A DNA stretch of 64,000 nucleotides, taken from IMG/VR virus record IMGVR_UViG_3300028591_000008, positions 1 to 64,000 of that record, one strand, 5' to 3'. The translations under genes were made by a program, and so were the position numbers. The notes under the pieces were generated by a model. It was not told the origin of the DNA and did no database searches. It saw nothing but the letters and a program-made list of their open reading frames with translations. Positions within the stretch are counted from its first letter, which is position 1. Each line of letters begins with the position of its first letter. The stretch comes from a virus. Taxonomy: Duplodnaviria; Caudoviricetes. Positions 1-64,000 of this stretch are shown here, one piece after another.

Positions 1-92
1 TTTAGTGTCTATACTATATCACATTTTTGGAAATAATACAATAGTTTTTTTAGACGTTCTACGTCTAAGTTCTTTTTTGAGAAAACCGGGGA

Positions 93-410
93 TTACTCCC
101 CGGCCTTCTCCTTCTTCTTGGCCTCGGCCTTGGCCTTCTTTTCAGCGGCAGCCTTCTCGCGCTCGGCCTTCTTTTCGGCCTGCTCCTGGAGCTTCATCTG
201 GTAGTCGGTGCGCTCCTGCATACACTCGTCATAGTCTTTCTTGACGACTTTCACGACGATTTCCAGCACGCCCTCTTCGCCGTCCTCGACGATCGGCAGG
301 TTGCAGGAATTGGAAGTGACGAGGGCAACATCTTCGCCCTGTTCGGACAGGAAACCCATAATCTGGTTGATGTAACGGGCACGCGCGGCATTGGCAATAG
401 CAAGTTTCAT
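93..410 (-). CDS. Hypothetical early protein with K/A/E-rich coiled-coil tail
   Basis: AAGGAG RBS, own promoter, TAA stop inside a terminator hairpin. Confidence 0.85.
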   Translation of the reverse strand: MKLAIANAARARYINQIMGFLSEQGEDVALVTSNSCNLPIVEDGEEGVLEIVVKVVKKDYDECMQERTDYQMKLQEQAEKKAEREKAAAEKKAKAEAKKKEKAGE

Positions 411-554
411 TTGGTTTTATCTCCTTTCCTTTTGTGATTATAATATACCACACTTTTAGGAAGATTACAAGGGGGAGACTTAGACGTTCCACGTCTAAAT
501 TCGATTTTGGAGAAACTTCACCACATTAAAGTAGTGAAGTCTCTCTTTTGGGAT

Positions 555-1304
555 TTAACGAAGAGTAATTTCCGTTTTGTCCTTATTGATACGGATTTTT
601 GTATAATCGAAATAATAGTCCGTTTGTTCTGCCGTCTTGATATGCAAAGTCTTTTCTACTTTGCGTTCAATGGAACGCTTCGCCATATATTCGCCGGAGA
701 AGTCCGCGCCGTTATCAATACACGCGAAAAGAATCTCCGTTTCAATCTCCGCGTCATTCAATGCCGTATGCGCTTCAATGAAGTCCGTATCATTGAAGAT
801 ATAACGGTAAACCGTTTCGGCGGTGGTGGAATAGTTACCAGTCTCCGTATAATAACTGTTTTCATCACAGAACGCTTTATATATATCATCAATGAGAGAA
901 GCATGAACAAAACCGCGAATATCCTTTACCGGGATATTGTCAAACGGATTGTTACATTTGTACCAGTCACAGTTAAAAGCGAAAACTTTCTCATCGAAAG
1001 AAGAATTGAAAGCATACGCAATCTCAACAGAGAGATTCTTGAAGTCCCGAATCATCTGCTGGCAGATGTAACCGAACTTGTCCATAACAGTAGTGCGGGC
1101 GCGCATTGCGGCGACATACAAAGGACGCTTGTCCGCGTAGTATGCAGACTGAAAAAGCGGGAGATTGTGCCACACTTGTTCCACAACAAAGGAACGGCGG
1201 CAGAGAATCGCGCGGGATTCCGTATCAGCAATGACATAGCCGATATTATAGCAAAAAGGCTTCTCCAAAGAAGTAGTTTCAGTGTCAAAAACGCAGATGT
1301 TCAT
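555..1304 (-). CDS. DEDDh-family 3'-5' exonuclease
   Basis: Motifs VFDTETT, AFNSSFD and HTALNDA; AAGGAG RBS. Confidence 0.88.
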   Translation of the reverse strand: MNICVFDTETTSLEKPFCYNIGYVIADTESRAILCRRSFVVEQVWHNLPLFQSAYYADKRPLYVAAMRARTTVMDKFGYICQQMIRDFKNLSVEIAYAFNSSFDEKVFAFNCDWYKCNNPFDNIPVKDIRGFVHASLIDDIYKAFCDENSYYTETGNYSTTAETVYRYIFNDTDFIEAHTALNDAEIETEILFACIDNGADFSGEYMAKRSIERKVEKTLHIKTAEQTDYYFDYTKIRINKDKTEITLR

Positions 1305-1449
1305 ATTCAGAACTCCTTTATATAGTGTTCAGTGGGAGTAACTTCTTTTCCCTCCTGACATTATGAATTATAGCAAAATTATAGGAGAAAGTCAAGAACT
1401 GGTTTTAGACGTTCCACGTCTAAGATGGATTTTGTGAAAAAGGGACTTT

Positions 1450-1878
1450 TTACAGTCCCTTTAATACGCTAAAGATTTCTTTTTCTGTATATGCTCCATC
1501 GCCCCACGCTTCCCGGTTATGCGCTTCATCGTCAAAAAGGATTCCGTTCCCGAAAAGCTCTTTCGGTGTGCCATAGGGGAGAATCTGGATGGAAGTGAAC
1601 TTGACCGAGTGCAAATGAGTTTCGAGCCATTCCTTTTTGACGGCGGCCACCGCTTTGTTATATGCGGCCGAGCCGTTGCGGCTGGTCCAGCTAATGACGT
1701 TGACGGTCCATCCGTCACGAATCAGCCGATTCAGAATCCGCGCCAGGGCCTGGAGATTGACGAGCGGGCGCGCCACAGCGTAGGGCCGCACATCTTCATG
1801 CAGAAGATCCTCTAACCAATTAGGGACGCCGTAAAGATCGGCAATTGTGCCGTCCATATCAAAGTAAATATTTTTCAT
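1450..1878 (-). CDS. HAD-superfamily 5'(3')-deoxyribonucleotidase-like phosphatase
   Basis: YFDMDGT (DxD motif I) and ILFDD (motif IV); start taken at MKNIYF after the RBS. Confidence 0.85.
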   Translation of the reverse strand: MKNIYFDMDGTIADLYGVPNWLEDLLHEDVRPYAVARPLVNLQALARILNRLIRDGWTVNVISWTSRNGSAAYNKAVAAVKKEWLETHLHSVKFTSIQILPYGTPKELFGNGILFDDEAHNREAWGDGAYTEKEIFSVLKGL

Positions 1879-2001
1879 ATTTTGTTTACCCCTTTCTCTA
1901 TCGTGATTAAAGTATATCATAATTTTCGGAGAATTGCAAGAGGAGACTTTAGACGTGAAACGTCTAAATTATATTTTGGGAGAGATTTTACTCTCCCATC
2001 T

Positions 2002-2220
2002 TTACATAAAAAGTATATAAAGAATAATGCCGCAAATAATAGGAAAGACACCATAACGGATGACTTGCACGATTGCAAAAATAGGATAAAAGAGCAGCCA
2101 AGGGCCATCTTCACGAGACATGCTCCAATTGCAAGTCATTAAATTCCATTCCCAATGTTTGGCAACACGTGCCATCGTCCACAAGAAGCACAGAATAATA
2201 ATTAAAAAAGTTTTATCCAT
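2002..2220 (-). CDS. Small membrane protein (about 2 TM segments)
   Basis: Hydrophobic N- and C-terminal stretches; AAGGAG RBS; own promoter. Confidence 0.75.
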   Translation of the reverse strand: MDKTFLIIILCFLWTMARVAKHWEWNLMTCNWSMSREDGPWLLFYPIFAIVQVIRYGVFPIICGIILYILFM

Positions 2221-2357
2221 TTGTTTTATCTCCTTTCTTACTGTATCTATATATTATCATAAATTTTGGGATTTGTCAAACCTCTATTTTAGACGTTGCA
2301 CGTCTAAACCCAAAAAATTACGAAACGGTAACATTTCTGTTACCGTTTCGATTTGGG

Positions 2358-2711
2358 TCACTCGGCCAGAGCCAGAGAGTAGATCACGCGACGCGTCTTG
2401 TCGATCTTGGCCTCGCGCTTGGTGATAACACCATTGGCCAGAAGCACCTTACAAGCGGCGGTCACCTGTCCCGGCGTGATGTTGAGCTGGGCGGCAATAC
2501 CGTCACGGGTGCAGACCTCGTGCGGATTGGTCAGGAAGAAGTTGCGGACAGCGTCCACACGGCCGGCGGCCTCGCGCTGTTCCTTGGTGGGGGTCGCCTT
2601 GCGCTTGGCGTTCTTCTCGTCCAGCTTCTGGATCAGAACGCGGCTGGCCTCGTCCATGGAATCGGAAATGTGAGCGTCAAGAACGGCCTGGAAGTACTCG
2701 CGAGTAGTCAT
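2358..2711 (-). CDS. MTTRE-type protein with C-terminal winged helix-turn-helix (paralog A)
   Basis: Start MTTREYF after AGAAAGGA; C-terminus TRDGIAAQLNITPGQVTAACKVL...RVIYSL; clearly similar to 2894-3232. Confidence 0.8.
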   Translation of the reverse strand: MTTREYFQAVLDAHISDSMDEASRVLIQKLDEKNAKRKATPTKEQREAAGRVDAVRNFFLTNPHEVCTRDGIAAQLNITPGQVTAACKVLLANGVITKREAKIDKTRRVIYSLALAE

Positions 2712-2893
2712 AGTTTTTTCCTTTCTGCGCGTTTGCGCTTGCGGTAGGTCGCAACCCTTATTTTTATTTTGTCCCTTTCCCTTGGGACAATTGTATATTA
2801 CCATACTTTCGGGAGAATTGCAATACCCTATTTTAGACGTTCCACGTCTAAATCGTAATTTTTTGAAAAGGGGAGATTTCTCTCCCCTTTCGG

Positions 2894-3232
2894 TCATGCG
2901 ATGGAGTAAGCGACCTTGCGCGCCTTGTCCACCTTGATTTCGGACTTGGCGACCAGTTCGCCCAGTGCCTTGCACGCGGCACCCGCCTGAGCGGGAGTCA
3001 TGTCGAGAACTCCGGCGATGGTGTCACGGGTCACGGGTTCGGTCTGCTCCTTGAGGAAGGCAAGGACAGCTTCACGGCGAGCCGCAGCCTCCTTCTTCTC
3101 CTTCGTCTCCGTGCCCTTGCGCTTCTCATTCTTTGCGTCGAGCGCGGCGATCAGCTCGGCGGCCTTCTCGGTCAGCTCGGCAGGCAGGTTCTCAGCGTTG
3201 ACGATAGCGGTGTAGAATTCACGAGTGGTCAT
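2894..3232 (-). CDS. MTTRE-type protein with C-terminal winged helix-turn-helix (paralog B)
   Basis: Start MTTREFY after AGAAAGGA; TRDTIAGVLDMTPAQAGAACKAL...KVAYSIA. Confidence 0.8.
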   Translation of the reverse strand: MTTREFYTAIVNAENLPAELTEKAAELIAALDAKNEKRKGTETKEKKEAAARREAVLAFLKEQTEPVTRDTIAGVLDMTPAQAGAACKALGELVAKSEIKVDKARKVAYSIA

Positions 3233-3414
3233 TGTATGGTCCTTTCTGCACATTAGTGCCACGGCGTTTGGTCGCCACCCTTATTTATTGCCGGGGTTCC
3301 TTTCCCCCTTGCAAGTATAATATAACACAATGGTTGGAGAATTGCAAGAGGGGAACTTAGACGTTACACGTCTAAATGGACTTTTATGAAAAAAACGGGA
3401 GAAAATCTCCCGTT

Positions 3415-3594
3415 TTAACTAAATGGCAAAAAATTTGGAGCAAAAGCGAGAATAGCAAGCGCGCAGAAGAGAAGACCGAAGAAAGTCATAGAACCTACCC
3501 ACGCTTCAAAAAAGTCGGCGTCTTTTTGATGCCATAGCCACCATCCACCGAGAGACATGATGACGAGAATCAGTGCGATAAGATATTTACTCAT
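3415..3594 (-). CDS. Small 2-TM membrane protein
   Basis: MSKYLIALILVIMSLGGWWLW...FFGLLFCALAILAF; GAGG RBS inside the end of the upstream gene. Confidence 0.7.
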   Translation of the reverse strand: MSKYLIALILVIMSLGGWWLWHQKDADFFEAWVGSMTFFGLLFCALAILAFAPNFLPFS

Positions 3595-3595
3595 T

Positions 3596-3796
3596 TCAAT
3601 CCTCTCTTGCGCATCCGCTACAGTAACAGTGGCCATCGTCGTCGATCAATGCGGACGGTGACGACATTGTCATGCCGCAACATGTGCACGCCACGATCAT
3701 CGGCAGACCGTTCTCAGAAAACCAACTTCCGGGAATGGAGTCGTGCGGCATTTCCAGACCGAGATCCTGTTCAACAAAATTTCTGAAATTTTTCAT
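3596..3796 (-). CDS. Small zinc-ribbon protein
   Basis: CTCC...CYCSGC; AAGGAG RBS. Confidence 0.75.
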   Translation of the reverse strand: MKNFRNFVEQDLGLEMPHDSIPGSWFSENGLPMIVACTCCGMTMSSPSALIDDDGHCYCSGCARED

Positions 3797-3915
3797 TTTG
3801 GGAATCTCCTTTCCTTTTGTAAGTATATATTACTATATTTTTCAGAAAATTGCAAGAACTGTCTTAGACGTTCCACGTCTAAACCTAATTTTGGGAGAAA
3901 ATTTCTCCCAAAACT

Positions 3916-4152
3916 TTAGTGGATTTGCCGCACGAAAAATTCTTTGATAATTTCGCCGGTTTCCCAACTGGTTTCGGCATACGTTACGCCGCCGTCGATG
4001 TACTCAACGACGTGGAGATCGTTACCACGGAAAAGATGCGCAGCGCACAGCTCACGAGCTTCGTCAAAGCTCTGGCACGGGGCGCCGATATACCGGTCGC
4101 GGAGATACGGATCGTCAACAAGGTGATTGCGCTCAACAACAGAAATAATCAT
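3916..4152 (-). CDS. Hypothetical early protein
   Basis: AGGGGG RBS, own promoter and terminator. Confidence 0.7.
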   Translation of the reverse strand: MIISVVERNHLVDDPYLRDRYIGAPCQSFDEARELCAAHLFRGNDLHVVEYIDGGVTYAETSWETGEIIKEFFVRQIH

Positions 4153-4284
4153 TTTTTAATCCCCCTAAAAAGTTTTTTGTTTGTTCCCTTGGAACGATTA
4201 TATATTACTATATTTTTGGGAGTTTGTCAACGGTCAAACTTAGACGTAACACGTCTAAAAAGAAAAATGGGAGAAAATCTCCCA

Positions 4285-4470
4285 TTACCAACCAAAATCA
4301 AAACGGTCTTCCCAATATACCAGAAAAGAAAAATCAGGATCAACAATGCCGACTGAAAAAGTCGCATCTTCAGTCCACAAAAATTCTACTTCTTCTTCGA
4401 CTTCTTCTTTTGTATCGAAAATGAGTTCTTCGATGCAACCATTGTCGTATTCAATAATAAGTTTATACAT
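4285..4470 (-). CDS. Small, very acidic hypothetical protein
   Basis: GGAGG RBS before MYKLIIEY; E/D-rich. Confidence 0.72.
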   Translation of the reverse strand: MYKLIIEYDNGCIEELIFDTKEEVEEEVEFLWTEDATFSVGIVDPDFSFLVYWEDRFDFGW

Positions 4471-4567
4471 TTTGGAAACCTCCATTTCTTTTGTAACTAT
4501 AATATATCACTTTTTGGAATAAAAGTCAATCCTCTGAATTTAGACGTTTTACGTCTAAACTATTTCT

Positions 4568-4762
4568 GAAAAAAAATGGCGGGACGTCCGGAGGTAAAAG
4601 ACGTTGCCCGCCCCGTCGTATCAATTTTAGGAGAGTTTCGGGAAGTGACAGAAGGCATTAAGTTTATCACTCGACTTTTTGGAGAATTTCTTATCCTTTT
4701 CTGCACTTACCGGCGTTCTTATTTCGGTTGCCCTACTTTGTCCGCCCGACTTCCCTCTCTGT
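4568..4762 (-). ncRNA. Putative ~190-nt structured non-coding RNA
   Basis: Palindrome-promoter unit 11 has no ORF with a clear RBS. The 5' end GAGAGGGAAGU pairs with ACUUCCCGAAACUCUC (4631-4646). It ends in a GGCGGG..ACGUC/GACGUCCCGCC hairpin plus U8. Confidence 0.6.
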
Positions 4763-4845
4763 GATTATAATATACTACTATTTTGGGAGAATGTCAATTC
4801 CTCGTTTTAGACGTCACACGTCTAAATCTACTTTTGGGAGAAAAA

Positions 4846-4995
4846 TTATTCTCCCAAAAACACGTCTCGACTTCGCCAGAATTTTAGATCTTCATCTTCA
4901 TACTTTTCTTTTTCTCTAATTGCTTTCACGAGAAAATAAATAGAGAAAATAATTACCAGACTTACCAGTACTCCCCAGCTCACCGGATTATCCAT
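4846..4995 (-). CDS. 49-aa single-TM peptide (not in ORF track)
   Basis: MDNPVSWGVLVSLVIIFSIYFLVKAIREKEKYEDEDLKFWRSRDVFLGE; AAGGAG RBS; promoter TTGCAA-17-TATAAT at 5026-5054; TAA inside a terminator hairpin. Confidence 0.75.
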   Translation of the reverse strand: MDNPVSWGVLVSLVIIFSIYFLVKAIREKEKYEDEDLKFWRSRDVFLGE

Positions 4996-5059
4996 TTCCA
5001 GCTTCTCCTTTCATTTTCTATATATATTATATCACGAATTTTTATAGCTTGCAAGTTTT

Positions 5060-5181
5060 GGATTGAGCCGCAGCTTACAGCTTTTGTGCGTTTGCGAGGT
5101 ATATCGCTTGCGTGGGGATTCGCGGCGCTGCGCTGCAGGGATAGTGGCTGATTGCCCGCTCTTGTCTATCCCTTGCCCACT
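5060..5181 (-). ncRNA. Putative ~120-nt structured non-coding RNA or leader
   Basis: Follows promoter TTGACC-17-TATAAT (5188-5216); no ORF or RBS. Stem AGGGAUAG/CUAUCCCU, plus nested GCAGC/GCUGC and GCAGC/GCUGU stems enclosing two small hairpins. Confidence 0.5.
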
Positions 5182-5343
5182 ATGGATATTATACCACTAT
5201 CGGCGGCCGCGGTCAAGCGACAGACTTAGACGTGCCACACGTCTAAGTCGGTTGCATACAATTGGTTATACATATCTAACTCAAACACGTCTAAATTGAT
5301 TGTATGTAATCAGTTAGATATGTCTAACTACTAAGCAAGAAGT

Positions 5344-5365
5344 AAAGCAAGTAATACTTGCTTTA
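5344..5365 (-). terminator. Hairpin after the 5366 gene
   Basis: AAAGCAAGTA-A-TACTTGCTTT inverted repeat right after the stop codons. Confidence 0.55.
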
Positions 5366-5548
5366 TCATTCACAACTACTTTTATATTCATTATACGCGT
5401 CAAGTATAGACTCCCAACTACTATGAGCACATGGGGCGCTGCCGTAGGCATTCAGATTCCAAGCTTGAGCAGTATTCAATTTGCCCTTGCTTTCAAAGCG
5501 TTTCTTGTCTTTCTGCGCTTGTCTATCCAGCTCTTCCATGTAGCTCAT
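5366..5548 (-). CDS. Hypothetical protein
   Basis: GAGGAG RBS before MSYMEEL. Confidence 0.7.
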   Translation of the reverse strand: MSYMEELDRQAQKDKKRFESKGKLNTAQAWNLNAYGSAPCAHSSWESILDAYNEYKSSCE

Positions 5549-5582
5549 TTTTATATCTCCTCTCTTTTGTATGGAGGGCTTT

Positions 5583-5780
5583 TCAGCCCTCCACAAAGAA
5601 CCGTTCGAAGTAGTTTCGAGTATATCCGCTCTCAGTAGAAGCGGGATACAGCTTGCCATCAACTTCCAAATCCCACCAGCTATTCAGCCGAAAGAATATA
5701 CTGTGCATCTCTTCAGCGTTTGTAACGCCGATACGGATACCGGTCTCAGGGACGGTGATAATTCTCATTGTAGTTTTCAT
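5583..5780 (-). CDS. Hypothetical protein
   Basis: AGGAGG RBS; lies directly downstream of the hammerhead-like element. Confidence 0.75.
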   Translation of the reverse strand: MKTTMRIITVPETGIRIGVTNAEEMHSIFFRLNSWWDLEVDGKLYPASTESGYTRNYFERFFVEG

Positions 5781-5807
5781 TTTTGTAACCTCCTGTAATC
5801 AATTTGT

Positions 5808-5857
5808 AGCGGTTTCGCTCTTGCTTATCAGCGTCGGACTTTTACCGACGGACCGCC
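5808..5857 (-). ncRNA. Type III hammerhead ribozyme-like element (variant core CUGAUAA)
   Basis: Minus strand reads GCGG-UC-CGUCGG-UAAAAGU-CCGACG-CUGAUAA-GC-AAGA-GC-GAAA-CCGC: stem III, GUC cleavage triplet, stem I, core, short stem II, GAAA, stem III'. Confidence 0.8.
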
Positions 5858-5872
5858 CGGGCCGACGGGGAA

Positions 5873-6346
5873 TCATTCCCCGTCGAACCATTCCTCTAAG
5901 GTCATAAGACTGTTTTCATACAGGGCGTCCAACAGCTTGAAGTATTTAGCGCCGTGCGGCTTATTCAACTTATTGTTCCAAAAAGTCTGAATCGTAACCT
6001 TGTGTTGTCCGGAAGTGCTAACCTTTTCACGAATCAGCCCACAGCTTTCAAGGCATTCCAGAAAAGTCACACGATCAAGAATAAAGCCCTCTTGAGCCGT
6101 CACGGGTAAAGCCGGATTGACAACTGGGACATAGATAACAAGGGAAACGCCCTTGACCAACTTTTCGCCGTAGTTGCCAAGCTCACCCGCGGCCGTCTTG
6201 ACTTCATAATTCTTGTACGCTTTGCGGAAGTCTACGCGTCCTTGCTTGGAAACAACAGCTTTCCGATTAAAAGCGGCCTTTAAGTCACGTTCAAAGGTTT
6301 TACCATTAGCGCCGCTATCCGTCATTTTATAACCATAATCAGTCAT
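5873..6346 (-). CDS. PD-(D/E)xK restriction-endonuclease-fold protein
   Basis: GKTFE...VDF...YEVKT pattern; AGGAGG RBS. Confidence 0.6.
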   Translation of the reverse strand: MTDYGYKMTDSGANGKTFERDLKAAFNRKAVVSKQGRVDFRKAYKNYEVKTAAGELGNYGEKLVKGVSLVIYVPVVNPALPVTAQEGFILDRVTFLECLESCGLIREKVSTSGQHKVTIQTFWNNKLNKPHGAKYFKLLDALYENSLMTLEEWFDGE

Positions 6347-6581
6347 TTTGTTACCTCCTAATCAATACTTTTAATATAGCTTATTTACTCTTATTTGCTT
6401 GCCTTTAGACGCTTGCGCTCTTCACGCGGCCACCATGGGCAGAGGCTTTTCTTACTATGTTCAGTTTTGACGGTTTATACTGTTTGTTACCGGATTGTAA
6501 CAAGTCCAGTCTTTACAACAAGGGTATCACTTAAGATCTTGGCCCGCTCATATCGTGGCTTGGCTTCCCCGATCTGACTAT

Positions 6582-6610
6582 AATATAGCACATGGAAAAA
6601 CAAATTACAA
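6582..6610 (-). promoter_or_regulatory. Sigma-A promoter heading the early region (no palindrome), with ~230-nt untranslated leader
   Basis: TTGTAA-17-TATATT with TG extension. Confidence 0.7.
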
Positions 6611-6804
6611 GCCCTATTTTTCAAAAAGACGGCTAAAAAATTACTTTTGTCATTTTGCACAAAAATAGGGGCGGGGTGCTTCTGGGATTTATGCAAAATG
6701 ACGAAGGCTCAAGTCGGGACCCCTGGCTACAATTCCTACCGAAATAAAAATTACAATTCCCACAGAAATAAAAATCCCTTTCTTATATTTCCCCTCCCCC
6801 TCAT

Positions 6805-6818
6805 CTACTTAAATATAG
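6805..6818 (+). promoter_or_regulatory. Candidate phage late-promoter motif CTACTTAANNATAG
   Basis: CTACTTAAATATAG here and CTACTTAAGAATAG at 30096-30109; both intergenic, upstream of late genes that have no obvious sigma-A promoter. Confidence 0.45.
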
Positions 6819-6844
6819 AAAAATATGTACAGGAGGTACTTTAA

Positions 6845-8575
6845 ATGCCCCGTTCTTATTCTGAGTGGATGAGGGCCAAACGCAACTTTCTTAGCTCCCA
6901 AACTGAACGCGTTGCCCATATTCCTTATCCCGATGATGCCGTCGTATATGAACGTCCATCATCTAACTACTACTGGGAATCCCGACGCTAGGCCGCACTT
7001 CAAAATGTCCCTTCATCCCTCAACCTCAACTTCCCAATCGACCGCATAGAACAATTCGTGCGTGCTGCCGCAGATTTTGAGCGTGATAAAGAAAACGCTT
7101 TCCTCGACAAATTCTATACAGGTCCAGACCTAAAAAACGAATCCATCACCGACAAATTCAACATTCTCTTCCAAGGCCGCGACATCTACGCACGAGTCAA
7201 CGACCGCATCAAAACCATTTTAAATACGCGGCAATTTCAAAAAAATAAAACCTATGGTAAACGAGGCGGCGCAACCCACGAAAACTATACAGGTATGGCG
7301 CCTAATCTATCTGCACTTTTTGCGTCTTACCTCGAAACCGCCCTCCAAGGCCCAATGTAGAAGATGAGAGAAAAAATTAACGGGAACTCTTCTAGTGCCG
7401 ACATGTAGCGATATTTTGACTAGGCTTTTGAAGAGGCTATATTAATTGCATCTGAACGTATGACATAGATTACAGATGATGTGGGGTATGGGACTGGAGT
7501 AGAATGGAAGCCAATTGATGATATGCTTAATAAAGACCCGCGCGCAAAGCAACTCTTTATGGAATCATTGCGCGGGGCCATTGGTAATGACAATATCCAA
7601 ACTCTATTGGATACGATGCGCGCGCAGAAAAAATCCGGCGTCACCAAACAACAAACTCGTACCCTTATAAAACAAAATCTCAAAAATATGGGCGGCCGCA
7701 CGGCCTCAATTGGTGGTACTGTAGTAGAAAATGCAATGGCAATGCTGGCATCTTATATTAATGGTATGGCCGGTGGTTCTAGTAATTTACACTATTAGAT
7801 GAGCGCCGAAGGCATTTCACGTAATATGGTAAAAACAGATACCGCAATGATTTTTAGCGCAAGTAAAGAAATTGATACTGGCGCGGTAATGTAGTCGTTA
7901 AACGAGTACTTAAGCTCAAATAATGGAGATATATTAAAAGCCTATGATAAAGTTTAGGACTTTTATAATAAGTGGGAAAAAGATTTAGATGAACTTTATA
8001 CTGTATTTATAAACTCTAAGAACTATGGAATAGGCGCGGATGGGCGTAATTATGTAGATACTTAGAGCGGATCATTAGAAGAGCTTCCCCAATTTTTATA
8101 GAGGGCAGGCATAGATGTGGGTTCTGCGCATGACTTCCTCGCATTAGCCTACAATACAGGTGAAGGTGCGGTGCGCGCGGGCTATCGAACAGAAGTAATG
8201 GAAGAATGCGTCAATGCGCTTAAGGCAGCCGCGGCAAAACTAATGTTTGATGACTATTAGACTTTAGGACGCGGAGAAGGAAACTCTATACATATGTATT
8301 ATTTAAGTGGTAAATACGTGCCGGCTTCTATCGTATTCTATGCTATGGCAGATGCGGCCCACGAAGCAAAAGTTAATTCTAGAGCTACTATTACATTGCC
8401 GTCTCCTGTTGATGATCAAGGCCCTGCATGGAGTAATTTTAGAGGCAAAACAGATGCGGACTTTAAAGAATAGCTTTGGGCGCATTGGCAAAAAGAATAT
8501 GAAGATGCAAAAGCTGCGTCTTCATGGTCAGTTTCTTTTACTTTACGTATTAAAGATTTATTATCTATGCCATAA
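6845..8575 (+). CDS. Hypothetical 576-aa protein (TAG read-through)
   Basis: AGGAGG RBS; ORF-track fragments 7058 and 7481 are in one frame joined by TAGs; TAA at 8573. Confidence 0.75.
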
Positions 8576-8578
8576 AAT

Positions 8579-8607
8579 TTGACATTTTCATCCCATTATG
8601 TTATAAT
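8579..8607 (+). promoter_or_regulatory. Consensus sigma-A promoter
   Basis: TTGACA-17-TATAAT with TG extension. Confidence 0.85.
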
Positions 8608-8689
8608 ATATTTGTAAGGGGAAAAACTAAGGAGTGGCGCCGGCGCATTCACCCTTCAATCTATCGACCGCGCGCCGTAAACATATAAA

Positions 8690-10093
8690 TTGCCAAAAAA
8701 TAGATTAAGATTAGATTTTTCTTTATAGACAACCGAAGAGCGTCTAAACTTTTTAAACTCCTATCTTCCCACTATTACATTTGAGCCAGACGAACACGAA
8801 CAAGAAACTTTATCAGATTATATACTTTGGGGCAAAAATAAAGGTGGCCTAAATGCTCAACAAGAGGGCGACATAATTCTAAAAGAATGGGCTACATCAA
8901 AAGTGGAGTCCATAGATGGTCTTATGGAGACTCCAGGCTTTTAGGAATCAAAGTTAAAACGAATTGGAGAAACACACTATCATACTGCGCGAGTTGTATT
9001 CAATCGAGAAGAAGCCCTGCGGCAAGCCACACCAGAGCTAAAAACTATTTTTGAAGATTTATTTAAGTAGATAGATTATATTGAATTAGTTATTAATTAT
9101 TATGATCTTTAGAATGGGAAGAGAAAAACACCACCTAGAGAATCATTATTGGCAAAGTTTGATGAGGAAAAACGTTAGAAATGTATGGAGAAGGCGGCCG
9201 GCCTATCGTAGCGACAATACCTCAAGATGCGGCATCGCCTAGTCGAATTAAGAACTGAACAATATACTTACAAAGACTGCGTTTCTAATTCTATAATTCC
9301 TCATTCAGACACAACTTTAATAGAAGAAAATTTTCTGCGCTTTGGTGAAGATATACCTGTATTACCAATGGGTTTGTTTGATAATTCTGTTTATGCAAGT
9401 AAAGTTTTTTTAAATCCACCAAATCCACTTTCTTTTACAGAAGAAGAGCTTAAGAAAGTTAGTGACTGGATTTGGGAAGAAAAAGATACTTAGAATGCTT
9501 TAAACTTTGAGGATACTAGTCATTTATTAGTTTTGTATAAAGCTTATAATGAATTAAAATTTGAAGCAGAACAAGATCCAAATTAGCTTTATGGTGCCTC
9601 TGCCGCGATTTTTAAAACGCTAAAATTTTATGAAGAGTGCGCGCGGCTTAATGATTTATAGCGTGAAGTTTTACATATGAAAATAGATTAGAAATCTAAT
9701 TCTGAGATTTCTATTTATATTAATAATAAATATGGTACAACTTATAATGATAATTATATTTCAACCATTTATAGATAGAAAGTTTTACCGACGATTGCTG
9801 AAGCGGCAAAATATCATCGGTTAATAATGGAGAATATTTTTTATCCAGAAAACTTTAAAAAATGCAAGGATTGCGGCAAGCTTTATTTGCGTGCACCCGA
9901 GTTTTTTATGCGGCAACATAAAACTCCTGATGGATTTTCTCCTCGCTGTAAGAGTTGCCAACGCATAAAAAGAGAAAAGGAGAAAATTAAATATGAAATC
10001 AAATATGTAGTTAGTAGATCTGATTTAGAAAATGGAACCTTTAGACTTCGCGGGCCTGGCGAAACTATTGGGGGTATAGATCGTAGAACCTAA
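8690..10093 (+). CDS. Putative transcription regulator with sigma region-4-like HTH and C-terminal zinc finger (TAG read-through; start uncertain)
   Basis: One frame joins fragments 9227 and 9827. Read-through gives LNDLQREVLHMKIDQKSNSEIS...YISTIYRQK, followed by CKDC...CKSC. Confidence 0.6.
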
Positions 10094-10277
10094 TAAAGAG
10101 GCAAAAGAAGGAGAACAAAAATTTATGCCACGTAATTTTACAGACGTCTTTGAAGATGTAATGAAAAAATTTAGTGGCTTAAATCGCACTCGAAAAAGAG
10201 AAATATTAAAATTAATAAAGAAGGCCAATTCAGTGCGCAGAGGTAAGGATAATGCCAGTACTCCCGCAGATTCCTAA
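9993..10277 (+). CDS. Hypothetical protein (TAG read-through)
   Basis: AAGGAG RBS, ATG at 9993, three TAGs, TAA at 10275. Confidence 0.6.
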
Positions 10278-11247
10278 CAGGGCGCCCGCGGCATCAAAAC
10301 GATGCGAGAAATGCGGGCGTTCATTACCTCTTTCTTAGTTCTCTATTACACATAGTAAGTTTTATCCAGATGGGTATTTACCTTTCTGTAATGAATGCAT
10401 TTCCGAAATAATAGACGCCGGGGGCAACAATTGGGATACTATAGATAAAATTTGTCAATGGGCAGATATACCCTTTGTAGTAAAAGAGTGGGACAGAGTC
10501 TCACAAATTACCTTGCCTTCTGAGACGTGGGCAACTTATGCTAAAGTTTTCTCTACTCAAGAATATTAGAATCTTGGATGGGGTGATTATTATAGGCAAT
10601 ACAAAAAGCTCAAAGAGGCGGGGTTAATTGAGGAAGAGATACCTGAAGTGCGCGAGAAGCGTTATAATGAACTTCGCCGCAAATGGGGTGAAAACTACGA
10701 CGAAGAAGAACTAAACCATCTCGAAGATTTATATCGTGGACTTTTGAATACTCAAAACATAAACGGCGCGCTTCAAATCGACCAAGCACAAAAACTTTGT
10801 AAACTATCTCTTGAAATTGATAATCGCATTCGTGCAGGAGACAAAGAGGTTGATAAATTTATGTCCTCTTATGATAAAATCATTAAGAGTGCAGAGTTTA
10901 CGCCTAAGAATACGAAAAATGCAACTGACTTTGATTCTTTTGCCGAAGTAGCCTACTGGCTTGAAAAGCATGGGAAGATCAATAAGTTTTATGATGATGT
11001 TACACGCGATGTCATTGATGAAGCTTTAAAGAATATTGAAAACTACAACTAGCGTCTTTATGTTAACGAAGGCGGCATTGGTGAAGAAATCTCCCAACGC
11101 TTGCGCGCCCTCAATATGGCTAATACTATAGAGCAAAATAGTGGAGTCTATGATATTCAACCCAACTTTGATCCGGACGAATATGATAATGAAGCATATG
11201 TGATTGATGGCGAGGATGAAGACTTTGATCCAGGTGGTGAAAAATAA
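10252..11247 (+). CDS. Zinc-finger protein upstream of terminase (possible terminase small subunit; TAG read-through)
   Basis: CEKC...CNEC; includes fragment 10648; TAATG overlap with TerL. Confidence 0.6.
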
Positions 11248-13046
11248 TGGCTGTGATCGAGTTGCTTGATCCAAATACTTTATAGTTCAACACCCAAGAA
11301 AAGCTATATCATGATGGTATTGAACTAGAAAAAGGAGTAGTAATTACTCCTTACTTTTTAGAAAAGAATTAGGATTTTCTTTAGGAGTGTTTTTAGTTAT
11401 TTACTGTTTATCCAGATGTCTTTCTTGATTTAATTACTCCTTTAGGTTCTAATTTTACTTTATTCCCTTATCAACGTATATTTCTGCGCGCGTGCATGAG
11501 ATATACTTCAATATATATAACTGCGGCCCGTGCTACGTCGAAAACTTTTCTTTCGATACTTGCTAAATACCTTCAATGTGTCTTTTTACCAAACCACGTT
11601 GGATCTATCGTAGCACCAAACAAAGGCCAGGCCGCGAAAATCAGTAAGTAGAAAATATAGGAAATCTGGCGCATATGGCCACTTCTTAAAAATGAACTTG
11701 AACCAGGTACTAATGAAGGCGTTCACGCTAACTTTGGTAAAGATTATATTGAACTCTTCTTTAAGAACGGCGCACGACTAACAGTCGTGGGCGCTCTTGA
11801 TAGTGATCGTGGTCTTCGTACACATGCAACCCTTATAGATGAGGCGCGTGACCAAGATGGAGACGCCATCAATGAGATCGTCCTGCCGCAAATGAACGTT
11901 TCTCGTAGAATGGATAATGGACTAATTAACCCATATGAAAAGATTAATACTTAGGTAATCTATGCAACTTCTGCAGGTACTAAAGCTTCCTTCGCGTATG
12001 AAGCACTTATAGATACTTTTGAGAAAGCTATAATTGATCCAAAGAACAGTTTCTGTATTGGATTGGACTATCGTATTCCTGCAATGCACGGGCTTATTGA
12101 TCCAACATACGTTCGTAACTTGAAGCTTTCTCCATCTTATAACGAGACTACATTTGCGGCTGAGTATCTTGGAGTTTGGCTTGGCGGCAGTGATGAGTCT
12201 TGGTTTGATTATTCTAAACTTACCAAATATCGAAAAATTAAAAATCCTGAGTGGATTCAAAAATTTAGAGATGATAAAAATGTTTTCTACTTAATTTCAG
12301 TAGACGTAGGTAGATTACACGACCAAACTGTCGCCTGTATATGGCGCGTTAATATTCGTGAAAATAAATACTATGCAACGCTTGTAAATTTATTTGTCCT
12401 AGGCCGGCAAGCCGAAACAAAAACGTTCACACAATAGGCTATAGATCTCAAGAAACTTATTGCAACTTATATGCCACGTGAAGTAGTAATAGATTGCAAT
12501 GGCTTGGGTGTTGGCATTGCAGATGAAATGATTCGGACCTAGTTAGATGAAAATGGTAACGAGCTTCCTGCGTATGGTTTCTTTAATAATGAAGATTATA
12601 AAAAGATCCAACCGAAAGACGCACCACAAATTCTCTATTCTTTGAAGGCTAATGGACCCTTAAATTCAAAAATTCATGGTAATGCCTACTCTCGTCTTAA
12701 TAGTGGCATGGTTCGTTTTCTGATTAGTGAACAAGAAGCTAGAACTGCTCTTCTTGCTACAAAAATTGGTTAGAAAATGAAAACAGAAGAACGTATTAAA
12801 CGTCTTATGCCACATGAACTTACAACAAAGCTATTTGAAGAAATGTCAAACTTGCGGCTTAAGAAAAGTGGACTTGATATAGTGCTTGAATAGATTAATC
12901 CTCGGTTCCCTAAAGATAAATATTCTGCATTTGCTTATGGTCTATGGAGAATTAAGGAACTAGAAGAAGAAAACTATAAAAAGGTTGTGCGTCGAGGAAA
13001 CGGTCAATAGCGCTAGTTGATTTTCTTTACTGGAGGACAGAATTAA
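11247..13046 (+). CDS. terL: Terminase large subunit (TAG read-through)
   Basis: Walker A AARATSKT, Walker B LIDEARD, nuclease motifs ISVDVGR, IDCNGLG and KDKYSA. Confidence 0.9.
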
Positions 13047-14530
13047 TGGAAGAGATAAAGAAAATAGATGATTTAGCTACTTTCAAAAAGGCTGTAGTAG
13101 AGATGGTTGCAAAAAGTAGCCAATCTTGGAATGAATCTTTTGGTTATTCTTTTCATTCTCGTAGAATAAAGGAATATACAAAAGAGGAAGTAGAAAAAAT
13201 CATTAATAGCAGTTCTTTACAATCACAGCAAGAGCTTTCTCGTAATTTCTTTTATAAAGATGGTTTTTATAAGCGTATTATTGTATATTATGCTACTATC
13301 TTAAAGTATATAGGAATATTGATCCCTAATCCAAGTGCGGGCAATGAACTCTCCACCCCCTACGTACAAAAAAGATATAACAGCGCGCTTGACTATCTTG
13401 ACAAAATGGGATTACCTGATTTATTAACGCGTATTTCTTCGCGCGCGCTCATAGACGGCTGTTATTATGGTGTACTCCAGAATGTAAGTAAAAGTGATTT
13501 TGTAATTTTAGATTTACCAGCAGAATACTGTCGTTCTAATTTCCGAGACTTTCATGGAAATGATATAATTGAATTTAATGTATTGTATTTTGATACAATA
13601 ATTGACGAAGATATTAAGAAGCAGGCATTAAAACTTTATCCAAAAGAGATAGCAGATCATTATCGTCGCTATAAGAAACAGCAAGTTAAAACACCTTGGG
13701 CGAGAATACCTACTAGTATTGGATTTTGTTTTTCTTTCTTTGATGATAATAGACCATTCTTTTTAGATGTAATTCCAGCCACCATAGATTATGATGAGGC
13801 TGTTGGAATTAATAGAGAACGTGACCTAGAAGAAATTCGTAAGATCATCGTTCAAAAAATTCCACATTTGCAAGACGGTTAGTTATTATTTGAGCCAGAT
13901 GAGGCTCAAGTAATGCACGAGGGCGCGGTTGGCATGATGAAAGGGAATAAAAATATTAGCGTATTAACTACCTATGCTGATGTTGATTCCGTTGTTTCTA
14001 ACACTTCTTCTGAAGCTTCTACTAATGCCTTGGAAAAGAGTTTGCAGAATATTTATTCCAATACCGGCGTAAGTGGTCAATTATTTGCACCTACGGGTAG
14101 CTAGGCCTTAATGATTTCTATTAGAAATGATATATCTTTTATGATGATATTAGGTAATAAATATTCTCGATTCTTAACATATATTCTTAATTCTCTTTTT
14201 GCAAACTCTAATGTTACTTTTAAATATACACTTCTACCAATTTCGTATTACGATTAGAGTGAGTATATTACAGATTCTTTCAAGCTGGCGCAGAGTGGAT
14301 ATAGTTATTTAATCCCAAGTTTAGCTTTAGGACTTACTCAAAAAGACTTAATAAATTTAAAAGATTTAGAGAATAAAGCATTAAATTTAATTGAGAAATT
14401 AATTCCTTTATCTTCTGCATATACATAGGGCTCAGGCCAAGTCGGTCGACCAACGCTGCCGGCAGATCAAAAGTCTCAAAAGACTATTTAGAATGAACAG
14501 TCTTTAGATAACGGAGGCTCAAATGGATAA
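13046..14530 (+). CDS. Portal protein (TAG read-through)
   Basis: Follows TerL, 494 aa, C-terminal GRP motif; joins fragments 13046 and 13913. Confidence 0.78.
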
Positions 14531-15884
14531 ATCATTATGCGAATTTACTGTATAGGTTTACGGTGAATTAAATAAGTATAATGAAGTTTTGAGCAAGGCA
14601 AGATGTAAAATCTTCTATAAATACGAAAATCGTAATGGCACTTATATTACTGATGAGTTTGCTGACAAGCTATTAAGTTCTTTATCCTATGTTCCGGTAA
14701 AGGGAATCTATGAAAACGAAGACTATACCGATCATGGCGCGCGGCGTGATCAAGGCCGTATATATGGTATTGTTCCAGAAAACCCAAATGTAGCTTGGGA
14801 AAGTTTCGTTGATGATGATGGAGTAACAAGAACTTATGCTTGTGCAGATGTTTTGATTTTTACTGCTCTATATGAAGAGGCAAATGAAATCATTGGCAAA
14901 AGTCAATCTATGGAGCTATATCCTCCATCATTAAAGTACCATGAAGCTATCGTTCATAATAAACGGTTTATAGTTTTTGATGAAGGATGCTTTTTAGGAC
15001 TTCAAGTGCTTGGAGATAAAGTTGAGCCTTGTTTTGAAGGAGCTTCATTCTATACCTTATAGAGTACAATAGAATATGCTATTAATTAGATAAAAAAATA
15101 CGGAGGTACTGAAATGCCTAAAATTAATTTCAAACTCTCTGATGATGCTAAGTTTAGCGCACTTTGGGCTTTACTTAATCCAGAGTTTAATGAAGAAGGC
15201 AACTGGACCATTAGTTATGGAATTTCAGCCGTTTATGATGACTATGCGCTTGCTGTAAATTATGAGACTGGCGAAATGAATCGCGTTTATTATTCTAAGA
15301 ATGATGAAACCGATATGGTTGAGCTTGGCGATATAGTGAAGTGCTACATCGTTGATGTTACTGAGGCTGAGAAGTCTACTCTGGATACTCTGCGTAGTCT
15401 TAATGGTAACACTTACGAATTAGTCAGCGACGTTTTAACTAATGCACAGGAAAATTTTGAAAAAGTTTCTGAGTTTTCCACCAAAATTGAAGAGTTAAAT
15501 GAAACAGTTTCCACTTTAACCACAGAGAGAGATAATGCTAATGCACAAATTGGTGAGTATACCACTCAGCTTGAAAGTGCAAATGGTACAATCGAGTCTT
15601 TAACTGGAGAATTAAATTCTTTAAAGGATTATAAACTTGGTATTGAAACCAAACAAAAGGAAGCTGTTATTAATGAGTATACAGAGCACTTGTCTGAGGA
15701 AACTCTAAACACTTATCGTGCAAAGATTTCTGAATACAGTGCAGAAGAACTTGATATGCGGCTTGCTTATGAGCTGAAAAAGAGTAATTCTTCTATTTTC
15801 ACTAAGAATAGTGATGGGGGCATTGTTCCCAAAGATATTCCAACCGATGGGTTGACCGCTATTTTATCAAAATATAAAAAATAA
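14523..15884 (+). CDS. Prohead protease-scaffold fusion; scaffold has an internal start at 15114
   Basis: Protease-like N-part (NRNGT, QSMEL, LGDKVEPCFEGA) is in frame with a coiled-coil C-part across TAGs at 15060 and 15087; GGAGG before ATG 15114. Confidence 0.75.
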
Positions 15885-15900
15885 TTAGGAGGCTATTTAA

Positions 15901-16461
15901 ATGGCTAGAATGGTTATTGATGGTTTCGGCCAAGTTGAACTTAATAACGTAGCATTCCGTCGTGATGGCCGCATTGAGGCCCAGTGCGCTCTTGATACTG
16001 CTGCTTTTACTAGTAATGTACCATGTGAAAATGGTATGATCCTTCGCGTAAAGAAAGCAGAGCACAAGATCACTTTCGCGGATGCAAGTGCTGAAAACCA
16101 GCTTTATGCTTTAAATTATACATCTGAGCATATGTATGACGAGCGCAAGCCCGGTCTGAAGAATTTCAGTCTTTCTGCTCAAAAGAATTTAAAGGGTCAG
16201 GACTTCTATCCTCGCGTGGGTTACCTCGCTGCTGGCGACCTTTGGACTACTAACTGTGTTGATCTTGGTACTTATGCAAATGCTTCTGCTGTTGCAAGTG
16301 CTCTTGCTTCTGGCACCGCTGTTTATGCTGCTGTTGGCACTCAAGGCGCCGTTGTTCTTGGTTCTGCTGCTCCTACTGTTGGCCCTGTGATTCAAGTTAT
16401 TAAAAAGACAACTATGCCTGATGGACAGGATGCTTTCCAACTTCAGGTTCTGTCAGTTTGA
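15901..16461 (+). CDS. Head decoration/cement-like structural protein
   Basis: Between scaffold and capsid gene; strong RBS; biased codon use; no TAG. Confidence 0.65.
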   Translation: MARMVIDGFGQVELNNVAFRRDGRIEAQCALDTAAFTSNVPCENGMILRVKKAEHKITFADASAENQLYALNYTSEHMYDERKPGLKNFSLSAQKNLKGQDFYPRVGYLAAGDLWTTNCVDLGTYANASAVASALASGTAVYAAVGTQGAVVLGSAAPTVGPVIQVIKKTTMPDGQDAFQLQVLSV

Positions 16462-16480
16462 TTTAGGAGGGTAAATTATT

Positions 16481-17530
16481 ATGACACTTAATGAATTAAG
16501 AGAACTTGCCCTTCATGCCGTTAAGGGTACTGCTCCTGAGACCTTCTCTGTTGAGAACGTTAATGAGGCTTTTGCTGATGGTTTAAAGGAGTTTGCTGGT
16601 AGTTATAACCAGTTCATGAAGAATCGTTACGATCTTTATGATATTATTATCGAGTCCATTGACGAGATTCTTCCTCGCGATGTTATGTCTGCTATCGGTC
16701 AGTTCGCCGAGGTTCAGACTGTTGCTCAAGGCCAGAAGGCCATGTTCCGTAAAAAGCTGGGCCGTGCCCGTGCTAAGAAGTTCCTCACCCAGGTTGGTCT
16801 GAGTGGTGTGTACGAGACCTTCCGTCTGGATAGCGAGACCTTTGAACTGGGTGCTCATGCTGTCGGCGGTGGTGCTACCATTGACTTCGAGCGTATGCTT
16901 GATGGCGCCGAGTCTCTTGCTGAGGTTGTTGGTATTGTGACCGAGGGTCTGACTAATGCTGTATATGTTGAGGTCCAGAAGGCTCTTGTTGCTGCTTATG
17001 CTGATATGCCTGCTACCAATCGCTATGCTGGTGCTTGGAATGCAGAGGAAATGGTTAAGCTGATGAATGTGGTCCGTGCTTATGGTCAGCCCGTTATCTT
17101 TGCTTGCCCCGAGTTCGTTGCTGCTATGGGTGCTGACGCTATTGTCCCTGTTCTGGCTAATGATACTACAAAAGTGGCTCAAGGAGTTTATAGTCCTAAA
17201 GATATTGAAGCTATTCATGACTATGGATTTATTAATGTATTCCGTGGTGCTACTGTGGTTCAAATTCCTCAGTCCTTTGTGGACGAGAATAATAAGGAGA
17301 CCTATGTGAATCCTCGTTATGCTTACGTCATGCCCGGTGGCGCTGAGAAGGTTGTTAAAGTTGTTCTGGAAGGCCAGACCCAAATTCGTGACCACGAGAA
17401 CAAAGATAACTCCATGGAAGTGTATGCATGGAAGAAAATGGGTTGCGCCATCCTGCATCACAACAACTGGGCTATCTATGAGAACACTTCTCTTACCGAT
17501 ACCTCTGCTAAGGATATCTACGGTTTCTAA
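16481..17530 (+). CDS. Major capsid protein
   Basis: 349 aa, position after scaffold, strongly biased codons, followed by terminator; no TAG. Confidence 0.82.
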   Translation: MTLNELRELALHAVKGTAPETFSVENVNEAFADGLKEFAGSYNQFMKNRYDLYDIIIESIDEILPRDVMSAIGQFAEVQTVAQGQKAMFRKKLGRARAKKFLTQVGLSGVYETFRLDSETFELGAHAVGGGATIDFERMLDGAESLAEVVGIVTEGLTNAVYVEVQKALVAAYADMPATNRYAGAWNAEEMVKLMNVVRAYGQPVIFACPEFVAAMGADAIVPVLANDTTKVAQGVYSPKDIEAIHDYGFINVFRGATVVQIPQSFVDENNKETYVNPRYAYVMPGGAEKVVKVVLEGQTQIRDHENKDNSMEVYAWKKMGCAILHHNNWAIYENTSLTDTSAKDIYGF

Positions 17531-17546
17531 TTTAAGTTAATTTAAA

Positions 17547-17575
17547 AGGGAAGGGATAATTCCCTTCCCTATTTT
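17547..17575 (+). terminator. Intrinsic terminator
   Basis: AGGGAAGGGA-TAAT-TCCCTTCCCT-ATTTT. Confidence 0.8.
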
Positions 17576-17615
17576 CAAATACGCGCAAAGCGCAGGAGTA
17601 AAAGGAGAAATAATT

Positions 17616-18101
17616 ATGTCAGAAAAAGAAAAAGTTAAAGTTATTAGTCAATATGAAGGCCGTTGCGGCATTGATAATGCAGATCTTCGTATTTCACGTC
17701 GGTGGCCCGCGCGCGGCTCATATGTGATGTTTGATAAGGATGTTCTTGAAGAACTAATGTATGATCAAGCTTTTAAAAACATGATTGAAGAAGGCTATCT
17801 TTATATTGAGGATTTTGAATTAAAGAAAGAACTTGGCATTGAACCAGAAGATGCTACTGCACCTACAATTATTAATTTAACTGATAAAGAGTTAGATCGT
17901 TTTTGGAGAATTATGCCGCTTTCACAGTTTAAAGTTGAAGCAAAACAACTAACTAAAGTACAGCTTGATAATCTCGCAGATTATGCAATTAAGCATGGCG
18001 GTGATGGCTCTATTCAAAAAGCAAATTATTTGACCGAAATTAGTGGTCGAAATATTCTTAAGGGGATTGAATTGCAAGCACAAATTACTAAGGAGGGATA
18101 A
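17616..18101 (+). CDS. Hypothetical head-module protein
   Basis: AAGGAG RBS, intact ORF. Confidence 0.75.
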   Translation: MSEKEKVKVISQYEGRCGIDNADLRISRRWPARGSYVMFDKDVLEELMYDQAFKNMIEEGYLYIEDFELKKELGIEPEDATAPTIINLTDKELDRFWRIMPLSQFKVEAKQLTKVQLDNLADYAIKHGGDGSIQKANYLTEISGRNILKGIELQAQITKEG

Positions 18102-18104
18102 TAA

Positions 18105-18557
18105 ATGACTGATTTACAGGTAGTTTATGATGCTTTCTTGGCTAAAATGTTAGATGATGAATGGGGCATTTGGGAAGAAGAAGATATGCAGGAAGATTGG
18201 AAAGCTATCTTGAAAGGTGCCCTGCCCTGGTTTAAGTTTCCAAGAGTTTCCCTTGATATTATAACAGATGAAGAAACTGGTACTGAAAAATTTGAAGCAG
18301 ATTTAAGTAATGAAGAAATTTAGATTTTAGCTACTTATATGAAGTGTGAGTGGCTAAATCGTACTATACTAACATGGGAAAATGTTAAACCGCTTTATGA
18401 AGAACGAGATTTTTCATAGGCGAATTTAATTGATAAGTTTAATTAGATGTTAGTATAGGAAAAAAAGAATGCAGCGAAATTAGAAGCTGTATATTATAGA
18501 TCTATTAAGAGGAAGCCATTTGATTATACTCAATTGGCAACTGCTATAGATGGCTGA
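18105..18557 (+). CDS. Putative head-tail adaptor (TAG read-through)
   Basis: Continues through four TAGs to TGA at 18555, overlapping the next start; function from position only. Confidence 0.6.
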
Positions 18558-18804
18558 TGTATTAGAAGGCTATAATAATAATTTAAAAAATCGTTTGTTT
18601 GGTCTTTTGTGCGAATATGAAAAAGATCGTGAATGGGAGAAATTTCTTGATTCAATTTTAATTGAATTAATGTCTTATCCAGAAGATCATAAAACGATAA
18701 ATTATTATAGATTATATACTAAAATTTCTTCACTACGTTACTTAAGTTATGATTATTTTCGTACTACAATTTTTGATTGTATGAGTTTATTATCTAAATT
18801 ATGA
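18550..18804 (+). CDS. Hypothetical protein
   Basis: Intact ORF with coupled start/stop overlaps. Confidence 0.7.
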   Translation: MADVLEGYNNNLKNRLFGLLCEYEKDREWEKFLDSILIELMSYPEDHKTINYYRLYTKISSLRYLSYDYFRTTIFDCMSLLSKL

Positions 18805-19523
18805 GTTATTTTGATATATATAAATAGAGATTAAATCGTTTTGGTAATGATTATTAGTCTCGTATTCAAGGGGAACGCGAGCATTTGTTTGATCTTTATT
18901 TATTAAAATCTATTTATAGAGTAGATTTTACATATAATGGGAAACATTATGCTGGTAGTTTAGAAAGAAACAAATAGGATAATAGTGAAACTAGATAGTA
19001 TTTGCTTACAAATATTAATTTAAATATTCCTAATGGAACCATTTTAATGCTTACAAATAAAGATAATATTGAAGTTCCTTGGATGATTTATTATCTTGAA
19101 AATATTAAAGCTAGTGGTTATAATAGATATATAGTTTTAAAAATGACACATCTTTTAAAGTGGACTGCGAGGGATGGATCTGAATAGACAACATATGCAT
19201 ATATGTATGGTCAAGAGGATAATATGTTAAAGAATGAAATCCGTTCTCGCTCACGTATGGATACTATATATGAAGAAAATTTAAAGTTAAGTTTCTTTGT
19301 TATTCCAGCTAATAGCAAATTAAAAATTGATGATTATTTTATTATTGGAGAAAAGCCATTACAAGAGTATTATCGAGTAACTGGTTATGACATTCAATCT
19401 ACTCCTGGCGTAGAATTTGTAAGTGTAGATCCAATTTATGAATTTGATTTAACCAATCCTCCAGAAAAAACAGAAGAGGATAAAAACGAAGATTATTTCT
19501 GGTTTATGGGCGGTGAAGAATAA
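18801..19523 (+). CDS. Putative head closure/neck protein (TAG read-through)
   Basis: Joins fragments 19002 and 19203; ATGA and TAATG overlaps with neighbours. Confidence 0.6.
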
Positions 19524-20014
19524 TGGCAACGAGAAATTTAAGCGACCTGGGTTTAAATTTACAAAAAATTATAAATCGTCTATAGACAAATCAAAATTTA
19601 TTAAAACTGTTATATTATACTGGTAAGGACCCCTTATCAGAAGAAGACTTAACTTCTGAACAAATAAAAACAGAAATTTATAATAAATTAATAAAAATTG
19701 TTCCAAGAATTGGTTATAAAGAAACTGCATAGAGTATACTTACAATGCGCGTAGTGCGCGGCCGCAGTAATCCTGGAAATGCAGAGTTTAGAGATTTTGA
19801 AATTGATATAGAAGTTTTTGTGCCATTAACGCAATGGTTTATTAAAGATTCTAATTTAAGGCCATTTGCAATTATGGGTGAGGTACATAAATCTTTAAAC
19901 AATAAAAAAATTGATGGACTTGGAAAAATGACTGGTGGAGATTTTCAGATAAACTTTTTAACCGATGAAATATGCAGCTATGAAATGGTATATTAGGTAA
20001 CTTCTTATGATTGA
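19523..20014 (+). CDS. Putative tail completion/terminator protein (TAG read-through)
   Basis: Includes fragment 19745; function from position. Confidence 0.55.
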
Positions 20015-20753
20015 TAGTAATGCTTTTCTTGGCTTACCGTTTTCATTTTAGAATATCTGTAAAGTTTACCCACCAAAAATAAAAGAGATTTTAACGGAAA
20101 AAAACTATCCAGTATATAAAAAGATTTTCTTTAGTACATAGGAAGACATTGAGGATGAATATACTGAATAGAAACTTCCTATAGATTAGGTTCCTACGCC
20201 ATTAGGCTATGTTTTTAAGCTTGCTGAGCAAGATGAACGCATTAAAAAAATAATTATTGACGGAATTGAATTTTTTATTAAAGAACCAGTATTGTTATTA
20301 ATGGACAAATAGATAATTATTGTAGGAGATCTAAAAGAGAGCCTTGTAAAAGCCCAATCAGTTTTAGATTTACGTATGATAACCAAAGATAATTATTTCG
20401 ATTTTTAGAATGCCTTGCGGCGCGCGATTGGTGAAAAAGAAGCCGAACCATATAATCCAAATGAGAATCCAAAAGTAAGATATTTTAAGGCAAAAGCTAG
20501 ATTAAGAGATCGAGTTAAAGCAAAATCTAAAGATTCACTTACTTTGGGTTCAACTTTAGCATCAATTTGTTGTATGGGTATAGGAATTACTCCACTTAAT
20601 GTTGGAGAGTTAAGCTAGGCCGCCATATCAGTTATTATGAGATACTATCAAGAGAAATATAAATATGACATTGATATATAGTCTTTAATTACTGGTGCGG
20701 ATAGCAAAAAAGTTAAACCGCAATTTTGGATTAGAAATATAGAAGACTTATAA
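20007..20753 (+). CDS. Hypothetical tail-module protein (TAG read-through)
   Basis: Includes fragment 20415; TAA at 20751. Confidence 0.6.
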
Positions 20754-20771
20754 CATAGGAGGTCATTTTAA

Positions 20772-21647
20772 ATGGCTAGTATTTTAGATCGTTACGGCAT
20801 AAAAGAAGTTGCCGACGTAACATTCTACAAGATCAATTCTGATGGTACTCCTGGCGAGCCTGTGCTATTTCTTGATACTTTAAAGGTATCTACAATTGAG
20901 CAGACTGCTGAAACTGTTGATGCCCGTGGTGGTAAAGGTAACCCTAAACTGATCACTTGGGACTATGGTAAGGAAATTACAGTTAACATCGAAGATGCTC
21001 TGTTTAGCCCAAAATCTATGTCTATTATGCTTGGTGATGGTACTGTTACTAAAGCCACAGCACAGGATATTAATCGTGTTGCAGTAATTCGTCTTGATGA
21101 TACAGGTAAACTTCCTGAGTACTTTACTGCTGATATCTATGATAAAGATATGGGCTCTGCTCGTAAGAAAGTATACATTGGTGGCTCTACCGCTCCTACC
21201 GGTATGGTAGCTTTTGCCAATTCTGGTATCACTCTGAAAACTGCTGTTTCTGAAGCTGGCGCTGTGCTAGACAGCACTCTGACCATTGCCGAACTGCAGG
21301 CTGCTCATACTTCTGCAACTGCTCCTTTCTCCAGCCATGCTGGTGAAAAGATTTTCATCACCTATACTGTTAAGGCTACTACTAAGACCATCATTATTTC
21401 TGGCGACACCTTCCCAGGCACATATTATGTTACTGGCGACACCTATTCTCGTTCTGATGTCGATGGTAGCGACCAATTCTTCCAGTTCATCATTCCTAAG
21501 GCAAAGATGACTGCTGAGAATACAATCACCCTTGAGGCTGAGGGCGATCCTTCAACCTTTAACATGAACCTCACCGTTCTTCGTCCAGAGTCTGGCGAAA
21601 TGATGAAGCTCGTGCAGTATGACCTTGACCCAGTTGAGGCAGGCTAA
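20772..21647 (+). CDS. Major tail tube protein
   Basis: AGGAGG RBS, biased codons, ARGGKGNPKLITWD and IPKAK...LEAEGDPSTF; followed by terminator 21666-21693; no TAG. Confidence 0.75.
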   Translation: MASILDRYGIKEVADVTFYKINSDGTPGEPVLFLDTLKVSTIEQTAETVDARGGKGNPKLITWDYGKEITVNIEDALFSPKSMSIMLGDGTVTKATAQDINRVAVIRLDDTGKLPEYFTADIYDKDMGSARKKVYIGGSTAPTGMVAFANSGITLKTAVSEAGAVLDSTLTIAELQAAHTSATAPFSSHAGEKIFITYTVKATTKTIIISGDTFPGTYYVTGDTYSRSDVDGSDQFFQFIIPKAKMTAENTITLEAEGDPSTFNMNLTVLRPESGEMMKLVQYDLDPVEAG

Positions 21648-21711
21648 TTAAATAGTCAGAATTATGGCGGAGGAGGATTCTTCTCCGCCTTTTCTATTAG
21701 GAGGAAAAGGC

Positions 21712-22497
21712 ATGGATGAAAATTTAGGCTCCTTTAAAACTTTAGAGGAGGTTCATATAAAAGCTACTTAGAATATAGAAGTAAATGGAAGAAAGTTTTA
21801 GGAAGGCGAAACTATTGCTTACTTTGATAAGATTTAGGTAGCTGGGTTAAACGAATTAAAAGACTATGTGGCCGCGCGCGGTGGATACGATAATAGAGGT
21901 TTAGTTTATTGGGAAACTACGCATGAGCTAAAGTTGACATTTACTTAGGGAGTATTTTCTAATACTTAGTTTGGGCTTTTAAATAATGCTCAAATAATTT
22001 AGTATGACGAAGGAGAACCTTTGTTAATTACTAAAATGGAAGAATTAGAAAGCGATGAGACTGGAAATATTTTTACCACTTATGAAGCTCAAGATCAAGT
22101 TTTTGTTTATGATAAAGAAACTGGAGAAAAGCTTGAGTGGTGGAAAGTTGGTAAAAATTTAAAAATAAATGAGAGTTATAAGAGTTTAGTTGTGAAGTAT
22201 AGGTACAACTATACTGGTGGCGCGAGTGTAGCAAAAATCGGACAACGGTTCTTGCGTGGTTTCTTAGAATTAGAAGGTAAAACGAGAGTAAAGGACGATA
22301 CGTCTGGACTTATTACTACAGGAATTATTGTGATTCCAAAACTAAAATTAATGTCTGGCTTATCTATGAAATTAGGCGCGTAGGCAAATCCGGTTGTCGG
22401 TACTTTTGATGCGGTTGGCGTGCCAGTAGAAATGAGACATAATAGCTATGTGGCTGAGTTTTATTTCTTGAATAATGATATAGATAGTGATATGTAA
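21712..22497 (+). CDS. Second tail-tube-like protein, paralog of 20772 (TAG read-through)
   Basis: ARGGYDNRGLVYWE and IPKLKLMSGLSMKLGAQANP align with the major tail protein motifs. Confidence 0.65.
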
Positions 22498-22550
22498 GAT
22501 AGTCAGCATTAGTTTTAGCTAATGCTGATTTTATTTTATGGGGTGAAAAA

Positions 22551-25500
22551 ATGGCGGGATAGAAATTTACTTTAACATTTGATGCGAATTTAAATGTTAG
22601 TTAGATGAAAGGTGCATTAGGGCAAATTTAGAGTACCCTAAACGGATTGCATCTACCACCTAATGTAACAAAAGGGCTTCAAGGAACTTTTAATAAATTA
22701 TAGAGTGAAGTTTAGGCTTTTGAGGCGGCCATTGGCAAAGATATAACGGGGAAAGCAGACTTTAAAAAACTTGAAACTTAGGCTCAAAAAATTGGGGAAG
22801 CTTTTGAAAAATTAAAGATTCAAGTTAAAGATCTTACTGGATTGAGTGGAGCAGACTTAGAAAAAATGTTCCCGCAATCAGTTACTAAAAATATCCAAAC
22901 TGCTAATAATGCATTAAAATAGTATAAAACTACTTTAAATAATGCTACTAAAGATGTAAATACTGCATAGACTGCGGTTTAGAAATTAAATAATGCGATT
23001 TCTAAAGAGTAGGGAAAGACTGTTTTAACTGGTGATTAGTATAAGCAACTAACTGATAACTTAAAAATTGCTGAACAAGAAGTTACTACTCTTGAAAATA
23101 GATTATAGTCATTAACTACGCAAGAGCAACAAATGGCATCTTAGTTAAGTTAGCCTAATAAAAGCAGCAAATATCGTTAGATTGTAAAAGATATTTAGGA
23201 TGTTAATAATTAGCTAATACAAGCACGACAGAATGCTCAAAATTTAGCGAATCAAAAAGCTGGTTCTACGACTTTTGAACGTCAGGCAAAAGATCTAACA
23301 GAATTGAATAGTAAATTAACTGAAGCTATAACAAAATTAAATCAATATAAACAAGATTTAGCAAGTATTCAAAGTTCTGGAACTGGCGGCGGTTTAAGGT
23401 CTTTATTAGATGATATTGGCCATTTGACTGGAATGGATATGTCTAAATTTAGTGCCGATACAATAGGCGCGGCCGATGCAATCTAGACATATCTTAATTA
23501 GTAGTTATAGCAATTATCATAGAATTTATAGACTGCTGAAGCAGCGGTTAATAATGCTGGATAGCCCATTAGAAATCTTGGCAATAATATGCGTAATGCA
23601 AGTGATGCATTTTAGCAATTTAATACACAAAGCCGAGAAATTGATATGCTCCGAAGTCGCATTTAGTATTTCTTCGGTTTAAATAATGCGATTCAACTTG
23701 TTAAACGCACAATGCGTGATGCTTACCAAACCGTAAAAGATTTGGATAAAGCTATGACTGAGACCGCAGTTGTTACTGACTTTTCAGTTGGTGATATGTG
23801 GTCATAGCTTCCAGAATATACCAAGCGCGCGAATGAACTTGGTGTTACAACATAGGCAGCATATGAAGCTGCTACACTTTACTATCAGCAAGGTTTAAAT
23901 ACTAATGAAGTCATGGCAATGTCTAACGAGACATTGAAGATGGCCCGTATAGCTGGTCTTGATGCAGCAGAGGCTACTGACCGTATGACAAACGCTATTC
24001 GTGGATTTAATATGGAAATTAATACTGCGAATGCATAGCGTATTGATGATGTATATTCACGACTGGCGGCAATTTCTGCATCTAATGTTGATGAGATCTC
24101 AACAGCTATGACAAAGGTAGCTTCACTTGCAAATAATGCAAATATGGAGTTTGAAACAACCGCTGCATTTTTAGCACAAATTATTGAAACTACTCGTGAA
24201 TCTGCTGAGACTGCTGGTACAGCATTAAAAACTGTTGTAGCTCGTTTTTCAGAAGTTAAAAAATTAGTAGATGAAGGGGAATTAAAAGGTCAAGACGAAG
24301 AAGGCCAGATGATTGATGTTAATAAGGTATCATAGGCTCTTCGTACTGCTGGTATTGATTTAAATAAATATTTCTTAGGCGAAGTTGGACTTGATGATAT
24401 TTTCATGGAGTTAGCTTCTAAATGGGATTCTTTAACTACTTTATAGCAACGTTATATTGCTACGTAGGCTGCTGGTTCTCGTCAGCAATCTCGTTTTATT
24501 GCTTTAATGTCTGATTATGCTCGTACTTAGGAGTTGGTTGGAGAAGCATATAATGCGAATGGTGCATCTGCTAAATAGTTTGAAAAAACTTAGGAATCAT
24601 TAGAATCTAAATTAGCAAGATTAAAGAATGCTTGGAATGAGTTTGCTATGGGCATTGCTAATAGCGATCTTGTTAAAGCGGGTGTAGATTTTCTAACTAA
24701 TTTATTAAATGGTATTAATGCATTAACTAGTGGATTTGGTACATTAAACTCTGGTGTTGGTAGTTTTATAAATATGCTTTTAAAACTATCAGTATTAACT
24801 GGTGGTTTATAGTTAGGTAAAGGATTAACAGCCGGGCTATTTGGTTCTCTTTCAAGTATATTAACTGGTAGAGCACTTGATACAACTTTTACTCAGCGTG
24901 CAGCCGGTGCAATGGGTATTTCTGCTAATGGGTCTCTTTTAAGAACTTTGTTAATGGGCACGGCAAGTCCGTTTACTGGAGTTGGGAGAGGAATTGGTAC
25001 AGCAGGAAAATATACCTGGGGACTCGCAAAAGGACTCGGCGGTGCAATGGGAGTGGGGACTGGTGGTATAGCCGGTTCATTAGGTGCTTTATCAGGCACT
25101 TTAGCGACCGGTGGAGCCGGAGTTGCCGCAGGACTAACTGGATTAATTACTGCTCTTGGGGCCATTACTGTTGTAGCTGGTGGAGCTTATCTTGCCATAA
25201 AGAAGCTCTATGATCTTTCTCCTTCTGGACAATTAAGATCTGCAAAACAATACGCCGCTCAAAAAGAAAAAGAAGCAGAAACCACTCAAAAAGCAGCAGA
25301 ATCTCTTCAAAATTTACAAAGCTCTTATCAAGAATATAATGCGGCAGTTAATGAAGCTTCAACAATTGAAGATAGATAGGCTGCGATAAAAGCCCGTAAC
25401 GAGGCAGTTCTTAATGCCATTAAAGAAAATCCAGATTATTCTCAATATTTAGATACGGATTTTGATATTAATGGTGAACTTATTTTAACTTTAAATGAAA

Positions 25501-28500
25501 ATAAAGTTACTGAAGCTGCGACAGATGCGGCGAGAGAAGCTACCAAAGCATCAATAGAGTCTTATATGGCTTAGGCCGCAGTTTATCAAAAAGAAGCATA
25601 TAAAAGTCAAGCCCGCCCTATTCCTACTGATTATTCTTAGAATATTTTAGATAATCCTTGGATGCCTCCTGAAGCAAAAGCGGCTGCACAATGGGCAGCA
25701 GGATTCTTCGGATAGACTTCTGAAGAAGATCAGTTAGAAGCTAATCTTTAGGCTCAAAAGGCTCTTGAATTATCTCGTAAATAGGCAGAGTTAGCTTATG
25801 CTACAATGCTTGATTTTTCTGATTTAGAATTAGATAAAACACTTGGAGAAGGTTTTTCTTCTTCTTTAGCAGAAACTCTTAGCTACATCTATAAGCAAAC
25901 AGGAGAATTTATTAGTCAAGAAACTATAGATTCTTTATAGTAGGGCTTTCTTAAGGGCGATATTAGTAAAGATATCCTGACTTCTGATATAGATTTTTCT
26001 TTAACTGGAATTGATTTAGATTCTGACGAAGGATTCGGAAGTTTTATAGATTCTCTTGGTTTAACGGGAGAAGAATTAGATAAGTTCTCTAATGCTATTA
26101 ATGCTGATACCGGTGCTATTAAAGAAGTTTTAAAATTCCGAGCAAAAGAAGTACAAACCTTACAAAAAGCACAAAAACAAAAAGTTTATGAAAATTTACT
26201 TCGTGGCGGTGCTAGTATAACTGATGCTCTTCAGGCAAATATAAATGGTATGTCTTTAGAGCAGGCTTAGTAGTTAAGTGATATTACAGCAAGTGCACAA
26301 AATATATTAAGCCCAAACGCTTATAGAGATTTCTTTGCAAATATACCAGAGCTTATGTAGTCAGAAGAACTCGAAGAAATTTAGAATTTCTTTAATTCTT
26401 TTGATTTAAGTAATCCAATAAATGCATTTTTACAACTGCGCGCGGCTGAAGAAAAAGCTAAACCAGAAGGACTATTTGCTTCATTACTTACATCAATTGA
26501 AGAAACTAATGCTGCTTTATTTGATTCTGGAAATCTATTTTAGACTTTCTTAACTTCTTCTGAATATGATGAAATTTCTGAAAGTTTAGATGATTTTATT
26601 GAGAAGAATGGTGAAATTAGTAGTGATAATGTAGAGGAATTAGCTAGTAGTTGTAAAGGATTAAAAGCCGTTCTTGATAATGATAAAATTAGCGCGCAAG
26701 GATTAGCTAAAGCCTTAATGGCTTTACAAAATGGATAGGCTCCTATTGAAGGCTTAACAACTCGAGTATTAGAAGCTCTAAGTGCCACTCAAGATTTTGA
26801 TACCATGTTAGAAGAAATTTCTAACACGATAGCTAATTTTGATCCCGGCCGTGACTATGGTGAGGGTTCTGATTTCTTAGTACAACAAGCGGATAACTTG
26901 CTGGAGTTTGTTAGTGGCTATGAGTTTGGTAATGAGCAAACTCGAAATATTTATGATTTATTCTTTGGTGAAGGCGCTTATGACAAATTTATGTCTGAGT
27001 GGGGAACTAAAGGTATTGAATAGTACGCCGAGGAAATGAAAGGGCAAGTCGAGAAACTTAAGAATTGGGCTGATACTAATTCTTATGGTTTCATGAAAGA
27101 TTTTGCTGGTAATGCCGCACTTGGAATTACTCAAATTAATGAGCAAACTTTTAAATGGGCTACTAGAGGCCGTACTACTGAAGATTTAATTGCAGAAGTT
27201 TAGAAGCAAGCCAATATTTCGCGCGAAGCTGCGGAAATGATTATTGAAGGCTTTGCGGCACAATCTTATGATTTTGCAACTGAGCTTAAAGAAAATGATT
27301 ATTCTGCGTTTTTAAATGATTTTGTTACTACAGCTGGTAATACACGTACTATTACAGAATAGGAACTTACTGCTTTAGGCGCTGCTTTTGGAAAAACTGC
27401 TGATGAAATTTATGCAGATTTAGAAAAATTACGTGATGAAAAAGGAATTGATATTCCGGTTCGTGTTAAATGGCAAGATTAGAGTGGCGCTAATTTAACT
27501 GGTAATGTTTTAATAGAATAGTTTAAGGCTAGTCTTTCTGGTATTGAATTATCATAGTATGTTTAGGATGCTATTAATCAAGATACTGGTAATATTAATT
27601 TAGATGCTTTGCTTGGAAAACTTACTTCCGAAGGATTAAGTTCTGGATAGGCCGCAGAAATAGCTAATAATATTGCCAGTGAATTAAATGTTGAATTAGA
27701 ATAGACAGTTTTAACACCAAAATTTAAGGTCGACCCTGACACTGGCGAAGGCATTATTACAACAATTAGTGAGACAGTAAGTGGGAAAAATATTGATGAA
27801 TTAACTGCTACTGTTGATGCAAGTATATAGGCTGCTAACTATGAAATGTTAGCACAAGAATTGCTTAATGTTGATTTAAGCGAAGCCGCAGCGAAAATTT
27901 CTTCTAGTGTAAATAATGCTATTGTTAGCGGTGGAGAAAGCGGTGCAACTGAGGCGGTTAGAGCAATACAGTCCGCATTTTCAGCTAATCCATTTTCTGC
28001 ATAGCTTATTATTAATTCTAATATAGATTCAATTTATCGTAAATTTTTGGCTATGTAGAGCAATTAGATTGCCGCGACGGGTGGTATAGTTCGCTCTTTA
28101 GCTAATGGATCTGCAGACTATTTCTTACAACCAGGTTGGGCCTTAACTGGTGAACTTGGGCCAGAAATTATTTGGAATAAAGATCGTGGTTATGCTTACA
28201 TTACTGGCATGCATGGTCCGGAATTTCAGACTCTATATCCAGGTGATCGAGTATTTAACGCTCAAGAGACCTCTAGAATTCTTAAAAATAGTAGTTTTGC
28301 AAAAGGAGGAAAATTTAACTCTTATGCAACTGGTGGATATAATTCTGGTGGAGGAAATTCTGGTGGCTCTAGTGGGTCTGGCGGAAGTAACTCTGATAAA
28401 GAAAAAGAAGATAAATGGAAAAATGAAATTGATTGGCTATATAATCTTGTAGAAGATATAGAAGAATTAGAGCGTGAGCAGACAAAGCTTCAAGAGGACT

Positions 28501-30083
28501 ATGAAGATTATCTCCAAGACCAATCAAAAACTGGCAAAGATCTATACAAGCTTTTAGTTGAACAATTAGGTAATTTATATACTCAATTAAATAATCAGTA
28601 GGCCGCACTTGAACTGCGCGAACGTGAAATGCGTGAGTTCATGGATACTACCAATCAATATGATGAATTATTGTCATATAACTGGAATGATCGTACATTA
28701 GAAATTGATTGGGATGCCATTGAAGCTCTTCAAGACAAAGAAGTTTATGAAGAAGTGGCAGATTTAGTTTCACAAGCCGAAGAAATTCAAGGGAAGATGG
28801 ATGATGCTGAAGATTCAGTTATGGATATTCGAAATCAAATCCAAGAACTTGAAAATATTTGGAGAGATACTTACGCTGATTTTGAGTCGAGAGTATTTGA
28901 TGCAGTAGTTTCTTATTATTAGGAAATTATTGATGATTATTCTGAGTTACATGATACTTTAACTGAATCTAATTCTGATATTTTAAATTCTATTTAGAAG
29001 CAGATTTCTTTAGAGCGGCAAATTAGAGATAATACTAAGACAGAAGAAGATATTTCTAATAATGAAGCTCAATTGGCCTATTTACGTAGAGATACTACCG
29101 GCGGGAATGATATGGCCGCCCTTCAATTAGAAAGAGAGCTTGGTGACTAGAGATAGTCATATGAAGACACGTTAGTTGATTAGGCTGTGGCTCGCTTACA
29201 AGAAGACAATGAAGCCGCCGCGGAATAGCGTTCGAAGTAGATCGAAATAATGCAAGCATAGCTTGATTATTAGAAAGAAAGTGGAGAATTTAATGCATAT
29301 GTAACCGAACTACTTGAATCTGCCATGGGCGCTGATGGTGAATTATTAACTAACTCTGATTTGATGAATCTTTTAAAAGACCAAGAAAACTGGAGTGCTA
29401 TGAGTGAGATCAATAAGTAGATTTGGGAAGATGAGTTAAATGGCACATTTAAAGAGGTTGCAGCATTCTTACTGAAGTAGGATGCGGTAGAGAATGGAAC
29501 ATTTATTAGTGCCTTGACCGGTGCTATTTAGGGAATGACTTCTGCTATTGGAGGTTATAGCCAACCTTCAATTAAGATTGATTATGGAACAGGAGGAAGC
29601 TCTAGCGGAGGTGGAAGCTCAGGTGGAGGGACTTCTACTAGTTCTAGTAGTCCTAAACCGGGTGTTCTTAAAACAGAGACTACTTATGACTTTAGAGGAA
29701 TACCTACCGCTTATAGTCCAGACAGTGGCAGTAATTATATTGGTACTGCTCGTGGATTAGTTCGAAAAAAATATGCAACTGGCGGTTTGGCTTCTGAGAC
29801 TGGTCCCGCATGGCTTGACGGCACTTTATCAGAACCAGAGTATGTATTAAACGCAAAACAAACTGATGCTTTCTTGCGGCTGGCTGATGTTCTTCCATCC
29901 ATGATGCAAGGTGGCTCTAATAATACATCCACTACATTCGGTGGTATTAATTTAAATCTTGTAATGAATGTAGATCAGATAGCTTCTGATTATGATGTAG
30001 ATCGCATAGCAGATCGTGTGAAAGATATTGTCTATAATGCAGGACAATATCGGAATGTAAATACACTTAATTTTATGAGATAA
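22551..30083 (+). CDS. Tape measure protein, ~2510 aa (TAG read-through)
   Basis: Fragments 23304, 24108, 24912, 26805, 28209, 28629 and 29535 share one frame. TMP-like core (LDKAMTETAVVTD, ESAETAGTALKT) and YATGG/GPE motifs. Codon 4 is TAG. Confidence 0.88.
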
Positions 30084-30158
30084 ATTAAGTATTTACTACT
30101 TAAGAATAGGAAGCGTGGGATGAGTAATCTCATCCCACGCAATAAAGGAGGAATAAAA

Positions 30159-31007
30159 ATGAGTACCTTTATAGGTGATTATTTAGGATTTTCATTAGGG
30201 CAATATCATTCACATTAGTTAAATATAGTGCGTACTAGTACAAATGATAGATACATAGAGAATATGTTACCTGCTTTTACTGATAGTACAGCAGTAGCTG
30301 TAGGTGGAAATGGAACATATTATTGGAATACATCATATACATAGAAAGTATTTACTATAGATTTTGCATTTGATGATTTGCATGAAGTAGATGTACAAAG
30401 ATTAAAAAGAGCTTTTGGTTTTAAAGGAGTTTAGCCTTTAATTTTTGATGAGTTGCCTTATAAAAAATATATGGTTAAGTGTCTAACTCCTCCAACTTTA
30501 AAGTATATTTGTTTTGAAGAGGGTGGAGTAAAAATATACAAAGGAGAAGGATCTGTATAGTTGGTAAGTTTTTATCCATTTGGGATAAGTACGACAGAAA
30601 AACCAATTGTATATAACCCAAAAATGTAGAGTTCTTTTGTATATAACGATGGAGAAGTTGAAGGAGAATTTAAGCTTATTTATAAAATTTATGCTGAATA
30701 GGACGGTTCATAGGAACCTGGCACTGTAGGAACTATAACATTACGCCTAAGAAAAGAGCGAAATGGAAGCGATATTGGATTGCTACAATTATAGAAAATT
30801 AGAAAGATAGATGAAAATGATATTTATTTTTAGATTGATTCTTATACCAATTTAATTGAAGGATTAGATGCCAATTTTAATAAAACTGGTACTTTATATA
30901 ATAAATTTATAACTGGAGGAGACTTTTTTAAATTGCCAGTTGGTGATGGCTATTTAATTACAAAGTATTAGCATGTATCAGGGTCTTATACTCCTTTGTA
31001 TTATTAA
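30159..31007 (+). CDS. Distal tail protein-like (TAG read-through; absent from ORF track)
   Basis: AAGGAGG RBS; follows TMP; LIFDELPYKKY motif; ends YTPLYY-TAA. Confidence 0.7.
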
Positions 31008-31019
31008 GGAGGACTATAA

Positions 31020-34000
31020 ATGAATAAATATGAAATTAGTATTTGGAATGATGTATACAATTCTACTCTTGAACGTTTTGAAGAAGAAAAAGTAGCAGTA
31101 ATTGGTTCCAATTCCATGACCTCATAGAACCGTGCGCTTGAACCGAACTTAAAAAGTAATGTAAATGGAACTAATATTTTTAATTTTTATTTATATTATG
31201 ATTACGTTGACAATCGTTCTGGTGAGCGTGTAAAAAATCCTTTTGTAAAGTTTCTGACTAACGAAAGAAAAATTAAAGTTTACTGGGATAATAAATGGTA
31301 TGATTTACTTATAAAATCTATTGTTGAAGATAGTGTGAAACATACTTTTACTTATACTTGTGAAGATCAATATTTAACAGAATTAAGTCGGACTGGATTT
31401 GAATTAGAGTTTAATACCGAACTATAGAATAATATAGGGACTGCATAGGAATTAGTTGAAAAGACTCTTGAAAATACAGATTGGCGCTTCTTAGAAGGGG
31501 ATAAAATTTATCAAGAGACTGAAGAGCCAGTTTATGAAGTAAAAATTCTTAATAATTTTAATGCACTAAAAAATCCAGAAGATGATTTAAATGCTTTAGT
31601 TTCAATAAAAAAGAATATGCCAGCATTAATATACTACTCTTGCGCGCCAGATATAGATAATTTAAAAACTAAGTGCTAGTTTTACTATAATGGTACGACT
31701 ACTTGGTAGCAAGATGTAAATGATATGTTAGTAATAAATGGCGATTGTTATATAGTAGATGTAACATGGACAAAAAATTTAACTAACAATACTGCTACGG
31801 CAAAAATTAACGGTACAAATGTTTTTACTATTAATTTTAATTCTGGCTTATCATAGAGCTATCGTGCAAAACGTTATGTGCAGTCTTAGAAAACTATTTA
31901 TAATAATATTGTAGATCGTTATGTAAATGTTTATAATTATAATGGTGGAAAAGAAAATTTATTGGGATATGAAACTACCGAATATAATGATGCAATATCT
32001 ATTGTAAATTTAATTGCTAATTCCTCTAATTTTTCAGATTTAAGTGGATGGATTGGAGCAGATCAAGATTTATCTTTCCGTATATCCCCTCCAATGAACG
32101 ACGAAGTTGAAATTTCCAATTATAAGCCACAAAGTTTTTTAAAATTAAATAAAACCAATGCAGTAGCAGGTACATACGTTTATAATAGTGGTATACAAAG
32201 TAATAGTCAGTATTTAAAAAATGGTTTTACCGTTGGAGAAAAATATATTTTTCGGGTTAAAATAAGAACGGGTTATGAACCAGCGCGTGGATACCATCAA
32301 GTAAATAATGCATATGTTGAGCCAATAATACGAAGATATGGTAGTAATTATATTCCTTACGAAGGCACAAATGTCGATTTTTTTACTATTAATCAAATAG
32401 AATCTGGCCCAGGTCATGATAATTGGTATGAATTTAAATTAACCTGTTGTCAGTCTTGTTCATATGATGAAATTATAAAGTTTCCTTATAAAATAGGTAT
32501 ATTTCTTAAAGTAAAACAAAGTTGTTGGCTAGAAGATATTTAGTTTTTTAAAGAAGCATATGGTGAAGATGAAAACGGTAGACGAACTAGAGTAAACCCT
32601 GGTGAAATGCAAACACAATCTATTGCTTAGCCAATTTGGAAATATTTTCTTACAAATTAGTCTAGTGACGTAACCAAAGATAGTTTAAAATATATTCATA
32701 CCTCTTTAGAAGAATGGAGCGAAGCTATACCTGTTAATAACGGTTATGAAAAGTTTGGATCAATAACAATTAGCCAATCAAATCGTTTTAATATATTACA
32801 AAGTATTGCAGAGACCTTTAAATGTTGGGTAACTTTTATTGTTGAGCATGATGAGTAGGGCCGTATTAAATTTGATGAAAATAATCTTCCTTGTAAATAT
32901 GTATAGTTAAAATAGACCATTGGTGAAGATAATGGTATAACTTTTAAATATGGAATTGATTTACAAGGTATTAAACGAGATATAAAATCTTCTTCTATAT
33001 CTACAAAAACAATTGTCTCTCAAAATAATAATGAGTTCGGTAAGAATGGTTTTTGTTCAATCGCGCGCAGTACACAAAATTATCCACGAGAAAATTTCGT
33101 TTTAAATTTTGATTATTATATTAGACAAGGTTTACTAAATGGAAATGCATTAAATAATGATTTATATGGTGCGACTGGTTTATAGTATTATCGCAAGTTA
33201 CATAATTGGAATACTGAATATATAAATAATTTAGAAATTATTCTTAATAAAAAGAATGCACTTACTAAGCAAACTGCAACAGCAAAAGTTTATAAACAAT
33301 ATATTTCTGCTGCCCAGCAAGAAAAAGAAGATGTTGAAGATAATATTATGAAATTGTCTGGTGTGGATAGTTTTTCTGGTGCACAGGATTATATTAGGAG
33401 TCATTTTAATAATATTAAAGTATAGACTTTGATGAATAGTCGGTCTACTATTATAAATAATATAAATAGTTATTAGAATCTTTTAAATAGTGTAAATAGT
33501 AGTATTGATGTTTTAACTACAGTTATTAGTGAATATGAAACTAGACAAAAACAAATAATAGATGATTTATCAGCATTGAACGCAATGTTTTATAAAAAAT
33601 ATTCTCGGTATATTCAAGAAGGAACTTGGAGTTCAGAAGATTATTACAATGATGATCTATATTATTTGGATGCTTTATAGGTTGCATATACAAGCAGCCG
33701 GCCGCAAGTTAGTTATAATATAAATGTTATAAGACTTAGTGGTTTGGAAGAATTTAGTTCTAAGAAATTTAATCTTGGTGATATTTGCTATATTCAAGAT
33801 ACTGATTATTTTGGATATTTAGCAGATGGATTTACTCCATATAAAGAATCTATTTATGTTTCTGAAATAACATCTTATTTTGATAGTCCGGAAAGAGATG
33901 TAATTGTTGTACAAAACTATAAAACTTAGTTTGATGATTTGTTTCAAAGAATAACCGCGGCGACTCAATCGTTAGAATTTAACGAGGGAAAATACAATAA

Positions 34001-35717
34001 AACCGCAGATATTGTTAATACTGATGGCACAATTAAATCATCTGTAATTCAATCTACTTTTGATAGTAATAATGATTTAATATACGGCGCGCAGAATGAA
34101 TCTGTTACTATGGATAATACTGGTATTACTGTTACTACAAAAGATGACGCAGTAAGACAAGTAAAAGTTACTTCGGGCGGTTTGTTTGTTTCAAATGATG
34201 GCGGTATGACTTGGAAGAATGCTATACGTGGTGACGGCATTACTGCTGATGTAATTACTGCCGGATCATTGAATGTTGAATAGGTAACTATTTACGGAAA
34301 AGATTCTCCAAGTTTTCTGTGGGATGACAAAGGTATTAGTGCATTTGAAGTTAATAATAGTGGAACTAATTTTTCAAAATATGTACGATTTGATAAATAT
34401 GGTATTTATGGTATTAATAACAATTCCAACTTTTCCCCTACTAGTGAAAATGATGTTTATAATACGGCAAATTTTGGATTAACTTGGTCTAAATTCTTTA
34501 TGAAAAACAGTGATGGTAGTGGTAGGTCTATTGAAATTTCTACTGATAAAGACATAGTAGTAAAATCTAATAATATTAATCGAATTGTAATTGGACGAAT
34601 TGATCCAATATTAGAACCAAATAATTATGGAATGCAAGTTAGAAATGCAGCTGGAGATTTAATTTTCTAGTGCGATACAAATGGTTCAAATATTGCCGGA
34701 TGGTAGCTGGGTTCTTATAAAGAAAACGGAGTAGAACAATATAAATATTTAAAAAGTGGTAATATTGAAATGCGATCAGATGGATCGATTGGCTGTTTTG
34801 CATAGAGTGCTGATACTTTATAGGAATTTACATATAGAGTTACCACCACTAGTAGTTTTACTGCTACAAATATGAGAACTGGAGTTGATACACCCATAGA
34901 TCAAGGTGTTAATATTTTTGTTTTTAGTAGCTATATAGGAAATAGAGTTACTAGTAAAATTATAACAGAGGACTATAATTCAGCAGAGGATAATAATCCA
35001 GAGTCTCGACCATCTCCGCAGTCAACAATATAGTTTAGATATGATAATAAAAACTTTTTAATAGACGTTACTACTTGGACGAATACAATAGGGAAGACCA
35101 CCCATACTACTCAAGTTATACCAATAAGTCAAACTTAGAGTGATTATACCACCACTTATATATATCAATTTACCTTAACTGCAAAAATTGATTCTAATAA
35201 TATATTTTCAATTCCTTGGAATTATAATCCTCCGAATGGACCATATATTAAACCTAAATATATTCCTCCTGCAGATTTTAAATGGAGTATTGATTAGGAT
35301 GGTAACGCCATTTTCCATGATATTGTCGCGGATGGTGGAACTATAGCTGGGTGGTTTATTGATAATGAAAAAATTTATCAAACCGTTGATGGTACACGAG
35401 AAGGTGCAATTAAAACTTAGTTGAATTCTAAGGGAACTGCATCTCAAGGTGGACTTGATTATAGTATTATTACAGATGCAATTTAGTCTGCAATGGCAAC
35501 AATAGGAAATGTATAGTTAGCAAATGGATTGATTAATGGACAGGATATTGTTTAGTTAGCAAGTGCAGTATAGTATGCAGTAAATTTAGCACAATCTGCA
35601 TATAATAAAGCTGATTCAATTGATTTAAGTGGTTATGTACCCAAAACTTGGATTACAAGTATTTATAGTTCACACTCTCATAGAGTCAACGGTGACTCTA
35701 CTAGTGGTCCTATTTAA
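31020..35717 (+). CDS. Large tail tip/host-specificity protein, ~1565 aa (TAG read-through)
   Basis: Fragments 31962, 33744 and 33939 in one frame; GITADVITAGSL and IAGW repeats typical of tail spikes. Confidence 0.75.
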
Positions 35718-35752
35718 AATAAAAGCAGGTATTTCTACCTGCTTTTTATTTT
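35717..35752. terminator. Bidirectional intrinsic terminator between convergent blocks
   Basis: AAAATAAAAGCAGGTA-TTTC-TACCTGCTTTTTATTTT. Confidence 0.85.
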
Positions 35753-36102
35753 ACCATATATTGAATCCCTTCAATATCTTCCATATTTAATTCATATCCT
35801 TCTAGTTCTTCTAATGGAATCTTCATAATCTCAATATCACTTTCAATATCCATTAACTCATTAATTTTCTAATTTACTTCTTCTACATTTTCTTTTAAAA
35901 TAACTATATCCCCTTGCTTATCTTTTGTCCCATACTCCATTAGAATTTTCTAACGCAAGTCATAAATTATTTTTGCTTCTTGCTAAAGCTTTTCTTTATT
36001 TTTTAATAAGGCGTATCCAACCGAAACTTTTAATTTTAAACTTTTATCCTAACTAATTCTACTTATAGTTTCATAAAGTTCTAATATTTCACCATTTTTC
36101 AA
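35746..36102 (-). CDS. Hypothetical acidic helical protein (TAG read-through)
   Basis: GGAGG RBS, TTG start, four TAGs, TAA inside the terminator. Confidence 0.6.
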
Positions 36103-36104
36103 TT

Positions 36105-36830
36105 TTACTCTGCCTCCCAATCAACTATTTCTACTTTAGGAGACTATATATCACTAAAGTATTTCCCTATACCAATTGCATCGCATTCATCTTCTGTTGG
36201 CTATAAATTAAACCATTCTTTAACAAGTCGCTACATACTTCTTTTCCTATCAGGTCTTGATTTTCCCTTTACACCACAATGTGCACGCCAAGTATTTGTT
36301 GGAGCAATCTTATAGCTAATCTTTTCTTCATAGCAAGTGGCCGCGAGAATACCTTGAAGGCGCGCGAGGGTCTCAAAAGTAGTAACACCTGCGGCAGTCT
36401 AATATTGAATTCCCTCTAATCCAACAAAATCTATTTCATACTAGTCAATTAAAGAGATTAACCACTACTTTACCTATACACTTCTTTCAATATCATTTTC
36501 TCCAGAAGTTTCAAAAGTTCCATAATCAATTAGATTTTTATTATTAAAAACTGCATAACCACTTACATGTGTTGCCTAATCTAAAGCAAGAATGCGGTAT
36601 TCTCCTTTTTTCTTTTTGGTATTTTTAAATTCTTTGGTTTTTAAGCGCTCGCGCATGCAAGTTGGACAAATACGATTATCTCGAATTTTTTTCCAAGGGG
36701 CCACAACAGTGTGGCCCCTATCACATTTAAATTCTAAGTTAGAGTCGAGATTCTAATATGTTTCGCTTATCAGTGTCCATCCATCAGCTGATATACTATT
36801 TTTAATCTCGTCAATACTTATGCGGGCCAT
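36105..36830 (-). CDS. ruvC: RuvC-like Holliday junction resolvase with N-terminal zinc finger (10 in-frame TAGs)
   Basis: ILALD*ATHVSGYAVF, VGLEGIQ, W...G, EDECDAIGIG; N-terminal C..GH...CPTC. Confidence 0.82.
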
Positions 36831-37726
36831 TACATCACCCCAGTACTACCAAAGCCCGCGCCATGATCGTCTTTAAAGCCACCGAGAGAATTAACTTGCC
36901 GCCACTTTATACGAGGTACTTCAATAAGGCGAAGTTGCGCGAAGCGTTCACCCTTACCAATTGTAATTGGGCCACCATATTCTTTAACAAGTTCAAGGTG
37001 ATCAGAGGGATTGTAAATATCTACATCTTTCACATGAATATCTGTATTCTCAACAATCACGCCAATCTCTTCATGATAATCTTCATCAATAAGACCAGGA
37101 CTATTAGGAATTCGCATTTTCATGCGCGCGCTCATACCAGAACGAGGTTGAATAAGTAGAGCATATCCATGTGGAATTGCTACTTTAATACCAATAGGAA
37201 TAATTACTGTCTTCCCGCAATCAATAGTGTATTCTTCTGGTGAATAAATATCCATGGCGGCCGCGCCATTTGTAGAATACGTAGGAAGCTTTGCATTTTC
37301 TCTACAGAGTTCCACTGGAATTTCTACTATATGCGCGGGATTAATAGTGGAAGAAGCAATTGAATTTGCAGCAGCAGCAAATAGAAATCTAATAAAATCC
37401 TTTTTAGACTCACTAAGATTAGTTTCGCCAGAAGCAAAAACTTGATCAATAACTTCGTCACTAGCATTTATAATATCATTGACAGAAAGCCCGGCTTGAC
37501 CCATTAATTTTATAAGTTGCATTTGTGCTTGTGGATCATCATAAGCTTTAGCCATAGTTTCTTGAAAAATTGGACGAATTATTTCAAATTCTTCATCAGG
37601 TACACTAAGTAAGGCAGCAAAAAGATCCATACCACTAGCTTCGGGATTACTAAGAGCTTCATCAAGAATTCCTAAACTTTCAAGGCTTAGCTAATCAAAA
37701 GCTTTACTAACATCATTCTCATTCAT
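36830..37726 (-). CDS. dut: Trimeric dUTPase with long N-terminal extension (TAG at codon 12)
   Basis: Motifs AAMDI, PRSG, GLIDEDY, GERFAQL, GFGSTG. Confidence 0.88.
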
Positions 37727-37937
37727 CTTCCCATACCTCACCAAAAATCTTTGTCGCGGTTACAATCCAAGCTTCGGCGATTACTTCTCCTTTTGCTTTT
37801 TTAGTTTTATATTTGTAACCATTTGCACCGAGAGTATATCCTTCTTTATTTTGATTTGCACGCAAATCGCTGAGGGCTTGAATAGCTTCTTCTTCACTAT
37901 ATGCTTTAAATTCTTCCGTAACTTTAAGTTTTCTCAT
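37719..37937 (-). CDS. Hypothetical protein
   Basis: AAGGAG RBS, intact ORF. Confidence 0.75.
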   Translation of the reverse strand: MRKLKVTEEFKAYSEEEAIQALSDLRANQNKEGYTLGANGYKYKTKKAKGEVIAEAWIVTATKIFGEVWEDE

Positions 37938-37950
37938 TTATTTACTCCTT

Positions 37951-38220
37951 TTACTCAACTGAATTATGTGCTTCACAGGTTATCTGAATTGGGTTAGGAA
38001 TGTCACCTGGTGTTGTGGTTATATTTGGATTTATTTCTTTATTCCCAAGATAGGTTATAGTGGGACTGCTCCACCAATTAGAATGATTGCTAGAAACACC
38101 TTTATTATAACCATCATTATAGCCCTAGTCATAAGCTTCTCTTAAGAAATTTTCAAATTCTTTCTTAGTTAGAGCAATCTTATCAGTATTTTCATTTATA
38201 TAAACTACAAAAGGTTTCAT
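37951..38220 (-). CDS. Hypothetical protein (one TAG)
   Basis: ATGA overlap with the permease stop; EAYD*GYNDGY. Confidence 0.6.
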
Positions 38221-39440
38221 ATTTTTTTCTCCCGTAAAATAAGATTTAAAATAACTCCTGTAACAAGTGCTAACGCCGTACCACTTAAATTAAATACTTC
38301 GCCACCAAGAACTACTCCGCTAATTCCTAATGATAATACTACAGAACAAATAATTAAATTCTTTTGATTATTAAAATCAACATTTTTCAAAAGACGAATA
38401 CCGCTTGAACTAATAAAACCATATAGCACGCAAGCAGTACCGCCGCCAATAACACAAGAAGGAATTGAAGCTATAAATGCTTGTACTGGTTCAAAGAAAC
38501 CAAGCGCCATCATCATAAGTGCTGCGACAAATGTAACTTTAGTTGAAGCGCATTTACTAAATCCGACTGCAGCCACGCCCTCACCGTAAGAACAAGCACC
38601 TAAACCACCAAATAAACTAGTGGCTAAATTAGCGGCACCCTCACCTACAAAAATTCTTCCAAGACCAGGCTCTTTATATAGATCTACTCCAATAATGCCA
38701 CCAAGCGCGGCGTGATCACTTAAACATTCACAAATAGCACTAATTGTAAAAGCTATATACATAATAATTATAGGAATAATTGATTTATCTACTTTATGCA
38801 TATTCATAAAAGCAAAAGTTGGAACATTAATTAAATGAATATTATTAAATACAGAAAAATCAACAAGTCCAAAAGGAATTGCAACTATATAACCAACTAA
38901 AGTACCGATTAAGAATGGAAACATAGCCAGCGCGCCCTTAAAGTAATGACTTGAAATTGCAATTGCTAATACTGTAATTAATGCAATTATCAATCCAATA
39001 TTACCTGTGTCGCCAATATATCCAGGAATAAAACTCATTAAGTTAATACCAATTACAACAGTTACTGAACCAATTAGAACTCTTGGCATTACTTTATATA
39101 AATTATCTACTGAAATATAATTAAAAATTAATCCAAAAATAATATATACAATACAACTAATAGCGCCACCGATGGCTACTGCTGTATATCCTCCAACCGC
39201 GAGTGCTGCAAGAACTGGAGCTACAAAAGCGCCACTATTTGAGATAAACATCGGAGATTTGCCTTTAGTTACCAGCCAATAAACAATAGTTGCCAATCCA
39301 GCTCCAAAGAAAGCGCCAGAAAGTGGGACGCCGCATACTTGTGCGATAAGAGCTGTTGCTGTAAAGCAACTAAGCATTACCTAAAGAGAAAACAATAACA
39401 ATTTTCCAATTGGTGGCTTATCATTTATATTATATATCAT
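38217..39440 (-). CDS. NCS2-family uracil/xanthine permease (TAG at codon 20)
   Basis: Multi-TM; LFSL*VML matches the LQH region of TM1; SYGEGVAAV signature region; IPSCVIGG...LYGFI; NL.I.S..L..G. Confidence 0.88.
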
Positions 39441-40024
39441 TATTCATTCCTCCAAAACTTTTCATATTCTTCCATACTCATTTTTGTCTCTTTAAGAAGT
39501 TCAGTAATACCATAATTATTTAGCATCCATTCTTTAATAGCTTTAATTGCATCTTCAATATTAGATACTAACATACCATATTCTTTAATCAAACCAGTAA
39601 CATAAAGATTTTGGTAGCTGTACTGCTGTTCTCCAAGACTCGCAGCGCCGCCGTTATCTTTTGCTTCACTATGAGTAAGCGCGCATTGTCGATTATCGGT
39701 ACAAATTCCAACTATATATTTAATATCGCCACGAGCAATTTTTTCATGAAATTTACCAATTTCGGCACACGTACCTGCAGGAAGTACATCACCATCAATA
39801 CAAGCAATTAATATATCTGTATTATCAAGACGCTTATTATCCGCAGCTGCAATTTCTTTGCTACCTGCAAATTTTTTCTTTCCTTCTACTCCATTAATAT
39901 CAGTATTTTCTACTGGGCTATATAAATCAATGTTAGGAAAGGCATTTCGAATTTTCATCGCCCATTCTGTATTTCGTAGAAGATCACCATAAGTAAAAAT
40001 AGGACCTGCTAAGTATGCTTTCAT
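39440..40024 (-). CDS. Nucleoside 2-deoxyribosyltransferase / nucleotide N-glycosidase-fold protein
   Basis: YLAGPIF, YSP, D..RLD..D....IDG, GT.AEIG. Confidence 0.8.
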   Translation of the reverse strand: MKAYLAGPIFTYGDLLRNTEWAMKIRNAFPNIDLYSPVENTDINGVEGKKKFAGSKEIAAADNKRLDNTDILIACIDGDVLPAGTCAEIGKFHEKIARGDIKYIVGICTDNRQCALTHSEAKDNGGAASLGEQQYSYQNLYVTGLIKEYGMLVSNIEDAIKAIKEWMLNNYGITELLKETKMSMEEYEKFWRNE

Positions 40025-40027
40025 ATT

Positions 40028-41233
40028 TTACTCCTTTATTAATTCTTCTGTTTTTTCATAAATGGTTTCATTAGTAATTAAATCAAATATATAATATTCA
40101 TTATCTTCAACTACCAAATGAAGAATATAATTTTTAATATTTTCAAAATCTGTCTTTAAGTCTAATGATTCAATTACAGTTTCAATTAAAGTCATATCTA
40201 TTTCTTCATCATTAGCTTTTTTGTTAGATTCGTTAATAAACTCTTCAGTTACATTATATTTTACTTCAATTGCAAATTCATCAGCATTAATTTCATATGA
40301 CTCTAGATAGTTTTCTTGAATATATTCAGTTTTTTCTTCTTCAGCTTTTAGGCGTTCTTCCTCATAATGTTTTAAAATATCTTCAAAATATTCTTCTACT
40401 TGCTGAGCAAAAATATCTTCATCTGTTATTTCATACTCAGGACTCGGAACCGGGGTATCCGTGGGCTCAGGAATAGGTTCAGTAGTCACTATAGGAGTAG
40501 GCTCAATGGTAGGTTCTGGAGTTGATGTAGGTTCTACTGTGGGAATTGGGGTAGGTTCTATAGTGGGTACTGGAGTAGGCTCAATGGTGGGGATAGGAGT
40601 CGGTTCTACTGTAGGTATTGGAGTAAGAGTGGGTTCTACTGTAGGAGCAGGGGTGGGAATTGGAGTTGGAGTTGGAGTTGGATGAAGAGCAGGTATAACA
40701 GAAATTAAAGCAGCTTTGGTACTAACACTTCCAACATTATTACTATAACGACAATAGACCCACCAACCGTTTAAGCCATATACTACATTTTTTAGATGCA
40801 ATGTACTATACATTCCGTCAATAATTTCTACAGTTGGAAATATCTCTTGTGCAGCTTGATAAGCTAAATCAGTTTTACCATCTGGGCTCACAAAATGCCA
40901 TACCGCGATTGTTGCATTTTCATATTTAGCAACGAAATAACACTCTCCGCCTTCTTGTACAACCTCATCAGTGGGACTCTTCGTAATAATAGGTAGAGAA
41001 GGAGTTGGTATTACCGTTGGAGTTGGTTTTTGAGTTGGCACTGGCGTAGGTGTAGGCGTAGGTATCGCAGTTGGTTTAGGGGTTATCACAGGAAAAGGAG
41101 ATGTAGTTGGTGTTGGAGTGACTTCAATTGTTGGGGTTGGAGTCACTTCTATATTAGGTGTTTTTTTCTATCCACATCCCATAAAAGAAAAACAACAGGC
41201 GATTACCAAAAAATAAATAATTATTTTTTTCAT
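40028..41233 (-). CDS. Lipoprotein with Pro/Thr-rich linkers, Ig-like domain and acidic tail (TAG at codon 22)
   Basis: MKKNNYLFLVIACCFSFMG-C lipobox; (PT)n and PTIEPT repeats; ITKSP...W...Y.C..SN..G Ig pattern; own promoter at 41292-41320. Confidence 0.75.
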
Positions 41234-41322
41234 ATTATTACCTCTTATTATATTCAAAATTTTATAATAAAACTCTTCCATTTCTATATATATTATATCA
41301 CAAATGGAAGAGAAAATCAAAT

Positions 41323-41850
41323 TTACGGTTCAAGATATTTAATTTTTTTATTTAATTCTCTTGCCCACTCAATTTCATTTTTAGTGGACTCACCGATATA
41401 TCCATTTGGATTAATAACAAAAATCATATCAGACATTTCAATTTTTGCTTTATGCATTTCGTCTAATTTTTCTTTTGTTCCTTCTTCCCAAACTTCATTA
41501 TCGCCAGAATGTCCAAACAAACCAACACTTAATACTATATATCCCTCAAGTGTTAATTTCTTTTGAACTTCTAAAAATTCATCCTTAAATTTGGTGCTGC
41601 CGCATAAAGTAACTATTGGGTACTTTTTTACTTTATAATATCTACCACAATGACAAAATCCAGCGTGGTTTTGTTCTTTAAATTCCTTACACATACAACG
41701 CGTTTCTGGAATTTTTTCAATCGCGCAACAACAATATCCATCATTATCTTTTATAGCTTCTTCAATTTGTTTGCGATGAATAAAATCAGGATTTGGTAAA
41801 ATCTCATACTCATCTTTATTACTGATTCGCATAGCTTTTATTTTCTCCAC
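41323..41850 (-). CDS. Ferredoxin:thioredoxin-reductase catalytic-like domain fused to a flavodoxin-like domain (start uncertain)
   Basis: GYCCC...CMC...CHCGRY followed by VTLCGS...HKAKIEMSD...GYIGESTKNEIEWA. Confidence 0.65.
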   Translation of the reverse strand: MEKIKAMRISNKDEYEILPNPDFIHRKQIEEAIKDNDGYCCCAIEKIPETRCMCKEFKEQNHAGFCHCGRYYKVKKYPIVTLCGSTKFKDEFLEVQKKLTLEGYIVLSVGLFGHSGDNEVWEEGTKEKLDEMHKAKIEMSDMIFVINPNGYIGESTKNEIEWARELNKKIKYLEP

Positions 41851-41881
41851 AATTTGTTCCTAAATATTCAAAAATATCGCC

Positions 41882-42355
41882 TCAACATATATTTTTTGCA
41901 TACTGATTATTAGAAGCTAACTCTACTCCTAAAATAGTATCAAATATATGTGGAGAATTTGGCATAAACCTTCCAAATTTTACAATAATATTATCTAATT
42001 GAGATAAAAATTCTATTTTATCTTGAACTTCTTCTTCTTTATAACCAGTATAAATTATAATTGGATCTTTTGAGAATCCGCGAAAAACACAAATAAAGCT
42101 CCATAGATCATCCCAACTATCAAAAGGTTCAAGGCCACCGCAGACAATTGCATGAGTTAAAGAATTGTTTAAATATCTTTGTACTACATCTATACTTCTA
42201 ATTTCAACTTCTGGCTCATGTGCGAGCGCTGAATTTTGACATATCTCGCGCCCGCACTCTTTGTCGCATTTAAAAGTACAGTTGGGAAAGATTAGAAACA
42301 TGGATGGATTTTTATAATTACATATATCGTAGTCATTTAAGCCCTTAAGTTTCAT
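41882..42355 (-). CDS. nrdG: Anaerobic RNR activase (radical SAM)
   Basis: CTFKCDKEC, GGLEP, IYTGY, ASNNQ; adjacent to nrdD. Confidence 0.85.
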   Translation of the reverse strand: MKLKGLNDYDICNYKNPSMFLIFPNCTFKCDKECGREICQNSALAHEPEVEIRSIDVVQRYLNNSLTHAIVCGGLEPFDSWDDLWSFICVFRGFSKDPIIIYTGYKEEEVQDKIEFLSQLDNIIVKFGRFMPNSPHIFDTILGVELASNNQYAKNIC

Positions 42356-44277
42356 GCATCTGCTCCTTTTTCATTTAAAGGCATCCATTCACGTAGTTTA
42401 AATTCTGCTTTACGCTCTTTAGAATAGGTTTTGGTTGGAGTATAAAAACCAACTATTCTTGTATACTCAGTTTCAACCGGTTCTCCACAAACTGGACATA
42501 CCTTGCCATAAAAACTGTGATAATTTTTACATTGCGCGACTTTACCATTAAAAGCAAAATATGTTACACCCTGTGCTGCAACCCAATTTAGCATTTCCCA
42601 AGCTTGCTCAAATGTTGAGAATGGAGCATCAACATTAATATGTTCAATTGACCCACCATTACAGTAAGAATCAAATGCGGCGCAGATTTTGGTACGTTCG
42701 AGAATTGTTGCTTTAATTCCAAGTGGAATCCATTGGTTCCCATAAAGAGGAAGATCTTCTACAACTTTATCGGGGTAAAGGAATTTATCCGCGGCTTGCA
42801 TTTTCGCGGCGGCCTGTTCGGCTGGGACTTGCTCGATATTAAACTTATAGTTCTTATCAAGTGAGAAATTATCAATGCAATTACGAATCACTTGGAAGAT
42901 GCGGCGGCCAAGCGAATAAGCTTCATCTATATAATAAGTGTTACCAAATTCATCAACTTTGGTATAACCAAAAGTCTTCATAGCTTCATAAATACCATTT
43001 ACACCAATTGTTGAATATAAATGTTCAAAATCTACAAGACCAGAAGAAAAGCTAGGCAGTAGACCTTTCTCAACATTTCTAGTAATTATATCACGCTGAA
43101 CGTCAAGGATCTTTAGATTAAGTTCAGTAAGATTACGAAGCCGCACTAAAAATTCCTGCTCAGTTTTACTCTGATAAGCCAGGCGCGCGATATTTAAGGT
43201 AGAAACTTTAACAGAGCCGACTTTTAGTGCAGAACCGCCAATGGAATTAAAGTATAGATCAGTTACATCCGACTTGAGACGGCAGCAATTAGAAAGACTA
43301 TTAACTGTACTATCAGTAAAGAAATTGAAGAGGTTCCATTTGCGGCTAGCTTCACATGCCCAGCGTGCGAATTCATCATCAACAAATTCATTATTTACAT
43401 ACAAAAGTGAAGCCGTAAGAACTGGGAATGTAAAGATATTTTCTTCTCTAATTTCGTTTACAACATCAATAAAGTCTTTCTGGAACTGAATAATTTCTTC
43501 TTCTTCATCAATCATTAGTTCTCCATCAGGGAATATTGAGCCGCCAAAAATAGCCTCAAAATAGGGATGATCAAATACACTCACATTGGTAAAAGCTGCT
43601 TGATCTGTACGCACCCAAGGTTGGTTAAGACGATAGATAAGTGCTTGAAGTTGTTGGTGTTTATAAGTTTCTGGATCTTTAGTATAATAGCCAGCTTTTA
43701 CATCACGACTCCAAAAATAATAAAGATAAGGAATGAGGTTGGGTAAACCGACTGCGCCACTTTGACGGCGGCTGAGCCATGCGATTCCTTCCATTAGAAT
43801 TTGGATAAAGCTATCAAGGTGCTTCGCGGGCTTGGCATTATAATTCTCAATGAAAAATAGACCGCGTTCAACAATATCTTTAATATCATAAGCAAAACAA
43901 TAATGATAAAAAGTAGAAGTATTAAAATCATGCATATAAAGTGCATAGTTCCACATAGCTTCCATAGCTTCATTTGCTGTTTTAAAACCATACTTTTTAT
44001 TTAATTCATAATAAAGCTTATTAAAAGCAAGAAGCTTTTGATGTGGTTTTGACATTTCTGATAATAGAGTCACAATATCTTTTTGTGCGATATTAGCATT
44101 AGCATCTACAGATGCATTTGCCACATTATCAGAGTCAATAAAACCTTCAATAAAATCTGTAAGGCTTAACTTTTCATCATCAAGTCCTTGGAGTTTAAGG
44201 AATTCTTCTCCATATGTCTCAGCCATTTTATTAAACTGAGTCTAAAAATTCTTCTTTGTTCTAATATTTATATTCAT
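42352..44277 (-). CDS. nrdD: Class III anaerobic ribonucleotide reductase (TAG at codon 12)
   Basis: SNCCRL finger loop, EQVPAE, CPVCG, RIVGFY glycyl-radical motif. Confidence 0.92.
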
Positions 44278-44477
44278 TCTAACGTATTCACCCATTTAAT
44301 AGCTTCTGAGAAGCCGTAATATTTATCATCAACTTTAAGGATAGGAGCCGCCTTAAAACCAAGCTACTTCATTACTTCTATATCATCACAAGTAGTATAT
44401 TCAACAGATTTTCTATTTAATTTTGTCTCAAGAGCCCGGCATTGCGGGCAATGTGTAGTATACAATTTAATCTCCAT
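44274..44477 (-). CDS. Glutaredoxin/NrdH-like redoxin (one TAG)
   Basis: CPQC active site; AAPILKVDD after read-through; ATGA overlap with nrdD. Confidence 0.8.
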
Positions 44478-44667
44478 ATGTTGCTCCTTCAAAAGCATCA
44501 CAGTACTCACAAACTCCATCAATAAAATGATGGTTACATTGCTTGCGAAGATTGTCATTATCTTTCATTAGTTTTTGAATCTCGTCGGTTAAAACAAATT
44601 TATCAAGTGCTTTTCTAATCCAAGCATTATTATTATCAATTCGTTCCCGAATCTCGTTTCCACTCAT
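44467..44667 (-). CDS. Small zinc-binding protein
   Basis: MSGNEIRERI...CNHHF..GVCEYC. Confidence 0.65.
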   Translation of the reverse strand: MSGNEIRERIDNNNAWIRKALDKFVLTDEIQKLMKDNDNLRKQCNHHFIDGVCEYCDAFEGATYGD

Positions 44668-45778
44668 TAATAAGTTTTCCTCCTTGTAAAATAACATTAG
44701 GCATACTATAAAACATATCAAACACTTCATAATTATGTATACGCATATATTGAAAACTGTCTCTTATTTCTTGTAATGTTACCGAGAAGTGACTCCATGG
44801 CATTACTTCAAGGTAAGCTCTTTTTTTCCAAGCGCACCATTTATACAAAGTTTCTCTATGCGGTGGTATAAATTCGCACCGTGATCGTCCATAAAAACAG
44901 TTAAAAAGCTTCATAAGATTTAAAAGTTCTGGTGTCTTGAAGAATTCGTTGTTAATATTAAGTAAAATCTTTGTATCATGACTCCGTAAAAATAATAATT
45001 GCTTATAAAATTCTCCTAATTGATTCATCATAAAATGGTTCTCGTCGGAGCATCCATAGGTGAAATTATATACCATTTGCCGCAATCCAAGTATTGGTTT
45101 TTCACATAAGGCGACTAGTTCATCAGTAGTAAACATTCCATTATATTGTAGATAAAATACCGTTCCCATTGGTGGTAATTTTAACCACTTCATAAGTTCA
45201 TCAAAACTATATACGTTAATTGGATACTTATTCCCAATTCGATATGGGAGACCGCTCGGCCGCCTTCGACTTACATCTTCTAATAATTCAAATGCGCCTG
45301 GTATAGCTGATAAATCATAATCATGAAGAATTACAGATGGATGATATGGTTGAAGCCTTTCATAAGGGAAAGGCTCAAGTGTCTTTCCATCTAATGATAA
45401 TCTTACATGAGTTGCATTAAGAATTGTTCTAATTTCTTCTCGTCTAGGTTTGGTGGTACCATATTGCTCTTTATACTTTTTATAAATCTCGAAGTCAGGA
45501 ATAATATGTTCCATTTCAAGATTAAATGGTTTATATTGCTCAGAAAATGCGCGGCCGCCGTATTCAACATTTGGACGTAAAATTTTATTATCATAAATAC
45601 CATCATCATATTCTTTTCTAAAGAAAATACTAGTGTAACGAGCTGGCTCAAAATCTGGACTAAATACGACTATATCTCGTTTACTCTTGCGCCAAGCTGC
45701 ATATTTTGCACATTCCAAATTTGGAATAACACTGGGATAATGGAAGTAATCCCAATCATAAACTAAAATTACTGCCAT
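44636..45778 (-). CDS. Hypothetical protein, possibly a degenerate radical-SAM-associated fold
   Basis: D...PNLECAK...GG...PDFEIY N-terminus, but no CxxxCxxC. Confidence 0.6.
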   Translation of the reverse strand: MAVILVYDWDYFHYPSVIPNLECAKYAAWRKSKRDIVVFSPDFEPARYTSIFFRKEYDDGIYDNKILRPNVEYGGRAFSEQYKPFNLEMEHIIPDFEIYKKYKEQYGTTKPRREEIRTILNATHVRLSLDGKTLEPFPYERLQPYHPSVILHDYDLSAIPGAFELLEDVSRRRPSGLPYRIGNKYPINVYSFDELMKWLKLPPMGTVFYLQYNGMFTTDELVALCEKPILGLRQMVYNFTYGCSDENHFMMNQLGEFYKQLLFLRSHDTKILLNINNEFFKTPELLNLMKLFNCFYGRSRCEFIPPHRETLYKWCAWKKRAYLEVMPWSHFSVTLQEIRDSFQYMRIHNYEVFDMFYSMPNVILQGGKLINEWKRDSGTN

Positions 45779-48700
45779 TATCCTTCATCCGCCCTTTCTG
45801 TTTTAATTATTAATCTTTCGTTTTCAATACCAACTATTTGTTCAACTCTGTGCCAAGGAGTTGCTTTATATACTTTAGCAACAAAACTTTCTTCTTGCCG
45901 AATGCCTGTTACAATAATTTTGTTGCCACGCGTGAACATTGACTTCTCAATTACGTGTTTCTTACCATCTGGCCCCTTTACAGAAATTTGTTTATCATAT
46001 GCTTCAAAAGCACCATAAATCTTTACTGAAACTACGCCAGTTGGAGTTAATAATTGAACTGTCTTTTTTGCTTTATCTCGATCTAATACCGTGCCCGCGA
46101 TACGATGAAGTCTAAAAATGGGAACTTGTTTACCCTTAATCGGAATAACTCTTTCAACTTCAGCCTGTTCACTTAAATCAAAAAAATCTTCAATCATGTA
46201 AAGGCTTAAATCTACATTTTCTAATTCATGTTCATGCGAATAGAACGAAACAGAATCCATTTCCCATTTACTTAAATTGCCTAAGCAATATTTATTCCAT
46301 ACGTCTGCGGTTAACCGATCATTTACCGCTTTAAGTAGTTCTTCATTATGATCTTTTATATATGGTCTAATAATATCCATTTGCTTTTTATAAATATTAT
46401 CCCATACAACCTGTTTAATACAAAAACCACTTTCAGTAAAATTATTCGGTTCGGTTTTATCTATATCAAAATAAGTTTCAAGAAATTTAAAAGCTGGATT
46501 ATCAAGACCATAATAGCCTTGGTCCATTTTCATTTTCTTTATATACTTATTAAAATTATATACACGTCGCTGTAAATCATATTTATCTGGAATAAGACCA
46601 AAATCAATTAACATTTTCATGTTTTGAAGTGTAATACGCTTTTTAGTATCGCTTATCATATCTACGTATTTATGCATAAGTTCAACTCGATTTCCAAAAC
46701 TATCAAATGCACCAGATTTAATAAGATTTATCATTTGAACTTTATTGACTTTTACTTTTGAAAGAAAATCAGTTATTGAAGTATACGGACGATTTGCGAT
46801 AATTGCTTTTACGAGTTCTTCACCTACGCGTGTAATACCACTAATACCATAACGAATGATATTTAGTTCTGCGTCTGGAGAAAAAGTATAGGTTGATTTA
46901 TTAATATCTGGAGGTTCGACAACAATCCCACTCATTCTCATTTTTCCGATTGCAGTTGCAATTTTACCATAGTTTACACTTGAAGTTTTCTTTTTCTTTT
47001 TTACACCGGCTTCAGCTTCTTCATCTTCGTCATCATCATCTTCATCATCTTGCGTAAACTCTTCAATCTCATTACTATATACTTCTTCCACAACTTCAAC
47101 TTCTTCATCTTCCTGTTCTTTTTCATCGCCGCCCGCGTCCGTAATTAAACATGCGCAGTTCCAGAAGATAATTGGATAATGATATGCAAGATTCATTTCT
47201 TGAAGCGCAATCAAACTATATGCAAGAGTATGAGATTGGTTAAATCCATATCCACGACTCATTGCAATCAATACGTTCCATACATAATTCGCAAACTTTT
47301 GATTAATTCCTTTTTCTTTCGTTACTTCAAAGAACTCTTTTGTTAAAGCGTCATAATCTTTTGGGTTCTTTTTTGCGATTGATTTACGAAGTTTATCTGC
47401 CCAGGTTAGACTAAAACCACCAAGTTCTGGAAGTTGAACCAACTCCATAAACTGTTCCTGTGCAATACAAAGACCATATGACATACCAAGAACTGGTTCA
47501 AGAATCTTTCTTTCTTCTTCTCCAAGTCCATATCGCTCCATTTCTTTTTCCCATTCATCTGGATTTGCTTTGAAGCGCGCGAGCTTATCAGTCGGCATTT
47601 CTCCACCTTTTTCTTGCGCCATAAGACGAATTGTAGAGTTAAGAATCGCAAGGTCATCAACAGAAGTCGGCTTTAAAGTTGCGATACCATTAATACCAGA
47701 TTGCTTTTCCATTTGGAACAAAGACTGAATCTCATGATTCCAAACCATCTGCCACATCTCTGGATTATCGCGCTCAAGATTATATACACCAATTATATTT
47801 TCATAAGTTTCTTTTAATGTGCGCTCACGCTCAACTAAACCAGCATCACATAAAAGATCAATACAATTATGAATCTTATCCATTGCTTCAACTGATAACG
47901 CATCATACTTAATAAGACTTACATCTTCTGCGTCATGAAGCTCAAACTGTGTACAAATCGTACCATCAGGCGCGCGCATTAAAGCAGTTGATTCTGTAAA
48001 AGGTTCATCAACAAAGATAACGCCACCGGCATGAATACCAGATCCACAAATCAGACCCTCAATCTTTTGAGCTACATTCCATAACTCTGGATAGTTATTC
48101 ATTTCAATAATGAATTGTTTAATTGGCGCGAAGTCGTTTTCAGTATCACCATTGTAACACTGACTCAACGTTCTTAACATACCACGGTCTGCCGGAATCA
48201 AACTTGCAATATACTGAGCTATATCTACATCAATGCCTAGACCGCGCGCGGCTGTAAGAATTGCAGATTTAGATTTTTCTGTACGAAATGTTGCAACGTT
48301 TGCAACTCTATCTTCTCCATAATATTTACGGAATGCATTTAAAACTTGTGCACGCCGGCCGCCCTCAATATCAAAATCAACATCAAGGACTGATACACGA
48401 TCTGGATTAAGAAATCTCCATCGGAAACATTTAGTTGTCTCTCTAAGAGGATTAATCTGAGTAATATCAAGACAGTACAAAAGTATAAAACCAACACCTG
48501 AACCGCGTCCAGGTCCAACAAGACTACCAGCTTCCCAACAAATATCAATTATATTTTGAAGATTTAAATAATATGCGCTCCATCGTGCGTTATTTACATT
48601 TGATGATACCCATGTATCTTCAAGACATGCATTAATTTCATTATATGCTTCTTGGTTTTGAAGATCAGGATGACGTTTTATTCCATCTATAACAGCATCA

Positions 48701-49749
48701 ACTAAATATTTATCTGCTTTATATGGTGATTCTGAAAATGTTTTTAACATTGGAATAAAAGGATACCATATGTTTTCTTTTTGTCGTGAACTAATATGTA
48801 AACAATTTTTCCATATTAATTCTGGAATTTTGAGCGGCCGCAGTAAACTATAATCTTCAATGCTATCTCTAATCTTTAAAATATTTTGATATGCTCGTTG
48901 AAGTTCTTCTTCACTAAAATATGAAAAGTAACTTTCTAGCTCTTCTGTACTCATCATATATGTAGTTGCATAAAAATCATCAACTTCGCGGTCGCCATTC
49001 TGTGCATTAAGATACGCTTTATGAACAACCCTATCTTCTTTACGAAGATAATGGCTATCAGTTGTGATAATATACGGAATATCAAAATAAATCGAATGTT
49101 TTAAAAGCGTCTTATTAACTAAGATTTGATCTTTATTTTTTGACGGTTGCATTTCAAAATAAAAATTGCCATGCCCAAAAAGTTTATCCATCTGTTGAAT
49201 CCATATATCAATCTTTGGTAAAAGATCCGGATTTGATTGCGCGCGAAGAATCTGCGTCGGGAGCGCGCCGCCAAGGCAAGCTGTTGAACCAATTACATGA
49301 CCTGGATTTGCTCCAATAATTTCAAACAAATCATTATAATATGTTGGAACTCTACGCATACCGCGCGCCATGCAACTACGCATCCACGCGCGAGTTGAAA
49401 TTTCACGAATTTGCTGCGCGCCAATTGCATCCTTTGCAAGAAGAATAAAGTGATAATATCTATCAACTTCTTTATTATAATTCTGTGCATTTAATCCATT
49501 TCTACAAAGATAAATCTCATTACCAAGAATTACTTTTAGATCTGGATATTTTTCTTTCAATTTTTTTGCAGCCTTTTCAGCCTTAACCCATCCACTAATA
49601 CTTTCATGGTCAGTTAAGGCTACTACTTTATGTCCAAGTTCTCCTGCATAATTAAATAAATCATCTAGTTTATTTATGCAGTCACGCAAACGAATATTTG
49701 AATAATCTGAATGATTATGTAAGCTCCCTGGATAATTCAGTTTCTCCAT
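45778..49749 (-). CDS. dnaE: DNA polymerase III alpha subunit
   Basis: PHP motifs HNHSDYS and LTDHE; GPGRGS; DVDFD; HAGG; GYGFNQSH; no TAG. Confidence 0.95.
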   Translation of the reverse strand: MEKLNYPGSLHNHSDYSNIRLRDCINKLDDLFNYAGELGHKVVALTDHESISGWVKAEKAAKKLKEKYPDLKVILGNEIYLCRNGLNAQNYNKEVDRYYHFILLAKDAIGAQQIREISTRAWMRSCMARGMRRVPTYYNDLFEIIGANPGHVIGSTACLGGALPTQILRAQSNPDLLPKIDIWIQQMDKLFGHGNFYFEMQPSKNKDQILVNKTLLKHSIYFDIPYIITTDSHYLRKEDRVVHKAYLNAQNGDREVDDFYATTYMMSTEELESYFSYFSEEELQRAYQNILKIRDSIEDYSLLRPLKIPELIWKNCLHISSRQKENIWYPFIPMLKTFSESPYKADKYLVDAVIDGIKRHPDLQNQEAYNEINACLEDTWVSSNVNNARWSAYYLNLQNIIDICWEAGSLVGPGRGSGVGFILLYCLDITQINPLRETTKCFRWRFLNPDRVSVLDVDFDIEGGRRAQVLNAFRKYYGEDRVANVATFRTEKSKSAILTAARGLGIDVDIAQYIASLIPADRGMLRTLSQCYNGDTENDFAPIKQFIIEMNNYPELWNVAQKIEGLICGSGIHAGGVIFVDEPFTESTALMRAPDGTICTQFELHDAEDVSLIKYDALSVEAMDKIHNCIDLLCDAGLVERERTLKETYENIIGVYNLERDNPEMWQMVWNHEIQSLFQMEKQSGINGIATLKPTSVDDLAILNSTIRLMAQEKGGEMPTDKLARFKANPDEWEKEMERYGLGEEERKILEPVLGMSYGLCIAQEQFMELVQLPELGGFSLTWADKLRKSIAKKNPKDYDALTKEFFEVTKEKGINQKFANYVWNVLIAMSRGYGFNQSHTLAYSLIALQEMNLAYHYPIIFWNCACLITDAGGDEKEQEDEEVEVVEEVYSNEIEEFTQDDEDDDDEDEEAEAGVKKKKKTSSVNYGKIATAIGKMRMSGIVVEPPDINKSTYTFSPDAELNIIRYGISGITRVGEELVKAIIANRPYTSITDFLSKVKVNKVQMINLIKSGAFDSFGNRVELMHKYVDMISDTKKRITLQNMKMLIDFGLIPDKYDLQRRVYNFNKYIKKMKMDQGYYGLDNPAFKFLETYFDIDKTEPNNFTESGFCIKQVVWDNIYKKQMDIIRPYIKDHNEELLKAVNDRLTADVWNKYCLGNLSKWEMDSVSFYSHEHELENVDLSLYMIEDFFDLSEQAEVERVIPIKGKQVPIFRLHRIAGTVLDRDKAKKTVQLLTPTGVVSVKIYGAFEAYDKQISVKGPDGKKHVIEKSMFTRGNKIIVTGIRQEESFVAKVYKATPWHRVEQIVGIENERLIIKTERADEG

Positions 49750-49879
49750 TCAACCACTCTCCATTTCTATTTTCTATAATAATTATACCATAAAATAAAA
49801 GGAAAGTCAAATTAACTTCCCTTAATGAATATTATATATCCAATATAAATTAATTAAAATCCAAATTATAAAAATCATT

Positions 49880-51619
49880 TTAAAACTCCAAAAGATCGTC
49901 GATAACCTCATAGTCCTCAATCATTATCTGCGGAGATTGATTTCCCATCCATTCATTGATATTTGGTTTTCCAACTATACTAATTTTGATTTCATTACAT
50001 TTCTGTAATTGTTCAATTAAATCAGAAGCGTGAAATTTGATAAATATAACTCCACTCTTTTCAAAACGTACAGTGTCTTTATTTGTTCCGATAATTTTAT
50101 AATCAGTGCTATCTAAATAAATATTTGGAACAAAAATTAATGGCTCTGAGTTACCTTGCCCCCAAATTGAAGTATTACTAGCTAAATCATAAATTAAATC
50201 TTCTAGATCAGGAGCGTTTGGCTCTCTAATAAAGTTTACATCATACATGCCTTCATTAAAGTTAATATCTTTAAGAGCTTCGTTTGCATATTCATGAAAC
50301 GCGCGCAAATTACTATCCAATATACTCGCGCCCGCTGCATTAGCATGGCCTTGTACCCATTCAAAATACCCACTATCATTTAAAAACTTTTTGAGATCTT
50401 GTAGTTCACAATCGGCCACATTACGAATTGAACCACGATCATATCCTTCATCATTAAGGCGCGCGAGTATGGTTGGACGCTTATACTTAGCCGCGAGTTT
50501 CATCGCACATAGACCATTAATTTCAGATGGATAATCTTCGTCATCATCAAGCCGTACAAATAGAATTTTATTTTCAAGCAGATCATATTTAAAAATCTTT
50601 TGTTCAAGTTCACTTACAATTTGGTCAGTAATTCTATTTTGCTTTGCTTTTGCATTTGTGCATTCGCGCAAAGATTCAATAGCGACTTCTTCCATTGTCC
50701 CTTTCGCGCCACGCTTATTGCAAGGAACCATTTTATGTCCATCAATTAAGCCAAGAAAAAGTCTTTCTTTCTCGTCCATACTACCAATGCGAATCATAGC
50801 GTTCATCATAGGTACAATATAAAAAGCAACACTAATAGGAGTTACTTCATTATTCATAGAGTAAGCTTGCTTTTCAATGGCACATTTAAAGAAGTAGTTT
50901 TTTACATGACTAAAACCATAAAGCATAATATAGCGGTTTTCTAAATTTAGAACAGATCCCATATCACCACATACACCCAGTGCGGCCAGGTCAATTAAAT
51001 CATTGGCAATCTTATTAACTGGATCATAAAGTGCTTCATGGTATCGACAAAACTGCCAAGCCACACCTGCACCTGTTAGCTCTTTATTAGTATAGTTTGG
51101 TGAAAGCTGGTTGTTTATAATACATGCATTATCACTAATAGGCTGATCATCATCAATTTCATGGTGATCCAACACTAAACAGCGCATACCAAGTTCTTTT
51201 AATTTTTCGTGATATTCATAATCATTACTAGAACTATCGGGTAAAATAATTAAATCATAAAATTCATTACTATCAATAATTGTCTGTGTATGATCTTGAA
51301 GGCCGTGTTCCTTATGTTCATGTAACATATATGAAATCTTTTGATTTGGGGCTATAGCTTTAATATATTCGTGCATAATTGCGCTTGAAGTAAAACCATC
51401 TACATCACAATCTACAATAAGTAAGATATGTGAGTTTTCTTTATTAAGAGCTTCCTCAAGCCAAATCGCTCCTTTTCTAATATTATCCAAATTTAAAGGA
51501 TCATTTAAACAAGAAATATCTGGATGGAGATATTTATTAAAATCTGTTACACCACGCGCGGCTAATAGCTCCTTTAAATAGTCATGTTGAAAATTTTCAT
51601 TTACTAAGTTTACTTTCAA
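49880..51619 (-). CDS. recJ: RecJ-like DHH ssDNA exonuclease
   Basis: DCDVDG, LDHH, GAGV, GHANAAG. Confidence 0.9.
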   Translation of the reverse strand: MKVNLVNENFQHDYLKELLAARGVTDFNKYLHPDISCLNDPLNLDNIRKGAIWLEEALNKENSHILLIVDCDVDGFTSSAIMHEYIKAIAPNQKISYMLHEHKEHGLQDHTQTIIDSNEFYDLIILPDSSSNDYEYHEKLKELGMRCLVLDHHEIDDDQPISDNACIINNQLSPNYTNKELTGAGVAWQFCRYHEALYDPVNKIANDLIDLAALGVCGDMGSVLNLENRYIMLYGFSHVKNYFFKCAIEKQAYSMNNEVTPISVAFYIVPMMNAMIRIGSMDEKERLFLGLIDGHKMVPCNKRGAKGTMEEVAIESLRECTNAKAKQNRITDQIVSELEQKIFKYDLLENKILFVRLDDDEDYPSEINGLCAMKLAAKYKRPTILARLNDEGYDRGSIRNVADCELQDLKKFLNDSGYFEWVQGHANAAGASILDSNLRAFHEYANEALKDINFNEGMYDVNFIREPNAPDLEDLIYDLASNTSIWGQGNSEPLIFVPNIYLDSTDYKIIGTNKDTVRFEKSGVIFIKFHASDLIEQLQKCNEIKISIVGKPNINEWMGNQSPQIMIEDYEVIDDLLEF

Positions 51620-52662
51620 ATTTTTACACGTCCTTTTAACAATTTTTCAAAGACTTCTTGACCGCGATCGGTAGGTGAGTCTTTTAATCTAAGTAAATCT
51701 TCTTTATCATATATAAAACTAAAATTTGCATATGCTTGATATTTCTTACACAATTCATAAAGATAATTGAAATATTTATCTTCATGCGGCAATTCTTCTT
51801 TATCAAAACATACGACAATTTCTTGTGGATGACAAGTCCTCACTAATATATCAAGTGCATACTTATTTAGTTTTGACCCACATACAGCGGCCGCGCAATT
51901 GGGAATTGAAAAAGAGTCCATTTGAAGAACACTTTTTTCAGCCTCAAATAAATATGCAATTCCAGTTGCTTTTATATTTTCTTTTGTTTTATCAAGTCCA
52001 TAAAGATTAAGACTCAATGGATGACTATACCATTTTCCTTCTATTTGAACTGGCATATATTTTCCCCATGTATCTATATCTTCTTGATTTAGCGCGCGGC
52101 TGCGTATTCCTACGAGCCGGCCGCCCACATCATAATGAGGAATAATAATTTTATTTTGTGAAGGAGAATATCTAATATTAAATTTATCCATAGCTTCACG
52201 GCTAATCCCATCATTGAGCCATTCAATTGGGTAATATTTAACAAAACATTCCATAATTTTATCTGAATAGGCTGGGAGTTCTTGGCGCGTCTTTTTTAAA
52301 GTATAATCATCACGAATTGATTTATATGAATTAGAGTTATAATCTGTCTCACTAAAATATGAGCATCCTCGAATTACTTCATATATATCCGTAAACCAAT
52401 CATAATCTATATCTCTAGCTTCATAAAAGTGCTTTAAGAAAGAAAAAATCGACATCGCACCATCTTCAGTATAGCAATAAAAGATATGCGTATTCTTATA
52501 GTAATATAACTTTAATGAAGCTTCATCTATATTACTATGATGACAAACTGTTGGCATAACTAGATAATCCCCTCTATCATCATAGGAAATATCTAATTTA
52601 TCCAACATAACTTTTACTTTATTATCATCTAATTCTTCAATAATAGCTTGATAATCTATCAC
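51616..52662 (-). CDS. DNA primase (zinc-binding + TOPRIM-like)
   Basis: CHH...CYT, IIIPH, LYGL, FEAEKS, CFD; next to the helicase. Confidence 0.78.
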   Translation of the reverse strand: MIDYQAIIEELDDNKVKVMLDKLDISYDDRGDYLVMPTVCHHSNIDEASLKLYYYKNTHIFYCYTEDGAMSIFSFLKHFYEARDIDYDWFTDIYEVIRGCSYFSETDYNSNSYKSIRDDYTLKKTRQELPAYSDKIMECFVKYYPIEWLNDGISREAMDKFNIRYSPSQNKIIIPHYDVGGRLVGIRSRALNQEDIDTWGKYMPVQIEGKWYSHPLSLNLYGLDKTKENIKATGIAYLFEAEKSVLQMDSFSIPNCAAAVCGSKLNKYALDILVRTCHPQEIVVCFDKEELPHEDKYFNYLYELCKKYQAYANFSFIYDKEDLLRLKDSPTDRGQEVFEKLLKGRVKI

Positions 52663-54200
52663 TTAATCTCATTCACTTTCTGTAAGATTTCATTATAATT
52701 AGTTCCTTCCCAATCTATCTCATATAAGAAGTGTTTTTCATAATCATTTATAATTTCCATTCGTGAATCAGTCATATACAAGTCAACTTTTCTCAAACAT
52801 CCAAGATCAACAATACTCCAAATACGAACCTGACTCCATTCGCCACTTCTTACTTTATATATATCTGTTACCATTGTTGGAATCGCTTGCCCCATACTTG
52901 CAAAGAAATCAATTTCTTCTTTGGTTGGCCGCGACATTACCATACCAACATCCGCTTTATTAATAATCGCACGTGATCCAGCAATTACGCCTTCATTTTT
53001 AATATTTGTATTATTATCTGCATTTGCATTTACTTGTGTTGAAGTAAATACACACACATTTAATTCAACTGCCAATTCTTTTAACGCCGTTGAAAACATT
53101 AAAAGAATTTCATCATTTCTTAAACTAACGCCCTTAAACTCTCCCAAAAGACTTGGACAAATAAAAACATAATCAAAGAATACATATTCAATACCATGAA
53201 GTAGCACTTGTTCTCTAACTAAGTTTTTTACCAAGTCAATTCTCGGCGCTGGCATTTGAACAATATAGAAGTTGTCCTTATACTGTTCCATAATCCATAC
53301 AGCTTGATGAATTATTTGAGTTTCTTTTTGTGTAAAGTTACCATATCTAAATTTAGATTCATTAAAACCAGTTAAATAAGCTAAAATCATTTTCTGAATT
53401 TCTGGAATAGTTTGCTCGGTTGCAATAAAAATAACTTTACGTCCAGAGCCAGTTTGAACCCATGCATTTTTTACTGGTTCATATCTAAAAGGATAAGCAA
53501 TTAAACATGCATCACCAACCGCTTGACGAGTTTTACCAGTACCACTACTTGCACTTCGCACAATAAAAGTACCAAGTCGCGCACCAGATATAACCTCATT
53601 TATAATTTCACCTTGAATTGGAACACCAATATCTACATTTTCAACTGCATTTTCAATTATATCTTCAATTCCAGTAAAAGCCATTTCGGTTTGAGTAATT
53701 TCGTTTTGGGTAAACTTATTCTCAAGTCCAAGAACTTTACGTTTTAATGTATCAAGTATTTCATCAATTTCAAGTTTCTCAAAGTTTTTGTTTATATCAA
53801 GAGCCTTCGGATTCGTTAAATCTTCAATATAGAACTCACTTATATCAAAACCCTCATCTTTGAGTTTGGTAAGTAAGTTAATTTTCTTTAACCGTTTATA
53901 ATAGAACTCAAAGTTTTGTTCCTCAGAAAGATATTCCGCATCTTGAAGATATTCAATACCATTATTCTGTTTAAAGATGACGGCGGCGGCCCCATTCGTT
54001 TGGAGGTAATTCTCAATATCTACTGGTTGAATTTTATTGGCACCGCCGCGATATAAATTTTCGATTGCTGCAAAAATATATTTATCAAACTTATAATAAA
54101 AGTCATCTAAACTTAACTTATACTTATCTGTTTCACTAAGAAATTGTGGATGCTTCATTAAGGAGCCAAAGATTTGAAGTATTGAATTTTTATCAACCAA
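52659..54200 (-). CDS. dnaB: DnaB-like replicative helicase
   Basis: ASSGTGKT, ATE, FFDY, STQVN, KVRSG. Confidence 0.85.
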   Translation of the reverse strand: MVDKNSILQIFGSLMKHPQFLSETDKYKLSLDDFYYKFDKYIFAAIENLYRGGANKIQPVDIENYLQTNGAAAVIFKQNNGIEYLQDAEYLSEEQNFEFYYKRLKKINLLTKLKDEGFDISEFYIEDLTNPKALDINKNFEKLEIDEILDTLKRKVLGLENKFTQNEITQTEMAFTGIEDIIENAVENVDIGVPIQGEIINEVISGARLGTFIVRSASSGTGKTRQAVGDACLIAYPFRYEPVKNAWVQTGSGRKVIFIATEQTIPEIQKMILAYLTGFNESKFRYGNFTQKETQIIHQAVWIMEQYKDNFYIVQMPAPRIDLVKNLVREQVLLHGIEYVFFDYVFICPSLLGEFKGVSLRNDEILLMFSTALKELAVELNVCVFTSTQVNANADNNTNIKNEGVIAGSRAIINKADVGMVMSRPTKEEIDFFASMGQAIPTMVTDIYKVRSGEWSQVRIWSIVDLGCLRKVDLYMTDSRMEIINDYEKHFLYEIDWEGTNYNEILQKVNEIK

Positions 54201-54710
54201 TTATTCTTCGCCCCCAATATCATCTAAGTTATATTTTTCTCTTGAACGCTCTTTACGTATTAATCTCACAACAGCCCGCTCTTTTGCTTGCTCTTCTAGC
54301 TGCTTCATAAAACCATGTTTTTTACGCTCTTGTTCAATCCAATAGCTTTTTGCTTCTGCAAAAACATATGGAACTATACCCAGGCCACCATGTCCTTTTT
54401 CCCATGAATTATTCTTTATTTGATAAAAATATTTAAGTGTAAAATAAATACCTTTTGGATTAATTTTATTTTCTTTCCAAAACTTTTTTATTTGAGCTTC
54501 GCATAAAAAATAATCATAAGATACTTTCATATCTCGTGCTAAAAAGTCATAAATCATTTTAACCCAGTCACTGTCTGAAGCAGGCTGGGCTTTCCATGTT
54601 TCATAACAAACCTTATGGTAGTAATAATTACGTGATGGCATTATCCAATCAACATTTTCGATTTCTCTTGTTTTGTCAATTGGCATATGACATAATCTAC
54701 ATTCAGGCAT
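54201..54710 (-). CDS. Zinc-finger replication-associated protein
   Basis: CRLC...YYHKVC; GLGIVPY; first gene of the helicase operon. Confidence 0.6.
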   Translation of the reverse strand: MPECRLCHMPIDKTREIENVDWIMPSRNYYYHKVCYETWKAQPASDSDWVKMIYDFLARDMKVSYDYFLCEAQIKKFWKENKINPKGIYFTLKYFYQIKNNSWEKGHGGLGIVPYVFAEAKSYWIEQERKKHGFMKQLEEQAKERAVVRLIRKERSREKYNLDDIGGEE

Positions 54711-54787
54711 TCCATCACCCTTTCAATTTTATTCTATATATATTATACCATAGATTTTTCTTTTTGTCAAATTTAAAAGACGCAGGA

Positions 54788-55771
54788 TTAACCCTGCGTC
54801 CTTACCATTTCTTCCATATCTATTACTACAAGCTGGAGTAAGTCTACCTGGTCTTCTGTAAACTCACTGAGCTTCATTCGACGTCCCATTGTCATTTCAA
54901 TTTTCTTTAGAATTGCACTTGCTACTTCTGGTCGAGCATTTTCACCTTCACCGACAAGTTGTTTCCAAAGAGTTTGTGCCTTTTCTCTAACTTCCCCAAA
55001 ATCGAGTTTTGTTTCGCTTTTGGTTTTAGTAGTATCAACAACAGTAGCTCCGTCCTTCTTTTCAGCCATTTCAATAGCGTCTGCAATTGCATTTACCAGC
55101 TCGTCATAACCAAATGGAATCTTATCGGGCATATATTTAAAACGACTACCTGCGAACAGAGTGGGAGTTTCACGAGTATAAAGCCAACGCTTACGTTCCC
55201 CATTTACCCATTCATTACCAATATATCCAATAATATCCACGATTCCGTTACAAACTTCACTCGCGCGCTTTGGAAGGTCTGGAGAAATGATTTCAACATC
55301 ACTACCATCAGCTGTCTTTTCAACACGAGAAGCACTATGTGCAATTAGTACAACACCATATCCAAGCTAAGTGATTCTACGGATAGAGGATTCAAATTCC
55401 TTTTTACAGGCTGTATAGCCTGCACCCCATGGAACATCACTAATTTTTTGAACACCATTTTGCTGGCAAATAAATTTTTCACACATTTCCCAGCAAATAG
55501 AAACTGTATCAATAATTACGGTTTTAAAACGCTCTTTAGAACGATTATCTTCGAGGTCACGTAGAGCCATTTTAAAATCGCTCCATTTATTTATATCAAA
55601 AGGATAAGCATCACCGATAGCATTATATCCTTTCTCAAAAGCCAAGAGAACTGCATCGGGGAAGGAGCAAGCCGCGGTAGTTTTACCGCTTTTTGGCTTG
55701 CCATAAAGTAGAACATACTTCCCTTTGAGATCTCTTGAAATTACATTCTTTTCAACTTCCCAAAGATGCAT
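54788..55771 (-). CDS. Sak4-like/AAA ATPase, putative recombinase (one TAG at 55367)
   Basis: GKPKSGKTT, FEKG, IIDT, LIAH, DIIGY; the two track fragments are in frame. Confidence 0.8.
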
Positions 55772-55782
55772 AAGGCACCTCC

Positions 55783-56694
55783 TTAGAAGCCAAGATCAAA
55801 GTCCTGCTTTGAACTAGTAGGTGCGGGAGTAGGATGAGTCTTGCTATTAGTCTTATCCTTAAGAGTCTCAAGATAAGCCTTATGCTCCTTAAGAGCCGCA
55901 GCCAGATCTGCTGGTGCAAAAGCCATATCATCTTCCATCGGAGACTGAGTTCCCTTAGTAACAATAAGCTCACTTACACTCACAGTCTGATGACGAACTT
56001 CTGGCTCACCAAAATCCATTTCCTCGATAATTTCACGAGTCGTACTAGTAAAATTAAGGCGTCCCTTCGCGCTATAAGTCTTCTGATTCTCCCAATAAGA
56101 AGTAATGGCATCAATTACGCGAGGATTGGTTGCATAAAGCTCCATCGTATCAACCTTGCCGCCGTACTGAGGCACAATTGCCTTAATACGAAGTTTCTTA
56201 GGTTCAACTTCAACACCATCAGCATCGGTTACAAAATCCATTGAAGAGATTGCAAATTCAAGGCTCCAAGAAGCCTCAGGACGGAACTCACCAGTTGCCT
56301 TTGCCACAAAAGAAGCATTAATGCGAGGAAACGAAACAAGCTGACCCTGGGGATTGTAATACTCATTCATTCGGATATTTGCATTAGTAATACGGATCTT
56401 ATCCGCGCCGGCCTCTCCAGCACCGGATGCAATAGATGTAAACTCAGTCATTACTTTTTCAATAGACTCATACGCGGGATTAGGCTTACCAGCATTAGTA
56501 AGCTTAGTCGCAAACATATACACAGGAATTTCCAGTGCAACATCTTCACCATTGATGGTCTGATTTACGAGAACTTTAATATTACCACCAATATTATCAA
56601 CAGTGCGGCCATCTTTAACAAAAGAACCATATTTTAGGTTGATTTCAGAGAGAATACCTTCAATACGTACCTTATTTTCTGCTTGTCTTAACAT
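55783..56694 (-). CDS. Putative single-stranded DNA-binding protein
   Basis: Beta-rich, acidic-aromatic C-terminus DFDLGF, adjacent to the ATPase. Confidence 0.55.
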   Translation of the reverse strand: MLRQAENKVRIEGILSEINLKYGSFVKDGRTVDNIGGNIKVLVNQTINGEDVALEIPVYMFATKLTNAGKPNPAYESIEKVMTEFTSIASGAGEAGADKIRITNANIRMNEYYNPQGQLVSFPRINASFVAKATGEFRPEASWSLEFAISSMDFVTDADGVEVEPKKLRIKAIVPQYGGKVDTMELYATNPRVIDAITSYWENQKTYSAKGRLNFTSTTREIIEEMDFGEPEVRHQTVSVSELIVTKGTQSPMEDDMAFAPADLAAALKEHKAYLETLKDKTNSKTHPTPAPTSSKQDFDLGF

Positions 56695-56779
56695 ATTTTT
56701 ACCTCAGTTTTTGTTTAATAGTTTTTGTTTAATAGTTTCTTTTTACTAAAAAGGGAGTCAAATGACTCCCAATTCATTC

Positions 56780-57031
56780 TTACTCGTCTTCGCCCTGAAC
56801 GAAGTTAATACCCTCATCAGTCAGCTGAACATAGGTCAGAGGCTTCTCCTCGCCCTCAACAGCAACCTTCTCACGATAGGCCAGATTATTCTTTACGAGG
56901 GAATTTACACGACCAGTAATGGATGCGATCTTCTCACAATTCAGTGCAGTCTTCATTTCCTCAGTAGTGGCGCGGCCGCCGTGTGCCTGCAGATACTCAA
57001 GTGCCTCAAAAGTCTTTTCAGTTAGCTTCAT
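56780..57031 (-). CDS. Small winged-helix DNA-binding protein
   Basis: LTEK...LEYL...SITGRVNSLVKNNLA...YVQLTDEG; own promoter. Confidence 0.7.
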   Translation of the reverse strand: MKLTEKTFEALEYLQAHGGRATTEEMKTALNCEKIASITGRVNSLVKNNLAYREKVAVEGEEKPLTYVQLTDEGINFVQGEDE

Positions 57032-57142
57032 AATTCATATTCTCCTATTAATTAAAATATTTTTTTATTTGTTTTTAAAAGGTTTATCTCTCTCAACCTT
57101 TCTGTATATATTATACTATAAATTTCGTAAGATTTCAAATTT

Positions 57143-59482
57143 TCACAGCGAAGAAATTCCAATTACATAATTATTTGTTAATTTAATAAGTTTGGTTCCC
57201 TGCGCGCCGCGTGAAAGATTTGGAATATCATTATATTTAATTCTAATTTGAGTTGTGTTAGAATTAATTAATATATCTGCTTGTGAAGTAATTGCTATAA
57301 AATCACACATATTATCTGCTTTTTGAATTTTTACACCCTTGGTATTAGTTCCTGTTGTATTAAATTCATTAATATTAGTGCTTTTTCCATATCCATCAGA
57401 TGCTATACTAAAGATAGAAGTTGTATTTTTTGGTATGACTCGCGCGCTGACTACATAATCTCCAGTAGAAAGTTTCATACCAATAATACCTCGCGTTACG
57501 CGTCCAATTGATTTTATTGGTGCTGTAGCAACCATGATAAATTGTCCATCACGAGACATAATTCCAAGTCGTTCATCTTCCATAATAAGAATAGATACGA
57601 TCTCGTCATTTGAGTCAAGCTTTATAGCAAGTGCGCCAGTATTACGTTTCATATTGTACTCACTAAGTTTACTCTTTTTAATAAGTCCATTCTTAGTTAC
57701 AAAGACAATGTTTTTCGCGGCATTATTAGGATTAACTCCTACTGCTGCTGTAAGAGTTTCATCATCTCCTACAGAAAAATAATTTGCCAAGTATTGTTTT
57801 TCTCCAATTGTAAATTCTCCCATCTTCATGTGGTAATAATTTCCTTTATTGGTAAAGAACAAAATCATTTCTGTATTCTCACCAACTATATTATCTACCA
57901 AAATTTCATCTTTTTCAAGTTTTAACTTTGTCCCAATTCCATTGCGGCGTTGAGAATAAAGTGAAGAAGTCTCTGTTACGAATACTGCGCCTTTATTGGT
58001 GAAAGAAAGAGAAAGCTGTTTCTTCTCAGTCGGTTCGTCAGATTCATTTTCGATGTTAAGAATTTGAGTGCGGCGGGCGTCTCCAAATTTCTGCGCAATT
58101 TCGCGCCAGCCATTTATAAGTTCTTGATTGAAAAGCTCTTCACTTTTGAGAATTGCGTGGATGCGCGCGGCTTCAATCTGAAGTTTTTCTCTTTCGTCTT
58201 CAAGTTTTTTTACTTCGAGATTTGCCAGACGAGAAAGTTTCATATCAAGAACAGCTTTTGCTTGCTCATCGTCAAGGAGAAAACGATTTTGTAGTTCTTT
58301 TGAGGCGGCCGCGGTAGACGAAGAAGTTTTAATTACCTTTACTACCTCATCAATATTGGCAATACAAATTAGAAGTCCGTCCAAAATATGGATGCGCTTT
58401 TCTATCTTTGCAAGATCAAATTCAAAACCTCTCCTATACACAATCTTCTCATGGTCAATATGAGCTTGAAGCGCGGCCTTCCATCCAAATACTTTTGGAT
58501 AGCGTCCATCATCAAGCATTGTCATATTAATACCAAAATAGCTTTGAAGCGAAGTATTTTTATATAGATATTTAAGGACTCTATCTGGATTTGCTTTCTT
58601 TGTTAAGTAAATCTTAATAAGAGGATCAACGCCAGTAAGATCATTAAAACGTTCAATGCCTGGGTTATTAAGCTCATCATTTAGAATTTCTTCGAGTTCT
58701 CCACAGATTGTGTTGGTGTACACAGCATAAGGGATTTGAGATACAATAAAACATCTTTCTGCGGAGTCCCATTCCACAACAGATCTAAGCTTGCACGCCA
58801 ACCCCTGACCGGTTTTAAGGGCTTCTCTAACTTCTTTTTCATTAAGAAGCAGCGCGCCCGTAGCAAAGTCAGGCGCACAGTAAATATCATCGAACGTAGC
58901 GTCTGGATTAAGTAGTAATACTTCTAATGCATGATTTACCTCTTTAATATTAAATTGCGGGATAGAGCTGGCTGCGCCTATACCAATGCCCATAGTACCA
59001 TTTACTATATTATAAAAGCCTTTAGTAGGAAGTACAGACGGATATTGCTCCGTATCATCATAATTATCTCGCCATTCTTTAATAGTATTTTTATCAATAT
59101 CATTAAAGAGACGAACAGAGAACTCACTAAGACGTGAAGCTGTATAACGGGGCGCCGCCCAGTTGCCGCTTGACATCAAATTACCTTCATTACCTTCAAC
59201 CTCAATAAGAGGATAACGCATAGCAAAAGATTGACCCGCGCGCATAATAACTCCTTCACAGGAAGCATCGCCATGAATATACATGCGTGCTGCGCTACCA
59301 ATTGCTTTTAGTGTCTTTTTAAATGGCTTTGAAGGCAGAAATTTATCTGTATAAAGGCAATAAAAAATCTGACGAGCAGATGGCTTTAAACAGTCTCTTA
59401 CATCAACGAGTGCGCGGGATTGTAGAACAGCGCCGCTATATTGAGTAAAAGATTCTTCAATTACTTGTTTTAAATTACTCAT
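57143..59482 (-). CDS. gyrA: Type IIA topoisomerase subunit A (GyrA-like)
   Basis: RALVDVRDCLKP, HGD, AAPRYT catalytic Tyr, GyrA-box-like QRRNGIG, beta-pinwheel repeats. Confidence 0.9.
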   Translation of the reverse strand: MSNLKQVIEESFTQYSGAVLQSRALVDVRDCLKPSARQIFYCLYTDKFLPSKPFKKTLKAIGSAARMYIHGDASCEGVIMRAGQSFAMRYPLIEVEGNEGNLMSSGNWAAPRYTASRLSEFSVRLFNDIDKNTIKEWRDNYDDTEQYPSVLPTKGFYNIVNGTMGIGIGAASSIPQFNIKEVNHALEVLLLNPDATFDDIYCAPDFATGALLLNEKEVREALKTGQGLACKLRSVVEWDSAERCFIVSQIPYAVYTNTICGELEEILNDELNNPGIERFNDLTGVDPLIKIYLTKKANPDRVLKYLYKNTSLQSYFGINMTMLDDGRYPKVFGWKAALQAHIDHEKIVYRRGFEFDLAKIEKRIHILDGLLICIANIDEVVKVIKTSSSTAAASKELQNRFLLDDEQAKAVLDMKLSRLANLEVKKLEDEREKLQIEAARIHAILKSEELFNQELINGWREIAQKFGDARRTQILNIENESDEPTEKKQLSLSFTNKGAVFVTETSSLYSQRRNGIGTKLKLEKDEILVDNIVGENTEMILFFTNKGNYYHMKMGEFTIGEKQYLANYFSVGDDETLTAAVGVNPNNAAKNIVFVTKNGLIKKSKLSEYNMKRNTGALAIKLDSNDEIVSILIMEDERLGIMSRDGQFIMVATAPIKSIGRVTRGIIGMKLSTGDYVVSARVIPKNTTSIFSIASDGYGKSTNINEFNTTGTNTKGVKIQKADNMCDFIAITSQADILINSNTTQIRIKYNDIPNLSRGAQGTKLIKLTNNYVIGISSL

Positions 59483-59750
59483 TAATTATCTCCCTCATAT
59501 CAGCACCGCAGTTGGGACAGAAATGAAAGTACACAAAGTCGCAATATATCTGTCCACATTCCGAGCATTTGCCGATGTGTTGTCTATCCCACGGATCAAT
59601 TTCATCAATCCATTTTCCGTGTTTGATAAGCCGCACATCAGCGGCAGGAATTTCATTAAAGGCTTCCAATGCATTATGAAGATTTAAATGCCCAAATGTT
59701 TTATAAGTAGTGATTACTTTATCAAAATCAACATACTTTTTTTCTTCCAT
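59475..59750 (-). CDS. Small zinc-ribbon phage protein
   Basis: IPAADV...HGKW...CSECG...FCPNCGADM. Confidence 0.8.
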   Translation of the reverse strand: MEEKKYVDFDKVITTYKTFGHLNLHNALEAFNEIPAADVRLIKHGKWIDEIDPWDRQHIGKCSECGQIYCDFVYFHFCPNCGADMREIINE

Positions 59751-59823
59751 ATTATAATCTCCATTTTCATTTTATATAAATATTATATCATAAAATTAAA
59801 GAGAAGTCAAATTAAGACTTCTC

Positions 59824-61674
59824 TTATTCTCTAACCTCCGAAAAATCAATCTTATTAAAAATAAAATCTTTTCTTGGTCCAACATCGCTACCCATTAGTT
59901 CTTCCAGCATATATAGACTATCTGGATCTGGTTCAAGCACATCCATACGCTGAAATTCTGGAGTGAACATAGATTTGTGTGCTTGTTCTACACTTAGGGC
60001 GCCCAGACCTTTCGCACGTTGTACTTCACCTTTAAGCTTGCCGCGGACTTTATTAAATTCTTCATCTGTAAAATAATAAGATTCATTTTTCCCATTCTTT
60101 ACAATATAGAGCGGTGAGCGGAGCCAACAAAGTCGCTTCTCGTTTAGGAACTCTGGTGCGAGGTATCGAAGGGCGGTCATTATAAGAAGACCAATATGGT
60201 AGCCATCTGAATCAGCGTCTGTACAAATTCCAATACGTCCATATCTAAGTTTAGATGCGTTGTATTTCCCAGGTACAATATTCATTGCACTTAGCAGTAA
60301 CTTAATCTCTTCATTCTGAAAAATCTTTTCTTCTGGATGTGCCAAGCAATTCAAAATTTTTCCTCGAATAGCTAAGATTCCATAATTCTTATAGTCACGC
60401 GCTTTTGCAATGCCGCCAGCCGCGGAATCACCCTCGACAATAAGTAGAGTTGCATTTTGTCCAAGGAATTCAGCATCTTTGAGTTTATCAGACGAGAATA
60501 CTTTTTTCTTTTGATTCTTTTCAATGTCTTTTGTAGCTTCAAGGACTTGCTTGCGCGCACGCTCTGCCGCAGCTTCTGCTTTGGCAATTTTTTTCAACAA
60601 TTCAACAATAGTATCAAATTCATCGCTATATTTTGTTTTCATTTGTTTTAGCGCATTACTAAAACAAGTTGAAGCCATAGTGCGAAGATTTGCATTGTTG
60701 ATTTTTGATTTTGTCTGATTCGCAAATGAAGGTTGTGCAACAGTACAATTAATTACATAGAATAGCCCGCCGCGAATTGCGTCACCATCAAAATTTTGTT
60801 TTGAAAGTGAATTAAATGTACGGGTAATTGAAGTCTTTGCACCAGTAATTGGTGTTCCCCCTTCTGGTACTCGTAAACCATTTACAAATACATAACTTTG
60901 TTCTTTTTTATCTCCCCATTGAAAAGCAATTTCAAGCTTGTCGCCATTTTCGTCTGTAATAGAATCATATATAATATGTTTATGAAGCGGCCGCCCTATA
61001 TTTTCTTTCACAAGGTCAATAATACCATTTTTACAATATTGTACTTGTGCGCCCGTGTCATCGTTTTTAATTGCAAAAGTAATTTTTGGATATAGATAAC
61101 TTATATTTTCAATATCTGTACAAATACGTTCAAAAGAATATTGAATTACTTCATCTTTAAACACTTCTGGATCGGGAATAAAACGAACATAAGTTCCATC
61201 TTGGTCTTTTGTTGTACCTTCTTTATAGTTAATTAAGTCACCTTTTTCAAAATAAGCAGAAGCACATTTACCATTTCTATTACTTTGTACTTCAAATTTT
61301 AATGAAGAAAGACAGGTACAACTAGCACCTATACCATTGAGGCCCGACGAGTTCTTATAAACATGGTCATCAAACTTACCACCAGTATGTGCTTTGGAAA
61401 ATACATCAACAAGCACATTAGTCCCATCTTCTTTTACAAGAAAAGGCACTCCACGCCCATAATCTCTAACAGCAATAAAATTTTCTTTTTCACTTACTGC
61501 AATTTCAATTTTATTACCATATCCAGCAAGTGCTTCGTCTGTCGCATTATTTATAATTTCTTTAAATGCTTGATAAGCACCTTCATTATCAGCGCTTCCA
61601 AGATACATTTGTATACGAGTACGTACTCCTTCTTTAAAAGTTAAAGATTTTATATCTTCTGCTTCATAACTCAT
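59824..61674 (-). CDS. gyrB: Type IIA topoisomerase subunit B (GyrB-like)
   Basis: EIINNATDE, DYGRG, HTGGKF, VEGDSA, RGKILN, TDADSDG, KGLG. Confidence 0.93.
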   Translation of the reverse strand: MSYEAEDIKSLTFKEGVRTRIQMYLGSADNEGAYQAFKEIINNATDEALAGYGNKIEIAVSEKENFIAVRDYGRGVPFLVKEDGTNVLVDVFSKAHTGGKFDDHVYKNSSGLNGIGASCTCLSSLKFEVQSNRNGKCASAYFEKGDLINYKEGTTKDQDGTYVRFIPDPEVFKDEVIQYSFERICTDIENISYLYPKITFAIKNDDTGAQVQYCKNGIIDLVKENIGRPLHKHIIYDSITDENGDKLEIAFQWGDKKEQSYVFVNGLRVPEGGTPITGAKTSITRTFNSLSKQNFDGDAIRGGLFYVINCTVAQPSFANQTKSKINNANLRTMASTCFSNALKQMKTKYSDEFDTIVELLKKIAKAEAAAERARKQVLEATKDIEKNQKKKVFSSDKLKDAEFLGQNATLLIVEGDSAAGGIAKARDYKNYGILAIRGKILNCLAHPEEKIFQNEEIKLLLSAMNIVPGKYNASKLRYGRIGICTDADSDGYHIGLLIMTALRYLAPEFLNEKRLCWLRSPLYIVKNGKNESYYFTDEEFNKVRGKLKGEVQRAKGLGALSVEQAHKSMFTPEFQRMDVLEPDPDSLYMLEELMGSDVGPRKDFIFNKIDFSEVRE

Positions 61675-62093
61675 TTATTCATCTCCCACCGTTCATATGC
61701 TTCTTCAATTTTCTGCCAGTCTTCATCTTTGATGCCGCCGCACATCCATTTTTCTTTTAGATTGTAATAGCAAATAATCCAATATGTATCATTCATCCAA
61801 TTTTCATAAATTTCATTAATTGGAAGAATGTTATAATCTCCATCACAAACACTTGTAATTTTATCCCAGACCTTGTCCAGTGTGCGGTAGCCGCGACGAG
61901 TTATCTCAGCGCGAACGGCCGCGGCGTAAGTAATAAAATGATTCATTGGATAGTTCATTATTTTATTTACAAGAATATGATTTGGGGTACCTTTTGTTTG
62001 AATGTTGCTAGCAATCGCACTAATCTCGCGCCATTGAGCTATAAGCTGCTCACGAGGAAGAATAGAAATCATATCTTTATGCCAAAGTCTCAT
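61671..62093 (-). CDS. Pyrimidine-dimer DNA glycosylase (endonuclease V-like) family protein
   Basis: MRLWH...LPREQLIAQWRE...E..RRGY. Confidence 0.75.
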   Translation of the reverse strand: MRLWHKDMISILPREQLIAQWREISAIASNIQTKGTPNHILVNKIMNYPMNHFITYAAAVRAEITRRGYRTLDKVWDKITSVCDGDYNILPINEIYENWMNDTYWIICYYNLKEKWMCGGIKDEDWQKIEEAYERWEMNK

Positions 62094-62238
62094 ATATTTT
62101 CTCCTTTCATTATATATAAATATTATAACATAAAAATATCGAGAAGTCAAATTTACTTCTCGATACCTTATTATAATTATATAAATATTCTTTACGATGG
62201 TTTTATTATATCATAATTTTAAATAAAAATCAAATTTA

Positions 62239-62754
62239 TTAATAACTTCCTCCAGACCATGCTGTAAAATCTGTTTGATCTAAAGTAGATATAATTAAAT
62301 CTCCATTATTATTCTAAAATGTGTATTTAGATGATGGATTAAATAAATATACTAAATCCCAGCAGCCATTAGTTACTCTATTTTCATTATATATAAACAT
62401 CCATGTACAGTTTATTGTAAATTCAGATGTAACTTTAGTAGCATTTGAAGAAACTAAATAAATTGGTTTTGCTCCAAGATTATTTACATTTAATGTACAT
62501 TCACCAGTAGATGAAATAATATTATTTGTTATAATGCAACAAGTACCACTTTTTAATTCAGTAATACCCTATACTGTTGCAGTAAAAATAGTGCTTGTAG
62601 AATTACTATTAATATTACCAAAAGGAATTTTTTCAGTTAGTAGCGCTGCGCCACCGGCGTTTTTTGATCCAGCATATGTTGAAGGTATTAATTGTTTTAA
62701 TTTATTTATTGCTCTCTCTAATAAGCTTACATTTATTAATTTATCATAAGCCAC
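62239..62754 (-). CDS. Tail-fibre-associated protein (TAG read-through)
   Basis: TATV*GITELKSG...TLNVNNLGAKPIY; AAGGAG RBS; GTG start. Confidence 0.6.
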
Positions 62755-62766
62755 TTAGATCACTCC

Positions 62767-63933
62767 TTACTCAAACAGCGCATCAATATCGTCGGTTGTT
62801 GCAAGAGATATTTCACTTTCCTCCACATAGCCAGAGAGATCAATAGTACTTCCAAGTTCTTCCCAAGAGGTTCCATTCCAAGCATATTCACCACCAGTTT
62901 CTGTTACATGCCAAACATCACCAGTTGTATTGCCACTACTTGGTAAGGCTGAAACAGTAGCTTTTGTGCCTTTATAATTCATTGCTGCGGATATTTTATT
63001 ATCAATTTCGGTTTTAGTATACGCATCTGTGATACCATATCCAGATAAAGTGGTAGCACTATTTGCTTTGCCAGAAACAGCTGCTGCAACAAAAGCAGTA
63101 GATGCAATTTGAGTGGTACTAGTTCCTGGAGCTGCAGTTGGCGCTTTTGGAGTCCCCTTAAAATCTGGAGAGGTTATTGGTGCACGACTTGTATCAGTTG
63201 GATGGACATGATCTCCACGCGCGAAAGCCATTTCAGTACCAACCGCAGCGGTGCCGTCCATTTTTGGAGTGGTAGTACTTGCAGCCGCGCCTTCGGGCAC
63301 ATCAGCTCCAGTAATATAACCACTATCATTTGTTAAATCACTGGTTTTTGTTGGAACGGTAATATTTACTGTTTTATCAGTAACTGTTAATTCAGTGCCA
63401 TTTTTTTGAATGGCTTCGATGACATTATCTTTTGCGCTTTCAGAAATACCAGATAATTTATTTTTTTCTGTTGTAGTAAAATCTTCAGTACTAAGACCTT
63501 TTCCAGCAACTTTATCTACTTTATCATTTAATGCTGCATTTATAACTTTATTTTGTACTGGATTTGTAGAGGTAGTAGAAAATGTAGCATCTACAGTTGT
63601 TTTATTAGCACCTGCTGCTATTCCGGAAAGTTTTTGCTTCTCTTCTGTTGTATAGTTATTATCTGTATGAGTATAATTTGCATCCTATACTAAATTTTCT
63701 GGTTTGTTTAAAATCGCAGCGTCACCAGTTGTAGCATTCCAATCTGCGTTAACATTGACTTCTGCACCAGTGGCGATGTTTGCTAATTTTGTTTTTTCTT
63801 CTTGTGTGAAGTTAGTATCTGATAATCCTTTACCATCTACTTTATCTACTTTACTAGCAAATAATAAGTCTAATTTTGTTTTAAAATATGATAAAAGATC
63901 AATATCAATTAATTTCTGTAAGTCTACTGCCAT
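62767..63933 (-). CDS. Tail/head fibre-like protein (one TAG at 63685)
   Basis: KVDKV.GKGLS repeats, ARGDHVHP, SP.F.GTP.APTA, TTLSGYGITDAY; fragments 63685-63933 and 62767-63300 are in frame. Confidence 0.72.
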
Positions 63934-64000
63934 TTTTATCCTCCATTAACTAAACATTTTATTTATTGCAGCAACATCTGCTTTACCAATATTAAAGTAT

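Follow-up and report, generated by a model that had tools for sequence, protein, structure and literature searches.

What is the function of a palindrome that recurs at the head of one short early cassette after another in a phage genome? The question arises from the beginning of a 64,000-nt stretch of DNA (hereafter, the window) taken from the 124-kb genome of an uncultured rumen/gut phage; the record was assembled as a circle, its ends overlapping by 127 bp. The initial annotation described an array of 12 self-contained cassettes and proposed that the palindrome binds a dimeric regulator next to RNA polymerase, that the junctions allow cassettes to be shuffled, or both.

An array confined to one block of the genome

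The palindrome, TTAGACGT-N3-ACGTCTAA, spans 19 bp and is present in 11 exact copies between window positions 50 and 4825, compared with 0.01 expected by chance; a twelfth, variant copy with an N5 centre completes the 12 headed cassettes counted originally (Table 1). Scanning of the full genome, which had been suggested as a check, revealed a larger array that runs on over the circular junction with five more sites (genome positions 121881, 122134, 122564, 123370 and 123685), bringing the total to 17 sites within ~7.6 kb, in a single block on the minus strand, with none in the other 116 kb. The half-site 8-mer is similarly confined, all 35 of its genomic copies being located inside the array zone (genome-wide expectation, 3.8). 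All 17 sites are intergenic and have perfect arms. Information content, taken over 151 homologous junctions, is 2.0 bits per position in the arms, 0.2–0.4 bits in the 3-nt centre and <0.5 bits in the flanks, in agreement with the claim of invariant arms and variable centre and flanks. Because the junctions within the genome are otherwise dissimilar (52% identity over 89 bp; longest exact match of 10 nt in the median and 21 nt at maximum), the 16 arm bases appear to be kept by selection rather than by recent copying.

Sixteen of the 17 palindromes sit 8–10 bp upstream of a sigma-70-type −35/−10 pair typical of host-type early promoters; the exception is the last site of the array (121881), which lacks a recognisable promoter in register. 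The gaps reported for the window, counted up from position 50, recur exactly (Table 1), and the six GGGAGA-loop-TCTCCC terminator stems are found at the places given for them (near 1978, 2871, 3397, 3893, 4269 and 4836). A stable hairpin lies 3–21 nt upstream of 16 of the 17 palindromes, at variable spacing; the position of the palindrome is locked to the promoter, not to the terminator. The core elements at the junctions are close to consensus and include an extended −10. Since further near-consensus promoters of the genome (TTGACT-17-TGnTATAAT) are devoid of the palindrome, the latter marks one promoter class.

The cargo assignments were confirmed in part: the nuclease corresponds to two DEDDh-type exonuclease paralogs, winged-helix (wHTH) paralogs and small membrane peptides are present, and the phosphatase is an NT5C-like protein with a match just below the Pfam cut-off (E 4.5e-5, 23.9 bits; cut-off 24.8). 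A GNAT protein is also part of the cargo. The early genes of these phages are almost all orphans, and distant protein relatives are found in Herelleviridae.

Table 1. Junctions, leader operon and cargo of the array (window coordinates unless marked as genome; (-), minus strand)
Feature	Coordinates	Hairpin	Palindrome	Gap to -35 (bp)	Promoter	Remarks
Junction 12 of window	13..110 (-)	79-110	50-68	8	13-41; -35 TTGTAT / -10 TATAGT	Drives GNAT cassette spanning the record's origin
Junction	442..545 (-)	510-545	480-498	9	442-470	
Junction	1367..1462 (-)	1439-1462	1405-1423	9	1367-1395; TTGACT-17-TATAAT	
Junction	1911..1998 (-)	1977-1998	1949-1967	9	1911-1939	GGGAGA/TCTCCC hairpin
Junction	2251..2350 (-)	2321-2350	2289-2307	9	2251-2279	
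Junction	2795..2891 (-)	2866-2891	2833-2851	9	2795-2823	
Junction	3319..3416 (-)	3392-3416	3357-3375	9	3319-3347	
Junction	3827..3915 (-)	3887-3915	3864-3882	8	3827-3855	
Junction	4202..4286 (-)	4266-4286	4240-4258	9	4202-4230	
Junction	4501..4612 (-)	4578-4612	4540-4558	10	4501-4529	
Junction	4769..4860 (-)	4831-4860	4807-4825	9	4769-4797	
First junction of array	5188..5330 (-)		5226-5246 (N5)	9	5188-5216	Upstream: solo half-site 5287-5294 and TTAGA-like short palindrome
Second promoter in first junction, palindrome-less					5026-5054	~160 nt downstream; drives 49-aa membrane peptide
Leader operon, palindrome-free	5366..6625 (-)				Promoter-like TTGTAA-17-TATATT near 6590-6625	At the head of the array; leader ~230 nt
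Leader gene 1, PD-(D/E)XK-like protein, 157 aa	5873-6346					Invariant D39, E48, K50
Leader operon small ORFs	5583-5780 and 5366-5548					
Cluster 0 family protein, 105 aa	93..410 (-)					Array-associated; alpha-beta3 domain and long charged helix
Cluster 0 paralog	genome 121261-121584					
DEDDh-type 3'-5' exonuclease-like protein, 249 aa	555..1304 (-)					Invariant D7/E9, N100/D104, H179/D184
DEDDh-type exonuclease paralog	genome 122608-123270					
NT5C-like 5'-nucleotidase, HAD type, 142 aa	1450..1878 (-)					Pfam match below cut-off
Hydrophobic peptide, 72 aa	2002..2220 (-)					
wHTH paralog 1, winged-helix, 117 aa	2358..2711 (-)					Long 5' leader
wHTH paralog 2, winged-helix, 112 aa	2894..3232 (-)					Long 5' leader
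wHTH paralog 3	genome 120736-121122					
Two-gene cassette	3415..3796 (-)					Cys-rich 66 aa (3596-3796) and membrane peptide 59 aa (3415-3594)
78-aa protein	3916..4152 (-)					No match in family search
Acidic 61-aa protein	4285..4470 (-)					No match in family search
ORF-less cargo, ~190 nt	4568-4762					Behind junction 4769..4860
Membrane peptide, 49 aa	4846..4995 (-)					

Putative operator types and promoter register in related phages

Among the phages sharing the early exonuclease, 51 of 79 loci carry an array of one 19-bp-span palindrome. The operator sequence is lineage-specific, with at least eight types in all sharing an identical 19-bp geometry; the palindromes of other lineages are TTAGATGT, TTAGGTGG, TCGTACGT, GTAGTCTG, TTGGATGTA-N, TTATCTGTT-N and TTAGACGAA-N. 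Each of these is placed 7–10 bp from the −35 element (12 bp in one type), plus classes at whole turns, and in the orthologous junction that precedes the exonuclease, operators of types A and D are found at one and the same position. As expected of an operator array, the motif is short, present in many copies, restricted to phage and regulatory positions (17 sites; five MAG backgrounds) and different between related phages. Because the relatives keep the layout with different palindromes, it is in all likelihood where a master regulator docks.

The spacing to the promoter was analysed in ~50 related contigs with 395 array sites, which come from related phages and hence are not independent. The palindrome-to-(−35) gaps fall into classes with means of 8.75, 18.4, 28.8, 39.7 and 51.6 bp (n = 249, 83, 41, 15 and 7, respectively), with almost no sites in between and a Rayleigh R of ~0.8 for periods of 10–11 bp; the long gaps contain A/T-rich, UP-like DNA. 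As read from the sequences, these steps of ~10.5 bp are helical phasing. The quantised gaps, together with a geometry that is kept while the sequence changes, lend strong sequence-level support to the original idea that a protein dimer binds beside RNA polymerase and in helical register with it.

In our assessment, the 19-bp palindrome is probably the operator of a dimeric, sequence-specific regulator which contacts or competes with RNA polymerase from one face and switches 16 promoters. The putative dimer would bind half-sites with centres 11 bp apart, that is, about one helical turn, at about −54 from the start site (position counted from the −35/−10 elements). From one helix face, it would touch or compete with the polymerase, most likely at the alpha C-terminal domain or in the UP-element zone, and a single switch would thereby govern the 16 early promoters in the block. 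The binder is likely to be phage-encoded rather than a host factor, and presumably contacts RNA polymerase. The chances seem evenly balanced that it performs class-I-type activation of a delayed-early class, being encoded in a leader or terminal operon that lacks the palindrome; shut-off of the early promoters is a possible but less favoured mode, and a dual activation/shut-off role takes the modest remainder. The activation version is weakened because near-consensus extended −10 cores should fire without an activator.

The wHTH proteins of the cargo, originally put forward as candidate binders, gained no support from comparison in this role: phages with the same operator differ in their recognition helices, the family is absent from one complete array phage and there is no covariation with operator type. 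An association with arrays was seen for the cluster 0 family and for the leader protein of PD-(D/E)XK type, yet neither covaries cleanly with operator type. A whole-genome PF00392 search for a phage-encoded GntR-type HTH returned just a 14.9-bit fragment (cut-off 27 bits).

Other readings of the palindrome and its junction

An unlikely alternative holds that the palindrome is a site for a host transcription factor, for example, a GntR/FadR-type winged-helix dimer, which the phage would borrow to strengthen or time its early promoters; the operator types would then differ because the hosts differ. GntR/FadR-type operators have a GT-N3-AC core, and a central GT-N3-AC is kept in most of the operator types. 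In Arthrobacter and Paenarthrobacter, an MFS-GntR(FCD) operon is indeed preceded by a near-identical site, but single sites with the correct promoter architecture are all on viral or phage-like contigs, and in five array-bearing MAGs, the bins being weak host proxies, sites with ≤2 mismatches outside phage-like contigs occur at the control rate, with no sign of a host regulon. The same reading would accommodate the observations that operator type is tracked by none of three phage candidate proteins and that the type A operator spans several phage sub-lineages with early proteins just 50–60% identical; however, contigs of types A and B occur together in one bin, and a local regulator of low copy number would be titrated away by 17–40 perfect sites.

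Decidedly unlikely is a scenario in which a large TAG-recoded clade of gut/rumen phages directs its entire early programme by using the 19-bp operator as a private label read by a fast-evolving phage regulator, with at least eight orthogonal specificities, the label and the conserved nuclease-like gene heading each array together forming a cassette-exchange seam. If so, co-infecting close relatives could neither activate nor shut off each other's early genes, and ready-to-express cassettes would be exchanged within a specificity group.

The proposal of shuffling survived the refuting condition set for it, since cassette order is not conserved in relatives and breakpoints lie in the junctions. 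Cassettes 0, 6 and 19 change places from one close relative to another, and insertion or replacement of individual cassettes is frequent; the ends of BLAST segments are located in the junctions, and the best matches of promoter module and cargo can differ. By contrast, the junctions of this genome share only ~10-nt exact matches, which argues that the palindrome is kept by selection on the site and not by mobile-module copying. Given that cassette order varies and breakpoints lie in the junctions, shuffling similar to that of promoter-early stem-loops (PeSLs) is a plausible by-product: the terminator-operator-promoter junctions may serve, secondarily and passively, as seams for the gain, loss and permutation of cassettes in relatives. 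It is very improbable that the junction is primarily a recombination module (PeSL- or integron-cassette-like), with the palindrome as a crossover or cleavage site, possibly for the PD-(D/E)XK-like protein, and regulation secondary. The PD-(D/E)XK-like gene lies ahead of the first palindrome at 27 of 27 loci, is present in 5/5 further complete array genomes versus 0/5 non-array genomes and retains the catalytic D...ExK, but the family was undetected in the complete genomes that carry operators of types C, E and F, and four of its subfamilies accompany one and the same operator. Where close relatives differ in operator type throughout the array, some concerted process must have acted; nevertheless, a recombination module offers no reason for helical phasing to −35 over four turns, and within-genome homology between junctions is too short for efficient homologous exchange. 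The indels and replacements bounded by the motifs are a weak test, as breakpoints have to be intergenic for a rearrangement to be viable at all.

Finally, it is extremely improbable that the palindrome acts as an RNA or DNA hairpin without a specific protein (a back-up terminator, processing site or cruciform): although an 8-bp stem is possible, the palindrome comes right after terminators and similar-looking 9-1-9 hairpins, whose complementary flanks vary, occur here and there in CPR bacteria, it is mostly untranscribed, being located in the interval from the terminator T-run to the start site, its sequence itself, beyond pairing, is invariant at 17/17 sites with compensatory variants absent, and its spacing is free to the terminator hairpin and fixed to the promoter.

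Relation to known systems and implications

Class I activator sites, such as those of CRP at −61.5/−71.5/−82.5, and the P2 Ogr/P4 Delta dyad at about −55 of late promoters resemble the array in having a dyad upstream of −35 at whole-turn positions and one factor per promoter class; placement on one helical face in whole-turn steps is seen here, and in the other operator types alike. However, their cores are weak and require the activator, whereas the array cores are near-consensus and the array site is far more invariant and repeated in tandem cassettes. Stoperators of cluster A mycobacteriophages (L5 gp71) are asymmetric 13-mers in transcribed regions that block elongation in lysogens. They too comprise tens of copies of one short repressor site, distributed over a phage genome, and their lineage-specific sequences co-evolve with the repressor, but they are asymmetric and unphased to promoters, unlike the palindromes of the array. 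The host-takeover module of Bacillus phage SPO1, with about a dozen short operons, each with a strong early promoter and a terminator, encoding small host-takeover proteins, is likewise a block of short, individually promoted and terminated early operons; we know of no shared upstream palindromic operator described for its early promoters.

PeSLs of T4-type phages combine a terminator stem-loop with a strong sigma-70-type early promoter, and border small early genes, most of them orphans, within a plastic region where cassettes are inserted, lost and swapped (PMC2839356, PMC4122927). The same holds for the array, in which the terminator stem-loop is directly followed by a sigma-70-like early promoter. 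The PeSL upstream region, however, is AT-rich, the invariant palindromic operator being found only in the array, and PeSL copies are alike enough to recombine and form mini-circles (PMC2839356, PMC4122927), whereas the junctions described here have just ~10-nt exact matches in common. Helical phasing and lineage-specific operator switching are described for the array, not for PeSLs, and the hosts and phage groups are unrelated. SPBRE, a 15-bp motif of the temperate Bacillus prophage SPbeta, is bound by the master repressor MrpR/YopR, which maintains lysogeny; the fold of this binder derives from an enzyme, and its discovery came decades later than that of the repeat (PMC10516654). Both systems place a short conserved element at multiple phage promoter regions, about ten in SPbeta, where one phage-encoded regulator binds and jointly controls them all, as is proposed for the array, but no fixed −35 register, terminator-operator-promoter cassette or 17–40-copy tandem array has been reported for SPBRE (PMC10516654). 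No lysogeny module was found in the parts of the array phage genome examined. No paper describing this array was found in the literature searched; to that extent the initial annotation's view of an undescribed system holds, but its kind, namely operator arrays and PeSL-like cassettes, is already known.

If the operator reading is correct, the palindrome would be a sequence-readable marker of the early (host-takeover) regulon in a large group of uncultured gut/rumen phages. The at least eight operator variants, in 1-, 2-, 3- and 4-turn placements, would represent a natural experiment on the contact between an upstream factor and RNA polymerase in Firmicutes-type hosts, and could supply orthogonal promoter/regulator pairs. 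The PeSL idea of ready-to-express cassettes would thereby be extended from T4-type phages to an unrelated group.

Extent and geometry of the palindrome array

The palindrome array is a real, non-random feature of the phage genome. The pattern TTAGACGT-N3-ACGTCTAA has 11 exact matches within positions 50–4825, against 0.01 expected from shuffled sequences, and a 12th copy, whose centre is 5 nt long, lies at 5226–5246; every copy of the 50–5246 stretch is followed on the minus strand by a −35/−10 pair. The palindrome-to-−35 gaps, from low to high coordinate, are 8, 9, 9, 9, 9, 9, 9, 8, 9, 10, 9 and 9 bp, exactly as listed in the initial annotation, and the six GGGAGA/TCTCCC stems it had reported were all recovered at their positions. 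Because the ends of the 124,253-bp record overlap by 127 bp, the record represents a circular assembly. Five further copies lie beyond the window (genome 121881, 122134, 122564, 123370 and 123685), so that the whole array comprises 17 sites in a single block of ~7.6 kb with a common orientation, and no copy was found elsewhere in the 124,253-bp genome. The half-site 8-mer occurs 35 times in the genome, always inside the array zone, against a genome-wide expectation of 3.8.

Each unit consists of a stop codon, a stable hairpin (in many cases preceded by an A-run and followed by a T-run), 3–21 nt, the palindrome, 8–10 nt, the −35 box, 17 nt, an extended −10 box, a ribosome-binding site (RBS) and one or two small genes. 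The palindrome keeps its register relative to the promoter, not relative to the hairpin. Junctions, the terminator–palindrome–promoter stretches between cargo genes, are otherwise unlike one another within the genome (52% identity; median longest shared word of 10 nt). Across 151 homologous junctions, the information content is 2.0 bits per position in the palindrome arms, 0.2–0.4 in the centre and less than 0.5 in the flanks. By our own reckoning from the −10 box, the palindrome is centred near −54, so that the site takes the place of an UP element; this geometry recalls that of class I activator sites and of the P2 Ogr dyad, which is located at about −55. The palindrome is absent from the remaining near-consensus promoters, which form a second class, TTGACT-17-TGnTATAAT, dispersed across the rest of the genome.

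Features of the array zone and examples of second-class promoters (window or whole-record genome coordinates)
Feature	Position	Strand	Remark
Cluster 0 (ORF family)	window 93–410; paralog, genome 121261–121584	−	
Leaders of both window wHTH paralogs	window 2712–2794, 3233–3318	−	~70–80 nt
ORF-less cassettes (n = 2)	window 4568–4762, 5055–5187	−	no credible ORF behind promoter
Palindrome-free operon	promoter near window 6590–6625; genes 5873–6346, 5583–5780, 5366–5548		5′ of first site
PD-(D/E)XK-like leader protein	window 5873–6346	−	157 aa
Two-gene operon	downstream of last array site		own consensus promoter
Second-class promoters (examples)	genome 98711, 101896, 103979, 112050, 115363	+	
Second-class promoters (examples)	genome 62150, 59810, 49810	−	

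Probable operator types and phasing across lineages

An exact-pattern scan of viral contigs returned 77 loci, many with 5–23 sites; applied to bacterial genomes, it detected arrays solely where MAGs of Clostridia, Eubacteriales and Acutalibacteraceae contained short phage-like contigs. The 395 array sites accompanied by a good promoter are phylogenetically non-independent but include different gap classes side by side within single arrays; their gap to the −35 box is 7–10 bp in 248, 17–21 bp in 83, 27–31 bp in 40 and 37–42 bp in 14, with almost no gaps between the classes. The class means (8.75, 18.4, 28.8, 39.7 and 51.6 bp) advance by a step of ~10.5 bp, and the DNA filling the longer gaps is A/T-rich and UP-like.

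Operator types were sampled at 79 loci, each surrounding a homolog of the early DEDDh exonuclease; 51 of these loci contain at least six copies of one palindrome with the same 19-bp span. Its sequence varies by lineage: next to TTAGACGT of the studied phage (type A), we found TTAGACGAA-N, TTAGATGT, TTAGGTGG, TCGTACGT, GTAGTCTG, TTGGATGTA-N and TTATCTGTT-N. All types are located 7–10 bp from the −35 box, except for TTAGACGAA at 12 bp, with minor gap classes one to three turns farther out. At the orthologous junction 5′ of the exonuclease, one type A and three type D phages carry different operators in the identical place, which is what a co-evolving regulator/operator pair would look like. Among the closest cultured or deposited relatives, exonuclease homologs are present in phAss-1 and in Enterococcus Schiekvirus phages; the scan for the palindrome covered the region around the phAss-1 homolog, where no such palindrome was found.

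Single sites in bacteria are unrelated to the arrays and comprise hairpins of CPR bacteria and, in Arthrobacter, one site located 5′ of an MFS-GntR operon. The former were rejected as array relatives, being 9-1-9 hairpins with variable complementary flanks. The CPR hairpin, TTAGACGTC-S-GACGTCTAA, with flanks that vary yet remain complementary, occurs in several copies per genome (loci L082–L159), far above chance, in Giovannonibacteria, Nealsonbacteria, Saccharibacteria and other CPR/Patescibacteria, and behaves like a REP-type repeat.

Cassette order, cargo and the end of the array

The initial annotation had also proposed that the junctions allow early genes to be gained, lost and shuffled, and cargo order indeed proved to vary among relatives; the conserved order that would have told against shuffling was not observed. 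In close relatives, the backbone of the cassette map is kept, but three cassettes are permuted (0-19-6 in the studied phage; 19...6-0, 6-0 and 0-6 elsewhere) and many single cassettes are inserted or replaced; in distant relatives, the orders are very different. BLAST segment ends fall in the junctions, and the promoter module and the cargo may match different junctions. Nevertheless, given the low similarity of junctions within the genome and the phasing of the palindrome, recombination would be a by-product and not the reason for the palindrome.

Lacking a credible ORF behind their promoters, two cassettes are candidate small RNAs; a search of positions 1–7000, these cassettes included, against Rfam gave zero matches. 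The leaders of the two wHTH paralogs in the window share motifs that end with GCAGAAAGGA at the RBS. The last palindrome, which lies outside the window, lacks an in-register promoter. With the following 24 nt (ATTCCATTTTTGTCAAATTTT, minus strand) it makes up a stretch (genome 121855–121899; L202:9857–9901) that is unchanged across four relatives, with flanks diverging on both sides, and that looks like a separate conserved element closing the array. A plus-strand promoter over this palindrome was considered and rejected, as it is not kept in locus L077.

Candidate regulators and known systems

Whether the palindrome serves a host or a phage factor was assessed in five array-bearing MAGs, where each genome has a single site with up to two mismatches outside its phage-like contigs, equal to the count for the reversed-pattern control; furthermore, type A and type B contigs occur together in one MAG bin. 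These observations argue against a host regulon, with the bins being weak proxies for the host.

Among phage proteins, the wHTH family, with three paralogs in the studied phage, adopts a winged-helix fold (AF2 pLDDT 88.7; weak MarR/ArsR/PadR matches). As binders, the cargo paralogs are disfavoured on three counts. Phages with the same operator carry different recognition helices, as a comparison of the three paralogs with a second complete type A phage shows; the family is also common among relatives without arrays; and no member was detected in one complete array genome of type F. One ortholog group offers a suggestive hint: its helix sequence is LLRQ in type A and VKK in type D, and neither the inner ACGT nor the start of the helix changes.

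When all ORF families at the 79 loci were tested without bias for association with arrays, cluster 0 came first, occurring at 47 of the 51 array loci and at 5 of the 28 loci without an array. In types B, C and G it is fused to a wHTH, and at the end of the studied array it adjoins one. Its predicted structure (AF2 pLDDT 94) combines one alpha helix and three beta strands with a long helix rich in Lys and Glu; the fold is not recognisable, with zero matches in Pfam, PDB and Foldseek searches. Against cluster 0 as the binder, its globular N-domain is nearly alike in type A and type D phages. A 136-aa family mirrors its distribution (13 of 28 non-array and 0 of 51 array loci; e.g. L234 and L240–L243) and may be an alternative regulator in relatives without arrays.

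The leader protein, likened to PDDEXK families by language-model features, contains an invariant D39...E48-x-K50, which suggests a PD-(D/E)XK nuclease fold. At 27 of 27 loci its gene lies ahead of the first palindrome, and in each of the related arrays examined it opens the early block. Five more complete genomes with arrays carry it, and five genomes without arrays lack it. The protein evolves very fast (23–63% identity compared with 70–86% for the neighbouring exonuclease). Against it as the binder, four of its subfamilies accompany operator A, and complete genomes of types C, E and F yielded no copy of it. A phage-encoded GntR was rejected, none being found in the genome.

Literature searches for the motif, and for phased palindromes at early promoters of phages, turned up no relevant paper on either motif or layout. 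In architecture and plasticity, the nearest known likeness is to the promoter-early stem-loop (PeSL) cassettes of T4-type phages (PMC2839356, PMC4122927), whereas in regulatory logic it is to SPBRE/MrpR of SPbeta, in which repeated operators serve one phage regulator (PMC10516654). The array differs from these systems, and from class I sites and P2 Ogr, in that an invariant palindrome and strict helical phasing come together with tandem, self-contained cassettes. On the sequence evidence, the palindrome is best read as a phased operator for a putative dimeric regulator of the early regulon, which is probably encoded by the phage.

Follow-up and report, generated by a model that had tools for sequence, protein, structure and literature searches.

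The window analysed here is taken from a virus record of 124,253 bp, of which it comprises the initial 64 kb. The ends of this record overlap by exactly 127 bp; the record therefore represents a circular assembly. Only if TAG is taken to be a sense codon do open frames cover nearly all of a plus-strand block at ~8-40 kb. The phage decodes TAG as sense, and the locus described below was also examined under a code in which TAG specifies glutamine (TAG=Q). Positions 1-5250 of the window are occupied by an array of cassettes on the minus strand, each of which is headed by the palindrome TTTAGACGT-N3-ACGTCTAAA and, behind it, a sigma-70-type promoter. Eleven copies of this palindrome lie within 1-4826, where 0 would be expected by chance, and junctions composed of a terminator, the palindrome and a promoter divide the array into 11-12 cargos. 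The palindrome is the head common to all cassettes of the array and is presumed to be an operator. We infer that the array is a region of small early 'host-takeover' genes.

[quoted passage not shown] 2010, PMC2839356). By the definition given there, the repeated promoter-terminator units and the exchange of cargo observed here make the array a cassette frame of the PeSL type: promoter-terminator junctions separate the cargos, and the cargo next to the RNA described below differs between relatives. However, the phage group is a different one, an extra palindrome of 21 bp stands at a fixed distance from the -35 box, and the PeSL concept describes the frame of a cassette and not an RNA cargo with a conserved fold of its own.

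One cassette of the array carries such an RNA, with the palindrome, a promoter and a terminator arranged around ~195 nt on the minus strand (Table 1). An earlier note made from the sequence of the stretch had described a full palindrome, a TTGACA-17-TATATT promoter and a strong terminator that enclose ~190 nt, and all of these elements are indeed present, on the minus strand. From the position of the promoter, the RNA is predicted to start at ~4762, 7 nt past the -10 box, and it would end in the U-run at ~4568. The hairpin of the terminator was missed by a terminator scan because the scan permits loops of 3-8 nt, whereas the loop here has 11 nt. The conserved stretch of the linker that leads into this hairpin also precedes related terminators in other cassettes.

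Table 1. Features of the RNA cassette and of the cassette upstream of it (window coordinates)
Feature	Position	Strand	Description
Neighbouring peptide cassette	4846..4995	-	Upstream of the RNA; 49-aa peptide (MDNPVSWG...) with N-terminal membrane helix
Palindrome	4806-4826	.	TTTAGACGTCACACGTCTAAA (TTTAGACGT-N3-ACGTCTAAA); 8 bp upstream of the -35 box
Promoter, sigma-70/sigma-A type	4769..4797	-	TTGACA-17-TATATT; 11/12 consensus positions
-35 box	4797-4792	-	TTGACA; followed by 17-nt spacer
-10 box	4774-4769	-	TATATT
Non-coding RNA	4568..4763	-	~195 nt; covariance model (CM) score 156.7 bits
P1, 5' strand	4749..4755	-	GGGAAGU; pairs with 4640-4646
P1, 3' strand	4640..4646	-	ACUUCCC; pairs with 4749-4755
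P2 arm	4713..4745	-	P2a, internal loop, AGUA/GAA, 2-bp stem, GCAA loop
P2a	4745-4743 with 4715-4713	-	GCG with CGC
P2, invariant AGUA and GAA	4737-4734 and 4725-4723	-	Preceded by purine-rich internal loop
P2 tip	4733-4726	-	2-bp stem (P2b) and GCAA loop
P3 arm	4647..4706	-	Base helix 4706-4700 with 4652-4647
P3, invariant step	4696-4695 with 4655-4654	-	GG with CC; then internal loop AU/AAUG
P3, apical helix	4692-4690 with 4662-4660	-	AAG with CUU; tip variable
Linker	4613..4639	-	A/U-rich, single-stranded; conserved UAAAAUUGAUACGAYGG
Intrinsic terminator	4569..4612	-	6+5 bp stem 4612-4600 / 4588-4578; dG -18.8 kcal/mol
Terminator loop	4599-4589	-	11 nt; displays ACCUCC at 4595-4590
Terminator U-run	4576-4569	-	U8

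The RNA has relatives in related viruses and in metagenome contigs, 18 distinct copies in six lineages. A scan of viral contigs for the palindrome yielded 60 loci, and nhmmer and blastn searches with the element found homologues in 8 of them. Patterns of the terminator and of the 5' domain retrieved no further members among the viral contigs; a looser pattern of the 5' domain gave four additional loci there, which were ruled out by their CM scores. A single scan of metagenome contigs returned 14 loci, all of which (14/14) were confirmed by the covariance model R1, and R1 still detects copies that have no terminator, at 81 bits. The first lineage consists of the window and L075, the second of L068, the third of L024 and L076, the fourth of L058 and L079, the fifth of the L025 group and the sixth of L029, L071 and L088, which are equivalent. 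In all of these homologues, the RNA is preceded by the palindrome-promoter head in the same layout. Outside this set, blastn of positions 3800-5400 against a GenBank phage collection gave no match, and no copy of the RNA came to light when 185,579 reference prokaryote genomes were scanned with two patterns: the first returned 0 matches, and the three matches of the looser pattern all fall inside one ArsR-like coding gene of Ignavibacteria-type MAGs and are attributable to chance. Among 37 related virus records that bear the palindrome, R1 scores in six, with full-length copies in G036, G013, G037 and G005 (the last belonging to the L029 lineage) and matches mainly through the terminator module in G006 and G031. 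The RNA itself is present in five records, the window's own genome included, and is accessory cargo.

Comparison of these copies showed that the RNA folds into a three-way junction of the helices P1, P2 and P3, followed by the terminator, and that this fold is under selection. RNAalifold, run on a plain MAFFT alignment of seven copies, returned P1, P2b, P3 and the terminator with eight compensatory pairs; P2a and one apical pair of P3 were added by inspection of the six lineages. In an alignment of all 18 sequences, which was fitted to the model so that pairing is favoured and in which six lineages amount to few independent events, 95.6% of the cells are standard pairs (a share that drops to 33-54% if the 3' partners are displaced by 1-3 columns), 15 of the 33 pairs change on both sides (6.5 in shuffles) and the covariation score is 0.266 (0.131 in shuffles), with 0/500 shuffles reaching the observed value of either of the last two measures. 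Both the MAFFT result, which is independent of the model, and the comparison of lineages by eye agree with the model-fitted alignment. The earlier note had proposed covariation among homologues as a check on its reading, and compensatory pairs were found.

The note had also seen the 5' end pair with a segment ~110 nt downstream; this pairing is P1, in which GGGAAGU/ACUUCCC is kept in every homologue, with 100% of the cells paired over the 18 sequences and two compensatory pairs that changed on both sides. In P2a, pair 30-60 is UA in 14 sequences and CG in four, and pair 31-59 is GC in 16, AU in one and UA in one, so that the helix reads GCG/CGC in the window and L076, ACG/CGU in L024, GUA/UAC in L068, AUU/AAU in L029 and UG/CA in the L025 group. 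P2b is flipped between copies (CG in 15, GC in three). Five of the six base pairs of the P3 base helix covary, pair 83/118 being GC in 12 copies and AU in six, and the tip of P3, which is a long arm and keeps two internal loops conserved, varies in both length and sequence while its GG/CC step is invariant and the AU/AAUG internal loop is carried along. P1, P3 and the terminator all contain G-U pairs; because these would be A-C mismatches on the other strand, the strand that folds is the minus-strand transcript. The strands of the junction are purine-rich and nearly invariant, with ...AAAGUA before P2b, GAAAURAGA after it and GRUAARAG before P3. The folding energy is ordinary (z = -0.49 relative to shuffled sequence, that is, no more stable), and the case for the structure therefore stands on covariation and not on stability. 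On inspection, the core sequences of the junction fit neither a hammerhead nor a K-turn. Considered as possible sites for CsrA, the conserved GGA motifs fall within predicted helices, and just one of them resembles the CsrA consensus.

No Rfam family accounts for this RNA. Rfam 15 (4227 models) gave 0 matches at gathering thresholds over the whole window, and at E<=10 nothing overlapped the element (L001 1509-1703) in the 3.2 kb around it; this was the Infernal/Rfam search that the earlier note had suggested. ARAGORN found no tRNA or tmRNA in the whole window. Judged against the Rfam 15 models, a new family of structured non-coding RNA is well supported; a survey of IMG/VR has listed >10,000 candidate structured phage RNAs (PMC10690425). 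The idea that the RNA might be a decoy for host RNA polymerase, in the manner of 6S RNA, did not survive the comparison: the two are alike in size (~190 nt) and in having the ends of the 5' domain paired, but 6S RNA is a long, largely double-stranded rod whose large central bubble mimics an open promoter, whereas the consensus fold here is a three-way junction with a separate terminator, and the 6S models were not matched.

Two parts of the RNA, neither of which figures in the earlier note, resemble ribosomal RNA. The first is the P2 arm, in which AGUA and GAA are invariant in 18/18 sequences and stand on either side of a stem of 2 bp; four lineages have this stem as CC/GG and two as GG/CC. 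Sixteen copies carry GCAA or GAAA as the loop on it, one has ACAA and one AAAA. With AGUA opposite GAA, a short Watson-Crick stem and mostly a GNRA cap, P2 has, to judge from its sequence, the hallmarks of a bulged-G (S-turn) module, as in hairpins of the bulged-G/sarcin-ricin type. It is not a sarcin-ricin loop proper, whose GAGA (23S H95) is closed by just one C-G pair that adjoins the bulged-G module, whereas here GCAA or GAAA stands over a 2-bp stem. The build AGUA-CC-GNRA-GG-GAA also occurs in E. coli 23S rRNA at nt ~453-469 (AGUACCGUGAGGGAAAG, annotated gene), a hairpin that we take to be helix 23. The order of the modules (AGUA, 2-bp CC/GG stem, GNRA, GAA) is shared, and in the L025 group 15 of the 17 nt are identical; in the window, however, the stem is GG/CC and the flanks are unlike. 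As the stem of the window is flipped, the likeness is one of build, for which sequence identity is not required.

The second part is the loop of the terminator. Its ACCUCC, which is the anti-Shine-Dalgarno core of 16S rRNA, is invariant in the 16 full-length copies, while the terminator stem below it covaries and occurs in four different sequences. Folding of eight sequences predicts ACCUCC to be unpaired with a probability of ~1.0 in seven of them and of 0.62 in the eighth, L068. Terminators with an ACCUCC loop occur only once in the window's genome. In other phages, related ones close at least one protein cassette (G031 ~49,730), and others are found on two gene-less cassettes with different interiors (L009 11610-11760 and G031 51111-51249). 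The ACCUCC loop may thus belong to the terminator module and not to this RNA as such.

Regulatory RNAs of bacteria offer a comparison for such a loop. Hairpin 14 of Staphylococcus aureus RNAIII is its terminator hairpin. Loops 7, 13 and 14 of RNAIII, the UCCC-motif Rsa RNAs and E. coli CyaR block ribosome-binding sites by means of C-rich or anti-Shine-Dalgarno loops (PMC2837412). What our RNA has in common with these sRNAs is the feature that marks the class, a conserved and unpaired motif complementary to the Shine-Dalgarno sequence in a hairpin loop, and as the loops in RNAIII include hairpin 14 (PMC2837412), so ACCUCC is here placed in the loop of the terminator. In contrast, there is no homology in sequence or structure to RNAIII, the Rsa RNAs or CyaR, which have neither the three-way-junction 5' domain nor the rRNA-like arm seen here, and our RNA is borne by phages. 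The RNA is a member neither of the anti-Shine-Dalgarno riboregulators nor of the PeSL cassettes or the bulged-G hairpins of rRNA. In its best pairings, the loop matches 7-8 nt of ribosome-binding sites of the type GGAGGUA(A), which are common among the genes of the phages themselves (an example is the gene at 5873-6346), and the flanks do not co-vary. Since these genes usually have GGAGGU(A/U) as their ribosome-binding site, no specific target of the loop can be singled out, and the loop would also hit the messages of the phage itself.

Taken together, we consider it likely that the locus encodes, as a gene of its own, a structured non-coding RNA of ~190 nt from a family without an Rfam match that is accessory cargo in a small clade of rumen-type phages. 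From the type of promoter and the position in the array, the RNA is expected to be abundant and to be expressed early, together with the host-takeover genes of the array. Action in trans is indicated because a strong terminator and a fresh promoter precede the next gene, which is not conserved; the RNA is most likely a trans-acting early RNA that would bind ribosome-binding sites and/or a protein. For its mechanism, our preference is tentative and goes to pairing of the exposed ACCUCC loop with GGAGG ribosome-binding sites, a possibility suggested by analogy. In this mechanism, the host-type promoter, headed by the array palindrome, would drive the three-way-junction RNA early in infection, and the terminator loop would pair with GGAGG sites in the way of the C-rich loops of RNAIII or the anti-Shine-Dalgarno loop of CyaR. 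The purine-rich junction and the rRNA-like P2 arm would give a compact fold, and the 5' domain would probably bind a protein partner that sets stability or specificity.

A role purely as a decoy for a protein or toxin, which computation cannot separate from the pairing of sites, is rather less likely, and a decoy acting through the rRNA-like arm and/or the anti-Shine-Dalgarno loop, though equally compatible with the anatomy of the RNA, is also on the unlikely side. In its more specific form, this proposal holds that the RNA imitates rRNA, its 23S-like hairpin and anti-Shine-Dalgarno loop absorbing a host protein that acts on such sites, such as a toxin that cuts rRNA and belongs to a toxin-antitoxin or abortive-infection system, or else a factor of the ribosome or of translation. 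The conservation of P2 speaks for it, as AGUA and GAA stay invariant while the stem between them changes over from CC/GG to GG/CC, and so do the build identical to that of the E. coli 23S hairpin, the invariant and exposed ACCUCC loop and the location of the RNA within an array of small early genes. There is also a precedent in toxins that remove the anti-Shine-Dalgarno sequence of 16S rRNA (PMC12274833). However, bulged-G modules and GNRA loops are common to many RNAs, the sarcin-ricin loop has GAGA over 1 bp where this RNA has GCAA or GAAA over 2 bp, and two variants have ACAA or AAAA loops; nor is there a named partner protein, or a link between the hosts of these phages and such toxins. 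We therefore regard imitation of rRNA as unlikely. Imitation of two sites at once, a 23S-type bulged-G/GNRA hairpin and the 16S anti-Shine-Dalgarno sequence, as an early decoy for an rRNA-cutting defence toxin or a translation factor, is less probable again.

The neighbouring genes bear on whether the RNA acts in cis. Directly upstream, a peptide of 43-56 aa with an N-terminal membrane helix is encoded in five of the six lineages (window 4846-4995), whereas the cassette downstream varies between lineages and encodes three unrelated small proteins. Searches of the neighbouring proteins against PHROGs and Pfam gave nothing informative, the 49-aa peptide having just a weak Pfam match under the cut-off. 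The upstream peptide is treated as context, a putative member of the unit at most. The sixth lineage (L029, L071 and L088) has a different upstream gene and no membrane peptide, and its RNA consists of the 5' domain without the terminator: 8 nt after P1 comes AAGGAG-N7-ATG, the start of an ORF for a membrane-anchored protein of 94 aa that is not homologous to the upstream peptide. This arrangement suggests a cis role of the domain. The junction domain could then be the sensor (riboswitch-like or protein-binding) of a leader or attenuator that controls the downstream gene, either via the ribosome-binding site next to it or by letting transcription pass the terminator into the following cassette, and the highly conserved unpaired nucleotides of the junction would be typical of a ligand pocket. 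However, in the other five lineages a strong terminator is followed by a complete palindrome and promoter, so that the next gene needs no read-through, and that gene is not the same from lineage to lineage. Inspection of the alignments for an antiterminator found that the 3' strand of P1 or a 5' GGGCGG could pair with the terminator in some lineages, and this pairing is not conserved. Mutually exclusive folds within a 5' UTR, by which riboswitches and cis leaders are recognized, were thus not seen, the leader arrangement being confined to one lineage. In addition, there was no match to a riboswitch or leader of Rfam and no copy in the two pattern scans of bacterial reference genomes. A cis leader is, on this evidence, an improbable explanation of the family.

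The upstream peptide raises another possibility, namely that, as in type I toxin-antitoxin systems, the RNA serves as the antitoxin to the neighbouring small membrane peptide or otherwise regulates it. An adjacent gene for a small hydrophobic peptide, as in such systems, is found just upstream in five of the six lineages, and it is the downstream neighbour that varies. Against this, the two genes lie in tandem on one strand, each with a promoter and a terminator of its own, and thus have no antisense overlap, and extended complementarity was not found either, the duplex energies of the RNA with the peptide mRNA being no better than those of shuffles in a crude whole-length test. The peptide has AAAGGAGAAG as its ribosome-binding site, which differs from the complement of the ACCUCC loop. 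Moreover, the adjacency may reflect shared ancestry of the block, and the sixth lineage has no such peptide. A type I antitoxin is therefore very improbable.

It is still less probable that the region encodes a small protein. The earlier note had reported a 32-codon ORF as the only one, without a clear ribosome-binding site and running through the terminator. This ORF exists in the sense direction (ATG 4656, stop 4560), has no Shine-Dalgarno sequence and does read through the terminator; it is not the only one, because it is the inner part of a 48-codon ORF with a GTG start (4706..4560), to which the same applies, and because a 62-codon antisense ORF is present on the plus strand (4576..4764). 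The antisense ORF exceeds the length found in 96% of shuffles, arising in 3.8% of those of the same composition, and in every homologue some antisense frame is open over 57-64 codons; in the L025 group, the alignment also reveals an 8-codon AUG...UGA mini-ORF across P2. However, the open frames differ from lineage to lineage, and 1-nt indels between near-identical copies (L025 and L026; the window and L075) replace the C-terminal half of the putative product, the antisense frame being shifted in this way in L075, the nearest relative of the window. Indels are mostly not multiples of three, and the variable alignment columns are distributed over the codon positions as 33/31/33 (p = 0.95), without 3-base periodicity. 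The antisense ORF has neither promoter nor Shine-Dalgarno sequence, and the start codon of the mini-ORF is absent in four lineages, its residues flipping along with the stem. When TAG=Q and rare start codons were allowed, the only frames found were those running through terminator, palindrome and promoter. The proposal that the cargo is a non-coding RNA is thus well supported by its conservation in six lineages, the covarying helices, the lack of a conserved frame, the conserved promoter and terminator, and G-U pairs compatible only with a minus-strand transcript.

Equally improbable is a functionless by-product of cassette shuffling, a promoter and a terminator around leftover sequence: although the terminator-palindrome-promoter junctions are like those of recombination-prone PeSL cassettes (PMC2839356) and the RNA itself is found in only 5/37 related records, with one more scored solely via ACCUCC-loop terminators, a fold kept by compensatory changes in six lineages around invariant junction nucleotides is unexpected for neutral leftovers.

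The products of 'host-takeover' arrays are mostly without an assigned function. Small RNAs of phages are known, but to our knowledge few of them have a conserved, tertiary-looking fold, and we know of almost none from arrays of small early genes of this kind. The RNA characterized here is a testable candidate, with defined ends, a three-way junction supported by covariation, an invariant purine-rich core, a 23S-like arm and an anti-Shine-Dalgarno loop. It merits an entry in the catalogues of RNA families and offers a point of entry to an uncultured clade of rumen phages with a recoded stop codon. If the RNA does block ribosome-binding sites, as we tentatively prefer, or serves as a decoy for a host protein, an RNA effector would be added to the means of takeover and anti-defence in phages. 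A decoy role through the rRNA-like arm or the anti-Shine-Dalgarno loop would, if true, be the more novel outcome of the two, and a decoy that imitates rRNA at two sites would represent an RNA-based device for anti-defence or takeover that has not yet been described.

The 49-aa membrane peptide has been kept directly upstream of the RNA in five of the six RNA lineages; its sole Pfam match, to Spore_YhaL, is sub-threshold, and no match was found in PHROG. In the lineage represented by L071, the three-way-junction domain occurs without the terminator, and a membrane-anchored ORF of 94 aa has this domain as its 5' leader. On the upstream side of the peptide gene, no credible ORF is present in window 5000-5260 (-) or at the equivalent position in L025, L058, L005 and other related loci, where only short GC-rich frames are found; this lack of an ORF is consistent with a separate proposal of the earlier note, that of a second gene-less transcript.

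Window 1-127 overlaps genome positions 124127-124253 exactly. Although labelled 'direct terminal repeat', this 127-bp overlap appears to have arisen when the assembly was circularised and not to be a true biological repeat, and the cassette array, with a palindrome at 49-69 near the record start, therefore probably extends across the ends of the record.

Between 8000 and 40000 (+), long-ORF coverage rises from ~0.2-0.4 to ~0.95-1.0 once TAG is read as a sense codon, and the longest ORF grows from 3969 to 7590 nt; the standard code suffices for open frames in the structural block (40-64 kb). ARAGORN, run on the whole genome, found 22 tRNA genes at 92-112 kb, none of them with a CUA anticodon that would account for the reading of TAG.

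Table. Features of the window and of other loci
Feature	Location	Strand	Remark
49-aa peptide (MDNPVSWG...), N-terminal membrane helix	window 4846-4995	-	directly upstream of the RNA
Three-way-junction domain as 5' leader	L071:1361-1796 (= L029, L088)		one of six lineages
Gene-less cassette L091	G031:C1:51111-51249	-	ends like those of the RNA
Gene-less cassette	L009:11610-11760	-	ends like those of the RNA
Matches of looser 5'-domain pattern	L081:3540-3575; L082:187-222; L083:7043-7078		three Ignavibacteria-type MAGs

The three MAG matches were rejected as homologues of the RNA, as all fall by chance inside one conserved ArsR/rhodanese-like coding gene. Two gene-less cassettes of related phages (L091 and L009) begin with AAGGG(G)A at the 5' end, as the RNA does, and likewise carry its GAUAC-terminator, whose loop shows ACCUCC; the CUCUCCUUAAAUUA stretch is also present in the former, whereas their interiors differ from that of the RNA. 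These shared ends may form a frame that is reused by several small RNAs.

Follow-up and report, generated by a model that had tools for sequence, protein, structure and literature searches.

Phages have been known since 2011 to place hammerhead ribozymes between their genes. The guanine at position 8 of the core (G8) is conventionally regarded as one of the invariant catalytic residues of hammerheads. In the portion drawn on here, the survey of Perreault et al. 2011 (PMC3088659) describes hundreds of bacterial hammerheads, many of them in prophages, where they flank single genes in an arrangement that implies processing of a long phage transcript. A 2-bp stem II is common in this portion of the collection (PMC3088659), and the natural variants given there include U3-A8 covariation, A6C, insertions and a U15.1-A16.1 pair; among the rare core variants, some are active, some weakly active and some inactive. 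In a type III hammerhead of which Roberts et al. 2023 made every single and every double mutant (PMC9901934), mutants of both catalytic guanines had low activity, and the 3-8 pair was rescued only by a G:C swap. A literature search for the kinetics of G8A found none.

We analysed the first 64 kb (64,000 nucleotides, hereafter the window) of an IMG/VR phage genome record of 124,253 bp with direct terminal repeats. By open reading frame calls and sequence, the genes around the element described here lie on the minus strand. The first-pass annotation had proposed a type III hammerhead that lies between two cistrons and reads in their sense orientation, with C3 of the core kept and an A at position 8, and every part that it listed was found on the minus strand:

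5857..5808, minus strand: type III hammerhead-family element, placed by sequence and by covariance model R1 (model positions 1-52)
5857-5853 paired with 5812-5808, minus strand: stem III, 5 bp (four G-C and one G-U), plus the pair U5852-A5813 (A15.1-U16.1)
5851, minus strand: C17 of the GUC cut site, read from the sequence, with cleavage predicted between 5851 and 5850
5850-5845 paired with 5837-5832, minus strand: stem I, 6 bp
5844-5838, minus strand: loop I, 7 nt
5831-5825, minus strand: core CUGAUAA, with C3 at 5831 and A8 at 5826
5826, minus strand: G8A, an A at core position 8 where the conserved base is G, by alignment to the R1 consensus; also present in contig L075
5824-5823 paired with 5818-5817, minus strand: stem II, 2 bp
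5822-5819, minus strand: loop II, AAGA
5816-5813, minus strand: GAAA, followed by the returning strand of stem III

Three helices surround the junction, the A15.1-U16.1 pair is in place and position 17 is not a G, as a hammerhead requires. Of the conserved core, C3 U4 G5 A6 N7 G8 A9 / G12 A13 A14, 9 of the 10 named positions match, the exception being position 8. As C3 (5831) is unchanged, the 3-8 position holds a C-A mismatch, which is neither the usual C-G pair nor a compensated U-A pair. The stretch 5857..5808 is a real hammerhead-family element of the phage type III kind.

Like the phage and prophage hammerheads in the portion of Perreault et al. 2011 drawn on here, the window element lies on the sense strand in a short gap between genes and follows the CUGANGA/GAAA three-way junction plan with a 2-bp stem II. 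The U3-A8 variant described in that portion (PMC3088659) also occurs in one of the relatives introduced below, L074. In contrast, the window phage has a single copy rather than a cluster, and an uncompensated C3/A8 core, found here in at least five sequences and only beside a C1.1-G2.1 pair, is not among the variants that the same portion describes (PMC3088659). The core and stem II sequence of the family is absent from the papers searched and from the supplements of that survey (PMC3088659). The general arrangement, a phage hammerhead between genes, is already known; the recurrent, uncompensated G8A is the new aspect.

Two Rfam families are also close. With Hammerhead_3 (RF00008; viroids, satellite RNAs and plant retrozymes) the element shares the type III topology, in which stems I and II are looped and stem III is open, as well as the GUC site and loop nucleotides whose conservation would suit a contact between the loops, but its stem II is far shorter and its context is phage DNA and mRNA rather than a circular RNA replicon. 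With the consensus of Hammerhead_II (RF02276; type II, from phages and metagenomes) it shares GUC, a stem I of the ugCCgg/ccGGca type and CUGAUGAG; however, members of the window family score 10-17 bits against that model, their topology is permuted relative to it (in these members a loop caps stem II, and stem III is open), and they have no pseudoknot with the 3' tail. The C3 and G8 mutants of Roberts et al. 2023 concern the same core position, where the 3-8 pair has a structural role in placing the general acid (PMC9901934); single mutants of that construct were low in activity, whereas here nature retains a single G8A in several otherwise intact copies.

How readily such a motif arises by chance was gauged with our own descriptor, which allows one core mismatch. 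Run on dinucleotide-shuffled 64-kb windows, it gave a mean of 0.48 matches per window, and 0 of 200 shuffles held a match as good as the window element (6 bp or more in stem I, 5 bp or more in stem III, short loops). Because very many windows were read, this result is weak by itself, and the comparative evidence decides. Covariance model R1 was built from 33 unique G8 relatives, with the window copy and all A8 copies excluded, and scores the window element at 71.6 bits (E 2.7e-22); canonical members score 61-80 bits. Neither R1 nor Rfam models RF00008, RF00163 and RF02276 detected a second copy in the 124-kb genome.

At the gathering score Rfam found nothing in the window, and relaxing the cut-off to E of 10 over a 451-nt stretch still brought up no hammerhead. 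RF00008 (gathering 48.5 bits) failed to match the window both at that threshold and at E of 1 to 10, and the best match in a 76-nt search was RF02276 at 10.4 bits (gathering 37). Ten loci with canonical relatives also lacked a hammerhead match at Rfam gathering thresholds; a permissive search of one canonical relative (L018) gave 17.2 bits to RF02276 and nothing to RF00008 at E up to 10. Since Rfam likewise misses canonical relatives, the absent match reflects the scope of its models and not A8 alone, and is uninformative about the window copy; Rfam offers no ground for accepting or rejecting the family. A blastn search of INPHARED with window positions 5300-6400 returned no match.

Relatives came from three IMG/VR patterns. 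The first, which ran from the core through stem II and GAAA into the opening bases of stem III and allowed a purine (R) at position 8, returned two contigs (L013 and L016) that share the architecture, stem II and stem III of the window and have the core CUGAUGA; their stem I differs in sequence from that of the window yet pairs perfectly. The second, a 19-nt word spanning core, stem II and GAAA and blind to stems I and III, matched 44 times in 43 stretches, and about 41 of these 44 combine an intact 6-bp stem I with a stem III of 3-5 bp that varies in sequence, a GUC site and a loop I that fits U-A-N-R-A-G-U. The third, in which only GUC, loop I and a portion of stem I were fixed, added members that differ in the stem II loop and at N7. 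Among the 33 unique G8 members, 9 pairs are changed on both sides (85 cells), a degree of covariation that 0 of 500 shuffles attained, and sliding the partner columns lowers pairing from 95% to 24-42%. Because those 33 rows had been filtered for pairing, the unfiltered list from the 19-nt word is the cleaner evidence.

Canonical CUGAUGA versions such as those of L013 and L016, and covariation of stems I and III among homologues (the 9 pairs), are comparative signs to which the first-pass annotation had pointed, and both are present. It had also been right about the length of stem II, though not in treating it as an anomaly: the 2-bp stem II is invariant in this compact phage type III family and common in the portion of the literature survey drawn on here (PMC3088659). 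Because a 2-bp stem II is thus the family norm and already described, A8 facing C3 is the only unusual feature of the window ribozyme. Across the family there is almost no variation in loop I (U-A-N-R-A-G-U) or in loop II (A-N-G-A), a pattern that would fit a loop-loop tertiary contact. MAG copies come from Clostridia, Eubacteriales, Caproicibacter, Prevotellaceae, Paludibacteraceae and Gemmata, and these taxa point to gut, rumen and some soil bacteria as hosts of the family.

The element sits in the following gene context:

6610..6582, minus strand: sigma-70-like promoter candidate from a consensus scan (9 of 12 hexamer matches, extended -10 TG)
6346..5873, minus strand: P0001, upstream cistron, open reading frame of 157 aa
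5884..5862, minus strand: 10-bp GC-rich hairpin whose 3-nt loop holds the P0001 UGA stop codon (5875..5873), with no U-tract after it
5872..5781: intergenic gap, 92 nt
5794..5789, minus strand: AGGAGG, Shine-Dalgarno sequence of P0002, 13 nt beyond the 3' end of stem III
5780..5583, minus strand: P0002, downstream cistron, open reading frame of 65 aa with no assigned function

This layout of stop codon, hairpin, ribozyme, Shine-Dalgarno sequence and start codon is typical of the family. In the window the stop codon precedes the G of GUC by 19 nt and the start codon follows A15.1 by 32 nt. Across 41 unique members, the upstream stop, where a same-strand open reading frame was found, lies mostly 3-35 nt before GUC (median about 19, with a few up to 132), and a Shine-Dalgarno sequence and start codon follow A15.1, mostly at 11-46 nt (three at 5, 70 and 95 nt). 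In about 30 of the 41, a GC-rich hairpin adjoins the ribozyme on its 5' side, in a region of about 45 nt, and the stop codon often sits in or beside its loop (mean z -2.3); the fold of 5890..5806 in the window has -39.9 kcal/mol and z -3.56. Because no U-tract follows, the stop-codon hairpin resembles an element of mRNA 3' ends or of mRNA stability rather than a terminator. A terminator in the gap was ruled out, there being no U-tract and no terminator-like site called. The count of sigma-70-like sites was not above the shuffled expectation, so 6610..6582, from which a transcript spanning P0001, the ribozyme and P0002 would begin, is a candidate only. For P0002, IMG/VR held no relatives, and Pfam and PHROG gave no match.

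The 3' strand of stem III (CGGAGG) doubles as the Shine-Dalgarno sequence in about a quarter of members, with the start codon 11-14 nt after A15.1 (L018:3040-3091, minus strand; L021, L023, L024, L034, L035, L050, L131, L136, L149, L157, L159 and others). In these members, cutting and loss of the 5' product could expose the ribosome-binding site. Stem III of the window is not part of its Shine-Dalgarno sequence.

P0001 homologues (33-53% identity overall) precede G8 copies of the ribozyme in L013 (53%), L042/L052 (34%) and L027 (35%). Eight other P0001-homologue loci (L001-L008, 45-66% identity) carry no ribozyme, which indicates that the element has been gained or lost at the P0001 junction. 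A hairpin holding the stop codon, different in sequence, is found at these ribozyme-free loci too.

P0001 itself, which appears to be the first gene of an early transcript, had been assigned a PD-(D/E)xK nuclease fold in the earlier reading. It had no match in Pfam or PHROGs, a profile HMM of its alignment found none among PDB sequences, and one-genome-per-species contigs held no relatives. Across 9 homologues G15-K-x-F-E19, D39 and E48-x-K50 are invariant. The AlphaFold model (pLDDT 69.7) resolves the motif region poorly, and Foldseek against the PDB returned nothing significant. A VIA-wide fold search of all PDB representatives placed almost exclusively restriction endonucleases or Hjc/RecU resolvases in its top ranks (Z 5.6 to 3.3). 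The invariant E19/D39/E48-x-K50 and these fold matches, at Z of at most 5.6, lean weakly towards the earlier assignment, and a PD-(D/E)xK-like nuclease fold is plausible for P0001. Between the window and contig L075, described next, the protein is 99.4% identical (one residue differs) despite DNA divergence of about 4%, which indicates strong purifying selection on P0001.

A 2.9-kb metagenome contig (L075) is 95.6% identical to the window, with 47 differences over 5285-6361 (about 1077 aligned positions), and carries an identical A8 element. The longest run without a difference in this alignment, 5775..5971 (197 nt), spans the entire gap; at the rate of difference observed, the probability of no difference in a given 197 nt is near 2e-4, or about 0.01 when the 48 gaps between differences are allowed for. 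We also scanned IMG/VR with identical anchors while asking for a non-G at one of the three guanines G8, G5 and G12. Non-G8 was found in 6 IMG/VR stretches, always as A, and the corresponding scans for non-G5 and non-G12 found 0 each. A metagenome scan with the A8 18-mer returned 32 stretches, 6 of them in the family and the others chance matches in coding DNA.

Between them, IMG/VR and the metagenomes hold five distinct, otherwise intact C3/A8 sequences (window/L075, L071/L084, the L157 type, L187 and L192), which vary in stem III, loop I and N7 (U, A or C). Three contigs, L157, L193 and L194, carry the L157 type, before two different downstream genes. An 83-nt block of hairpin and ribozyme is 100% identical between L157:6272-6354 and L193:6331-6413, whose sole other homologous stretch is 89% identical and whose downstream genes differ; it would seem that hairpin and ribozyme travel as a module from one gene context to another, or that this module marks junctions of recombination. 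A further A8 copy, in L037/L082, has lost the 5' strand of stem III and GUC and is clearly decaying.

All 5 intact A8 sequences have a C1.1-G2.1 pair closing stem I, against 7 of the 33 unique G8 members (Fisher P = 0.0016, on A8 counts that are small and copies that are not phylogenetically independent). In L074 the A at position 8 is compensated by U3, and the resulting U3-A8 pair argues that the 3-8 pair is under selection in the family. A8 is a minority state, present in 6 stretches against at least 55 with G8 among the IMG/VR loci examined, which is at most about 10% of copies; MAG copies are G8 in 10 of 10 cases and A8 in 0 of 10. Since A8 is shared with the diverged L075, affects the sole guanine that varies, and recurs in several intact copies in one context, it looks unlike ordinary decay, and its recurrence looks tolerated rather than random.

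The reading that we favour, with a probability of roughly 0.5, is that the window element is an attenuated variant that still works, cleaving partially, with selection tolerating or favouring A8, and is not a dead relic. Its ancestry lies in a family of compact type III hammerheads that occupy short gaps between co-directional genes in gut, rumen and other phages. In the window phage, the early transcript would start upstream of P0001 and fold into the three-way junction, the 2'-OH of C5851 would attack its own 3' phosphate, and the RNA would be cut between 5851 and 5850. The P0001 message would then end in the protective hairpin and a 2',3'-cyclic phosphate, the downstream message would begin with a 5'-OH inside the stem I hairpin, and both new ends should withstand exonucleases. 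Opposite C3, A8 would form a weaker version of the 3-8 pair that positions the general-acid 2'-OH, so that cleavage much slower than that of G8 relatives, and partial, would be expected. Stacking of the strong C-G pair on position 3 may help to hold the weakened C3-A8 pair together. On the comparative data, slow or conditional cleavage by the A8 copy is more plausible than simple decay.

The strongest rival, a serious possibility even though we lean against it, is that the element is an inactivated relic: a true homologue in which G8A abolished catalysis, kept because the change is recent or was spread by recombination, or as a non-catalytic spacer or stabiliser between cistrons. By the laboratory rule the window copy should be near dead, since G8-equivalent single mutants of a type III hammerhead have low activity (PMC9901934), and some natural core variants in the portion of PMC3088659 drawn on here are inactive. 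Decay, however, should strike the three catalytic guanines equally, against which the scans found 6 changes to A8 and none at G5 or G12. The plainly decaying copy in L037/L082 is what a relic predicts, but every other A8 copy retains its stems, both loops and the remaining core. The L157-type A8 differs from a G8 sister at position 8 alone and could be recent. The window's A8 is kept in two phages that are 4.4% diverged, although the identical 197-nt block around it could be due to recent recombination and not to selection. The ribozyme is dispensable at the P0001 junction, as L001-L008 do without any, and A8 is a minority allele whose frequency of at most 10% is compatible with mildly deleterious alleles in transit; its restriction to the C1.1-G2.1 context (P = 0.0016) nevertheless speaks against a relic.

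A broader version of the favoured reading, which we put forward tentatively and consider rather doubtful, is that C3/A8 hammerheads are a class of phage ribozymes that natural selection keeps in an attenuated or conditionally active state, G8A being tolerated only beside C1.1-G2.1. Their lower rate would set the ratio of cut to uncut early mRNA, or cleavage would depend on conditions, possibly through protonation of an A+ C wobble or escape from an alternative hairpin capped by G-N-N-A.

That alternative hairpin is central to a further rival, which we think improbable: that A8 was selected for stabilising an inactive conformation, making cutting conditional, for example on co-transcriptional folding or ribosome passage. 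With G2.1, nucleotides 2.1-3-4 can pair with 9-10.1-10.2, and the 4-nt loop 5-8 becomes G-N-N-A when position 8 is A. In the minimum-free-energy folds of the window and of L043 (G8, G2.1) this hairpin replaces stem II, but nearest-neighbour energies are equal for A8 and G8, the stability of the G-N-N-A loop is assumed, and three base pairs are weak. G2.1, present in every intact C3/A8 copy, is the sole base that permits the third pair, though its association with A8 may equally reflect stacking support for a weak 3-8 pair or shared ancestry. Least credible of all, and rejected, is a chance hammerhead-like motif or a transcription terminator unrelated to ribozymes: the absence of an Rfam hammerhead at the gathering score (10.4 bits to RF02276) and the 0.48 descriptor matches per shuffle would allow a chance motif, but the comparative data refute it, with an R1 E-value of 2.7e-22, dozens of homologues with covarying stems and an upstream gene common to G8 copies, and a gap without a U-tract or terminator call speaks against a terminator.

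What gives the locus wider interest is that G8A recurs in otherwise perfect copies and in one sequence context, while G5 and G12 were invariant in our scans. If A8 copies cut, they would provide a natural handle on the role of the position 8 base as against its 2'-OH, and on whether phages tune ribozyme speed and with it the ratio of processed to unprocessed early mRNA; were they indeed a selected class, the base at position 8, long deemed invariant, would be a natural tuning knob. If A8 copies do not cut, they would offer a clean example of how such elements die and a warning that intact-looking phage hammerheads are not all active. The module of stop-codon hairpin and ribozyme, and the copies in which stem III is also the Shine-Dalgarno sequence, suggest testable ideas about the effects of cleavage on both mRNA products.

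Another core change, U4 to C (CCGANGA), recurs in at least five otherwise intact members with different stems, and shows no tie to a particular 1.1-2.1 pair:

L044:1932-1983, minus strand: U4C copy
L125:4093-4144, minus strand: U4C copy
L116:11951-12002, minus strand: U4C copy
L166:5115-5166, minus strand: U4C copy
L097:3631-3683, minus strand: U4C copy

Contig L047 has a copy (575-641, minus strand) that is split between stem I and core by a GC-rich hairpin of about 15 nt and has an A at position 8, and 1.7 kb away a second, intact copy with a GUU site (2355-2406). The first search pattern also returned viral contigs with hammerheads of another topology, unrelated to the compact family, in which stem III is looped, stem I is open and the cores are canonical:

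L011:610-633, minus strand: other-topology hammerhead
L014:2264-2287, plus strand: other-topology hammerhead
L012:11819-11843, minus strand: other-topology hammerhead
L015:2779-2801, plus strand: other-topology hammerhead

One phage contig that bears a member of the compact family, L018, also encodes a gut-2 RNA (RF02990; 6734-6781, plus strand, 48.7 bits) and a cluster of five tRNA genes (126-660, plus strand).
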